Below, piece after piece: positions 1 to 64,000 of a stretch of 64,000 bases of DNA. A program made the translations under genes and the position numbers. The DNA is from Podarcis melisellensis (taxonomy: Eukaryota): the NCBI GenBank assembly GCA_964234715.1, contig OZ174276.1. One strand, written 5' to 3'. The notes under the pieces were generated by a model. That model was not told the DNA's origin and searched no databases. It saw only the letters and a list, made by a program, of their open reading frames with translations. Every line of letters begins with the position of its first letter. Position 1 is the first letter of the stretch.

Positions 1-625
1 GCCAAGCTTCCATCAATTAAAACTTCGTTGTGACTTTTAGGGGAGGAAAAAAAATCTTTCCACATACAAGGAACTTTTTGGACATTCTTATTTTACATGG
101 CAAAATTTGTTTAGAATAATAAAACAGGAACTTTCCCTGATGTTGCAATTTATACTGTATGGCTTCTTTTTCATGTTTCATCTAGGTTTTTAGAAGTGAA
201 GTATAGTAAATATGGTTCGTTAAATTGTGAAGGCGCTGGAAATACATGAACGTACCATCTTAAAGGCAAGTTCTGTAACCTTACGTTGCTGTTCATAAAA
301 TCATGCCTTCACAGCACTTCAGGTGCTGTTGGACTTCATGTCCCCAACAATAGTTTGGTGAGGGCTTTTATTGTTACCATCTACTTGTACACTTAAGTCT
401 GAACGTGTAACGATATTTAATGTATTTAGAGTTTCCTGTTGCAGGGTTTATAAAATTGACCTACTAAGTTCACGTGACTTCCTGTACTGTTAAACTTTAT
501 TGTAATAAAATGAAAGAAAAAAATTGTCTTTTTATTCATGACCAGCTGTGGACAACTGCCTGAAGGTTTGTACTGATGCATGCTATGGTAGTTTATGGTA
601 TAATAAATACAGATTTCCTGATGCT
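1..625 (+). other. Terminal part of a 3'UTR of an upstream gene (tentatively HNRNPA3-like), with tandem polyA signals
   Basis: AT-rich, repeat-free, no ORF. AATAAA at 504-509 and 602-607, with TGTA elements upstream. Resemblance to the end of the mammalian HNRNPA3 3'UTR is recalled, not verified. Confidence 0.5.
305..365 (+). other. Predicted four-way-junction RNA element, copy 1
   Basis: P1 gccttca/tgagggc; P2 cagcac-ttcag-gtgctg; tt linker; P3 ggac-ttcat-gtcc; P4 ccaac-aata-g(t)ttgg. Confidence 0.55.
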
Positions 626-1902
626 ACATTGATATATTCTGAATTATTTGAACTTCAAAGTCACTACTTTAGCTGTATGCTGTAGCTGACTCCTGAACAA
701 GTAAATAGACCTGTACACTTATTAAGCAGTTGCAACAAAGTCTTAGGCTTAAGAAGACATGTTTCCCCCCCCCGAATGGTGCGCTTTCTTAAGACTTCTT
801 CATGTTTCCTATGTGTAAATGTGCTTCTACTAAGAAAATGCTATTGTAGAGCACATTTTTTGGCCTTGCTTCAGTTCTTCCTCAGTTTAGAGACCTCAAG
901 CTACTTAACCTAACATTTTTTAAAAAATATATTTTTTATTAAAGATTTCTCTTTATAAAGCTTAGGTGCAAGCATTGGCTTCTATAATAAAGGTGACCAG
1001 CCAAGAGGGATTCACCATAAAACATAGGTTGCAAAATAACAGATTAATCTTAATCAGTTGATCAATTAATCTCTATCTGGGCATAGCAAAAAGCAGTCTG
1101 GTTAAAAACTACAGCTGAAGCTGCCCTGTGTGATTCAAACGTTGTCCTCATTTTGCCTCATGACTGTGTGTCAAGAAAACAGCTGTGGCGAGGTTTCAGC
1201 TGTGTCTTTCACTGGACTCTGTCCCATTTATAAAACCTAGCAGGAAAGAGGGTAAAATTATCGCCTTGGATGACTGAGCAGTTGTTGCTCTCAAGGGGCA
1301 TGATGTGTTTGGGAGGTTTTGGCTCAGCATTTTGAGCCTTGTTTCTTTATATGCAGTACAAACCAGATCTCTTTTTTATTGCTTTCTCTTGTTAGCAAGA
1401 TAAGTATTTCCATGAGAGCTGGGAATAGCAAAACTCCTGTTCCTACTTCCATCAGTTGATTTATAAAGACAAATTCTGTTACTGTCATTTTTTGCACTCC
1501 ACCCCTAGCTAATAGTAATATTGCATGTTAACAGCACCAATTTGTAAAGTAAAAACTATTTCCGATTTGCGTACGGTCTATTTCAGTCCTTTGCTTGGTC
1601 TCAAAAAACTTTATTGTTCATGTTTGAAGTTCCTTTGCTGCTTTCTGTACATCCTCTTTTTATATTTTTGTAACTTTCAAAGATGCCCTGCCTTCCATTA
1701 GAAACTTTGGCTTTGTGATCTTCACTCATTGTTTTAAGTTGTTTTAGATTTTCATTTTGAGAAATTTATTTTGCTGGAGTACTGTGTATTAAATGTCTGA
1801 GCAGTGTTATTGGCACTTTGAATATGCTTTCTGTTGACTGGCTACCCATTTCCCCAAAAGGTACTTCAGAAATATGCAGCCATGTTCACTGTTTTATAAT
1901 TA

Positions 1903-2162
1903 CCGTATTTTTCGCTCTATAAGACGCACCAGACCACAAGACGCACCTAGTTTTTGGAGGAGGAAAACAAGAAAAAAAATATTCTGAATCTCAGAAGCCA
2001 GAACAGCAAGAGGGATCGCTGCGCAGTGAAAGGAGCAATCCCTCTTGCTGTTCTGGCTTCTGGGATACCTGCGCAGGCTGCATTCGCTCCATAAGACGCA
2101 CACACATTTCCCCTTACTTTTTAGGAGGGAAAAAGTGAGTCCTAGAGAGCAAAAAAATACGG
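1903..2162. mobile_element. Tc1/mariner-superfamily (pogo/Tigger-like) non-autonomous MITE
   Basis: TIRs ccgtatttttcgctctataagac ... gtcctagagagcaaaaaaatacgg, flanked by TA on both sides. Confidence 0.8.
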
Positions 2163-3920
2163 TACTTCACCCCTTTAGCTGTTCATCTATTTCCTTTTGC
2201 ACTATTATGATGGCAATTGTGCAATTATACATACCTGTTGACCATTATCTGAAGAAGTTGTGCTTGTTTTTCTCATTCATGAAAACACTTATCTGAAGTT
2301 TTCTTTGACATTACTGTCTCTATAGATCCCAGTACTAAAGAGGCAAACCATTTTGGCAATGGGCTTGCTTAAGCATGTGTTGGTAACTTTTCTTTAGTCT
2401 ATGGCAAAATGAAACACAATGATTCTCGCAACATGGTTCATGCCTAATGAGCCCATTAGCAAGCCTTTTGTAGCCCATACTGGCCACTTTACATTTAAAA
2501 GAACTAGTGTACAGTTTGTACTAGTTGCATCCAGACTCTCCTTCTGCTCACAGAAGAAACAGAGATTAAGCAGAGGCTCCTGCTGGGCAGAGGGGTAGGC
2601 AAATTTCCTCTTCAGCACCTGCACCACTTTCCACATGATGGAACGCTGGATCCAGTAGACAGAATTTGATCAGAAATTTACTAATTTCTACTGTAGCCTT
2701 GTATTGCCCCTTTATATTACCTGGAGTGGCACAGGTTCCCCATCCCTGCTGTAGAGATTCACCTGTACTGTACGCTTGGGTTAGAGATAACTAATTCCCC
2801 CCCCCTCACTGGAGGCAGGCATTCTGAAGCCCATAGGCCCCTCCATCTTCTAGATAGAAGCTGTTGAAATCTATTTGCTCTCAGTGGAAGAGTGCCAATC
2901 AGTTTCCGTCCTGCTTCCACTGAGAGACAGGGTGCTCATGGAGGTGCAAGGGAACAGCTGCTTATTATTTTCAGCATATATTCAAGGCCTTTATGTTGCA
3001 CTTTCTGAAAATTCTGAATACAAGCTTGTTTTTAGAATAAAAACTTCCATAGGTGTTGCTAATCCATAGGCTGGGGTCATTCATACATGTAAGCAAACCA
3101 TGGTCAGTTATGAGAATGAATCTCAAGTCTCTTGTGATTTCCTCCATTCCTTCTCTTTTGTGCCCACAACGAAGGAACAAAAAACTTAGTTCCTTGTGAT
3201 ATCTGAACATTGGGAACTGTTACTTGTTTGCAGTATTTGTAATAAGTGATGATCCAACCATGGTTTTGAGTTAATTGAAAGTAGAAGCTTTTTATCTCCT
3301 TGAGAGTTGCAGAAGCAGTAGGGTGCACAAAAGCCCATGGCTCACTCTCCAAATTGGAGACCGTAGTTTCTTGCTACATCTGAACTTGGCCATTATGGAA
3401 AGGAATTTTGATACTTTAACAAATTCGTACCTCTGACATTAAAAAAATGATTTATGTAATACAGTTGTCTTAATAATTGTACTGGTCTAACTACTATGCA
3501 AGAGTGATGTAAAATTTCTGAACAGCAGATTTGTTTTTTTACATTTTTCACTTTTACTGCATTAGTTCAGAATATTTTATCACTTGGAGGGGAAACACCC
3601 ACTTTCTACTGAGTGTCATATAGCACTGGTCAAGCTGGAAGGTGAGCACTCTAGTTGGGGTTTTATTTTTCCTATACATTAATTCTGGTTTACAGATTCC
3701 ATATCTGATTTGTGTGGGGCTTAAAAGTTGAGACCAAATCTTTGCTTGATCATTGGAATTTTGTTAATTTTGATTGCATGTATTTTTAACTTAATTGGGT
3801 TGTGTTTTTCTAAAATTTAAATTTTTCTTCTTCCTATAGCCCTGCCATAGGACAGGCTGAGGCAGAGTCTCAGTGTTGCCCTGTTCAGTCTGAGGCAAGT
3901 GGGATTTATTTTATTCATTC

Positions 3921-3995
3921 TAGGGGCTTTCACAGCTTTATAGCTGTTGGATATTCATGTCCCCAAACTTGCAGCAAGTTTGGTGAAGGCTCCTA
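3921..3995 (+). other. Predicted four-way-junction RNA element, copy 2
   Basis: P1 taggggctttca/tgaaggctccta (12 bp, 2 GU); P2 cagct-ttat-agctg; tt linker; P3 ggata-ttca-tgtcc; P4 ccaaacttg-cag-caagtttgg. Confidence 0.55.
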
Positions 3996-6897
3996 TCTTT
4001 AATTTAATTTAGGATTTTTATAATCTTTTGATGGGCTCTATATTAATATTGATACTCTGACTTTAGTGCTTAAATTTATTGTTGTTAGCAGTCAGAAATC
4101 TTAAAATGAGTCAAAACATATCCTGTTCAATTGTTAATCCCTCCATCACCTTACCCTCTGAAACTTGATGTAGTGATGCCATATTTTAACAGCAAGATGA
4201 CTGCCTTTGAAATGGTGCTGTGAATTTTAAAAGTCCAGGAGTTTTGTTGGCTGTGTTTAGTCTTGTTAAGAAAATGCCTGTGTTGAAATCAGTTTTTCTC
4301 CACTGATACACACCTCTGCAGTTGGGGGTCAGTGACATCAACCTAACAGAAATGTACCTGAAACAATTACCTTATCATTAAATATGTTATCTGTCATAAG
4401 TTAATATTAATGTAGAGCCCACAGAGTGGAGAAAAATGCAGTTGTGAGTTTCATAAGATGAACAAGTGAGATAAATGTTTAGTAGGAAACATTCTTTCAA
4501 CAGCCTGATTTTAAAGGTAAACAACTTGCCATATTTATGTGCACTGGAACATAATGAGCATAGACATTTAGGTATTCCTAGTGTAAGCAATTTTCCATAT
4601 ATTATGCACAGAACATAAAACAAACTTTCAGGGGTTTTGGTGCCATTTGAATCCTTCCTTAGAAAATTTATTGCTAGACTCATGTGAAAACACATGCATT
4701 ACTTTAAAAGAAAGATTTAAAATTATGAGGAAAGCTGCTGATAAAAGATTTCCAAGAATACTTGAGAATCTACTTCTATCCGCAGCTCCTGCAACAAATC
4801 TAGTTTTCGTTTGAGAGAGTTTGAAGCTTTCACAAGGCACCTAGATTTTCTGGGTGGTCCCTTCAGTTTGCACTTGCAGAGCCTCAAACTGCTTCTTAAA
4901 CACTTAGTTTTTTAAGAGTTTGGGAATTTGGTGTGAGAGGCTGTTTTCCCTTAATTCAAGGGATGGCCCTCCATAAGTTGTTTGGCTCCAAATCTCATCA
5001 GCACCCAGCCACTATTGTCAGTGATCAAGGCTTGCATGAGTTTCTATCATTTGGAGGGCTAAAAGTTCTCCATCCCTGCCTTACACAGTCCTCTCACCCA
5101 ATCCTCAAAGTGCTTTTCCAAATTCAAGTGTCAATTTCTTTTCTGTGGCATCTACTAGCTCTGGCTGTAACTCATGTTTTCGTGGTTGCAGTTTTAAAAC
5201 GCTAACTTAGAATTACCTCTGTCGTAATACCTAAGCAATACAATCAGCTGCCTGTCACTTCTCTCACATGCATGCAGAACCCTCTGCAAGCTTCTCATTT
5301 TCTCGAGAAATTGTAATCCAGAGTCAAGTTCACTGTGACTACCTCACATCTGAACATAAACTGCATTCAAATCCTCAATTCAGTGTATTGTCATTGTGTG
5401 TGACGTGACTCTTGACAATTAATGGTGAAGATGGACTCCGCACTGAAGATGGAAAATAGCAATCAGCGTTTCTTCTACAATGTCCTCTGCTCTTGAGATC
5501 TGCTTTTTTCAATGTTTTCCCACCCCCTTGGTCAATAGCCAATTTATTGAAACATGCTTTGTTTGGAGGGCTTGAAATAGAAGGGTTGTATTCATGGCTT
5601 CTGTTATCTTTTTGAGTATCCACGAGCAAATAGCTTGGGTGTTAGAATGCCTTTACTGTCACCCTGTAATAAAATAGATTAAATAAATGAGTGCCTTGAT
5701 CCAGTTGCATGATTTTAGACAGGAATCACTTGATAAGAGAGAACATGTTTAGCTTTGAATATCCCCTTCATCCAATCTGAACCTTTTTTTTTTTTTACAC
5801 TTCTCCAGCTGTCCTACAATCACATTTTCTAGCATATACCTAATGTAACTTTATGGTTTATGAAGAACTGAGAGATACTAGGATTTTGTCCAAATGTATA
5901 TGCCTATTTCTTTATAATTACAGAGCAACCTAAAAGTCGGTATGAATGTACTGCAAAGGAGATCCAAACAGGTTTCATTGCTTTCCTTGGCTACAACTTT
6001 CTAAATTTTGGCTTTAGTTTAGAAATTCCTCTACCTGGAGTACACCTACCGGTATTTTCAGGACTTCACTAGTAGTCTCAGGTGGTTCTTGGGGCATTGT
6101 GCTTCATTCATTCTGATCTCTTGAAGTGAGACGCACGACCAAGTTGAACTTTAAAAAAATAAATTTAGAATTAAGATTTAAATTGCAATTCTGAATTGCA
6201 CTTCGCCCAGATTTTAAATATTTTCTGCCATCACAGAACTTCAAAATGCTACCCAGACTCTCGCATTGAAAAAGATGTTTTGGGATTTTGTACATTACCA
6301 ATTCAAAGGAAAACTGCCGTCATTGCTTACATAGTATTCGGTCCCCACCCCCAGTGGGGTGAGCTCTTGTGCAAAATTGTCAAATTGATTTTTCAGTAAA
6401 GAAGTCAATAAGCAATTTGAGAGTTCTCTGAGGCCCCAGCAGAGTGGAAATACTTTAGATAAGTTTGTGTACATCCATATGTCATGCAGAGTCATGTCTT
6501 AATTTGAAGTACTCCGACTTGACTAAAGTGTATTCAAGTAGATACAAGTAGTTAAATCCAAACTAAAGATCATTTTGTCTCATAGGCATACACTTGAGTT
6601 AATTATACTTACAGTTCTGGCAACTGTAAGGTGGCATTAATTCTGGCCACTCTTGCTATTATTAGTTTTGTTTCAGTTTTAACTGAGGCAACACTACTTG
6701 CTTTAAAATTATATGCATCTGAATCTTTTGATGGATGTTTATTGTTAAATGAAACCACACAATCACTTCACATCTTTTGTATAATAAAACATTTAATATA
6801 TAATTCAGTCCATATTGCTTGTTGACCACTGTGACTCGTAAATTTATAAAATATTTGATCACAGAATAATGTCAATTTAAGGAATCTTGTTGGGTAA

Positions 6898-7020
6898 TGC
6901 AATAGCTCAGTCAGTAGAGCATGAGACTCCTAACTGCAGGGGTGTGGCTTGGAGCTCCATGTTAGGCAAATGATTCCTGTATTGCATGGGTTGGACAAGG
7001 TGACCCTTGTCCTTCCTAAC
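6898..7020 (+). mobile_element. Degenerate tRNA-Lys-derived SINE with CR1-type 3' tail
   Basis: tagctcagtcagtagagcatgagactc... head resembles tRNA-Lys(CUU), followed by attcctgtattgcatgggttggac (CR1 3' end); similar to the copy at 17678-17826. Confidence 0.7.
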
Positions 7021-10000
7021 TTTACACATGGTTACATTGTCAGTGCCAGCAATTAAATGTGAAGTAACTTGCTAGAACAGAGAGAAATAGTATTGCACTA
7101 CATTGCAAGTGCTTTTTTTTTTTTAGGTTTCAAGCTGCTTTTAGGTTTTTGAGAGATCATACATTTTGGGCATTTCCTATTCTGAACTTTAGTAGTCTCT
7201 TTTGGTCAACTTAACCATTTGTTGTCCTGGGAAGCATACTTAAGAGAGCCATGCTGAAATGGGGAACGGGGGACGGGACGGGACAACGACACTCGACATA
7301 GAATCTCACTTCCATTCTTTTTGGCCTACTGAGTCTGCGCTGCCAACCTAATAGATTCGAATGTCTCACTGCATTATTTCCATACCTTGTTCAGATAACG
7401 TATTTGCAGTGGAGCATTCTTGCCAGTGTCTGGCAAGACTAAATAAGTTGTTCCCTTAATCATATTCCCTTAATTAAAAATAAATGTGAAGACACAAAAA
7501 TGTCTTCGCTAAAATAGCAGTTTTGAATCACTGGTGTGTGCCTGGCAAGCACTGTTTTCAAAATGTCACACCTCTACTTCACACAACAGTTGCTAAAAGT
7601 TAGGAGTCAAAGTTCAGTATAAATTTTACCCTTGTGCTTAATTTTAAGAATAGTCAACTCGGCTAACATAAAATATTTTATAATCCTTTAGGAATTCAGT
7701 CAGCTTTCTCGGACTGTTAGTAGTAATACAAGTACAGGGCTTTCCAGTTCATTTTCACAGATACCCTTGAAAGAACACTACATATTTTTGGGGGGCAACT
7801 TGCACTGTAACCCTTTAACATTTGAATTGGTTCAACAAGTATATTTCAGAGTTCAGTTTGACGGACTACTTAGGAGTTAACAGTTGCTATAAAAAAGTGC
7901 AAGATTTTGGTTTGTGTTTCGAAATTTAAAACTAAATTATGAGTTAAGCTTTTTGGTTTAATATAATTTGTGTTTTTGTTGACTAGCAGCAGAATTTCAG
8001 CATTTGCTACTTACTGGTAGAGAAGAAAAAAATCCCACAGCACTGCCAGTACAGGTTAGTTTAATCTGTAAGTACCTGATGTTTGTTTGAAATCCTGTAC
8101 TACAAATGCCATCTTAGTATGTGAGGATGGAGCCATAAGTTATCTGGAGAGGGTTGCATCTTACTACACCTAAAAGGGATAAATATTCACAGGCTCCGAT
8201 TAAGAAAGGGAAGGGGAATTACAATAATTTGGGTTTAGTGTATCATGTGGTGGCATTCCAGTCAGGGATCCAGTAATGCACTTTTTTTCTAAGTGGGAAA
8301 TCATTTGACTAAGGTTGATTGGAAAATAACCTCAATCACATCTGGGGCGAATGGGTGTTTATGCTATTAACTAAACAAGAGTAATTAAATATTCTGATTC
8401 TTTCTTCTTAGCAGTCCTTACAAACACCCATCAGCACAACTTTGTTAACTGATGAGCACATCTTTTGTGATGGGCATTATTGAGACGAAATGCTGTGTCC
8501 TCTGAAACCCTTGAATCTCAACACTTTAAAGCCTGGATAATTTTCTTAGGCAGTCCCTTCTCACTTAAGTGGGTTCTGAATATTCAGTGTTCTTTGGTTA
8601 TTTCTTAAAGTCGACTATGCATTTCTGTAGTGCTGCTGTTTTGCTTAAACTGGTGGTTTGTGCAAAAAATGTAGTTGCATCTTAATTAGAACTGCATGTT
8701 TCTGTATCTTTAATTTTCTGCTGCCATGTTTACTAGCCAACTTAATTTGGTAACATGCTTTTAAAAACCTGCTCTCAAAGTGGCAAGCTAAAGCTGTTGG
8801 CAGTCATTCGAGCATTTTAAGTAAATAAAGTTGAGAAGTGGTCACAGCCCTGACACAGAAATATCAGCTTCTCTCACCAACTCTAGGTAAATCTATTGCT
8901 TTATTGGTTGCTTCATCAATATGAGACTGCTGCTGCCTCTGTGCCATTGCAGTCTCTCTCTTAATGCCACCTTATATTCATGTTCAGCAATCCTGAAACT
9001 TCTCTTTAGAATTGCCAAAATCTCCTTGGAGCAGCTTTAGAATGCTTCTTAAGACCTCCTTGTTTTGAGCTGGGCTTGTTGGCTTAGAGTTAAGCTAGCA
9101 CAGGGTTACTGGTCTCCTACATTTTAGTTTGATTGAAAAAAATCCAGTTAATTGGTTCATTCTGTGGTATTGGGTGTGTTACGGCATAAAAAGCCTTTGG
9201 ATTGGGGAGTAGGCTACAACTAAAAATAATATTTTGTGATCAGCATGAGAAAACAAAGCTATGTATCATGCCTACCAACTTGTGGATAATGAAAATGCTT
9301 CTTAAAACTACAACAGATGTGGAAATTTAAATCTAGCTGCATTTCATAGTAAAGGTTGAAGAACCCAGAAGAACAAGTAGTCGCTGTAACCATTCAATAT
9401 ATGAATCAAGAGTGTTGTTTAGAATGTCTTGGTCCCTTGTTTTTCTAGTATTTCTCAGTCCCATTTCTCTAGTGGTCAATATATAGTATTTTATAAGGAT
9501 GACAATCTTAAATCTGCCAGCTCTGTACAGTTCAGGTTATTTTGGGGCAGTGGGCAAGTGGGCAGAAGAAACAAAACTGAAACCCAACCGCTACTGTTGG
9601 CATTCAGTAGTTCAGCCACAAGAATTGAGTTGACCTAGGCATCATGTTAAAAATTTTGAGTTGCCAAAAATTAATTCACCTGCAAGAGAAACTATGAACA
9701 TTAAGAACCTGCCATTCATTTAGGAGACTCTTTTTTTAGAACACATCCTGTCTTACTTGCTGTGCTTGTATTGAAAATAAGGGTATCTTGTAAACATAAT
9801 TAAAATTTTGGTATCTATGTCTTAACTTTCCTTCTGTGCCCTTTACTTTCCTTTATAATAGGGAAAGTTAATACTTAAAACTAGTTTGTTGATTAGTAAG
9901 ATAACCTGGTAATGCAGTTGTCACTGAAATCCCAAACTACATAGACACCTAATCATATGATTATCCCCAAGTGATTTGTACAGGGCTCAGCTATGCCAGG

Positions 10001-10973
10001 GAAACACCTAATTCTTAAGGTGTGTGGTAGGATATGCTGCTTCACACAAGCACAACACTACACAAGGAGTGGCAAATGCAGTTTAGAACCCTAGCACAAG
10101 GAGTCTCACCAGGATCATATTTATTTCTCCTCTGACTTGTGGATGTAGCTTCTATTTCAAGCAATGCCTTAATGCTGACTAGATCATTGCTACTTGGTAT
10201 AAACTGGTTAACCAAATCTAAATGGCTTTGATCATGCACAGCAAGCTTGAATTTTCTGGAGGGACACACTAAACACTTGGGCCTGTTGATATATTGGATT
10301 GCATTTATATTTGTAAACAGCTCTACATAGTATGAAGCAGCTGGCTTTTGTCCTGCTTATTGCTGTGCAGCTGGAGTGACCTAAGTGGAGTATGTTTTCA
10401 GTTCCAAATACTGTAACAGATCCTGTGATCTTACTCTGATCATATGAAAACAACTTGTATAGTCCTGCAGACACCAGGAGAACCAGAAAGTGAGGGAACG
10501 TATTTCTGATCTGGCAACTTGGTAAGTATCTAGCCTCTTCAATGTTTTTTGTTGGTGATAAAAAATAATCTGTATTTCATTCATGTAGCATTTCCCTGAT
10601 GAATGGCATAAAGATGGGGACAGACAACTCGTTTATATGCTTTTGATTAAAATTATACAAATAGCATTATCGGATGTACACTTAAGTAAAGCTGTGTATC
10701 TTTCATTTATTAAACTTTGAACCAGAGTTAATTACTGTGCCTGTCTGTTCTTTGGTCCTGAAATATTTGCACAAAATTGCCCCACATGGAATTGTATTTC
10801 ATTGCGCGGGGGGGGGGGGGTCTTCGTTTGAAAAGTTATGTAGTTGTAGAATTGCACTTACATTTTATTTATTGAAAAATTACACCCTCCTTTCAATCAG
10901 ATGATTCCCAAGTTGGCCTTACAATCAAAAGGCAATGGTGCTAAATCCCGAACACGCACACATGTGTGTATGC

Positions 10974-11180
10974 TAGGGTTGCCATATTTTCAAAAAGTAA
11001 AAACCAGGAAACCCCCAAAACCCCTTTCGGAAATTCCCTCAAGACATCAATTCTGCCTTTGAAATTCTGGTAATGTCCAGGAAAATCCAGATGTATGGCA
11101 GATACCAGCAATCTTAGTCCTCTTGACTGGTGGAAGAGGCCGGGACATGTTTCTCTTCTGCTTTGCAGCCCTAGGGCAAC
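10974..11180. mobile_element. Degenerate hAT-like MITE
   Basis: tagggttgccata... end and ...gtatggca / gggcaacta ends typical of this family. Confidence 0.4.
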
Positions 11181-12775
11181 TAGATTGCACATGTGAAAAT
11201 TGTATAAAGCCACTTATGATGCAATCCCATGCACAATTAATGGGACGTAAATGCCATTTAACTCAGTGGAACTGGCTTCCAAATAAACTTGCACTGAATT
11301 GAACTGTATTGAGTGAGAAAAGGCAAGAAGACATTGGCTGAGAAGAACTGTAATGTTGCTTTTATCTGCACAATTGCACATGGTTATAAAGGCGGAAATG
11401 CTTGTTCTCACGCAATGCAGTTGCTGGGGGGAGAGCACAATTACAGAAGTGCTGGCACCAAATTTGAAAACACTCTTTAAGAGAGAAATAAGGAGTTTGG
11501 CTTCCAGATATCATCCCATAAACCCAACAATAGCAGTTCCTGGAATTTAATGTGAACAATGTCTCCTTTGTACAAAGCCTGCATAAAAAGCGGCTGGTGT
11601 ATTGTGTCACAGTTGAAACTGGAAATCAATATCTGAGAGGTGTCTTCTATCTTTCCATATGCAATGTCTTCTCACTATGTTAGGATTTAATCACATATTT
11701 TTATAATAGTATAGCTAGAAGTAATACCAAAATTACAGTTGCCCTCCAGAGTTTGAAGGCATTTATTTGTGTTCCCTTGGCACCTCTTTTAACTTGAGTG
11801 CAGCAAGAGCTGTTGCTACCAGGTGGAAGGAGTGATTGGGTTGTGTAACACTAGTAGTTAATAATACCTGGTCTGGAACAAATAAGATGGTGTCGCACAT
11901 TCTTGTTAAATGCAACTGACTAAATCTGCATAGCTGCCACTCGCTAGGGACCTCAAAAGTTGGAAGTTGCTCTGGCCTCCCTAGGCCTGTGGGGAGGGCG
12001 GTGCAGTTTGACTATGCTAAGAGTTGGCCTCATTGTCATACATAGTGGCTGCCAAATCACAAAACGGTGTTTGGAAATGTGTGCTGGAAAATAAAATATT
12101 GATTGCTTGCCAAACTGAGCAGTGATTGGGCCAAGTGAACTTTGACAGGGCATTCCACTGCCTTGGCACCACTACAAAAAAGGCCCCCTTCCCTGCTGTT
12201 TCACAGGTACCCTGCATTTGAATAATAATATGAAAACTCTAAGCTTTTAGTTGACTGAAGAATGTAGCCAGCATGGGTATATTGGGGCATTGCAAAGGGA
12301 GTGGAAGGGCTTTGTTTCTATTTGTGCTCTTCATTTCATAGACCAGTCCTTTCCCCTAATGTGAAGTGGGCATAGCATATTTACTGACTGCCTATAGAAT
12401 GGCAAGTGCCAGAACATGGAAATGGTTACAAATATTGAACACATGCCACAGGTAATTGCCTAGTGTGACGGACAGTGTTGTTAGAAAAATGGTCCTCAAA
12501 AGCTGAGCATGGCAAGAGGACAAGAGAAACATAACAACTCTGATGCTGTCTGGCATGATTTGATTGACTACAAAAATGTTGAAGCTCATGGAAGAGAGGA
12601 GTCAACAGTTTATAGCAGAGTTTGGTGTTTATAGCTCACCCCCTTTTGAGAGTAAAAGTGTGTCTTGCAATTAAAAGGAATTGGCAATATGTGCATGAAC
12701 AAAGCTAAGCTATAATCGGAAGTAATAAAACATTCCTTACCTGACCCAATCTGTCTGCTTACTTTGAAAAACACT

Positions 12776-13010
12776 GCAACCAGACAGAGGGCCTTCTCGG
12801 TAGTGGCGCCTGCCCTGTGGAACGCCCTCCCATCAGATGTCAAGGAAATAAGCAGTTATCCTATTTTTAAAAGACATCTGAAGGCAGCCCTGTTTAGGGA
12901 AGTTTTTAATATTTAATGCCAATATTTAACACTCGATTGGGAGCCGCCCAGAGTGGCTGGGGAAACTCAGCCAGATGGGCAGGGTATAAATAATAAATTA
13001 TTATTATATT
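12776..13010 (+). mobile_element. L2-clade LINE 3' fragment
   Basis: Encodes [21 protein letters not shown]...FKRHLKAALFRE (L2 ORF2 C-terminus), then gggagccgcccagagtggctgggg...ggtataaataa(tta)n tail. Confidence 0.8.
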
Positions 13011-13696
13011 ATAACCACTGCCATGTCCTCTCAGGATCCAGTTTATAGAAATACTGATTTTATGTTTTATTCTGTATACATGAATGTAAGCTGTTGTGTA
13101 ATTTACTCTGTTTACTTTAACAAATGGAAAATTGGTTAAACAAACAAACAACAATATGTGATTTAGGTAGTTTCCAGGAAAGGAGGAAGTTTATAAATAA
13201 CTCCAACCTAGTGTTTCATTACTGAGCTGCCCTTTCCTCCTCCTCTCACTTAGTGGTCTAAAATAGAAAATACCCATTTTTCCTATTGTTACAGTGTAAC
13301 TTCCTGCAAATGAAGAAGAAGAATATTTGTAAGATTTCCCATGTTGCATTAATCTAGGCAGACACCGTGGGAGCTGTCTGGATAATGTGGTTCGTTGCAG
13401 TTCTAGTTCCAGACAGAAATGCAACACTCCCAAAAGAAATAACCACATTACCTAAAGTACTGTCATTGCTCCATGATCTATTCTAAACTAATGTGCTTGT
13501 TGTATATGTTACTACTGCAGTGCAGGTCTCTATGAAGAAATCACCTTTTAAAATATGTTTACAAGATGAGGCTTGTTTTATAGGTGCAATGTGGGGGGGC
13601 ATGCAAGGTTTAAATTTTAAAAGTGTCGATCCCATTTGATTATCCAGTTATTTAAGTACCTAAAGTTGGTCTTGGGGAAGCAGTAGTTTTATATAC

Positions 13697-14560
13697 TGTG
13701 AGAAAGAATTGTAAAATTAACCTTACGATTGGCTTATTGGGCAGAAACTCTGGGTTACTCACTGGACGGGAAAAGTGGGAAGTCTACATCATGCTAATCC
13801 AATTGGCTGAAGGCAAGGTGGCTGAGACATAAATAAGTCTATTCTACTACTGTTGAGTAACAGCAGAGACTGCTGACCAGAGGAGGAAGGCTTGCTAAGA
13901 AGAAAAATCTGATGGAGAAGCTGGATGTCTGGAAGCAGGTGGGAGACAGGCAGGAGGCTATTCAGGCTGGATATATATTATTCCCCCAAAGAGCTGAATC
14001 ACTGGCTTAAGATCCAGCAGTGAGGAAAATTCAGAAAGGAGCTTCTGGAGCTGCCCGGAGAATTGCCTTGGAAGCCTTTCTCAAATGAAGCCAGCTGAAG
14101 TCTGCAGTTCCTGGTGGTGAGATTGACTGGGGAAGAGGGACTAAGGGTAAATGGGAACGCAAGTTAAAACAGGTTAGAAACCAAGTTTTGTTGGTCAGCT
14201 GGTCATTTAAAGACACTCTAACCTTATTACAGCAGATGTACCATAAGTCTTGAAACAGTAACAACTTTAGTATTCATTTCATAGTTTATAATAAAGAATA
14301 TATTGATACTTTTAATTATAAAAGTGTGGCTAGCTGGTTTTTTACCATGTCTATAATACTGTTTCTAGTGGGATATGGTATTGGTAATGATACATCATAG
14401 ATATTAAGTGGCAGTAGTTAAGAAGGTGAATCAGTGGTACAGTTATAGATTAAAGCTTCATTGCAGCACGACAAGCCATATGGTGTTTTGAACTCCATGG
14501 CAGTGGCAAGGCTACCTGAATTGCACAGCAAATAGGCAAATTCTACGTGGTAGACAACAA
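13697..14560 (+). mobile_element. Possible solo LTR
   Basis: TG start, CCAAT boxes, cataaata TATA-like, later AATAAA and a CA end; no TSD confirmed. Confidence 0.25.
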
Positions 14561-16159
14561 GAGCGGGGTGTGTGTGTTCTAAATATATAATGTCTGAGAT
14601 GTTGAAACACTCCTGTCAATAGTAACTGATTTTAAGAACCTAAGGAGCTCTTCTGCATCAGACCTAAGGTCGGACAGCAATCAAACAGATGTCTCTAGGA
14701 AGTCCTCTAGCAGGGGGTTTTATATCGCAGTCAGACTGTAATGTGTAAAAAGCTGCATGAGTTCTCAACATGCAAACTTGGTAGTGGGCACCAGTAAATT
14801 ATCAACTGATAAGATCTTTTTCCTGCCTTTCAGCAAAAGCGTCTAAATTGAAGAACAATAATATTTAAAATTCAACCATTAACATTAACTTCAAACAAAA
14901 GCACATTTTGAAAAAGGCAAAACAACAAAGCAGCTGTAAAAGCAGAGAGATGGCAAGAATAAAAAGATTTCTTAAAACCTGGGAGAATAAATCATTTTCA
15001 GCAGAAACTGTATGTATGTCTGTTGGTTAGCAACAGAAGAGTGGCAGGATCTGTCCATCTGCGGTCATGGAGATTTAAACCATAAAGCATTCTATAAGAA
15101 TTTAGAAGTGAAATGTTTCTGTTTTCTTTCATGCTGAACGTGCTAAAGAGCAGCCGTGCCATGATGGTCTTGATCCTTTTATGAGAAGCCATTTATTACT
15201 ATTATGCATGCATTTGCTGGGGAGCGAGGAAAGTACCACAGCGCACATGCTCAGTTGTGGTGGTGGAATAGCAATGAACCAATCCGCAAAGCAACCAAGG
15301 AGGAACCACTGTGGCTAAACATGATCAGATATACGGTAACCATTTCACTGAGTATGAGTAACAGTGGTTGAATGTGTTTCTCCTTGATGCAGAATTTGCT
15401 GAAGCAACAACAGTCAAAAGCTGAATCCCCGCCCCCCCCCCATTACAATAAGATCTGTAGGGTCCACAGGTGGAGTCCCCAGTACTACCTTCCAGGCTAT
15501 ATATTCTCTCCCCCAAAAAGTGTTGTTTTGCCCCTGAAAAAAACTCAACAACTTTGGCTCCTGTACCTCTTTTTCTGGAAAAAAAGCACTGCACCCAACT
15601 ATCTTAATGTTCTTAAATGACAGAATCACCCACTAGGTGGAGGTATAGCTTAATCACTCCCAATATATAGGCAGTCTACTGCTGCTTGTGTGTTTTGAGA
15701 TAGCAGTTGATCCTGTGTCAAAGCTTCCGTAGAAATGAAAACGGCAGTAGTGATTTCCCTGTGAAGTCTCCAACCCACGCACCCAGGGTTTGCGCCTTAG
15801 TTAATTCATCACTCCTCTCAGCTGACATTTGTTTGGAAAATGTGAGGTCATGCTGCTGTGGTCTGGGAAGTCAAATAGGCTCATAGAGAGAGGAAAAGGG
15901 GAATCCCAGCAGGACTTTGTGATTTCTAAGCAAATGACCCATGACTACAGACACAGTTCCTCCGGACAGCATGTCAGCTGAGCACTTATGACGGAATGAG
16001 AGGTTGTACAAGACTACATTTCTTCTTTTGAGTATTCAAGAAGATGATTATAGAATGCCAATTGTATAATTGGTATTCAACATTCCAATGATGTGTGTGC
16101 ATGTATCTCCTAACCCTGAGGATCATTGTTTGAAACATGCCTGCATAACCACTAGTTTT

Positions 16160-16340
16160 ATGTAGTAGTAGTAGTAATACTACTAATAATAATAATTTTA
16201 TACCCCGCCCATCTGGCTGGGTTTCCTCAGCCACTCTGGGCGACTTCCAATTGAATATTAAAAACAATACTGCGTCAGACATTAAAAACTTCCCTAAACA
16301 GTTGTTTTTTAAAAGTAAAATAGTTGTTTATTGCCTTGAC
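16160..16340 (-). mobile_element. L2 3' end
   Basis: Reverse complement of the same L2 tail as at 12.9 kb. Confidence 0.75.
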
Positions 16341-17677
16341 ATCTGCCTTGACATATGTCCCTGTGGTCATGGATGCTTCTATGCAGGGGGGGAAACTACA
16401 CGGCCTCCACCTGTCCTGGTCCTCTTCGCCCCTACCTTTTACCAAATTGCATCTTTTACTTGTTTAGATTTGCAGCTCCAAGCTGAGAGCATCACAATTT
16501 CTTATGACAAGCAGAAAAGCACCGCAAAACTCATCAAATGCCAAAAAATGGGAGGGAAATCTAAACGTAAAGCCCTTTTTGAGATTCAGAGCCCAGGCCA
16601 AATGACCCTCCTGCCACCTGCCTCTGAATAGTACTGATCTCACATGAGAAAAGGCTGAGTTTCAGCATCGCAATAGCTCATCGGTGTAAGATATCTTTTC
16701 AAAGGGCTTTCATGCTAATCGCTTTCATCCTTCTAGAGGTAGAAGAAATAGACCTTGGAAAGGGTTTCAGGGTTAGTTGCCACATCCCAAGGCTGTAAAC
16801 GGAGCAAGGAGGTGTTGCCAGAGTTAGCTGCTGTATCTAAAAATAGCAAAGCTAAATGAGAACAAAGATTCACCCTGCCTACACCCAGTACATTTAAAAC
16901 ACATTAGAAACACATTATTTCCCTCAAGTAATTCTGTATCTGCAGTTTGTTAAGGGTTGCTGAAAACCGTAGCTCCGTGAGAGGTAAACTCGAGCGACCA
17001 GAACACTTGGAAGGCAAAATATGCTTCAAATGCGCTTTAAAGCTACTTATAATGAACAAGGCCTTCTTAATATGCTTGGCGTCTTTTGGAAATCTCTAAT
17101 CGTTCCTGCCAGTTTCAAAGATGTCAGATATGCAGCAACCACAGGAGAGTTGCAATAAATAATGTCTTCTTTAAATATTTCAGTTCTAAGCTGCTGGGTC
17201 TACTGATGGAAAGAAAATGTTGAAACCCACAACCGCATGTGATCTCCATTATAGATTAAAATATTTTGAAATACTTCAAGGGTAAGCACCCCTATTGAGA
17301 AAACGACATTAAAATGGCAGTCATCTGGAGTTCCTATAGCAAGGGATACTCAAAGCCATAGTACACAGTGCCACAACACTATTTGCATTTGCTGTTTGCA
17401 GTTTTGTGTTTTTTATATTGTAGCTTTATGTTGAGATCTGCAGATGAAGGGCGGCATGCAAATTTAATAAACAATACTAAGTGAGAGCAGCTATGTGGGA
17501 AGAGTTGCGTTCTTACAGCGCAGTGCTTAGGCATGTCTACTCAGAAGTAAGTAATTGACTCAGACAGGGAAATATTTCCTTATGGCCAATTAGTGCATTA
17601 ATATCAGAGGTGAGATTAGAACAGAGGACTTTGGGTTATTGTTCTGTCGGCCACTATGCTACTCTGCTTTTATGATG

Positions 17678-17826
17678 TAGAATCATAGCATTGAAGAGTT
17701 GGAAGGGTACCACAAGGGCCATCTAGTCCAACCCCCTGCAATGCAGGAATCTTTTGCCCAATGTGGGGCTTGAACCCACGTCCCTGAGATTAAGAGCCTC
17801 ATGCTCTACCAACGGAGCTATCCCAG
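17678..17826 (-). mobile_element. tRNA-Lys(CUU)-derived SINE with CR1 3' tail (P.s.1/polIII-SINE type)
   Basis: Minus strand: ggatagctccgttggtagagcatgaggctcttaatctcagggacgtgggttcaagccccacattgggca, then attcctgcattgcagggggttggactagatg...ccttccaactc...tatgattct. Confidence 0.8.
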
Positions 17827-18228
17827 TTCCATTCTCAGAGCTGCATTTCTGTTGCAAACAGAGAGTTCCCACTCTAGAGACTGTTAAGTGCACCCCACTT
17901 CCCTGAGCAGGAAGTAATTCCAGAGGCAATGCTTCAGGCTCAAGTTTCCTTTGATGCGAGAGCACAGAAGGCATAGGGTGTCCTCCGTAATATTTGCTTT
18001 ATTGATAAATACACACAGCATAAGCAGAGGCAAACAAACTCCTAAGCAAGGTTACAAAACCCTGGCTCTGCATCAGATTTCCAGCAAACAGCTGAATCCC
18101 ATGGGTGGCTTAACATAGCCAACTCCACTTCAAACCAATAAATCCTTTTCTCTGTCTCTCTCCCACACTTCAATGCCTGTAGAATTCCAAAGACGGCAGG
18201 AAATTAAGGGCTGTTAAGTCCCTAATCA

Positions 18229-18581
18229 GGGATGCGGGTGGCGCTGTGGGTTAAACCACAGAGCCTAGGACTTGCCGATCAGAAGGTTGGCGGTTTGAAT
18301 CCCTGTGACGGGGTGAGCTCCCGTTGCTCGGTCCCTGCTCCTGCCAACCTAGCAGTTCGAAAGCACGTCAAAGTGCAAGTAGATAAATAGGTACCACTCT
18401 TGCGGGAAGGTAAACGGTGTTTCTGTGCGCTGCTCTGGTTTGCCAGAAGCGGCTTAGTCATGCTGGCCACATGACCCGGAAGCTGTACGCCGGCTCCCTC
18501 GGCGAATAAAGTGAGATGAGCATCGTAACCCCAGAGTCGGTTACGACTGGACCTAATGGTCAGGGGTCCCTTTACCTTTAC
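18229..18581 (+). mobile_element. Sauria SINE, full length
   Basis: gggatgcgggtggcgctgtgggttaaaccacagagcc head, internal aagtagataaataggtacc, (ACCTTT)n tail. Confidence 0.9.
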
Positions 18582-20209
18582 CCCTGGGCCCAAATTTATG
18601 AGAGGGCACAATGAAGTGCCCCCACAGCAGGCTCCATCATCTAGACCGGGGCCATGGGGAGGCAGGCAGTGTCCAGGTAGGGCTTTGGCAGCAGTGGCAG
18701 GAGCAACACCTTCTCATGACCGATGAATGGATGCTGGCATGTGCCCTGCTGCTGGGCCAGCCAGGAGGGAGAGGGCACTGCCACTGCTGCCACCCGTCAA
18801 AAAAGGAGGGAGGAAAGCACCTGCAGGGACAGGAGGGTGAGGCGACACAGCAGTGCTCCTGGCTTTGTGTTTCTCTGCCTTATCTCTGCTCCTAGGTTGG
18901 GGCCAGTTTGCAAGGAGACACTCCCTTGATTAGACACTGCCCAGCGAAGGGACTGACTGTTCACCAGTCCAATACTTGTCCTGCCCTGCGCTCCGGCAAC
19001 CCACGCTATGCCCCTGGAACTCATTGACTGAGTAGGGATTTAAGGGGCCAGGTGGATTGATAGCAAAACCACTCGGCAATGTTCCTCAGCTATCTGCTCG
19101 CCCTAAAATAGTGTTAACATTTTGCAGTAGTTTAATGAAATCCAGTGAACCGCTTCTTAAACAACAGTGAAACACTGCCAGTTAAAATTACACGCCGGTC
19201 AGGCTGGTTTACCCAGATACTGTTCGATAACATTGGCACAAATAAGCATTGAGTGTTGCTGACTTCCTCTTTGCATTCTTTATTTGCTTCAGCTTTTGTA
19301 TTCTTTGCCGACCATATTACCAGTTAAATCTCAGTCTCACTTTCCCAGCTACACTCATCATGCCTTTATTATGTAGCTAGGTATGTAAAGGGCCCAGAAA
19401 ACACCACCCTTAAAGATAACTCAGAGGGCATCTTGCAGGTAGCCACAGATTGTGTGCTTTGCATCGCTACCGTTCCCTATCAAAGTATTCCACGTATTTT
19501 GTTGGTATGGTTAGCAAGCATCCTAAAAGCTACCCCGTGGCTCACATTCCACCCACCTTTCATACCTCAGGTCTGTATCATTCCCCTCCACCCTGCATGC
19601 CACATTGGAATTCCTGAATGAGATCCCAGAATGCAGCTCACCCCCACACTTGTGAAATGCCGAATTGTTTTGGATGGTAGCGGTGGCTTTAATGCAGGTA
19701 CATTGGCCCTTCCCCTTCAGATAAGGGAAGCTGTTCCATTCAGTGGCGTAGCATGGGTTGCCAGCACCTGGGGTTTGGTCCCTGGCCCCTCCAGTTATGA
19801 GGATCAAGAAGCAAATGATGGGGAATAACTCTTCCTGAGATGCTGGGGAGCTATTGCCAGTCAGAATAGGCAATGCTGGTCTAGACGGGCAAATAATCTC
19901 ACCTGCTATTAGTTGGCTTCCTGTGTACAATGTCCCATGCATAGTCCAGCATCCCCGTCCTTGATGGCATTGCTCTCTTCCTACATATCAGTGGTGGGGA
20001 ACCACTGACCCTCTGGATATTGCTGAGTTACAACTCTCCCCGACTTTGTATGGGGGCTGCCCTACTTGACCAATAAACAGGCAGGGCCGCCTTAAGCATA
20101 TCCAGTGCTGTGGTGCAAAGCTTCTTCTGCCGCCCCCCCCCCCCCGCTTCCCAGAGTTTTTTAGGGAGAGAGATAAAACTTTTTTCGCATTAGCCAATGG
20201 CCATAGCAA

Positions 20210-20770
20210 CAGTAAAACATTACAGTATATGCAGAAAAGGAAATTTGATATAAAAGCACAATTTAAAGTCCTGAATCAGCAGTCAGTTAGTTGCCCTTAT
20301 TCTGATTGCCCCTGCTATGAACCTAGCAACATTTGCTGTTATCTGCTCATTTTGATGTGATAGAAGAAAGGACATTGTGGCAGTGGTTGAGCGCCCTGGG
20401 ATGGTTAGTACGAGTGGGGTGATGATCTCATTCCTCAGGTCTTTGTAGAGAGTAAAGGACAGGAGGACATGTGCCGATGTTTTGGTGCTACCATCTCCAC
20501 AGGGGCAAAGACGTTTCTCAGGCGGGATCTTTCAGAATCGACCCTCAAGTACCGCAGATGGCAAAACACCCAGTCTTGCAAGTGTAAAAGCACATCTGTA
20601 TTTTGGGATACTAAGTTTGTGCAGATATGGAGCCAGAGAATCAAAATGGAGAGGTGGAAACTGGACATACCAAGGGCAGAATTTCCTTATAGTGGCCAGG
20701 CTGTTCTGATGCTCAGTATCTTTTAGACGTTGACCAATTAGACTGTTTGCTTTATTGAGGCCCATAGTGA
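20210..20770 (-). mobile_element. Non-LTR retrotransposon 3' fragment (RTEX-like)
   Basis: Minus-strand YLHKLSIPKYRCAFTLARLGVLPSAVLEGRF*...RLCPCGDG...AHVLL, a degenerate C-terminal zinc-knuckle region. Confidence 0.55.
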
Positions 20771-21097
20771 GTAGGTGTTGTGGGGATAGGCCACAGGAGT
20801 GCTGCTGGCGGGACTGGAGGAGGCGGGCAGTGGCTGGAGGGCGGATCCTCCAGCTGGGAAAAGGCAGAGGCTGGATGCAGTGCCTTTTGGCTCAGCTGGC
20901 CACTTCATGCCGCTGTGGCAATGGCAGACGGAGGCTCTGGGCACGGGGCTGCTTCGGTGCGGCATGGCAGAGGCAGGCGAGGGCGGCGAGCTGACGCTGG
21001 GAGGCACCACGTCCAGCCTCTGCCTTTTCCCTGGTGCCCTCCAGAGCTTGGCACCCTGGTGCCCCACGTCACTAGCCTCTATGAGTAAGACGCCCCT

Positions 21098-21380
21098 GTA
21101 AAGGGTAAAAGTAAAGGGACCCCTGACCATTAGGTCCAGTCGTGGCCAACTCGGGTTGCGGTGCTCATCTCGCTTTACTGGCCGAGGAGCCGGCGTTTGT
21201 CCACAGACAGCTTCTGGGTCATGTGGCCAGCATGACTAAGCCACTTCTGGCGAACCAGAGCAGCGCACGGAAATGCCGTTTACCTTCCCGCTGGAGCGGT
21301 ACCTATTTATCTACTTGCACTTTGACGTGCTTTCGAACTGCTAGGCTGGCAGGAGCTGGAACCGAGCAATGGGAGCTCAC
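21098..21380 (-). mobile_element. Sauria SINE, 5'-truncated
   Basis: Reverse complement of the 18229-18581 element, lacking the tRNA head. Confidence 0.85.
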
Positions 21381-21945
21381 TTCCCTTTTTTGAGAGGAAA
21401 GGTGGACAGCCAGTGACAACAAAGCCAAGGGATTCCAAGGGCTGACTCTAGGCCCTAGTGGGTGCCTAGCATTACTGACCGCTGATGCCAGCCCTGCAGG
21501 TAGGAAGGTGCAGCTTACCCAGCAGGTTTAGGAAAAGATGCATGCAGCAAAATTCTATCTTCCACACAACAGCTGTTAATATACTGCTTTCATTCCAGAA
21601 TGGTTTCTAAGCAGTTTGCAAGCATAAAAGCAATTGTAGAATCGATACACAGCAAAACAACCTCACCAAAACATTAAATGCATTCATATTTAAATTTTAC
21701 AATAAAACAAACCCATAAAAACCAACACTTAAAAAAGTTGGTTCAGGATGGTGAGGGGAATGCTTGCGTAAACAGGTGCATGTTCAAGGTACGAAAATAA
21801 GCTAGCTCGGTGTTTCCAAATAGTCTTCAAAAGGTAGAGAGAATATATACTAGCTCTGCCTTACTTTGGGGCAGGTCACCCTACCTATAATGATTTCTGG
21901 CATGCTCTCTCCCCAGGGAGGCTTGCCTGGCGCATTCATTACATA

Positions 21946-22154
21946 AAGTGGTACCTTGGGTTACAGACGCTTCAGGTTACAGACTCCGCTAACCCAGAAA
22001 TAGTACCTTGGGTTAAGAACTTTGCTTCAGGATGAGAACAGAAATTGCGCAGCAGGAGGCCCCATTAGCTAAAGTGGTACCTCAGGTTAAGAACAGTTTC
22101 AGGTTAAGAACGGACCTCCAGGACAAATTAAGATCTTAACCCGAGGTACCACTG
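21946..22154. mobile_element. Tigger-like MITE
   Basis: TIRs (c/a)agtggtacct(c/t)gggtta ... taacccgaggtaccactg, TA TSD. Confidence 0.85.
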
Positions 22155-22384
22155 TATCTTTAGGTGCCAAGCGTAAGCATTTCTCTTTTCCCAGGCCTTT
22201 GGCTAATTAAATTATCTTGTCCTTTTTAACTGTATGTGGGGGGTATTGCTTTTCTTTCTTATTTTGGCATGTATTTTTATGTTTTTATATCGTAAAGTGC
22301 CCTGTGATCCTGGATGATGGGTGGCACAGAGAATGAACTGATTAATAAATAACAACAACAACAAACAACAACAACAATATATAC

Positions 22385-22640
22385 AGCTTGGGACCAGGAT
22401 ACCTGAAAGATTGTCTCATCCCTTATATTCCCCCTCAACCACTGCGCTCTACAGGTGAGGGCCTCCTGAAGAAACTATCTTACTGGAAGGTCAATTCTGC
22501 ACAATGCCTTGAGGCACCTGTTCTGCCCTGTGGAATCACCTTCCCACGTACATCTGCTTGCTGCAGACCTTCCTCTTCCAACAAGCCTTTCCAACTGAGA
22601 ATCGTTCCCAGTCTGTGCCTGGGACCGTTTTAATTTTAGT
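22385..22640 (+). mobile_element. Old L2 fragment
   Basis: LGPGYLKDCLIPYIPPQPLRS motif typical of the L2 ORF2 C-terminus. Confidence 0.55.
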
Positions 22641-22669
22641 TTAATAGTTTTATCACTGTTGGAGATGCA

Positions 22670-23300
22670 GTAGGGATAATGCTTCTCTACTGAAAGATTT
22701 TTGGCAGAAGATAACTGAAACTATTAACAGAACTCTGTGGAACAACCTTACATTTACAGAGCAAAATATCCTATTGAATTACAGTACGTATATACCCAGC
22801 ACATGGAACCTTACAAAAGGACAATACAGGTGGACTCTCCGTGCCCTTATCTCAGCAAAAAGACTGATCCTGATGAACTGGAAAAATCAAAACGTGGCTC
22901 CCTTCTACGATTGGATTGAAGTCTTATACAAACTTGCAATGTATGAACAACTTGCATAAGCGCAGACTTGCCATGGGCAAATTCAATTACAGTCTTATCT
23001 CGGGTTAAGTACTTAATTCGATCCGGAGGTCTGTTCTTAACCTGAAAATGTTCTGAACCTGAAGCACCACTTTAGCTAATGGGGCCTCCTGCTGCTGCCG
23101 CGCCGCCGGAGCACGATTTCTGTTCTCATCCTGAAGCAAAGTTCTTAACCCGAGGTACTATTTCTGGGTTAGCGGAGTCTGTAACCTGAAGCGTATGTAA
23201 CCTAAAACATATGTAACCCGAGGTACCACCGTATATTTGGAATCCATTCTTACAAATACTGTAATAGGTTAAGGTCTGGTGAAATACAGTAAGAACCATG
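22670..23300 (+). mobile_element. L1-clade ORF2 C-terminal fragment interrupted by a MITE
   Basis: RALISAKRLILMNWK...FYDWIEVLYKLAMYEQLA resembles the L1/Tx1 ORF2 end. Confidence 0.55.
22990..23231. mobile_element. Tigger-like MITE, inverted relative to 21946-22154
   Basis: Same internal sequence in reverse orientation, TA TSD. Confidence 0.85.
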
Positions 23301-23559
23301 TAAAGTATACATTTTGGGGGATTTCCCCCTTCTCCCTTTATTTTTCCTTTCTACAAGGGTTCCGTTTCTCTTTCTCCTTTTCTTTACGTCTCACTATGTT
23401 ATGTTCAGTGCGCATATAATTATGCACTTTTTGACCTTTCTGGACAGAAATTTAAATTTGTTGTTTTGTCACTTGCTTGTCGCCTTGGGCAACTTTGGGA
23501 AGGTTCTCTACACCTCACCAATCCACAAATAAAACGCACACCTCCTCCTCCGGGGGAAG

Positions 23560-24600
23560 CAAATCCCACCAAGTCCAGAGTGTACAGAGAAACGACGGCA
23601 CCCCCCCCACCCCACCCCACCCCTACCGAGAGAAAAGCAGGGGACTTTTTCGGGGGGTTGCTAAGGCGGGCGGGGGTGGCAGCAACAAGTGAAAAGCGCA
23701 AGGGAAAGTGCGCGCTCGCGCCCAGCTGGCTGCCTGTGGGGCCCCCGGAGTCCTTCCTTTCCTGTTGACTCCGACAGAGCCGCTTGTGGCTGAGCCCGGC
23801 CCCTTCCCCTGTCCCCCCCCCTCCGCCTCTCACACTTTCCCCCGTTTCCATCACATGACGAGCAGCTGGGAGGAGGGGGGGGGGAAATGAGCCGAGTTCT
23901 GGCGAAGTGACGCGAGAGGCGGGTCCCGCCAGTATAAGACGCCCCGCCGACGCGGCGCTCCGCTCACTGCTGCCAAGTTGGGAAGCGCGCGCTGCTGTTT
24001 GTTGGCTCGACGGCCCTTGGGGACGAGGAAGTCGTTGGACGGTAAGAGAAGCAACACCACCTCCCACCCAAAAAAACCCCCCAATGCAAACGACGAGAAG
24101 TTTCTCTTTTACCTGAGGGAGTGGAGCCTTTGCTCTGCGGGCGGGAAGCGCTTTTACGCGGAGAGGGAGAAACGCGGACTTGTGTGAGGGGCCTGAGGTG
24201 GCGCCTCAGGGTGGCTCAAAAACGGCCTTCTTTCCAAAAGTTCGACAACTTTGGGCGAAACTCTTTTTTAAAAAATGCAGCTCAACAACTTTGCCCCCCA
24301 AACCGAAAAAAGCTCAGAAACTTTCCTGTCACTGTTGGGAATATGGCAACCCTCCGGGTCTGGAGTTTCCTTCCTCCCCTCGCCACGCCTTGAAATCTGG
24401 CTTTGCCTGGGGAGGAAGGCAAGCTTGGGAGAGAGTTGCGTTTGCCCGCCGTCAGCCTTCGGCAGAAGCTGTTGCGGAAACTGCGAAGTTTTTTGCGGCT
24501 AAGGGAAAGGGTGGGCTGCTGCACATCGCCTGAAGAAAGGGTCCCTTTCCTCTTCCCCTTCCCCTCGCCATAACGACGAGTATAGAGTTGGCCTTGTGTG
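23560..24600 (+). promoter_or_regulatory. CD63 CpG-island promoter
   Basis: CpG-dense with GC boxes; M-box/CLEAR-like TCACATGAC 23851-23859; TATAAG 23933-23938; Inr-like tcAct at ~23966. Confidence 0.8.
23966..24041 (+). other. CD63: CD63 non-coding exon 1 (putative)
   Basis: Starts ~33 nt after the TATA-like box; donor ACG|gtaaga at 24042. Confidence 0.65.
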
Positions 24601-24739
24601 TGTACTGCTGTTAAGGTTGCCATGTGACTGGCTGAGGGGGAGAAGAACGGGGCGGACTCCGGGGGTGGGGGGGGTGGGCAGCTGCCCCCACCTAAATCAA
24701 GTAAAAAAAATAAATGCTTAACTAAAAGTAGAAGAAGGG

Positions 24740-24841
24740 GAGTTTTTAATGTCTGTTTTATCGTGTTTTTAATACTCTGTTGGGAGCCGCCCAGAGTGGC
24801 TGGGGAAACCAAGCCAGATGGGTGGGGGTATAAATAATAAA

Positions 24842-24895
<54 letters not shown>
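24740..24895 (+). mobile_element. L2 3' end with expanded (ATT)n tail
   Basis: gggagccgcccagagtggctggggaaacc...tataaataataaaa(tta)n. Confidence 0.8.
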
Positions 24896-25416
24896 GAAAT
24901 TGTAGAAAGATTTTTGACGGGTTTTTCTGAGCGCGTGGGGTCAGAAGAAAGTAATTTTAGCTTTCGAATCTGCTAGGGAAAGGTTGATGACAAGTGGGTG
25001 TCCTGCCTCCCCCCCCCAAAAAAAAATCCTGGCTACCTGCCTCCCCCCCCCTAAATCCTGGCTACGCCCATGGGGTGGAGGGAACTGGGGCAGAGAAAGA
25101 AGGAAGGCCAGGCACAGTCCTGCTTCCTTTTAACAGTCTATTTCTAGGCTGATGGACTTGTGAAGGACTTTCCCTCCCTGGAGGGAGTTGTGTTTACAAT
25201 GACTGGGATCGTATCCGCTTTCTTCTCCCACGCACCCCGTTCAAGGCTGACTCCTCCAAGCTTCCTGCTTTTCTCTGCCCCCCCCCCCCGCAACTTCCCT
25301 TATGTTTATAATCCCCACCTCCTCCTCTCTGATATGTAGCTTCTGTGTCATTTATGCTGCCTAAGTCTGTTGGTTCTGACTTTCTTTTTTAAACTTTGCA
25401 GGGACAGATACGCAAA

Positions 25417-25482
25417 ATGGGGGTCGACGGTGGTATGAAATGTGTTAAATTCCTGGTTTTTTTCTTCAACTTCATTTTCTGG
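25417..25482 (+). CDS. CD63: CD63 coding exon 1 (exon starts at 25402)
   Basis: MGVDGGMKCVKFLVFFFNFIFW; acceptor tttgcag, donor gtaagt. Confidence 0.95.
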
Positions 25483-27045
25483 GTAAGTTGATTTGGAGGG
25501 CCTTGGTGCTTGAAACGGCGAGGAGTAGCAGTTACTTCTTGCCTACTTAAGAAAAAGAACTCCTCAAAACTGGGGGTGTTCGTACAACAAAATTTATGTA
25601 TCTTGACTTCTGGTATTTTCTGTTTGGCAGAGAAGCTGGATAACGGGCTTATAGAGCCTTCACATGACTATTTTAAATTCTGTTCATTTTGTTTTAACTT
25701 TTTTTTTAACAGCTTGACTATACTCCTTGTAGGGGCTACTTGTTGCCAAATGTCTCGGGCTTCTGTAAGCACTAGCAAACTTTCCTTCCAAGTTCTGCCA
25801 GACTTGAGAGGTGGTGTGTCTTGAAGAGTCTGAGTTGGCTTCCTTGGTCTGTGTTACATTTTTATCAGGATTTCCTGTAAATGATATAATCTGAGGCATA
25901 TCTGAATTACATGGCTTAGTCTTCTCAAACCAGTAGCTGCCCTGGCTTCCTCTCAAAGACCCTGGGAGTTTAGCTTTAGAGATGCTGATAATCTTTCTAA
26001 AGAAACAGCTGGGAGCTTCACGGAGCTTTAGTCTTCCCCCCATCTCACTTCTCCAGGATGGTTTGGGAGACTGATAGACAAAACTGATGTTCCTATTGAT
26101 TGAGAAAATAGTAGTGATCTTTATGTGTGACTCAGGTCTTCAGGCACTCATGGTTTCGAGCAAGTAACTTGCTTCCACACAACGGGAACACCCAGTGATT
26201 TGGCAAACCTAACTCGCATCAGCTGTTTGCAGTACTAGGGACTCCCTTTCAGACAACTGTGTTCCATGTGTGTTAAAGAGCAGAGCCAGTATGTGCAAGA
26301 AATGCGTGAACAAGGCTAATATAAGTATTGAATGTGAATGTTCAGGATTGTTTCATCCTCCTCCCCGCTTGGGAATAGGAAGTCTGGAAATCACTGTCCA
26401 GAAATGCTCCTATTTGTCCTTCAAGAGTGCATCCAGCCATTGGCTCCATGACCCTGGGATGTTTTGCATGCAGGTTGGTGATTGCCTAGTAGCAAATGCA
26501 ATTAATGCCAACGGGCAGTTCAATAAACAAGTACACTGGTTTTCATTGGTTATCCGTCACTTTCTAGGAAGGAAAAGGGTTAATGGGTTCTTGTCATTCA
26601 TAGAATCATAGTGTTGGAAGGGACCCAAGGGTCATCTAGTCCAACTCCCTGTAAAAAATATATATGGAATGCAAGGTATGCAGCATGTGGTGTGTATTAG
26701 AAAATAAAGAACAAACTTTCTTTAAGGATCAGTTCAGTCCTACTGCCTCTTAAAGAGATATGTCAGCTCCTGGGGGCCGAGCCCTTTGGGGACCCCTAAA
26801 TATTTTTGAGGTAGGGCCCCTCAGTGTCCAAAAAGGGCAGTGTGGCTCCTCCTCCTGCTGCCACGGAAGAGGAGAGTCGAAGCAGCCTCCCACTGGTGTT
26901 GGTACCAGTAGAAGCTGTCCACTTGCGGCATTTGGCTCCGCCCCAGCTCCCCCTGAAGTCATGACGTAGATGCCACGCGTGGTATCACACACTCAACATT
27001 GCTCCCCCTCCCAATCACCCTCAGAAGCTGATGGGGTACAAATAA

Positions 27046-27085
<40 letters not shown>

Positions 27086-30000
27086 TAATATATCTCTGCT
27101 CTTAGAGCTGTGTTGGTGAAGGACTTTGCTTGTACCACACCAGCTGTCATGGTGGTCTAGGTCTAGTGGGTGCTGACATATCTACATATAGTGAACAGCA
27201 GCTTCTGGTGGTGGAACAAAGCAGACAGGGTTCCTTTGCAATGCCTTCTGTATTCTGGAAGGTGAGGTCGGGGTCTTAATGCACTTTTAATGATGCAGGA
27301 TGAATCACCCACCCACATGAAATTTGTGGAAACGGCCTTCCTGTTGCTCAACAGCAGTGCCCAGCTCATCTCACTGCTCCTTACAGACACCAGCTATTGC
27401 TCAGTCTCTGATGAAATTCCTGCGTTGCATGGAGCCAGGGCTTGCTGCCTTCCATATAATTCCCACTTCTCATCAGCCCCAGCCATTATGACCAATGGTC
27501 AGGTCTATTGAATTTATAAACTGCTTCTCACAACAGAATGCCCCAATGCAGTTTAGAAGAATAATTTGCTTGGGGTAAAATGAAGTGACAAAAGGAGCTG
27601 TAGTCCATCAACATCTGGAGGGAACCACATTAACTATCCCTGCCATCAATTTAGTATGGGAGCCAGGAGAGAGGATAAACCTAAAAACAGAGGATGGAAC
27701 ACTTCCAGTGGAATTGGAAGAGGCTTGGCTTGGGTGTCAGGAATCATGGACAGAATTTTTAGTGATGCCCTTTGATGGGTTCAGCATACAAGGGAAATAT
27801 TTTTCTCCTCTTTCTCTTGATTGTTTCTCCCTTGTCACTGGAACAGCCTTTCTCAACCTTGGGTCCCCAGATGTTGTTGGACTTCAACTCCCATCATCCC
27901 TAGCTAGCAGGACCAGTGGTTAGGAATGATGGGAGTTGTAGTTCAACAACATCTGGGGAACCAAGGTTGAGAGAGGCTTCAGAATGGCAGGTGTGGCAAG
28001 GGTAGGAGCATCCGCTGAATGGATGAGTGGGGTGAAAAGAGTGAGAAGAGATTGGAGGAGATGATTTGCAGCAGGAGTGGGAAACTGGTTCCTTCAGGTG
28101 TTACTGGGCTTTGGGAAGAATTCAGCATCTCACTTAGATTATTGTTCCATCAAGGTAAGTATTTTGGCTTGCTTGATGGAAAACACACAGATACACACAC
28201 AGCCCTCTCCTCTCCTCCCTCTCTGAACTGTTCCAGGGGCTTTCCCAAACGGCCCACCCTGAGCCAATTTTGGGAGCTGCATAAGGGGAGGAGGAGATGC
28301 CAAATTGCAAAAGTGGAATCCCTTCCACAGGGCTTACATCAATGAGATTCGTTGGTTGAATCCTGCCTTCTGACTCCCATTCTGCTTGACATTGGCCATG
28401 GCAAATGAGGCTGACGAGAGTTGGATCACACCTGGAGGACCACTGGCTTCCCACCCCTGGCTTAGAATAATGATAAGCAGTTATTTTTGGCAGGTGTCCA
28501 CTTTTAAGAATTATTTGGTTGGGGTGGCAAGGCAAGAACAATTTCAGTTCTGTAGCTATGATGCAAACAGAAGCCTAAGATTTCTGGCATCTTGACCTGA
28601 TCTCTAGTGGTGTCTGTCTGTCTGTCTCTGTGTGTCACATGATACCATATCACATGAATATAGCTAAACTGAAGGATGCATTCACCCAGCTATATTTGCC
28701 TACTTAACTTGCCTACGTCGATTGACAAAGAAAATGTCCCACGAAATAGTCAAGTCTTATTGCATAGGATCCTCACCTCTTTCTCTTTTGCTTCTGGGCA
28801 GCAACTGGGCATGGGGGTGGGCACAGCTGCCACCCACTGAAGGGACTGAATTGACTCAAAGGGCTCCTGTTGTTGCTCCCTCTAAACCTGGGATCTTTTG
28901 GGATTATTCAGTAAACAAGAGTGTTTTACATCTGTCTTGTTACACAGGGGTCAAAACTTTCCTTGCCAGGTGCATCCTGTTGCTGCTATCAGGCTAATCA
29001 CATTAATATCTGTAGTCAAAACAGCGAACCTGATGGGGTGTTGTTATGCTGGGAAGAGGAGAAACAACTTTTTAAAAGTCACATGGCTTTAGTGTTGGGA
29101 AAAGATTGACTAGCTATGCTCACATTTTCACCTTTCTTTGTGTCACGCTGACCAGGTTCACACATGCTAAGGTGAACCATGACTTGGCATGAACATGCAA
29201 GTCTGTGGGCTCTGGGAGATTATGCTGCAGGTACGTTGCTCCTCTGTCTTTTTGCTGTTGTGTCACAATGAGCTTAAGCCATGGTTTGGCTTAGCATCTT
29301 GTCTGGGCTTGTGGTTTAGCTCACCTCAGAAACCATGAGCTGTAACCTATTGTTACAACTCGTGGTTAGTCTGGAGAGCACTTAAGTCATGAACCTGAGT
29401 TCAGACAACACATTAATTCGAACCACAGCTTAGCTTAGTGTGGTACAGCAGCAAAAATTTGACTTGGGCAGAAGTGAAGCAGCTACAGTCTCCTCTGTAG
29501 GTGCCCATGCATCTGAGTTCAGCTGTGGTTTGGCTAAGTGTGACGTGCAAACCAAGCCAGTGTTTGTTTTGCCAGTCATAAAGATGGGCGAGTTAGCAAC
29601 ATGTTTGATTTCCCTGTTAAAGTGATCAGAATGGTAAATACAGCCTCTGAGAAGGGGTGGTGGTTACATGTAACTCTGCTGAAGATAAAGGATCTAGAAT
29701 CCAAGCTCCATCCTGGACCCTAGAATCTGAGATGATTTGTTCCTAGTATACACACCAAAACTTGAATTTCAAAACCCCCACTAATTCTAAGTTCTAAATG
29801 CGTGTTTCCATTAGTCTCAGGCAGTATATCTTGTGGCTCATCTTTTCCACCAAGTTTTTCAGACTTGGAATCCCATGCTTCGAGAACTATAAAGTATACA
29901 CACAAACTCCAAACTCGTATTATATTTTAGGTCTTTCAAAATGTTATGTGATTAGTATTTGTTAGGATCCCACTATTCAGCTAGAGCTGAAAGAACTGAG

Positions 30001-32606
30001 CTTTTCTCAAGTTTTCTGTTTTTGCATGTAGAAACCATATGAAAATATAGGCTGTTGCCTGTTTGAATGTACCAAATAAAAAAGTGTGTCGGCTTGCTAT
30101 TGTTAGGATGCCACTTGGTGCGATCACTGTTATGATACAAGCCAGGAAGTGGCAGAAACTGTGGCTTCGCCCCTGCTTGGGTAACGGAACAGCAGTGTGA
30201 AGCATTTCCTGGGTTCGGAGGGGGGACCTTCTGTATGTGCTCCTTTTATATTAAATATTCTCATATTTGGCCTAGCTGCTGCTGTGCCTTAAATACCAAA
30301 GCTGTCAGGATTCTTTTATGCATGTCTCCTCTCTTCAGTGGCAGTAGTGTAACTATTTTAGCTACGATAGCCAGCTCAGCTAGAGTCCTGGGGAACCTTA
30401 AGGATTAACCACCTCATTGTGTCATGTTTTGTTCGGTGGAGCCTTATTTGCCACACCCAGAAGTTTTATCCTCAGGCTATTTATTTTGTTAAGCAATCGC
30501 ATTTCTATCCCTTCAAGGAGCTCAGGCAGTGGCCATGGTTCTCCCTTCGTTTTACCCTGTTATTCATTCATCCCATACTTTTAAATGCATTTCAACATGG
30601 CTTTCCAAATTGCAAAATGTCTGAGGCTTTTTAAAAAGTATATTTGTTGCACTAGGGCGACAGAGCACTTTAATGTCCCAGCATGCACTTCAGTCCCTCT
30701 CACAAAGTCTGGAGGAACTCTATATATTTAAGTTTATTCATCTCGCCTTACCAATTCTTCACCAATGAAAAGTGGGCCACTCACACCCACCTTGACTGGG
30801 TCTCATTTACACCTGTCTCTGTACACCTGATCTCTGAATTGCTGGTCTTTGTGCCCTAATTTTTGTAAACATTTCTTCCTCTGTATGTGAGTGAGAGAGA
30901 TGAATATACCTTACCAGTTCAGGACAACTCTTCATGTATCTGGCATAGTAGGTTACAAACTACAAAAGCTTATTTAAAGATGCCACAAGACCTTGCTTTC
31001 TTCCGATTACCAATGTGAGAAAGGAGGGAACTGACTTGGCATTGCTTGTGAAAACACCCCCATGTTAAAAACACAATTATGCTGGGAGTTAGCATATGGC
31101 TCAGGAAGGATAAGGTGGGGAAATGTGTGTTTGGACTAGGACTACTTGCAGAAATTGGCTTAGACTGGGGTTTTTTGTTGTTGGCCTACGGTGCGCTTAG
31201 CTGCCTTTCGCGTTTCCACTTCCTGTGCCTTGGGAAAGCATGCTTTCCCCAGAAAACATTAACCCGAGTCGGCATACGATCATTGGAGTTGATGGGATGG
31301 TTTGCTTTGGTCTAATGTAAACAGCAGCCAGATGTCCCTTGGATCTGCTGGAAGAGACTTACGAAGGAACAAAGATATTAGCCTGGAGGGTGTGTCTTGG
31401 GGGCAGAAAGCCAGTAATTCCTGCTTTCTGTGGTGACTGCTGCTCCAGAAAAGGTTTCCAGCATAAAATGCCCTATTGTTGAGTCCAGGCGGCATCTTCC
31501 TTCTGTAACATGAACAGGAAACGGTGTGACAGAAGAGATAGGAACTAATGAGACTGCTTAGTCTTAGCATAACCCTTCCTGATTTTGTGAACAATTGGCT
31601 GTACTGCCTGCACTGTGGCCTGTTTGCCGTAGCACTTTGGGTGGGATTTGGCACAGGAATCGCGTGGAGGTTATACAGAACAGCCCAGCTGCAGAGAGCA
31701 AGTGAAGTCGGAGGAGGGATTTCTGGAGACACCCTAAAGCTTATTCTCACACACAGAAACTCACTAAAAGCTTTTGAACCATGTGCACCCTTCACGCCTG
31801 TTGAAATGAGGCATATAATAAAAACCATTTTCTTTTGACACTGGCTGTTTGTCTCCAGGAAGGAAAGGGGGAAATTGCATGTGTGGCTGAACCACTCCTG
31901 CAAGACAAACGGGCATCACCCTGTTTTTTGCGCCTCCCAACAGTTTCTGCGTTCTCTGGTGCTCTTTTGTGAACACCCCTCCATCCACATACATACATAC
32001 CCACCTCAGATCAGAGTTAGCCGATCTTTGCCCTCATATTGAGCCAGTGGGAATATCCACAACTTTCCACCAGAGTTTTCCCCTGGCGAGTGATGGTGGT
32101 AATGGATCTATGCTGATCTGCCTGCAAGTTCAAAGCTTGCTGTGGGTAATCTGGAAACTGGGCTTGGGCCTCTTTGCCTTAGGTGGATCCACCCTGCTGT
32201 GATAGGGCAAGGTAAATATCAGCTCCAGGAAACACAGCACCTATTTGGGAACTGGGTGGGAATTTGCTGTGCTGACTCAGTCCTGAGCTGGGTGCCTTCA
32301 TCTGATCTTGCTTATAATGGTCTCCGTTTACTCTGAACCTCTCCCTGATAAATAACTGCCCGTTAAGACTTATCTTGCTACAGCTGTCATTCTTCTGTTC
32401 TGATCTCTCTTTCTCATATATGTGACCTGCTGCCAAGTCTACAGTAAGTTGTGGGTGGCAATTTGATGCTACTGCACATGGTATTAACATACCCTGCCAT
32501 TTTTAAACTGATATATTTTATTGAATTTTCATAAAGTTTCACATAAACATTCCAGTACATAATAGGTTTTTCTTTTGTTTTGTTGACTTCCCACCCCATT
32601 TTCCAT

Positions 32607-32685
<79 letters not shown>

Positions 32686-35600
32686 TGCACACCCTGTCTT
32701 CTCTCTTATATCATAACAATAATACAATAATCTCCAATTCCTTCTGTTGCTCATAGTTCACGTCCTGCTCACAAATTCAACATGCTAGAATATTTCTTTA
32801 CATTATCCAAAAAAGGCTTCTGTTCTTCCATAAAACAATTCCCCATAGTCCATCACTTTACTTATCCATTCTTATTTGGTGGGAAATTCTCCCATCTTTC
32901 CATTTTTATGCATAAAGAATCCTAGCTGCTCTCATTACATACATAAACAACTTAATCGTCTTTTATTGGACTTCTCTCCCTATAATCCCTACCCTGTCTT
33001 TTTTTAAACAAACAAACAGCAGCTTTGATTTTCTCTGGACTGTTAATTATGGTGACCCTGTTATCATAACTGTACTCTTCTAGTATATCTTTCAAGTAAA
33101 AGAGCAAGCAAGCAGGGCATGTTTAAAAAGCACGTGACCAGGCCCTAACTGCATCCAGTTGCAACATACCAATGTGCTCCTTCCCTTCTCATTCCTCCAT
33201 ATTCACAGACCCTGAGAGTAAATGTTACTTAATGAGTGATCTTTTTTGAAAGAAAGAAAGAAATGGCTTGATCATGAAAGCCACAAGGACAGGATATTGC
33301 AGAATAGGTGTACACAGCATCTGGGGTGGAGAAGCCTTTTATAATCAGCCTGTTTGGCTTAGGGGAAGGCAGACTGTGAGCCTAGTTGTGGAAATGGAGG
33401 TGTTTTTAAGAACACAAATGTGTCACTTTTACCTGTGAATGTTGGGAAGGTATGCCTTCAACAGTATTAAAACTCTAGGACAGGCTTCCTCAACCTCGGC
33501 CCTCCAGATGTTTTGAGACTACAGTTCCCACCATCCCTGACCACTGGTCCTGCTAGCTAGGGATCATGGGAGTTGTAGGCCAAAAACATCTGGAGGGCCG
33601 AGGTTGAGGAAGCCTGCTCTAGGAGCTGAATTCATCCCCATTCCAGATCCCTATTCAGTATTAAGGGCCTACACGCTTAGAACCACTGTGAGGCAGGGAT
33701 AGGAAACTTGTAATGCCCTCTAGACGTTACACTCCACCTGTGATCACTGGCCATGCTGGCTGGGACTGATGGGTATTGGAGTTCAACAACATCAGGAAGG
33801 CTGCAGGTTCACACTTCTGAGGTCTCAGCCTCACTTACCTCACAGAGTGCTTGTTGGTGGGGGAGGAAGGGAAAGGAGAATGTTAGCCGCTTTGAGACTC
33901 CTTCGGGTAGTTATAAAGCGGAATATCAAATCCAAACTCCTCCTCCTCCTCTTCTTCTTCTTCTGTCATAGTACCAGGAGCCTGGACCTGCAACCCCCAC
34001 CCCACCCCCATGCCTTTGAGCCCCATTTATGTGCTGGGGGAGACCCGCTCTTACTTGGCTCCCTGCTGAGTTTAGAACTTCAGGCACACAGGCTTCTAAA
34101 CTGTGTGGGGAGCAGAGAATGGCAAGCTCCCTGCTGCAGACCTTCACCCTCTGAATACGTGGCACACGGTGGGACAAAACAATGAGGATGCAATATGAGT
34201 CCTTTAACACCTGATAGCACTTTCCACCCCTTCTAATTCAGATGCCTTAATGCTGGCAGAAACACATGGTGGAACCTGCATTTAAACATGGATGCAGCAG
34301 GGTTCGAAATTAGCAGGGCGCCAGGCAAATTTCGCGCCTAAAGGTTCTCCATTTGCGAACGCCTAAGAGAAGTGGCTACCATTTTTTGCACCTGGCTGAC
34401 ACTCAAGGATTACTGAAATGTATGTGCTTTGAAGCCTCAAAGTGTATGTTAAGGATAGGCAATATGTTAAGGAGTTTAACCACAAACAGTAGAGTGTTTT
34501 GAATACTGAAGTATGGTATTATTTTTTTTGCAGACACCAAATTAAACAGTATTAACAGTTTTAACAATGCATGTTAAAAATGTCATATTAACAATGTGTC
34601 ACTTATATGAATTGCGTAATGGTTCAGGATTATCAAAATAAAGTGTTGCCGACCCCCCTCCCCAAAATCGCGACTAGGCATTCTGTTTTGGCGCCTACAA
34701 CCCAGATCCCAGGAGCCATTTGGCTATAGCTTTTCTATCCCGGTTTCTAACACTGCATGGATGGTGTATTTGAGCCCAGCTTCAGTTGTTAACAGTTACC
34801 CCCTTGTTGCTTATTACAAAGCTTTGCTGAAGTATTGTCTTGACATCTTCCTTTTTATTTGAAACCACGATGCCCACCTTAAGGTCAAATCAGTGGTGTT
34901 TTCACACTGCAGAGCAGTTGGCAGTGCAAGTTTTACTTCAAAATGAAAAGCAAATGTTAACTCTGTTCTAGTTTCTTGTAGTAAACAATACCTGTAAAGT
35001 TTTTTTGTACTTTGATTTCATTATATGTGTTGGAAGCCACCCAGAGTTGCTGGGGCAACCCAGCCAGAAGGGCAGGTTATAAATAACATATAAATAAAAA
35101 AAACCAGAATAAATAATAAAGTTATTATTAGTTATTATTCCTTCCCCCCCCCCCTTTTTGGGAGGTAATTGTGAATCTTGATGCAATATTCTGCCTGACT
35201 CCAGTGGTGCAGTTCTTCTGTTGGTTATGCGTGGACAATTCCGCCACTAACGTTTGGTTTCTCTTCCACACAGCTCTGCGGCATTGCTCTGATCGCCTTG
35301 GGCATTTATGTACAGATTGAACTCAAACACACCCTGGTGATGACCAGCGCCTCTGCTTCAGGCCCTCCCATTGTCATCCTGGCTGTTGGAGTTATAGTCT
35401 TCTTCATCTCCTTCTTTGGCTGCTGCGGAGCGTTAAAAGAGAACTACTGCATGGTCACCACGGTGAGGAGAATGAAGGGGAGCTAGGCATTGGAATCGCA
35501 GGGTGGGAAGCTGAACTCTTAGATCTGACTGGCTGGAGGGAGCTAATATAGCTTAATAGTCGGGACTGCAGCCTCTAAAGTTCCATCTAATCCAGGCACC

Positions 35601-38600
35601 TGAGCCTTTGGCACCCCACCCTTTCTAGAGCTTGAGAAATGGAAGGCAGTAAGGATAGCGAATAAACCAGGCATAGGCAACCTTTGGCCCTCTAGATATT
35701 TTGGACTACAATTCCCATCATCCCTGAGGACTGGTCTTGTTAGCTAGGGATCATGGGAGTTGTAGGCCAAAACATCTGGAGGTTGCCTATGCCTGGAATA
35801 AATGGTGCTTGCCAAAGTTACGCTTCATCTTACTGCTGATCTAAGACCTGTGTTGTTAACCTTGCCCTGCTACAGGTCTCAAAATCATCTTGCCCAGGGC
35901 TAGTCAATATGTTGTTCTCCAGATGTTGTGCCATGGCTGCCATAATCATGATAACGGTTTCATAATTTTTGACCTGGCAATATATCACGAAACATGGGGT
36001 GTGTGCACACTATGCAAAAATCACAAAGCAGGAAAAACAGTGAAGCCAGCCAATGCCTCTACAGACTTCATCCTTATTTAAGACATTGTGATACTTCAGT
36101 ATATTGCAATGTTTAGCTGGTGATTTATCACGATGTTGACAGCCAGCTGTCGCTCAGACCTAGCCTCAGTAAGCATGGCCAATGGGTGATCAGGAACATT
36201 GGGAGTTGGGGAGCACCACGTTGGCATCTACTGTTCTAGCCTGTTGTCATCGTTTCCCATTTTGAATATTGGGAGTCAGGATGGGGCAAATCACTGGCTT
36301 CACAGAACAGATTTGATAGGCTTTGAATAAGAATGGGTTCTGTCTCCTCTGGCTGGCTAGGCCACTGCAGACAGCAGGGTGGGAGAGTTATTTAGGCAAA
36401 GCTCTCCTCTTCAGAGGTAGGGCTGCTTCTTAAGTGGACACAGTCTTTGCTGTCAGAAGGTGAGATTCATATGAATAAGGGTGAAGGCGGGCTATTGACT
36501 ATTACTGCTAAGCCCAAAATGAAGGGTGGCAATGAGGCTGGGATCAACAAGCACTCCATAGATATTATTAATAATTGCATTTCCTTCAATAGTTTGCTGT
36601 GCTGCTGACATTGATCTTCCTAGTGGAGATTGCAGCTGCCATCGCTGGCTACATCTACAAAGATGAGGTAAGAGATGCCTCTGGGTCCCGTGGTTCTGCT
36701 GTTCTCTCCAGATGTTTGCTGCAACCCGCTGGAGCAGTGGTAGCCAACATGGGGGTCTCCAGAGGGTTTTTTCTTCCATATTTTTTATTGATTTCAGAGG
36801 TTTTACAAATTTACTTAAATTTCAACATGTTTTACTTAAAATTTTGACTTTTTAAATTTTTTATTTTACAATTTAGGATATTCATTTAGACAACCTTAAA
36901 ATATCAGTGACTTCCCTTCTCTTTCCATGGTTCATTTTGCTTAGCATAAACCCCTGCCTGTTTTATATAAACTAAACCATTCAGTATTTCATTATTACTT
37001 CCATCAAAACTTATTTAAACCATTGAATTTATCTTAACGTTGCCAGCGTTTTCAAGTGTGCACAATTTCCCCCATATATTCAATAAACATTTTCCAGTCT
37101 TCTTTAAATGTATTTTCTTCTTGTTCTCTTATTCAGTATGTTAGATCCGCAAGCTGCGCATCTACCATCAGTTTAAGTTGCCATTCTTCTTTGGTTGGGA
37201 CCTCGCTCGTTTTTCATTTTTAGGCTAACAAAACACAGGCCGCTGTAGTGGCATACATAAATACCCTTTTTTTAAAATAAAATTTTTGACTTCCCAACCT
37301 TACCTCCATGATGTTTTTATTCCCACCCTTTATCTACTGCTTTATATAACATATTTGTATTTGATACAAATATCCTCTATTTCACTTGTCATCGTTTTCT
37401 TTCCGCTGCTCGTAATTCAAACCCTGCCCACTTTTTAAAAAACTAGAATAGCTTGTTAAAAGAAAGTTTATTTACTCACATGCAGACACTTGTTATCAAG
37501 ATTCAGTCATCATAGTTCAAGCGTCAGACAATGAAACAAATCACTTCTTCCAAACATGGCACAAGAAGTTGACCCCATCAAAGCAGACCACAAAATTTCA
37601 GCGTTTGTTTTGATGATGTTCTTCCATACATGTTGAGCTGCTTCAGGTATCAGTCTTATTGAATGAAATAATAGAAGCATTATTCTTGTACGTGTGTGTT
37701 TTCTTAATTTCTGTTAAATGTCAGATTTGATCCAAAGGCTTCCTCTTGCTTTCATTTGCTCCTGGCGGGCTTACGCCAGGTCTAGCTTCTTCTGCGTGGC
37801 TGCCAGCTGCTCCAGCAGCCACTTCTTCTGCCAGTCGAGGTAGCACCTCCGCACCCTGTTTGCCTGCCAGCCCACCAGCAGCCCTTAAGCGAAGGTCAGC
37901 AGCACCGCCACCTTCACAGAGCGCTCTGAGCGCAGCGCCATGTCCCCCCCCCTGCCCACGTTTTAATTTGACTGTAGCAGTTCTTCAGAGGGTCTCCACT
38001 CTTCCATAAACAGTTTGTCACTTTGATCTGCTATTTCACAATTTCCACATAGTCCATTAAACTTTTGAAGTCATTCCTCTTTGGTTACTACCTCTCCTCC
38101 TTTCCATTTCTGCTTGTACAGGATTCTGGCTGCTGCTGCTGTTGAACCATCCTTTTGGGAACCTCCATCCCTATTATCCCTTGGTAGAAAAGCTTCGGGG
38201 CTTTTGGGAATAACCAACTTGAATTTTTTCCCCTTCAATTCATTATGTATCATTTCCCAAAAGCCTTTAGCGTTTTATACATGTCCACCAAATATGTAAA
38301 AAATGACCCTTCAGCATGTTTGCATTCCCAACATTTATTTGACACGTTCTTACACATCTTAGCCAGTTTGTTTGGTCACCAGGTGATTTTTAGCTAGAAC
38401 ATCTCTCGCTTCTGCCATTTGCCCTCCTGGATGAGGTTAATGAGAGTTGGGAGTCCCAGCAACAAATAGAAGTTGTATGTTGGCTGCACCTGCCCTAGAG
38501 AGAGATAGGTAGGGGTAATATCTAAAGCGAAACACTTTCTTTTTAATCACTGGATTGACCCTGAGATTGAAGACCATCACTAGAGAATTCATCCAGAAGT

Positions 38601-41600
38601 TCCTCATGTTCTCACAAGGGGAGGAACTTCCTCAGACATGCTTAATTTACCTATGATTTTGGTCTTGGATAAATCTTAAGGAGGCTTAGTCACCCTCATC
38701 AGATGTCCTTTTTAATTCTTCCCTTTCCTTTTCTGCTTGCTTCCTCTTCCAGATCAAAACGGTGATTGACAAAGAAATCAGGGCAGAAATAGCAGTCTAC
38801 AAAAATAATATAGACGTTAAGAATTTGTTGGATGACATGCAGCAGAAGGTGAGTGTAACATAGAAGGCCTGCTTCCTAGATCTAGTTGTTGGGGAGGCAA
38901 TGCTGGCAGGGGATCGTCCTTGTTTTCTGATGGCATCTTCTGCTAAGAGCTGGGAACAAAACCCCACCCTTAATTTGAAGGGTAACTTTGAATATTTTCA
39001 AGGGCCAAGGTGTACCCAATGGGATTCTTCACTTCTCGGCAGATCCCCATGTCATATCACAGACTCCTTCTGAAAGTGCCCTCAGTATTATAATAGTTTT
39101 GCCAAGTAAAGCTGTCTTGGAGATATGGATCTGTTGGTACATTAGATCCTCCCATTTTAAAAATGGCATTGCTGCATTAATATCCCACCTTTCCTCTTTA
39201 AAGACAGTAAGTCAACCACTGAAAGGTTGAATCAGTGCTGGGGTGGAATCGGTGGCCATGGTGCATGTTGGTGCCAGTGACATGGGGAAATAAATGGAAG
39301 GTCCTGGAAGCAAAATCTAAGTTGTTAGGTAGGTTGTAGAAAGCCAGGGCCTTCAAGGTAGATTCCTCTGAAATGCTGCTGGTTCCACAGAAGAGATTAC
39401 TTTCCGAAACCTTTGTCTACACAAGCAAGCAGGTACAACCAGGCAGAAATGGCCCAGTTTCTTTTGGGGTGACAATAACAGCTTTGTAACACTGCAAAAG
39501 AACAACAACAATGAAAAAGGAGTTAGATTAAATCACTATAAATTGGTGATTCAGAGGTTTAATTTGAAATCAAGCTGGATTTGGTATCTCTGGTAACCTC
39601 TCTGTTAATGTTGGCTATATGATCAGTATTGTTTTATTGGTACTGTTGCTGCAGATTTGTTATGGCCTTTGGCTAAAACAATAAACTTACATTGATTGGT
39701 ATATGTAAATGGACAATTGCCAACAAAGACCAATAGAAGTCACATTTGAATTAAAAAAAAGAAACTTCCCGAAAATGAGGGGTATAGTAAAAAGATGGTG
39801 AAAGGGAACCTGGTGGAGATAGCTGTTCTTCAACAGTATGCTATTTTCATGGTTGAAAATCTACATAATTGATATAGAGTATACTCTGCATGCCTATGAA
39901 TATCAGTTTTTGGGAATCGCAAGTGGGAAGAGAGTGCTTGCCTGCTTCCTATGGGTATCTGATTGGCTGCAGTGATAGTAGTAGGCTGTTGAACTATAGT
40001 GGGTCTTTGGCTTCATCCAGGAAGGCTCTTAAAAAGGTAAAGGGACCCCTGACCATTAGGTCCAGTCGTGACCGACTCTGGGGTTGTGGCGCTCATCTCG
40101 CTTTACTGGCCGAAGGAGCCAGCGTACAGCTTCCGGGTCATGTGGCCAGCATGACTAAGCCGCTTCTGGCGAACCAGAGCAGTGCACGGAAACACTGTTT
40201 ACCTTCCCGCTGGAGCAGTACCTATTTATCTACTTGCACTTTGATGTGCTTTCGAAGTGCTAGGTTGGCAGGAGCAGGGACCGAGCAACGGGAGCTCACC
40301 CCGTCGCGGGGATTCGAACCACCGACCTTCTGATCCGCAAGTCCTAGGCTCTGTGGTTTAACCCACAGCGCCACCTGCGTCCCAGGAAGGCTCTTACTAT
40401 GTTATTAAAGGCTGTTGGACTTGAACCTGGATTCAGTGATTCAACGGGTAGTTTTGTGCAGATCACAACAGTTGCCCTCTGTTCCCTATTTGCAAAATGG
40501 GAGTGATGGATGGATTACCATGCAGAATACTTGGGTATGTTAAGGAAATGTTCTCTGTTCTGGGAGTTAACAATCCCTGTTGGCCTGGAAGATACTGATC
40601 TCTCTCCCCCACCCTCATCTCTCTCCAATTGTAGTATAGCTGTTGTGGAGCCTCCAATTACACAGATTGGTTTAACGGAACTACGCCCTCAAATATACCT
40701 TCATCCTGCTGCAAACACAATGACACCGAATGCAAACAGAATCCAACCGTAGAAAAAATCAACCAGGAGGTATGGATGGATGAGTGCTGGAAAGGAGAGC
40801 TTTGTTCCTAGCATGAGGGTTCTGGCGGATGCTATAAAACCTTGTTTCCTCTCTCCCTGCAGGGCTGTGTAACAAAAATAGAAGCCTGGTTGAGAAAACA
40901 CATCATCATTGTGGCTGGAGTGGCATTGGGCATTGCCTTCTTTGAGGTACCAAGAATTATAATAGATTATGGGGAACTGTAGGTGGGTGGCTGGGTGTAC
41001 ATGCACGCGCATCTGCACCATGATGTTGTTACACTGGGGCAAACTACAGTTCTGTCTGTATTCAGTGCTTTTCTTTTTTAAAAAGAAGTTTTGACATTAA
41101 CATCAACCCGGATAAGTGATCTGGGTTAAATATTTCCATCATCCTGGATTTTAGTATCTTTAGTTAGCAGCAATGGAATCTGCAGGACTCTGAAACCCAA
41201 CTTTTGGCTTCTGGGCAAGCCTGCCTTTGGGACTTCACCCAAGCATTGCCCACCTATTTCTCCAGAGTTTTGTTCACAGCCTTAAAAGGTTTAGAAACGG
41301 CTCCCCCTGTCATCCAGACAAAAGGAGAAGATACTTGAACTTGGCACCATAGGTCCATGTAGAACTTATGATTCAGTAATCCAATGTGCATCTGATGTAC
41401 ACAGAGTGTTGCGTTGTATCCTGTGTCCCATCTGTACTGCTGACTAGCAGACTAGTGTGTAGTGTTAAGCTGCGAAGTAATGCTATTGGTGTTCTGCAGA
41501 GCTCTTCCATGCCAGCTCAGAATATTCCCCCAGCTTGTCAAGTCTATACTGTGGGCGGTAGAAATGTGTTGGCCCACGTTTGATTCACTAATGCAAATTG

Positions 41601-42231
41601 CAAGCACTGGAGAGATACCGGTACTGCTTGCTGTCATTACAACCGTGGTGGATTGTGCCCTTCATTTGGCAGTCTAGTGCAGAGCTCGGGGCATGGGGAT
41701 TGTTACAGGGAAATGGGCTACCTGAGTAAACAGAAGTAGCTTGTGAGCTATATAACTGGTTCCTGTGGCATGTGCATACCGAAGGAGGCCATTGCAGGCT
41801 TGAGCTGTTTGGACTGTAGAGGGATTGCCTTGCTGCCAGTTCCCCTTGCCCGCAAAGTTATGACTCCCTAAACAATCACCTGAAGTGGAGACCTAAAGGA
41901 CTGTAGCTCAGTAGGGGAGTATCTGCTTTGCATGCAGAAAGTAAGCAAATAACGGCTCTGCATGTAAAAGTTAAGCAAATTTGGTGGTGCATTTCAAAGA
42001 GCTGAGCAGGAGAAATTTCCTGCACACACACACACCCTAGGAAAGGATGGGAGAAGTGGTTGCATGGCCCCTATTCCTTGTAGGGCCACTGTGTAGTGAA
42101 ACATTCACTTACTTGCAAATTACACCTCACAGCTGATACAATTTTCTTGTAACTTCTTTCCTCAGCTCCTGGGCATCATTTTTGCTTGTTGTCTCATGAA
42201 AGGAATCCGCAGTGGCTACGAGGTTATGTAG
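25417..42231 (+). CDS. CD63: CD63 tetraspanin, 236 aa; join(25417-25482,35274-35462,36593-36667,38753-38848,40635-40769,40863-40946,42166-42231)
   Basis: All introns GT-AG and phase 0; total 711 nt. N-terminus MGVDGGMKCVKFL, FFGCCGA, EC2 CCG...PSSCC...C...GC, and C-terminal GYEVM lysosomal sorting motif. Confidence 0.97.
27047..27088. repeat. (AAT)n microsatellite
   Basis: Direct observation. Confidence 0.9.
27844..27978. mobile_element. hAT-family palindromic MITE
   Basis: cagcctttctcaacctt...aaggttgagagaggct; same core as 33481 and 54731. Confidence 0.8.
32608..32682. repeat. (GT)n(AT)n compound microsatellite within an L1 3' remnant (~32510-33000, minus)
   Basis: Direct observation. Confidence 0.9.
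33481..33616. mobile_element. hAT-family MITE
   Basis: TIR caggcttcctcaacc/ggttgaggaagcctg; perfect 8-bp TSD ctctagga. Confidence 0.9.
34295..34755. mobile_element. hAT non-autonomous element (~460 bp)
   Basis: Imperfect TIR cagggttcgaaa/tttctaacactg; 8-bp TSD catggatg. Confidence 0.7.
35274..35462 (+). CDS. CD63: CD63 coding exon 2
   Basis: LCGIALIALGIYVQ...FFGCCGALKENYCMVTT, 189 nt; consensus branch point cactaac upstream. Confidence 0.95.
35668..35795. mobile_element. hAT-family MITE
   Basis: TIR caggcataggcaacc/ggttgcctatgcctg; TSD gaataaac/gaataaat. Confidence 0.85.
36593..36667 (+). CDS. CD63: CD63 coding exon 3
   Basis: FAVLLTLIFLVEIAAAIAGYIYKDE, 75 nt. Confidence 0.95.
36775..38380 (-). 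mobile_element. Nested L1 ORF2/3'UTR fragments (two copies)
   Basis: Minus-strand FMYATTAA..LLA...EVPTKEEWQLKLM...FKEDWKMFIEY and KGFWEMIHNELK...TAAAARILYKQKWKGGEVVTKEE, typical of the squamate L1 ORF2 C-terminus. Confidence 0.7.
37771..37941 (-). pseudogene. MTLN: Mitoregulin (MTLN) processed pseudogene; whole insert ~37437-37949
   Basis: Translates to MALRSERSVKVAVLLTFA*GLLVGWQANRVRRCYLDWQKKWLLEQLAATQKKLDLA*, 56 codons collinear with human mitoregulin. Premature TAA at 37885-37887, AATAAA at 37467-37472 (minus), TSD ccctgcccac(t/g)tttt. Confidence 0.92.
38753..38848 (+). CDS. CD63: CD63 coding exon 4
   Basis: IKTVIDKEIRAEIAVYKNNIDVKNLLDDMQQK, 96 nt; strong acceptor, donor gtgagt. Confidence 0.92.
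40032..40382 (-). mobile_element. Sauria SINE, full length
   Basis: Family sequence; TSD caggaaggctctta on both sides. Confidence 0.9.
40635..40769 (+). CDS. CD63: CD63 coding exon 5 (EC2 loop)
   Basis: YSCCGASNYTDWFNGTTPSNIPSSCCKHNDTECKQNPTVEKINQE; three N-glycosylation sequons. Confidence 0.95.
40863..40946 (+). CDS. CD63: CD63 coding exon 6
   Basis: GCVTKIEAWLRKHIIIVAGVALGIAFFE, 84 nt, after a 93-nt intron. Confidence 0.95.
42166..42231 (+). CDS. CD63: CD63 last coding exon
   Basis: LLGIIFACCLMKGIRSGYEVM*. Confidence 0.97.
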   Translation, partial: LLGIIFACCLMKGIRSGYEVM

Positions 42232-42839
42232 CCGCATCTCATCTTATCACATCTGGTTACTGCAGCAGCAATCACAGAACCTTTTCTGGGGGTGCAACTG
42301 ACCATTATATATGCCTGTAGAACAGGCGTTGGGTGAATGTCTCCTCTTCTGTTCCCTTTCTTGAACACATATGCCGCCCTCCCAAGGATTCACACGTTGC
42401 CTTATCTCTCCCCACCCTCCAATCCCCTAATGGGATGTTTCCCTCAAAGTTCCTATCTTCTGTGCCTCATTCAACACTCCATTCCTACTTCAAAAGTTGC
42501 ATTAGCTTTCATGCTATACTTCACGATCTAGTGGGCATCTTGTGATACACGACTGTTATTGTATTCCATCAAATTTTCTTAGTCCCTTTGATAGGCCTGA
42601 GCAAGGACCTCTGAACTTTTGCTTCTCCCAGATTCAATCTTCAAGACTTCTGGACCTGCAGCATTTCCCCTTGACACCTCACCTAATAAGTAGACTGCTA
42701 TATACTTTAGGATGCTCCTTTTTTCCCCCCTTGGAAAGACTGTCTGTTTAATCAAGTGAGCATAGTTGTTTTGGAAACCACAACGGGATGGAAAATTGTG
42801 GGGACTTTGTTTTTTTAGCCAGTAATTCATTATTTGGAA

Positions 42840-42845
42840 AATAAA
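42840..42845 (+). terminator. CD63 polyadenylation signal
   Basis: AATAAA ~610 nt after the stop codon, with GT/T-rich sequence downstream. Confidence 0.65.
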
Positions 42846-44685
42846 GACATTGTTTCTCCCATGTGTTCTGGCTTATTTATGTGCTATCTCCATCCTGATT
42901 TCGCATTTGTCTGCATTGTGGATAGATGGCAAGCTTCAAAAAGAAATTTCCTTGCATTTGTAATTACGTATTTAAATCTTCCTGATGCCTCTTTGATCTC
43001 TCTGGAAGCCAAATCACTCTATAACCTTAGACTTCTATCATACCCTTACCTGCTCCTGGTTTTTAACTGGACTTTGGTTCTGGGCAGTGGATCACTTTTG
43101 TTCTGTCCAGAACCTTTTGAGGGTGTGGCAGGGATTTTTCTAATTCGCACTGCAGCTGCAGTTTCCTTACCCTTGTATTATCTCTACTGTGTCAATATAT
43201 TGCCATACTGACCTTTAACGTAGCCTACAAAAGCAGACAGAACTTCGGCTGAGTTCTGTCTGCTGTGATGAATAAGTAATTTGCAGCCTGCTAGGAGGAA
43301 CTTCTGTGTAGCTGAAATCTCCCTGGGTTGAGGTCATAGGAAAAGGAACTATGGCTGTTCTGGAGAACACATGAGCTCTTCTTCTTTGCAAAAATTAATA
43401 ACCCCGTAGCCACCAGCTATTTCAGTATTCTCATGTGATGAATAACCATGCCTTCTTACGCAAAGCACAGTTATGCGTTTATGGTAGGATTATTCATGCT
43501 TTTTATGTCTTTGGGTATCCTGCCTCTCCAAAATCACGAATGAGTGCATGCATGCTTCAGTAGTGATGTCCATCTAAAAACCTACGCTTTGGGGCTAACT
43601 GTGCCATTGATTGAGGCCCCAAATAAGACACAAGAAAGAGTACAGTACAGGTCTTGTTGCTTTCCCCTCATTCTGTGCTTCACTGGTCCTACTTGCTCAG
43701 CACCTTGCAACTGGGATGTCTTCGCACCTTTGGGGGAAAGACCCATACTCTACTGCTGCAGTGGAGAGATGAAGGGTTTCAGCTTGGCTGAAAATTCCGA
43801 CTCCCTAATTCTGCATATGTCAATAGCAAGCTTGCATTTAACCCAGTGGTGATACGCTCTGCCTCTGCACAGGACCAGCCCCTCTCAGTTGCTCATATTC
43901 AACTGGGGTACAGTCATCTTTTTATGTGTGTTAGCCAACTAAATTTATCTATCCCCTTTCCAAGTAGATCCTGGCCATCTTAAGATGAGGTGGGGAGCCT
44001 TTTCTATATCAAAGGCTGCATTTCTTGTGGGCAATTTCAACTACCTGCATGCATTTTAAACAGCCCTGCCCCCCCCAGGTTGCCACCTGGTGTCCCACGT
44101 GGCTGAAACAGCTAACTTTCAAGCTATATAGTCTGGTTAATTCCTGAGGTCCTTTGGAAGTTTGGGGTGGGTGGGTTGGAAGAGAAAGAAGAGTTTGAGC
44201 TTCTCTGAATCAGCTTCTGTACTCTGCAACTATTGCCCTGTAATGTGTTGACTCGTGAAAGTGCCAGGAATTTCGCGGACTGATGTAAAAGCCCACCACC
44301 CTCAGCAACTGCCCTGTATAGCGTGCTCTTGATCCTCAACCTTCGAGGATTCTATGCCAAACTGTCGGGAGCATCTCTTGCAAAATGTTGCTTTAGAAAC
44401 CTTAAAAAAACCACTTCCCTAGACACTTCAGCTGCTGCAATATCCTCTGCTTCTAATTCTTCACTGGTTGACCACCTCACTGCAAGTGTGGTTTCTCCCT
44501 AATCGTGCTCCCAGTCTGGATTATTTTTCCCTTCTATATGGTTGGTGCCTGGCTTAGAAACACCGTGATCTATAACAATCATGCTTTTTTGGAGGACTGT
44601 TGAAAGTTTCCATAACACCCTTTGATCTGCGGAAGAGGAGCAAGCAGGCTGGGCAAACAGCTTTTTTCCTACTGACAATGACACT

Positions 44686-44691
44686 TTTATT
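44686..44691 (-). terminator. RDH5 polyadenylation signal
   Basis: AATAAA on minus strand ~100 nt after the stop codon. Confidence 0.55.
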
Positions 44692-44787
44692 TCTTCATAG
44701 TTCTTGCGAAGGAATGTGGTCTGTCTGATTGACAGCTGGTCCACAGGCTTGGTCCTGGAGAGAGGTGAGGTGTGAGGTTTGGGAAGT

Positions 44788-45011
44788 CTAGCGGGCCCGA
44801 TGGGCTGGCTTGGGTAGGATGGTAGCCAAAACAATGTCCACCATGAAGGCAGGTAGATAAGAGACTGGCAGCCACACAAACTTGGCATCCCAGCCAGCGC
44901 TATAACGGGTGCGGGGGTATTTGGCCTGAAGGGCATGCTCCATGCAGTTGGTCACTTTGCTGAGGTCTGGATCGCAGATGATGTTCATGATGAACTTCTG
45001 GACTTTCAGGT
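44788..45011 (-). CDS. RDH5: RDH5 last coding exon
   Basis: (Y)[27 protein letters not shown]...PKPAHRAR*. Confidence 0.93.
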
Positions 45012-48000
45012 CTGTTGAGAGGCAAGTATAATTGCAGTCATCAAAAACAAAGAGGGACCATTTTACGAACTGCCTGCCTACCTTTGCCTGCCCAGTGCAT
45101 CCATCCTAATTACTACCTACACTCTTCCTCCTCCTCACACCTGGTTCCTGGTTTCCCTGGTCTTGGACCTAGTACTTCAGATCGAAATCAGAACTTTTAT
45201 GCACATGCTTGGCATTTTTTTTTATTTGCATCTATGTTGGAAGGCACATCTGCACAATCCCTTTTTTTGGAGTGTATGTAACCCTATGGCTCCAGAGTAC
45301 TTTGATGGCTTTCGGAACACTGTTAAACTCAGAGGAACTAGTAACAGGCTCTGCGTGCATTACAAAACACGTATCTCGGATTGCACCACGTGTTGGTTTT
45401 GCCCAGGGGACATGACCTCTTCTTATCTGAACTTAAAATTGTGAACAGAGGCACAGTGTGGTGTAACGGTTAAAAGTGTTGGGCTGTGACCTGGGAGACC
45501 AGAGTTCGAAACCACACACTGCCAGGAAGCTCACTGGGTGACCAGTCTCTGTCTCTTGGCCTAACCTACTTCACGGGGTTGTTGTGAGGATAACATGGAG
45601 GTGGAAGAACCTTCAGCTCCTTAGTTGTGGGTGGGTGGGGGGAGGTGTTATATGAACGTAGTGAGGAAATAAAAAATGCAGTCACCTCTCTTCTGTAGCA
45701 GTTGACTCTCCCCTAATCCCATGCCTCTAAATAAGTGTACACCAAGGATTTGATCCTTTTATAAGCCCCATTATGAAACTGGCAGATGTCTCCATGCCTG
45801 AGCCGAGCTGCCCAGCTCCAGTCTTAGAAGGTGAAAGATTAGCTTGAGCTTACAGAGTATGTCTCTTCCTTCCCACCCACCTCATATGAGAAGTTGTGCA
45901 TGCCAAGACATCACCACCAAAGGAAGGCTGGAGGGAGGGAGCTCTGCAAGCACCAGCAGTCCTAGCAAGTTGTAGTGTGGGTTAAGGGATCCAGTGCTAG
46001 CTCGTGTTGGGAGCCTCTACCAATGAACTAAAGCACATACTTGAACCATGGAGAAACCATTGCAGGATTGTGCTGCTTAGGAGCTGACAGATGAAAGATA
46101 AGAGTGATGGTTAAAAAGAAGAAGCTGAAACAGGGTTGGAATTTGCTGCAAGTAATGGGGTGTATAGGGACGTGGGTGGCGCTGTGGGTTAAACCACAGA
46201 GCCTAGGACTTGCCAATCAGAAGGTCGGCGGTTTGAATCCCTGTGACGGGGTGAGCTCCCATTGCTCGGTCCCAGCTCCTGCCAACCTAGCAGTTGGAAA
46301 GCACGAAGTGCAAGTAGATAAATAGGTACCACTCCGGCGGGAAGGTAAACGGCGTTTCCATGTGCTGCTCTGGTTTGCCAGGAGCGGCTTAGTCATGCTG
46401 GCCACATGACCCAGAAGCTGTACGCTGTCTCCCTTGGCCAATAAAGCGAGAGGAGTGCCGCAACCCCATAGTCGGCCACGACTGGACCTAATGGTCAGGG
46501 GTCCCTTTACCTTTACCTTTAATGGGGTGCAGGGGAGAAATAGTATGGATAGGAAAATTGGCCTTCCATGTGTTGTTGGACTCCATCCTCCATTAGTCCT
46601 GGCTGGCATGGCTGATAGTCTGGGTCTATGGGAGGTGTAGTTCAGCAGCATCAGGAGGGCCACAGGTTAGAATCATAGAATCTTAGAATTGGAAGGGACC
46701 CAAGGGTCATCTAGTACAACACTCTGCAATGCAAGAATCTCAGCTAAAGCATCCATGACAGATCGCCATCCAGCCTCTGCTTAAATCCTCCAAGCATTCT
46801 CCCTCTTCTATGTTACAGCTCTTAAGGCATTTGAAGATGGCCATTATATCTCTCCTCTGTCTCCTCTTTTCCAGGCTAAGCATACCCAGCTCCTTCAAGC
46901 GTTCCTCATAAGGCTTAGTTTCCAGACCCTTGATCATTTTGGGTCTGGAAACTTAGGTTAGTCATTCTTGTGCTAGGGCTTGAATTAAGTTCTTGCTGCT
47001 CTGTGCCTGTTCTGTTCTTTTGTACAGCTAACAGCCCTGTATTTCAGAAACAAGATCTAACCTTGCTTTCCCTCCAGCAGTCAGTGGCTGCACTGGTACT
47101 CACAGTTTGGAAAGAAGTCTTCACCGTAGCTCTGCCGAGTCTCGGGGCTCAGTCGGTCCCAGAGTTGCCTTAAGGAGGCTTCTATTGATTCAAGGTTGGT
47201 CACAGCCGTCTTGAAGAAGCCCGGCTCCACAATAGAGACCTTTACCCCAAAATGGTACATATCCCTCCTAAAAAAGAGGGGGAAAAAGAGGAGTTTCATA
47301 TTCCATACTCACCATTGCAAGGATTAGGAACACACTCCATGAGCTTGCCATGAAGGGGTTGAATAATAGCGAGACTGGAGACGCCAGTATGTTGCAATTT
47401 CAGCTGAATTTGGGGAAACTGCTTGAAGCATCCTTTGTGCAGAGCTATTTCCATTGCTTTTTGTTTGATTTGCTCATTGCAAACAGCTGAAATTCTGACA
47501 ATAAACCTGATTTGCAATGGGGATGGGTTGAATAAATTTGATTGCAACTGTAAAGGTAAACACAGCCTATATCAAGTGATCGTGAACATGTGTGTGTGTA
47601 TATACATATGTCTTCCACCTTTTTTTACTGGCTGGGCTTCTACCTTTACTTTTTGCATAAAATAAGCTTACAGCTCTTTATTTCCATTATGGGGGAAATG
47701 CAACTGCTGAACCTATTATTGTGCAGTGGCTAAAAGTACAGGATTGCTGCCAGCAAAAAAAAACTTGGCAACTCCAATGTGCAGCCAGCACAAAGAGGGA
47801 AGCTCAACACCCAAGCAGCTTCCTGTTGTGGGAAATTTGCCCCTTTGTGATGCCACACTTGACTTTTGTCATCAAAACAATTCCTTTTTCCTATCTTACT
47901 TTACATCGCAGCTTAAAAGAATTTGGAACCCTAGCATGATTGCACTGCTAGAACCTGGATGAAAACATGGGAAAAGGCCGTTATCAGTGAACCTGCTCCT

Positions 48001-48149
48001 TCCTAGCAATTGTAGCAGCTGTGGCATGGCAACACAAGATGGAAAAGGCGATGAAGAAGTCTCTTGCACACTTTCATATCTAAAGATCTGCTTTTTAAAA
48101 AAATCTGATTTAATGTTTGTATAATGCTGTAGGTCTTACCAGCTTAATA

Positions 48150-48234
<85 letters not shown>

Positions 48235-51200
48235 TATACCCCGCCCATCTGGCTGGGTCCCCCCAGCCACTCTGGGCGGCTTCCAACAAAACATTTAATA
48301 CAATAACCTATTAAACATTAAAAGCTTCCCTAACCAGGGCTGCCTTTAGATGTCTTCTAAAAGTTTGGTAGTTATTTTTCTCTTTGACATCTGGTGGGAG
48401 GTTGTTCCACAGGGCGGGTGCCACTACCGAGAAGGCCCTCTGCCTGGTTCCCTGTAACTTGGCTTCTTGCAGCAAGGGAACCGCCAGAAGGCCCTTGGAG
48501 TTGGACCACAGTGTCTGGACAGCTGTTATGTTATTTCACTCCTGCTCTCCTGTTAGGTTCTAGTTAGCCCAGGGTGGTGATGCAGACAATTGATACACTA
48601 ATTAATCAGCAACCAGAACAGAAGATCGCTTCTGCCTGTTTGGATGGGAGTGCCTGCTGAGACTCGCTGAACTGCAGGATGGGAAGAGACTGAATTGGTT
48701 TCGCCTAGTTTGAAGGTGTGTGTGTAGACCGAGATCTGAAAAGGCATAGCTTGAGATTGGGCTTTGTCTCAGCATCTAGTTTCGAAGTGTGGAGGTCTGG
48801 AATTTATGCTGAGGACAGGCACCAAATGGACTGATGCATTTCCCAATTGCAGAAGTGTGAAATCCACGGGGTTGCACCCAACATTAGTCACGCTCATAGT
48901 AGACCTGTTGAAAACAACTAATTTAAGCCCATTAATTTCAAGGGGTCTACTCTGAGTAACACTTAGTTGGCTACAAACCATCCTTTCTAGATGACACTGA
49001 CTGTGTTCAGATGTGATGCTAAAGCCATGGCTCAGAATGAGCTACAGCACATCAGAACTGGGCATTATCCTTCCAAAGGCAAACATGACTCCTTTTCCAC
49101 CAGCAGGAGGAGCAGTTGATCTAAGGTGTTTCTCCCCTCTCAGTCTGGCTGCTGGCAAAATTCAGCTTGAGGCTGAAGGAATTGTCAAAAGTTGTTGAGG
49201 TGTTTTTTTATTTTTTAAAAACGTTTTTTGTTTTGACTCTGCCGACATAGGTTGCCATACATCTGGATTTTCCTGGACTTTTCTCTTTCTTTGCCTATTT
49301 CCGCCTGAACACTGCTTCCAACTGCAGTAAAAAGGTAAAGGTAAAGGACCCGTGGACAATTAAGTCCAGTCAAAGGCAACTTTGGGGTTGTGGCGCTCAT
49401 CTCGCTTTCAGTCCAAGGGAGCCGGCGTTTGTCCACAGACAGCTCTCCAGGTCATGTAGCCAGCATGACTAAACTGCTTCTGGCACAACAGAACACTGAC
49501 GGAAGCCAGAGCGCACGGAAACGCCGTTTACCTTCCCGTTGAATCAGTACCTATTTATCTACTTGCACTGGTATGCTTTCGATCTGCTAGGTTGGTAGGA
49601 GCTGGGACAGAGCAACGGGAGCTCACCCCGTCAAGCGTATCGAACCTCCAACCTTCTGATCGGAAAGTCAACTGCAGTATTCCAGCTATGTCTGCGAACT
49701 TCCAGGTGTATGGGGTGCCACAGAATTGAGCAGAACAGAGAAGGCAAGGGGGTGGGAGTGCCAATTTTTTGGCCAGGCACAGGGCACTGCTGAAATCTGA
49801 AAGACCAAAGTCCACCCCTGATTAAAGAAGAGAGGGCCGGGCTAGCCCAGGACATGTTGTTGATTGAGGCAACAATCCCTATGGCCACTCCCTCTGCTCA
49901 GATCCAGGCCCACTCTCCTCTGCCATTTCCTCCCCTACCATACCTGTGCTGCTGCACCCCCAACCTCACCACCCCCCCGCCACTGTGCTGTGGTGGCGGG
50001 AGGCAAGGGCATGGAGAAGGTGGCAAGCAGCAGTACAGATTAGCCACATGCTCCCTGGACTTGGCTCTGCCACCTGAAGCGATTGCCTCACGTTGCCTCA
50101 TGAGTGGGCCAGCCCTGCGAGAGGATGTCTACTGGAATAAAGTAGGTTTACTGTGGAGGGCAATGTAGAATCAGTGTCACATAGTTGTTAGGGTGTCAGG
50201 CAAGGGGACCTGGGAAGCCAGGGTTCAAATTCCTCTCCCTCAGCCCTGAAGGTCATTGGGTAACCTTGGTCTCTCAGCCTAACCAACCTTGCAGTGTTGT
50301 GGCAAGGATAAAATGGGAACACAGAATCATTTACAGTGGTACCTCGGGTTACATACTCTTCAGGTTACATACACTTCAGGTTACAGACTCCACTAACCCA
50401 GAAATAGTGCTCCAGGTTAAGAACTTTGCTTCAGGATGAGAACAGAAAGCATGCTCCAGCGTCGCGGCAGCAGCAGGAGGCCCCATTAGCTAAAGTGGTG
50501 CTTCAGGTTAAGTACGGACCTCCAGAACGAATTAAGTAATTAACCCGAGGTACCACTGTACATGAGCTTGAGCTCCCTGGAGGAAAAGTGAGATATAAAT
50601 ATAAAAGAGAGAGAGAGAGAGAGAATGTGAGAAAATGAGATAAACAGGAGGAAAAGGGATGGAAGAGAATATAAGGGAGCAAAGGACCATGATAATCAGA
50701 TGTGGGAAACTGGATGTGGGAAACTTGACAGTGGCTATGGGGTGAGCACAAGCAAAGCCCTACCTGTTCTCCTACCTGAGGCTGTCGGAGAAGGCCTCAA
50801 CAGTGTATTTGGAAACACAGTAGCCACCACCATTGGCTGAGAGGCGACCCAAGACGCTGGAGGTGTTGACCACTCGGCCACGTGCCCTTTTGAGCAAAGG
50901 TAGGAAGGCCAGAGATACCTCGATGACCCCAAAGGTGTTGACAGACATGACCTTGCGGTAATCCTCCACGCTCATCCATTCTGTGGGGCCAATGGGGTTG
51001 GCCACACCTGCGTTGTTCACCAGGCCAAAGAGCCCTGGAGAGGGAGAATTATTGGGGAGGGGGGAAAGAGACAGATCACACCTTGGCTTTATAGCATCCT
51101 GTTTTTCACTGTGGGGAAAAAAAGATGCTACGCAAAGTTGCCTTATAATGAATCAGATTGTTGTCTCAAATGACCTAGTACGGTGTACCGTGCTTGCCAG

Positions 51201-52508
51201 CGTCTCTCACAAAATTTCAGGTGGAGGTCTTATTCAGTCTTACTACCCCTTTTTAATGGGTGATACCAAAGATTAAGCCTGAGATGTTTTGTATGCAAAG
51301 GTTTATTATGGGGGATAAAATGCTGAGTTGTTACCAACATCTTGTAGCTGAAGCTTAGAGATCTGGGTTTAAGAGTACAGTCGTACCTTGGATCTCAAAT
51401 GCCTTGGCTCCCAAACAAATTGGCTCCTGAACGATCAAAACCCGGAAGTGATTTTCTGGTTTCCGAACAATTTTTGGAAGCCGAATGTCCGATGAGGCTT
51501 CCGCAGCTCGGAAGCCACACTTTGGTTTTCGAATGTTTTGGAAGTCGAACAGATTTTTGGTACGGATTCCATTTGACTTCCAAGGTATGACAGTATAAAT
51601 TATTCTATCCCACTTCCCTACCTGTAAAATGGGTATAATTGTGACCTATGTTGGGATCGCAATATAATGAGTACACCACACTGTAAATTAAAGCTAGTAA
51701 TAATAAGCTGCAACTCGAGCATTAATGAGCACATGTCGTGCATGCAGAACAACCTAGTTTCAGTCTCTAGGAGACTGGGGAAATACTCCTGCCTGAAACA
51801 ATGAAAAGCCACTGCCAGCCAGTGTTGACAGTATTGGGCTATCTGGGTCAATGGTCAGGCATAAGGCAGCGGCTTAAGTTCAGCAACAGCAGCAAAGCAG
51901 CAATTATACTAGCAGTTGTGCTGCTGTCTTAATCCTTAAGCACATTGGTGTACAGCCAGGTAAGCAGCCCTGTGATTTTTGAGTAATGCAGTCAAATCCC
52001 TGCTCTTTTCAAGAGCTTTTCTTGTCCCAGCTAGAACTGCATTGGTTGAAAGCTGCAGTTTTAGAAAGTTGACTTCAGCGTCCAGAACTTTGACTTTTCT
52101 CCTTGTTTTCTGTAGAAGCATAACACACACTCAGACCTGACTCACCCCACTGCCCCCCACCCCCAGGATCTCTACCGGGGCGAGAGACTCACCTTTTTCT
52201 CCCACTTCACCTTTCACCCACTGCACGGCTTTAGAGATGCTCTCGGAGTTGGTGACGTCCAGCAGGATGGTGCGCAGGTTTGGCGAGCTGGACCGCTGCA
52301 GGTTATCGGCCCCCTTCTGGGTTAGGCAACCGGCCAGCACCTGAAAGCCCTTCTTGTCCAGGCGCTTGGCCAGCATGTTCCCGAAACCCGTGTCACAGCC
52401 TGTGATGAAGACATACTTGTCCTTGTAGGAGCTCAATGTCTGCCGGTCGCGCAAGAACCAGACCACAATCCAGAGGATACTGAAGAGCAGCGCATAGCAA
52501 CACAACAT
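44788..52508 (-). CDS. RDH5: 11-cis retinol dehydrogenase (SDR9C family), 320 aa; complement(join(44788-45011,47104-47267,50776-51034,52193-52508))
   Basis: 963 nt with consistent splice phases. Motifs [14 protein letters not shown] and YCVSK; RDH5-specific [19 protein letters not shown] and [12 protein letters not shown]. Position between BLOC1S1 and CD63. Confidence 0.93.
45449..45610 (+). mobile_element. tRNA-derived SINE (Squam3/MIR-like)
   Basis: gtgtggtgtaacggttaa A-box, gagttcgaaacc B-box, cctaacctacttcacggggttgttgtgagga core. Confidence 0.65.
46167..46519 (+). mobile_element. Sauria SINE, full length
   Basis: Family sequence, (ACCTTT)n tail, TSD taatggggtg. Confidence 0.9.
46668..46940 (-). 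mobile_element. CR1 LINE 3' fragment
   Basis: [26 protein letters not shown] (CR1 ORF2 end) and ATTCT(A/R)TG-type terminal repeat. Confidence 0.85.
47104..47267 (-). CDS. RDH5: RDH5 coding exon 3
   Basis: [25 protein letters not shown]...GEDFFPN, 164 nt. Confidence 0.93.
48147..48520 (-). mobile_element. L2 3' fragment with (AAT)n(TAT)n tail
   Basis: Reverse complement of the L2 at 12776-13010. Confidence 0.8.
49330..49670 (-). mobile_element. Sauria SINE (more diverged subfamily)
   Basis: aaaggtaaaggtaaagg tail, cctatttatctacttgcac core. Confidence 0.8.
50334..50558. mobile_element. Tigger-like MITE inserted into a Squam3-like SINE (~50180-50600)
   Basis: TIR cagtggtacctcgggtta/taacccgaggtaccactg, TA TSD. 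Confidence 0.88.
50776..51034 (-). CDS. RDH5: RDH5 coding exon 2
   Basis: [11 protein letters not shown]...[19 protein letters not shown], 259 nt. Confidence 0.95.
51378..51593. mobile_element. Tigger-like MITE, second family
   Basis: cagtcgtaccttgga ... tccaaggtatgacag, TA TSD. Confidence 0.75.
52193..52508 (-). CDS. RDH5: RDH5 first coding exon (exon starts at 52528)
   Basis: [23 protein letters not shown]...[11 protein letters not shown]; acceptor ccccgcag, donor gtgagt. Confidence 0.93.
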
Positions 52509-53076
52509 AGTAGAGTCTCGACAAAGACCTGCGGGGTAAGGGGAAATGGGCAAGGTGGGCTGAGCACAAGTCTCTCAGCTCTAAGTACTGAATTTTGCTT
52601 TTGTTTTCAGTGTCCTAATCACATAGGCCAGGCTCTAGTGGGAAACCTAGTGTGTTCCTGGACTACATTACCCTACACCAGGGTTTCCAGTTGTGTGGTT
52701 TTTTTGGACTACAGTTCCCATCATCCCTGACCACTGGGTGATGGGAGTTGTAGTCCAACAGCTGGAGGCCCATGTTTGGGAAACCCTGTCCTAGATCATT
52801 GGCTGTACTGGAGGGCAGGAGATTCCCAATCCCTGAGAATCGGTAGGCTTCTGAATCTAGAACGAAGCTGTCTGTTGATATTGTTCTACTCTGCTGTTAT
52901 CTAATCAGTCATGTTAATCACTCTTGGGAGATTCTCAACCCTGGCCTTTGGCAGCTAAGGTATTTTGTTTTGTGAGGTCCACCTCTTTGGCTGAATTTAT
53001 GTCACTTTGTAATGGTTTAACTTGCTTTTTAAAAAATGTCACTGTTTATCTGTTTTTATACTGGTATATAATGTTA

Positions 53077-53430
53077 GGGACACAGGTGGCGCTGTGGTCT
53101 AAACCACAGAGCCTAGGGCTTGCCAATCAGAAGGTCGGCGGTTTGAATCCCCGCGACGGGATGAGCTCCCATAGCTCGGTCCCAGCTCCTGCCAATCTAG
53201 CAGTTCGAAAGCACATAAAAGTGCAAGTAGATAAATAGGTACCACTCCGGCGGGAAGGTAAACGGCATTTCCGTGTGCTGCTCTGGTTCACCAGAAGCGG
53301 CTTAGTCATGCTGGCCACATGACCCGGACGTTGTCTGTGGACAAATGCCAACTCCTCGGCCAGTAAAGCAAGATGAGCTCCGCAACTCCAGAGTCGTCCG
53401 CGACTGGACTTAACGGTCAGGGGTCCCTTT
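53077..53430 (+). mobile_element. Sauria SINE, full length
   Basis: Family sequence; TSD tataatgtt. Confidence 0.9.
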
Positions 53431-54730
53431 ATCTATAATGTTGTTACATACCGTAACCCATCCTTGGATCTTATGGTGAAGGGCCAGTAAGAAATAGGTA
53501 AAATAGATTGTCCTTTATATATTTTGAGGTAATAGGAAGAGATGATGAGGGGCTATTCAGAAACAAACAAATGCTTTAATTAACCCTCAACATATTTTAA
53601 CCAAACTAAAAGTAATGCTACATTTTTCACCATAATGTAGCTGGTATTTTAAAAAAACAAACAAAACAAACAAAACAAAACAAAACCAAATAACTGGGAC
53701 TGAGGCATCTGTGCTGGCTTGGGAACATGATGTGGAAGAAGGGGAGATCTAATAACACTTCCTCCTAAACGGAGGTGAGGGAATGTGACCTAACCAGGTC
53801 TAGGAATACAACTCTGTGATCTTCACCCCTCCATGCATTAACTAGCTTTAAGCTTGTTATTTATATTTGACAGCAGTTTCCCACGTGGTTTAGCTCTGAA
53901 CTGGTCTGGAGGGTGGAGAGAAGACCATTCTGTGTGGCAAGCAGAAATGCTTATGCTGATGGATTGATTGTATTCGTGCAACATTCAGTTGCACCCATTG
54001 TGCATGTAGTCTTAGGTTTCCTGTGGATATGATAAGTTATAGCATCTGGATGAACTCTGCTAAACACAGATGGAGAAGCTAGAAGTCTCAGGGAGCCAAG
54101 GATTGGGAATCTTCCAGATCAAAGCCTGCAACTTGCAGTGTCCTCAGTGGAGTCAGCCTTGTCCTTGTCTATATATGACCACTTGACTCTCTGAGGTAGA
54201 TGCAAGCAAACTCTCTCCAGAGCTATTGCATCTAGCGGGAGAATTTGGCAGTGCAGGCCAAGAGCAATAAAACAGTGCCAGGTTATCAGCCCTGGTTGCT
54301 CCCACAGCTCTAAGCAGGGGCTCATACACACATTTTACGCCACACATTCCTCCACATCCTTCCTGCTCTAGCGATTGCCATGGCGACCTGCCCTAAACTA
54401 GGCCACAGGCCTGGGTGTGACTGAGATTAGATGGGATAACAACAGCAGCAGCAGATTTCCAGCTTCGTGTCTTAGTTCTTTGGACAAACGTAGGCATAAC
54501 GTAGGGTTGTACTCTTTTATGCAGATATATTTGAGGCACAGAGCAAAAACCTCTAAGTTTTAAAATAGGCCAATTAATACAGACTCGTTGCAATAGAATA
54601 TTAATATACTTTAAGCCAGGGGTCTATACAGTTGTTGCTAGACTACAAGTCCAGTCATCCCTGGCTGGAGCTGATGGAAGTCCAATAATATCCCTGCTTA
54701 GGTAATATTAACATGACATAGCGATTAGAG

Positions 54731-54866
54731 CAGGCATAGGCAAACACGGCCCTCCAGATGTTTTGGGACTACAACTCCCATCATCCCTAGCTAACAGGAC
54801 CAGTGGTCAGGGATGATGGGAATTGTAATCTCAAAACATCTGGAGGGCAGAGTTTGCCTATGCCTG
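54731..54866. mobile_element. hAT-family MITE
   Basis: TIR caggcataggcaaac/gtttgcctatgcctg; perfect 8-bp TSD gattagag. Confidence 0.9.
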
Positions 54867-55371
54867 GATTAGAGTCACCAGCTAGGACTCGAGTGTCCCA
54901 GGTGCAAATACCTTTTCACCTATGAAATTCACTGGGTGCCTTTGGGCTAGTAACACTCCCCAACCCTTAACTACCTCACAGGAGTGTTGTGAGGAGTTTG
55001 TGTGTGTTTCCATGTCAGCCAAGCTCACCACCAGGCGCTCTGAAGTTGCTTCAAAAACCCAACTGTGTGAGGCTTGCTGGACCCACCTTTGTGGTAAACT
55101 CATGATGGGTATGAAATGAATTCCTCTGTGGATTTCACCAACTGCCGCACCATCACCAGCAACTGGTTTATAATGCTTAAAATAAAAATCACCCAAACTA
55201 TTCAGCAATTACTAAACCACAGAATGTGTGTGCACATTTGGCCTCATACTTTACATGTCATGTGGTAAAAGCAACAACAGAAGCACAGGACCCTGCCATT
55301 CTTTACATGCATACTTGTGGGTAAAGAGGGAGTTCTAAGCTGTGCTGGGAAACTTGTCAGCAAAGAAAGCT

Positions 55372-55859
55372 TGTTGTTTAGTTGTGTCCAACTCTTCGTG
55401 ACCCCATGGACCAGAGCACACCAGGCACTTCTGTCTTCCACTGCCTCCCGCAGTTTGGTCAAACTCATGCTGGTAACTTCGAGAACACTATCCAACCATC
55501 TTGTCTTCTGTTGTCCCCTTCTCCTTGTGCCCTCCATCTTTCCCAACATCAGGGTCTTTTCCAGGGAGTCTTCTCTTCTCATGAGGTGGCCAAAGTATTG
55601 GCGCCTCAGCTTCACGATCTGTGCTTCCAGTGAGCACTCAGGGCTGATTTCCTTCAGAATGGATAGGTTTGATCTTCTAGCAGTCCATGGGACTCTCAAG
55701 AGTCTCCTCCAGCACCATAATTCAAAAGCATCAATTCTTCGGCGATCAGCCTTTTTTATGGTCCAGCTCTCATTTCCATACACCACTACTGGGAAAGCCA
55801 TAGCTTTAACTATACGGACCTTTGTTGGCAAGGTGATGTCTCTGCTTTTTAAGATGCTG
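55372..55859 (-). mobile_element. Bov-B (RTE) LINE 3' fragment
   Basis: LPTKVRIVKAM.FPVV.YG.ESWTIKKADRRRIDAFELWCWRRLLRVPWTARRSN; (CAA)n tail; TSD aaagaaagct. Confidence 0.92.
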
Positions 55860-57819
55860 AAAGAAAGCTACTCCGGACTAATTCATGAAGAGCTCAAGGT
55901 TGTGAGTTTGCAAAAGTAGCTTGTCATTTGCCCCCCCCCAACCCCCAGGCAGTAGATGGGAAGCAAAGCAGGGCATCCTAGCTGTCGGACTTCGTTTGGG
56001 ATCATGAAACAAAATCAACAGCCAAAAATGCAAGTGTGCCGTATCCCTTGGGAAATCTCTGTCAGCAGGCACTATGTTCAGTCTCGAGTCCAAATCTGAA
56101 CTGATCCAGCAACGAACACGGTACCTATTTGACATCTGCTACCTGACATGGATGAGACAGCGGTACCTTAATGCCAGTTCAATTCTAGGGGAATTCAATG
56201 CCTGCCTTTCTCTCACACGGACGCTCAGTCCATACATTTGAGACTCCAGCAGCTGGGTACTAGAGGATTTCCCCCTTGCTCCAGAATGCAAGGATCAGGG
56301 GAGCTTTCATAACCCGGTTTTGTAAGTGGCCTGGTCCTGTTCAGGGTCAAGGACCATGAGGCCTGCATTACATACCATATGATGCAGCTTCATATTTTCA
56401 TCTAGCACCGAAAGGTCAGGGAAGGATTTGTGTGCTCAAAAACAATTCATAAGCATCTGTCTGCTATTCACTCAGACAGGCCAAATAAGGGATGGTGAGT
56501 TAAGATTTCTTCCCTTTGTGCTAGCAGTTGTAGCAAATGATAGTAATGCTTATTGGTCTTTATTTTTCCAGCATGAATTTAAGTCTCATGTATGATTTAC
56601 CTGGCAGGCTTAGTAGCTTTGACTGGACTTAACCATCCAGGGGTCCTTTCCCTTTACTTCACCTGGTACAGAGCAGAGGTCACACTCTTTTTTCAAAACA
56701 GAGGGTCAAAGGTGATTATGTCTAGAGATGCAGAACCGGCTAGGCTACTGTTCTTTAGTAGGTACTACAGTATAACTAAATTTTAGGGCAGGGATAGAAA
56801 ATCCTCTGGCCCTTTGGGTATTGTTAGGACATGAAAGGTGATCACAAATGTTCTTTCTCACCCGTGGGCTGTACAGTTCACTCTGCTGCCACAGAGTTTT
56901 GCCACCTCATTCTACTGCATGTGTAGACCAGGCCAAATATTTTCAAAAAAACATTCCCACCCCCTCTCAAGAGACCCTCTGCAGTCACTTTATGGTGCCC
57001 CATCTACATGGATCCATAGGTCTTCTGCATAAACTTTGGGTTGTGATCCGACACCATTTCAAAGAGAAAGGATGCGGAACTTGGATGCCAGTGGCTCTTT
57101 GTTCCAAGGCAAGTGTGAAGACATCCCCAGGGGAGGATGTCAAAAGAAAGTTGTACGAATCGGGCTCAGGGTGAAAGATCTCGGGTCCAGTTAAAGGCAG
57201 AGAGGCTTTGTACATGTTACTGGCTTAAAATGCAGCTAGGCTGATCTTTCTCCCCCTCAATTTGGATCAAAGCTAGTTTGGCGGTAGATGCATCAAACCA
57301 CAATTATTTCAGAACAAACAGCAGCATAGATGTGGAATGCAGCTAATGCCGTGTGTATACCACTTCTCAAACCCAGTGGTGAGAGCCCACCAGATGCAGA
57401 GGAGATGGGCACCTGTGCATTGGCACAGCCAACACAGAACTCAAGATTTCAAAGAGCAAGCTTTTAAGACATTTCGGAAGTGGGTCTTCTCTTCCAGAGT
57501 TGGAGCTTAGGAGCCTGAATTCCTAACTCCACTCCCGTCTTGCACGTGTGACTTCAGCTCCCTCAAGAAGAGAGCAGCCGCTACTTGCGCTGAAGCAGAC
57601 AGTAAGTTTATTCAGGTGTCAAGACCACACTCGGATTTCAGCTCTTCCCGTTAGACACCCCCCTCCCAGCTTCCTCAACTGCAAGATGGACTGATCAGCG
57701 GCACACCTTGCCATTCACAGGGTTGCAGCCATGAAGAGGAAGATGGTTCAGGTTTGTTCCGTTAAGTTCCTGGGACTTAGGTGGAGTGCAATACCACCCC
57801 GCCCACCCATTGTCCTTAC

Positions 57820-57950
57820 CTTCTCACCAGATGCAGCTGTTGATAAACTTGGCAGACTCCAGCGGCAGAAGCAGCAGCTAGTCTCTGCTGGGTCTAGGAC
57901 TATTTACCCTGCTTGGCTTCTGCTGTACAGAGCGGACAAGAGTTCTGCTC
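57820..57950 (-). other. Putative non-coding first exon of RDH5
   Basis: Strong donor GAAG|gtaagg at 57820/57819. The first coding exon begins with an acceptor, so an upstream exon is required. The 5' boundary is a guess. Confidence 0.4.
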
Positions 57951-58869
57951 CTAGCCAAAGTCCAGGAGGGCAAGAAGCCAGAGCCTTTGCCAATCAGCTT
58001 CCCGGTGGACGCTAAGGGGCAGGGACACAGCCCCAGCATTAACCCTTGATGCAGCTGCAAAGCAATCTGCCCGGTTAACCTCCACTCAGCTGAATTCCAG
58101 TTAAATCTCTCAGGAGCTGTGTATTGAGGAATCGGAGAAATCTTAGACCTAAAGGGCTGGGCTATGATGAAGAAGCTGATACAAGGATACAAGAGTTGCA
58201 TTTCCTTGAAACCCGTCCTCACGGACCATGCTCGGGGTGGAACAAGACTATTTGTTAAAAACAATTTCATTTATGTGATTATTCTTAAAAACTGCCCTAG
58301 GCAATGCACAACATAAAACATACAATAAAACTCTTGAGAAGGGAAAACAACCGGAGGGTGTGGTAAGAGGAAAGCTGGTACTGAAAAATCCTTCCATAGT
58401 TTAATCACGTCAGGGTAAATCAGATGCACATCTGAAGTTTATTTAAAGTATTTTGTATCCCACCTTTCCTTAGGGAAGTTCAAGTGTCCACCACGCTGCT
58501 CCCATTGCAAACAGCATCTCAAGATCTGCTGCATCTGTGGCACACTCAGTGGTAAGTCATAGTCGCCTTGTTTATGGGACTGAGATAAGTTCGCATGCCC
58601 CCCCTTGTTCTCTTTTGGACTTCAGTTTTTAAGAAAACATAGGGTGGTAATCAATACAATTGTTACTCAAGAGTAGAACCGCTGAAGTCAGCAGCCGTGT
58701 CTAACTTAGGTTCATTAATTTCAATGGGTCCTGGCTGAATATAGCCTGTTATGTTCTGTGTGGCCTTTGGACTGGAGATGGCTAGGTAGTCCCTGTCCAC
58801 TGCCATTTTGTGAACGAACTATGAATTGCATTTTATGGTATTGTTTGTATACTTCCCTGAGAACTCTGG

Positions 58870-59190
58870 CAAGAGGGCTGTCTACCAGTGAAATTTATAA
58901 AATATTAGTAGAAATGGAGGATCAAGAAGACAAATTAAAAGAGGTGTGGGAAAAGGAGACAGCAGGGCAGATAGTCAAAGCTGGGGGGAAATATGGGAGA
59001 ATCTTACACTGAAAATGTTGTCTATAAGAATAAAAGAAAATTATTATAAATTAATTTGGAGATAGTATTTAACACCAGTCAGATTAAATCAAATAAACAA
59101 GGAATATCGGTGTTATGTTGGAGGGGATGCCAGGAAACAGGGAATTATGTTCACATGTGGTGGGGGTGTAAATATGGTAGGAGGGCTGAC
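58870..59190 (+). mobile_element. L1 ORF2 fragment
   Basis: SEIYKILVEME...LKEVWEKE...IRIKENYYKLIWR*YLTPVRL, typical of L1. Confidence 0.6.
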
Positions 59191-60163
59191 TAAAAACAAA
59201 AAAATACCACCAGCGTCCAAGCATGCAGCATGGAAAGCAGTGTAGCGATGAGCGTTAAGCATCTCCTGCTCCACCAAAGTGAGGCTCACATGAAGGCTGC
59301 TTCCATGTGTGGACATTGTTCAGCTGGGAATCCTAAGCAACTTGGAGGAAATGTCGGACACTGCCACTTCTCTGCTTTAAAGTGGGACAGAGCCTCCTAA
59401 GTCCAAGAGGGAACCTGCCATTGAGACCGTAAGGGGATGAGAAAGTATCTGAGTGCGCAGGATAAAGGAGTGCGTTGGAAGCTAGGATCCCATGCCTAAG
59501 CTCTGCCCCAAGTCTTGTGATCAATGGACTTGCTTGGAAGGAATGTAATGAAAAGGCATTGTTGATTCAAGAGCTCCCATCACTACAGTTATGAAATCTA
59601 CTTTTAAGAGGTCAGTGGGATTGAAGAGACTGAATAGTAAGGCATCTCACAGAAAAAGTAGGAGGGGTATGAGATGTCAAGGACTTTGCTTTCCTTGGGC
59701 TTTTATAGAAGATTCTGTCTCCTGTGCGGCAAGGTTGGCTAGTGGGGGGGGGGGGAAGGGAAGGGAGGCTGGAACTTGGGGGGCTTAACCCTCTTCTCAT
59801 TCCATTACACACACACACACCGCCCCCTAACAAGCAGGCTCTGCATGTTGAATCACAGTAGATTAGGACAAAACTAGCCGGAGAACGGTTCCTTTGTTAA
59901 GGCATGAAAAGGACCTTCAGAGAAGGATTTAAAAACTAAAGAGGATGAGGAGGCCAGGCTGGGAGACATATTGGGCACTGAGCCAAACCTACATTGAAGT
60001 ACTCAAGTCTCTGTAAGGTTGCCTGTTTGGATAAGGGGAGCCAGGATACCATCTTTGCTTCTCCTCTCCAAGATGGGCCTGGGCAGCAGATGCAGCCAGG
60101 ACACACGCTGAGCTCCCTTTAGTGATTCATGCCAACACTCAACATGCATTTAAACCATTCGTT

Positions 60164-60169
60164 TTTATT
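60164..60169 (-). terminator. BLOC1S1 polyadenylation signal
   Basis: AATAAA on minus strand ~350 nt after the stop codon. Confidence 0.6.
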
Positions 60170-60517
60170 CCGTTCTTTCTAGCTTTGTCACAGCGAGAGG
60201 TAAAAGCTGGTCTGCACAACCCCTTCTCCACCTTTCATTGTGTGTGTGTTGTGTTTCTCCTGAATCAATACTGGTTTGTTTTTAATTCCCCAGAGCCGGA
60301 TACCACTACCACTCATTCAGCAGTGACACACACAGGCCAACATGCCTTTCAGTCGCTGGCTGGGCAAGGGCAGATCTCGCCCGCTGCTGCAAAAAGGCAG
60401 CCGCTGACCATTTAATAAGGGCTGGCAGACAAGGGATTTGCCATTTCTTTACTTGTGCCCCCATGCTGCTGGCTGCATGGAGCGAGGGAAGGGGGTCCAA
60501 GGAGGAAAGTGTCCATT

Positions 60518-60628
60518 TCAGGAGGTGGATGGCTGCAGCTGCCCTTTGTAAACGTACTCTAGGGCCGTGGCAATGGTCCGCATGTCCATCTCAATGCTAC
60601 GTGCCCAGTTTTCCACGTCGCCAATCTC
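60518..60628 (-). CDS. BLOC1S1: BLOC1S1 (GCN5L1) last exon
   Basis: EIGDVENWARSIEMDMRTIATALEYVYKGQLQPSTS*. Confidence 0.96.
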   Translation of the reverse strand, partial: EIGDVENWARSIEMDMRTIATALEYVYKGQLQPSTS

Positions 60629-61689
60629 CTGCCGGAAAGAAGAAGTCACGGTCAAAACACTCATCTCTTTGCGTCTCAAATGGCACACACCCTGTTTCTC
60701 CACCTGCCCTCAATCTTACTCCCAGACACCCAGTTAGGGCAGGGAGATTTCGGGTGAGTTCAAAGCACACTGTACAGTTTTGAGTTCTCTGATTTGGCCT
60801 AACTTCTCTGCGATCCTCCTTTGGTTCCTTCCTCTTTATGCAGCCTTTTTCTTTCTCCAAATTCCTCCTTGAAACCCTCACTTTTTCCATCAAGCTTAAC
60901 ACATTTGCCCAAGTTTATCCTTGTTGTCTCCTACACTACAGACAAAAAGACTGTGGTCTCACTGGGACAGAGACTCATCTCTCTTGCTTATATTACTTTG
61001 CAAAATGCCATGTAAATTGACAGCACCGTATTAAGAATTATTCTTCACCAGCAACTTTCAATAATTTCAATTGCTTGTGACTTTATTTCAATAGATGAAA
61101 TGGCTAAGGTACAGAAGAAGAACTACATATACTAGCAGTCTCTGCTAGGATCAGGCATGACCAGACATGCTAATACTTCCAATTAATGTCCCAGAACGTT
61201 TTACTCTTATCTTTGAGAATAATTCCACAAGACACTACAGGTATATATTGTGGGTTTTTAAACAGCTATATATGGCAGCTTTAAATAAATTTCTCCATGC
61301 AACATTTAGGGTGGAAAACTGTACAGATACAAACTTCACACATATATACAATTTTGTGGGGATAACATATTCTGATTATTTTGTCTCTCTTGCCGAGTTG
61401 ATAACATGGGGAGCCCCATGCCCAGCAGGTGGAGCTCTCCAACTGATTATTGTCAGGAGCACCTACAACTGGAAGCCGCACAGTGTGCTCCACTAGAATC
61501 CTATAATCAGGGAGTCTATATTGTTTCGGCACAAAAGCTGTGAATTGGAATATGCAGGCTCTTGGGTTTCCCCAACGTGTCTCACCCTCCTTAATTCCAG
61601 CCAGGTGTTTTCTCATTCTCTGCTTCCCCATGCATACTTTCATGTTCTCCCTCGCAGGTATAGGCTCAATACACTGCGGCATCCCTCTC

Positions 61690-62012
61690 AGACAATCAGG
61701 AATAACTTTCTGACAGCAAGAGGAATGGGCTCCCTTGGAAAGTGGTGGGCTCTCCTTCCTTGGAGGTTTTTAAGCAGAGGCTGGATGGTCACCTGTCATG
61801 GAGGCTTCAGAAACATAGAATTGGAAGGGACCCCAAGGATCATCTAGTCAAAGCACCTGAAATGCAGGAATGCGCAGTTGTCCTGTATGGGGATCGAACC
61901 TGCAGCCTTGGCAATTATCAGCCCCACACTCTAACCAATTGAGCCATTTATTTGTGATTCCTGCATTGCAGGGGATTGGACCAGATGTCCCTTCAAACTC
62001 TGATTCTATGAT
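61690..62012 (+). mobile_element. CR1 3' fragment interrupted by a SINE
   Basis: VVGSPSLEVFKQRLDGHLS; resumes attcctgcattgcagggg...tgattctatgat. Confidence 0.75.
61814..61946 (-). mobile_element. tRNA-Ile-like SINE with CR1 3' tail
   Basis: Minus strand: tggctcaattggttagagtgtggggctgataattgccaaggctgcaggttcgatccccatacagg, then attcctgcatt...ctagatgatccttggggtcccttccaattctatg. Confidence 0.65.
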
Positions 62013-62320
62013 CACCTATTGCCTCGGATGTCAGGGACAAACTGTGACTTCTCAGCAAGCCGCAATACTCAAGGGCTAATTTGTTATTACTTCAATTGTT
62101 CTGGCACACACCAAAGCCTGCCCCAATCCATTCTCCTTTATTGCCCACGAGCCCCTTTCTCTCTCTTGTTCTCTGTGCAAACCCAGCCATGCTTCCCCAT
62201 TCCCAATCCTCACCTCCCATCACACATCAAGTCCTGTTGTTAACTTTTAGGCTAATCTTGAGGTTACTGTGCAAGATATGTGCCTCCCCCCCCCCCCGTA
62301 GGAGCAGCTATCCCACCGAC

Positions 62321-62453
62321 CTTCAGAGCCTGATTGAAGTTTTCCACCATGCTGATCCACTGGCCGGTCTGTTTGGCAAACTGGGCAGCCTGGATCTGCA
62401 ATGTCTTCACTTCGTGGTCGAGCTTCCTTTGGTTCACATAGGCCTGCGCCACC
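62321..62453 (-). CDS. BLOC1S1: BLOC1S1 penultimate exon; earlier exons lie beyond the window
   Basis: VAQAYVNQRKLDHEVKTLQIQAAQFAKQTGQWISMVENFNQALK, 133 nt; ctctag acceptor, gtcggt donor. Confidence 0.96.
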
Positions 62454-63364
62454 CTAGAGTGGGAGAGGGAGAGAGAGAGGCTCAGCGATTAATTAAGACA
62501 AGTAGGGGAGGGAAACAGAGGATCTTTCTCTTTGCCAATCCCTCCATCGCTGCGTTTTCTGCTCGGCTCTTCGCCATTCCGAGTGGCTTCCCAGCTCGGA
62601 GCGAGCTAACCCCAGGGGCAGAGGCAGGCGCTGGGAGTCTGCAGCTGGGTAAGTTCCCAAGCTGTAGAGGATTTAACGGCTCAGCAACATCTGGCAATTA
62701 TTATGCAGCACTGGGAACATCTGGAACCTATCATGGCCGAGGCGAAGGCAGGTGAAGGGCTGGGCGATGATTTTCCTCACCAAGGGAGAAGAATAAATCA
62801 CCCAAACAAGGGTGGGTAACAGGGAAGGGCAGGTCAGTTACCCCCACAAAACAGTAAGGGTGTGGCCAGAGTGGGGAGACTGCAGGAGCCATGGTAGTTT
62901 CAAGATATGTTGCCGCGCTGCTGTTATAGGAAGAGATAACGGGATCTAAAGCAATTCAGATTCAATTGGGTCGATTGCGTGCGTTTCAGGGTGGCAAGCT
63001 TCCATGCTTCCAGAACAATTTCAGAAAACAATACAGATTTTACAGCCTGAGGAATGGTTCTATGCAACTTGTAAGTTTGACATCCAAACTTTTTTTTTGA
63101 AATTACTGGCTCATGAGCCACTACCTGAACTATTTTGCGTGCTCTAATAGCCATATGTGGGGTGGGGAAATGGATGGATGAGTAATACATCTAGTTAAAA
63201 ACAGAACACTGGAGTGCCAACACCCCTCATCCTGCCCTGTTTCAGTTACAAGCCAAGAGAAATTGATTTCTTGCCAAAAGTGGGCATAAAACCCAAGCCT
63301 CTGTTGGAGCAGCAGAAGTCGTTTTTGCCATAAGCGACAGGCATGGGATCGGGAAGTCACAAGT

Positions 63365-63872
63365 TGTTATTGTTGTTTAGTCGTGTCCGACTCTTTGTGA
63401 CCCCATGAACCACAGCACGCCAGGCACCCCTGTCTTCCACTGCCTCCCGCAGTTTGGTCAAACTCATGCTGGTAGCTTCGAGAACACTGTCCAACCATCT
63501 CGTCCTCTGTCGTCCTCTTCTCCTTGTGCCCTCCATCTTTCCCAACATCAGGGTCTTTTCCAGGGAGTCGTCTCTTCTCATGAGGTAGCCAAAGTATTGG
63601 AGCCTCAGCTTCAGGATCTGTCCTTCCAGTGAGCACTCAGGGCTGATTTCCTTCAGAATGGAGAGGTTTGATCTTCTTGCAGTCCATGGGACTCTCAAGA
63701 GTCTCCTCCAGCACCATAATTCAAAAGCATCAATTCTTCAGCGATCAGCCTTCTTTATGGTCCAGCTCTCACTTCCATACATCACTACTGGGAAAACCAT
63801 ATGTTTAACTATACGGACCTTTGTTGGCAAGGTGATGTCTCTGCTTTTTAAGATGCTGTCTAGGTTTGTCAT
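63365..63872 (-). mobile_element. Bov-B (RTE) LINE 3' fragment
   Basis: MTNLDSILKSRDITLPTKVRIVK...RVPWTARRSNLSILKEISPECSLEG; (CAA)n tail; TSD aagtcacaagt. Confidence 0.92.
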
Positions 63873-64000
63873 AAGTCACAAGTACAGTCCTCTATTTGGT
63901 TTTATCAATGTCAATTTGATTTTGTGTTCTCCAAAATTCATACACAGGGTGCATTGTAGTTAACGGGAGGACCTTGCTCCACAGGACCAGCAAGATGCAA

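Follow-up and report, generated by a model that had tools for sequence, protein, structure and literature searches.

Two stretches at the start of a 64,000-nucleotide piece of Podarcis melisellensis DNA (contig OZ174276.1; hereafter, the window) had been predicted to form the same four-way-junction RNA, which raises the question of what this RNA is, which gene carries it, and what it does there. We computed minimum free energy (MFE) folds for both copies, and the results revealed a shared architecture consisting of a closing stem and three hairpins, with uninterrupted helices and one or two U residues as the only unpaired bases of the junction. The MFE was -24.7 kcal/mol for copy 1 (z -2.7) and -35.8 kcal/mol for copy 2 (z -6.1). 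RNAalifold, run on 13 orthologous and paralogous sequences, independently predicted the same junction, and the pair counts given below agreed with both. The two stretches exist as originally described.

Almost no variation is seen in the junction core (UUCA-CAGC...GCUG-UU-GGA...UCC-CCAA...UUGG-UGA); the helix tips vary while still pairing. For P1, copy 1 has gccttca/tgagggc, and copy 2 has gctttca/tgaaggc as part of a 12-bp stem; P2 reads cagcac/gtgctg and cagct/agctg, respectively; the final P3 pair is C-G in copy 1 and U-G in copy 2; and P4 is 4 bp in copy 1 versus 9 bp in copy 2. The original prediction had listed these differences correctly, except that P1 shows no double compensation: C-G becomes U-G, and U-G becomes U-A, each through a change on one side of the stem. 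The similarity of the two copies in sequence alone is marginal: gapped blastn of one copy against the 64 kb yielded E values of approximately 1e-5 to 2e-3, which correspond to roughly 0.01-1 when read as an all-against-all comparison. A chance origin of the similarity is nevertheless excluded because orthologues of both copies occupy syntenic positions in other vertebrates. The two stretches are thus paralogous four-way-junction RNA folds, and their coordinates are listed with those of the neighboring features in Table 1.

Table 1. Positions in the window of the two clover-shaped folds and of the sequence features around them.
Feature	Position	Strand	Basis or remark
AG/GCAAGU, GC-type 5' splice-site or U1-binding-like motif	264-271	+	exact match; 39 nt upstream of clover 1
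Clover 1, ZNF207 3'UTR fold, 61 nt	305-365	+	MFE fold, covariance model, orthologues
Clover 1 helices	P1 305-311/359-365; P2 312-317/323-328; UU 329-330; P3 331-334/340-343; P4 344-347/355-358	+	
Proximal poly(A) signal AATAAA, ZNF207 3'UTR	504-509	+	sequence; conserved in L001; 139 nt after copy 1
Polypyrimidine tract and acceptor AG (3838-3839) of alternative exon	3806-3839	+	100% identical in lizard and L001; conserved from catshark to lizard
55-nt exon-like block, alternative downstream exon of ZNF207 transcripts	3840-3894	+	100% identical in lizard and L001
AG/GCAAGU, candidate GC-type donor of the 55-nt exon	3893-3900	+	exact match; conserved; 31 nt upstream of the 7-bp P1 of clover 2
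Clover 2, longer intronic fold, 75 nt	3921-3995	+	MFE fold, covariance model, orthologues
Clover 2 helices	P1 3921-3932/3984-3995 (12 bp); P2 3933-3937/3942-3946; UU 3947-3948; P3 3949-3953/3958-3962; P4 3963-3971/3975-3983	+	

The window begins inside the 3'UTR of ZNF207/BuGZ, an assignment made through an orthologous contig of an archosaur-like species (L001), which aligns with window positions 253-725 at 80% identity and with 3741-4067 at 90%. The C-terminal ZNF207 exons of L001, which end in PPMGMRPPVMSQGGRY and the stop codon, lie directly upstream of copy 1; they were searched one by one (L001:7114-7431). The ZNF207 exons of L001 and a second contig, L002, showed 92-100% identity to palaeognath bird proteins and 82-89% identity to those of mammals. 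No Alu core was found in L001 or L002, and an ORF of L001 (9950-10165) looks like a bird-type repeat. The stop codon of L001 precedes copy 1 by approximately 360 nt, and the same spacing was observed in the Xenopus, bichir, and bonefish loci, which were fetched by their ZNF207 proteins. The coding exons of the lizard gene lie to the left of the window, and a gene hunt with Pfam on ten long ORFs of the window yielded no match. Copy 2 is located 3.6 kb beyond copy 1, in an intron preceded by a conserved alternative exon of 55 nt. The predicted placement of copy 1 approximately 140 nt before a poly(A) signal and of copy 2 just after a candidate exon proved accurate: the latter, with its extended P1, begins 27 nt after the exon-like block. 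ZNF207/BuGZ is a kinetochore protein and BUB3 chaperone, and it is also a pluripotency factor.

We collected orthologues of the two copies and built a covariance model. Both copies are present at orthologous positions in five species, namely that of L001, Xenopus laevis, Erpetoichthys (bichir), Albula (bonefish), and Scyliorhinus (catshark), and one copy is present in Lampetra (lamprey), so that, with the lizard included, the comparison set comprises 13 clovers from 7 species. In covariance model R1, clover 1 scored 73.8 bits and clover 2 scored 76.9 bits. Clover 1 is 98.4% identical to its L001 orthologue, versus approximately 83% in the flanking 3'UTR, and the four differences between the clover 2 sequences of the lizard and L001 (A-U to G-U, U-A to U-G, G-U to G-C, and one in a loop) all preserve the fold. 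Standard pairs occupied 92.8% of the cells of the alignment, versus 37-50% in controls with slid partners. Junction-adjacent pairs are invariant and distal pairs covary; for example, P2 pair 5 occurs as A-U, U-A, G-C, and U-G. Because the core is so invariant, the covariation rests on few positions and on 13 sequences. In the lamprey clover, P3 is lengthened to 8 bp and P4 to 6 bp, and the core is kept.

With the sense strand the orthologues reached 59-77 bits, and antisense scores were 13-19 bits. The G-U pairs at P1 pair 4, P3 pair 4, and P2 pair 5 become A-C mismatches on the opposite strand; the fold is therefore strand-specific, and only the sense strand is able to form the clover. The clovers are thus formed by the sense transcript as four-way junctions. 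The element has been conserved for approximately 500 My, and this age, together with the pairing statistics, the distal covariation, and the strand specificity, bears out the original view of a structure-selected element; we regard selection on the RNA structure as very probable.

The original prediction could assign the motif to no family. This is no longer tenable, as a comparison with the EvoFold set revealed a described pair in the same gene. The 2006 EvoFold article presents in its Fig. 6 a pair of "new clover-shaped folds" in ZNF207 (Pedersen et al. 2006, PLoS Comput Biol 2:e33, PMC1440920). According to its passage on this pair, the shorter fold lies in the 3'UTR and the longer one, under 3.5 kb away, in an intron of a splice variant; the central stems are almost identical between the two; and the pair ranked among the top 'completely novel families'. 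In the lizard, one clover likewise lies in the 3'UTR and one lies kilobases downstream in the intron of an alternative variant, the 3'UTR clover is the shorter one, and the central stems are near-identical. The clover shape, the compatible and compensatory changes, and the variable loops also agree with that passage, against which we see no essential difference beyond the present copy being the squamate orthologue. The match was made by gene, position, and described shape rather than by alignment with the human letters, and on this basis it is practically certain that the lizard motifs are the EvoFold ZNF207 clovers. Because the pair was published in 2006, its novelty is removed: it is an already known pair rediscovered in a squamate genome. 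The present comparison adds the lamprey (one copy), catshark, bichir, bonefish, Xenopus, and archosaur-like species to the known distribution. The folds are absent from Rfam 15, and no later functional study of the ZNF207 clovers was found in the literature searched. A search with the translated ORF over copy 1 yielded no candidates, and core-pattern scans of genome contigs and viral contigs yielded no match.

The flanks of the two copies had been described as lacking similarity, which is almost right; the statement overlooked AGGCAAGT, which is common to both flanks, 39 nt upstream of copy 1 and 31 nt upstream of copy 2. This 8-mer occurs five times in the 64 kb, twice at the clovers. It corresponds to AG/GCAAGU, a GC-type 5' splice-site motif (the slash marks the exon-intron boundary), which is invariant 31-58 nt upstream of all 13 clovers in the 7 species. 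The putative donors in this lizard, as read from the sequence, would lie between 265 and 266 and between 3894 and 3895. The 55-nt exon-like block and both of its splice sites are conserved in six jawed vertebrates, from shark to lizard, and the block folds into a hairpin of its own. The invariant AG/GCAAGU upstream of every clover and the 55-nt exon before copy 2 are new here. For the motif before copy 1, a role as a U1 site without any splicing is conceivable, as is conservation for some other reason.

We propose that the clover acts as a rigid platform for a trans-acting factor, for which we infer a U1 snRNP-associated protein as the most plausible candidate and ZNF207 itself as a possible one. 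The bound factor would set the efficiency with which the adjoining weak GC donor is engaged, and this efficiency would determine whether the transcript is polyadenylated at the proximal site or is instead read through or spliced into the downstream exon. Proximal polyadenylation would yield the productive mRNA. Splicing into the downstream exon would leave an exon junction in the 3'UTR, and the resulting isoform would therefore probably be unstable; we infer that the outcome may be a feedback loop on the ZNF207 level. ZNF207 has been reported to bind RNA and to be a U1 snRNP auxiliary factor that tunes the poison exons of U1-related genes (bioRxiv 10.1101/2025.04.25.648738). No paper on ZNF207 autoregulation or on a clover-bound factor was found in the literature searched. 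Taken as a whole, the explanation that these are EvoFold-type clovers and a donor-proximal platform acting on 3'-end processing has, in our estimate, a probability of roughly 0.55. Its component of a donor-linked function, in splicing or polyadenylation, is a tentative proposal that we place somewhat below even odds. More doubtful is a stricter version, in which the functional unit would comprise the AG/GCAAGU GC-type 5' splice site, a spacer of 30-60 nt, and the clover, would have been duplicated before the jawed-vertebrate radiation, and would serve as a sensor letting ZNF207 or U1 snRNP control 3'-end splicing versus polyadenylation of the ZNF207 transcript.

The arrangement resembles the TDP-43 3'UTR intron (PMC3950720) and the ultraconserved poison exons of SR-protein genes (Lareau 2007) in that a splicing-related RNA-binding protein is encoded by a gene whose 3' end carries an ultraconserved noncoding exon, its splice sites, and a choice between proximal polyadenylation and downstream splicing. 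The ZNF207 locus differs from these systems by the discrete four-way-junction RNA beside each weak GC donor, and its likeness to their autoregulation is one of sequence layout. The proposal links an orphan clover to the biochemistry of the ZNF207 protein itself, by way of autoregulation through an invariant weak GC donor, in a concrete and testable form.

Copy 1 belongs to the mature 3'UTR, where it precedes the proximal poly(A) signal, and a cytoplasmic action is therefore possible. The clover would then bind an RNA-binding protein that controls how stable the mature ZNF207 mRNA is, where it is localised, or how it is translated, and the GC-donor-like motif would be unrelated or part of the binding site. 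The conservation of the surrounding 3'UTR between the lizard and the archosaur-like species agrees with this explanation, as does a study (Frith 2023, Mol Biol Evol 40:msad275, PMC10735318) that places a Znf207 3'UTR segment among Bilateria-conserved elements and proposes that it functions as RNA; by its description, that segment resembles the present element in gene, region, and proposed RNA-level function. However, copy 2 is intronic or past the main poly(A) sites and hence outside the main mature mRNA, and the constant, short spacing between donor-like motif and clover in 13 of 13 cases speaks for a nuclear, pre-mRNA step. We consider a purely cytoplasmic element unlikely.

Among the classes initially proposed, a protein-binding platform or cis-regulatory element stays the best reading, whereas a tRNA-like signal and a ribozyme find no support from ARAGORN or Rfam. 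The search against Rfam produced no family match and only chance-level miRNA and snoRNA matches (E 0.95-10). A tRNA-like signal would be cut by RNase P and RNase Z, as is mascRNA in MALAT1, and would thereby set free a small RNA and form a new 3' end; the cloverleaf outline, the 7-bp closing stem, and the position of copy 1 near the transcript 3' end are compatible with it, and mascRNA/menRNA is likewise a cloverleaf-like fold, embedded in a long Pol II transcript close to its 3' end. However, ARAGORN detected no tRNA at the clovers, and neither the Rfam tRNA model (RF00005) nor mascRNA-menRNA (RF01684) matched even at E<=10 in 171-nt searches. The clovers also lack the 8-9 linker, the variable loop, and a T-loop (UUCRA) in the arm stacking on the closing stem, and their P4 ranges from 4 to 9 bp. 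They thus differ from mascRNA/menRNA, of which RNase P/Z cleavage is a feature, in the absence of a model match and of a T-loop or D-loop tertiary signature, and we judge such processing very improbable.

Equally remote is the explanation that the copies are fragments of an interspersed repeat (SINE or MITE) or a DNA-level element, such as an enhancer or cruciform, with an incidental RNA fold. Many ultraconserved elements descend from ancient repeats, and a palindromic MITE abundant in this genome matches clover 1 at 21 of 25 positions and has an exact 12-nt word in common with it. However, this resemblance has an E value of approximately 0.02-0.3, and copy 2 has no counterpart and lacks the 12-nt word; a MITE origin of the core was accordingly rejected as chance. 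The covariance model found only two clovers in the 64 kb and only the orthologous copies in approximately 330 kb spanning the ZNF207 loci of eight other species, contrary to what a high-copy repeat would give; from shark to lizard, both copies stay in place with respect to ZNF207; and antisense scores fall from approximately 75 to approximately 18 bits as the G-U pairs become mismatches. Members of the palindromic MITE family lie at 27.8, 33.5, 35.7, 52.7, and 54.8 kb of the window.

The strongly conserved core of the four-way junction would suit a self-cleaving ribozyme resembling the hairpin, hammerhead, or twister-sister type, but this explanation is scarcely credible, as none of the Rfam 15 ribozyme families (hammerhead, HDV-like, hairpin, twister, twister-sister, pistol, and hatchet) matched at E<=10 and the four helices, stacked regularly from Watson-Crick and G-U pairs, contain none of the conserved internal loops or bulges that make up known active sites.

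Among the invertebrate loci, the dragonfly locus (L009) gave noise only, and the sole candidate, a weak one at 18.9 bits, came from the mayfly Cloeon dipterum. If real, this related insect element may be the bilaterian-conserved segment of the Znf207 3'UTR.

Each of the two copies folds on the plus strand, as originally predicted, into a closing stem (P1) and three hairpins (P2, P3, and P4) around a four-way junction. The minimum free energies of the RNA were -24.7 kcal/mol for copy 1 (z -2.7) and -35.8 kcal/mol for copy 2 (z -6.1), and the reverse strands of both copies folded worse. The copies could be aligned over a common skeleton. Gapped blastn of a copy against the window yielded E = 1e-5 to 2e-3, equivalent to an E of the order of 0.01-1 in an all-against-all comparison within 64 kb. 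At the level of plain sequence, the similarity between the copies thus appears only marginal, and decisive evidence was needed from other sources. The flanks, which had been described as dissimilar, were not wholly so, because a common AGGCAAGT lies upstream of both copies.

A scan of metagenome contigs with a 22-base core of the motif identified two host-derived contigs, L001 and L002, in which copy 1 was nearly letter-identical and its flanks were also conserved. In L001, C-terminal ZNF207/BuGZ exons ending in ...PPMGMRPPVMSQGGRY and a stop lie upstream of the motif, which places the start of the window within the ZNF207 3'UTR. The Alu core was absent from L001 and L002, and their exons were 92-100% identical to palaeognath bird ZNF207 and 82-89% to mammalian proteins; we therefore took the host to be archosaur-like (bird, crocodilian, or turtle), not human. 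L001 aligned to window 253-725 with 80% identity and again, at a matching distance, to 3741-4067 with 90% identity, indicating that both copies are orthologously conserved. All four differences between the lizard and L001 in clover 2 preserved the fold (A-U to G-U, U-A to U-G, G-U to G-C, and one in a loop). Between the clovers, an isolated 31-nt island is conserved in otherwise unconserved surroundings. The same interval carries a lizard-specific insertion without a counterpart in the L001 alignment; it has long inverted repeats, both at its ends and internally (taccgtatttttcgctctataagacgcac ... gagcaaaaaaatacggta), and looks like a MITE.

Features of the window discussed in the text, with identity between lizard and L001 where compared
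Feature	Position	Strand	Identity	Remark
AGGCAAGT	264-271			39 nt before clover 1
Clover 1	305-365	+	98.4%	flanks about 83%
Proximal poly(A) signal	504-509
Insertion	~1905-2165			inner palindrome about 1991-2070
Island	3466-3496		93.5%	identity to L001/L002
Region before clover 2	3806-3920		100%
55-nt exon	3840-3894
AGGCAAGT	3893-3900			31 nt before clover 2
Clover 2	3921-3995	+	94.7%
tRNA model match	17763-17820	-		39 bits; sole Rfam gathering-level match in window
Palindromic MITE family, about 130 nt	27841-27969, 33478-33606, 35660-35800, 46530-46670, 52660-52790, 54728-54856			core TTGGACTACAACTCCCATCATCCC

For orthologues, a single ZNF207 exon of L001 was used as the query to retrieve ZNF207 proteins and then genomic loci from Lampetra (L004/L005), Albula glossodonta (L006), Scyliorhinus (L010), Xenopus laevis (L011), Erpetoichthys (L012), and the insects Cloeon (L007) and Ladona (L009). 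A covariance model, R1, built from seven sequences detected two copies in every jawed vertebrate examined and one in lamprey, at 59-77 bits; the spacing between copies ranged from 0.7 kb in catshark to 7.6 kb in bichir. In the 10 kb downstream of lamprey ZNF207 (L004/L005, 16517-26517), where a Peptidase_S10 gene starts 4 kb away, only this one clover was detected; either copy 2 was lost, or it originated after lampreys and jawed vertebrates had diverged. The best non-vertebrate match, in Cloeon dipterum (L007:18242-18329, plus strand), lies 3.8 kb after the ZNF207 stop and scored 17.7-18.9 bits (E about 0.004-0.05). This sequence folds into a four-way junction (...UGGGC..GCCC-CCAGC..GCUGG-UGA...), with AAG/GUGUGU about 40 nt upstream, and could be an insect counterpart or a chance match.

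Standard pairs occupied 92.8% of the alignment cells, compared with 37-50% when partners were slid, and RNAalifold predicted the identical junction from 13 sequences. With pairs numbered outward from the junction, no change over about 500 My or between paralogues was seen in pairs 1-4 of P2 and P4, in pairs 1-3 of P3, or in most of P1. Covariation was located in the distal pairs: P2 pair 5 is A-U, U-A, G-C, or U-G; P2 pair 6 is C-G, U-G, or A-U; and the P1 extension pairs are G-C, G-U, A-U, or U-A. Lamprey has a longer P3 (8 bp) and P4 (6 bp), with the core untouched. Several positions carry G-U pairs on the sense strand that neither the antisense strand nor duplex DNA could use. Taken together, the invariant core, distal covariation, and sense-only G-U pairs are characteristic of an RNA in which some factor recognizes both the geometry of the junction and the sequence of the core. 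The original prediction was correct in recognizing a real, strongly selected RNA structure.

Each of the 13 clovers, from seven species, is preceded at a distance of 31-58 nt by an identical 8-mer, AGGCAAGT. AG/GCAAGU is the donor consensus of GC-AG introns and can pair with the U1 snRNA 5' end at every position but +2. At copy 2, it forms the donor of a 55-nt exon; from catshark to lizard, this exon has kept its polypyrimidine tract, acceptor, and donor. Given the motif upstream of every clover and its donor role at copy 2, the repeated unit looks like a weak GC donor, a spacer, and a clover. The exon is also predicted to fold into its own hairpin (window 3830-3905), in which 3832-3837, the polypyrimidine end before the acceptor AG, pairs with 3899-3904 just after the GC donor; this predicted hairpin could mask both splice sites.

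The novelty claimed for the motif does not hold. Under "New Clover-Shaped Folds" (Fig. 6; PMC1440920), the EvoFold survey of Pedersen et al. (2006) described the long clover-shaped folds that it ranked first and fourth in the human genome, and by that description the window clovers are its ZNF207 folds in a squamate. Our search of the subsequent literature returned no paper naming a function, binding protein, or Rfam family for them. The present analysis adds AG/GCAAGU before every clover and the 55-nt exon before copy 2, and this donor linkage provides a testable lead on the function of an already-known element.

ZNF207 is an RNA binder. It was recently characterized as an auxiliary factor of the U1 snRNP, in which role it tunes poison exons in other genes related to U1 (bioRxiv 10.1101/2025.04.25.648738). 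On the most economical reading, the clovers would be donor-adjacent autoregulatory platforms beside two weak GC donors at the 3' end of ZNF207 itself. Binding of ZNF207 or a U1 component to a clover would determine whether U1 engages these donors, and thereby whether the transcript ends at the proximal poly(A) signal or is instead read through or spliced into the downstream exon; the outcome would feed back on the ZNF207 level. Such feedback would resemble in logic the 3'UTR-intron autoregulation of TDP-43 (PMC3950720) and the poison exons of SR proteins.

The main rival to this autoregulatory reading is that copy 1 acts in the cytoplasm as a 3'UTR element. A DNA element is contradicted by the sense-only G-U pairs and by the R1 scores, which were 13-19 bits on the reverse strand vs 59-77 bits on the sense strand. 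R1 detected just two copies within window 252-64000, which contradicts a fragment of a high-copy repeat. The tRNA-like processing signal and ribozyme initially considered are contradicted: no tRNA was called at either copy, and the proposed Rfam check returned no Rfam 15 family for them at gathering thresholds, nor at E<=10 in 171-nt searches.

Elsewhere in the window, ten long ORFs gave no Pfam match. The minus-strand tRNA model match, at which ARAGORN called no tRNA, is probably a SINE head. The core of the palindromic MITE family resembles a ZNF143/Staf site, and the 12 nt that the family shares with the clover core are a chance overlap.
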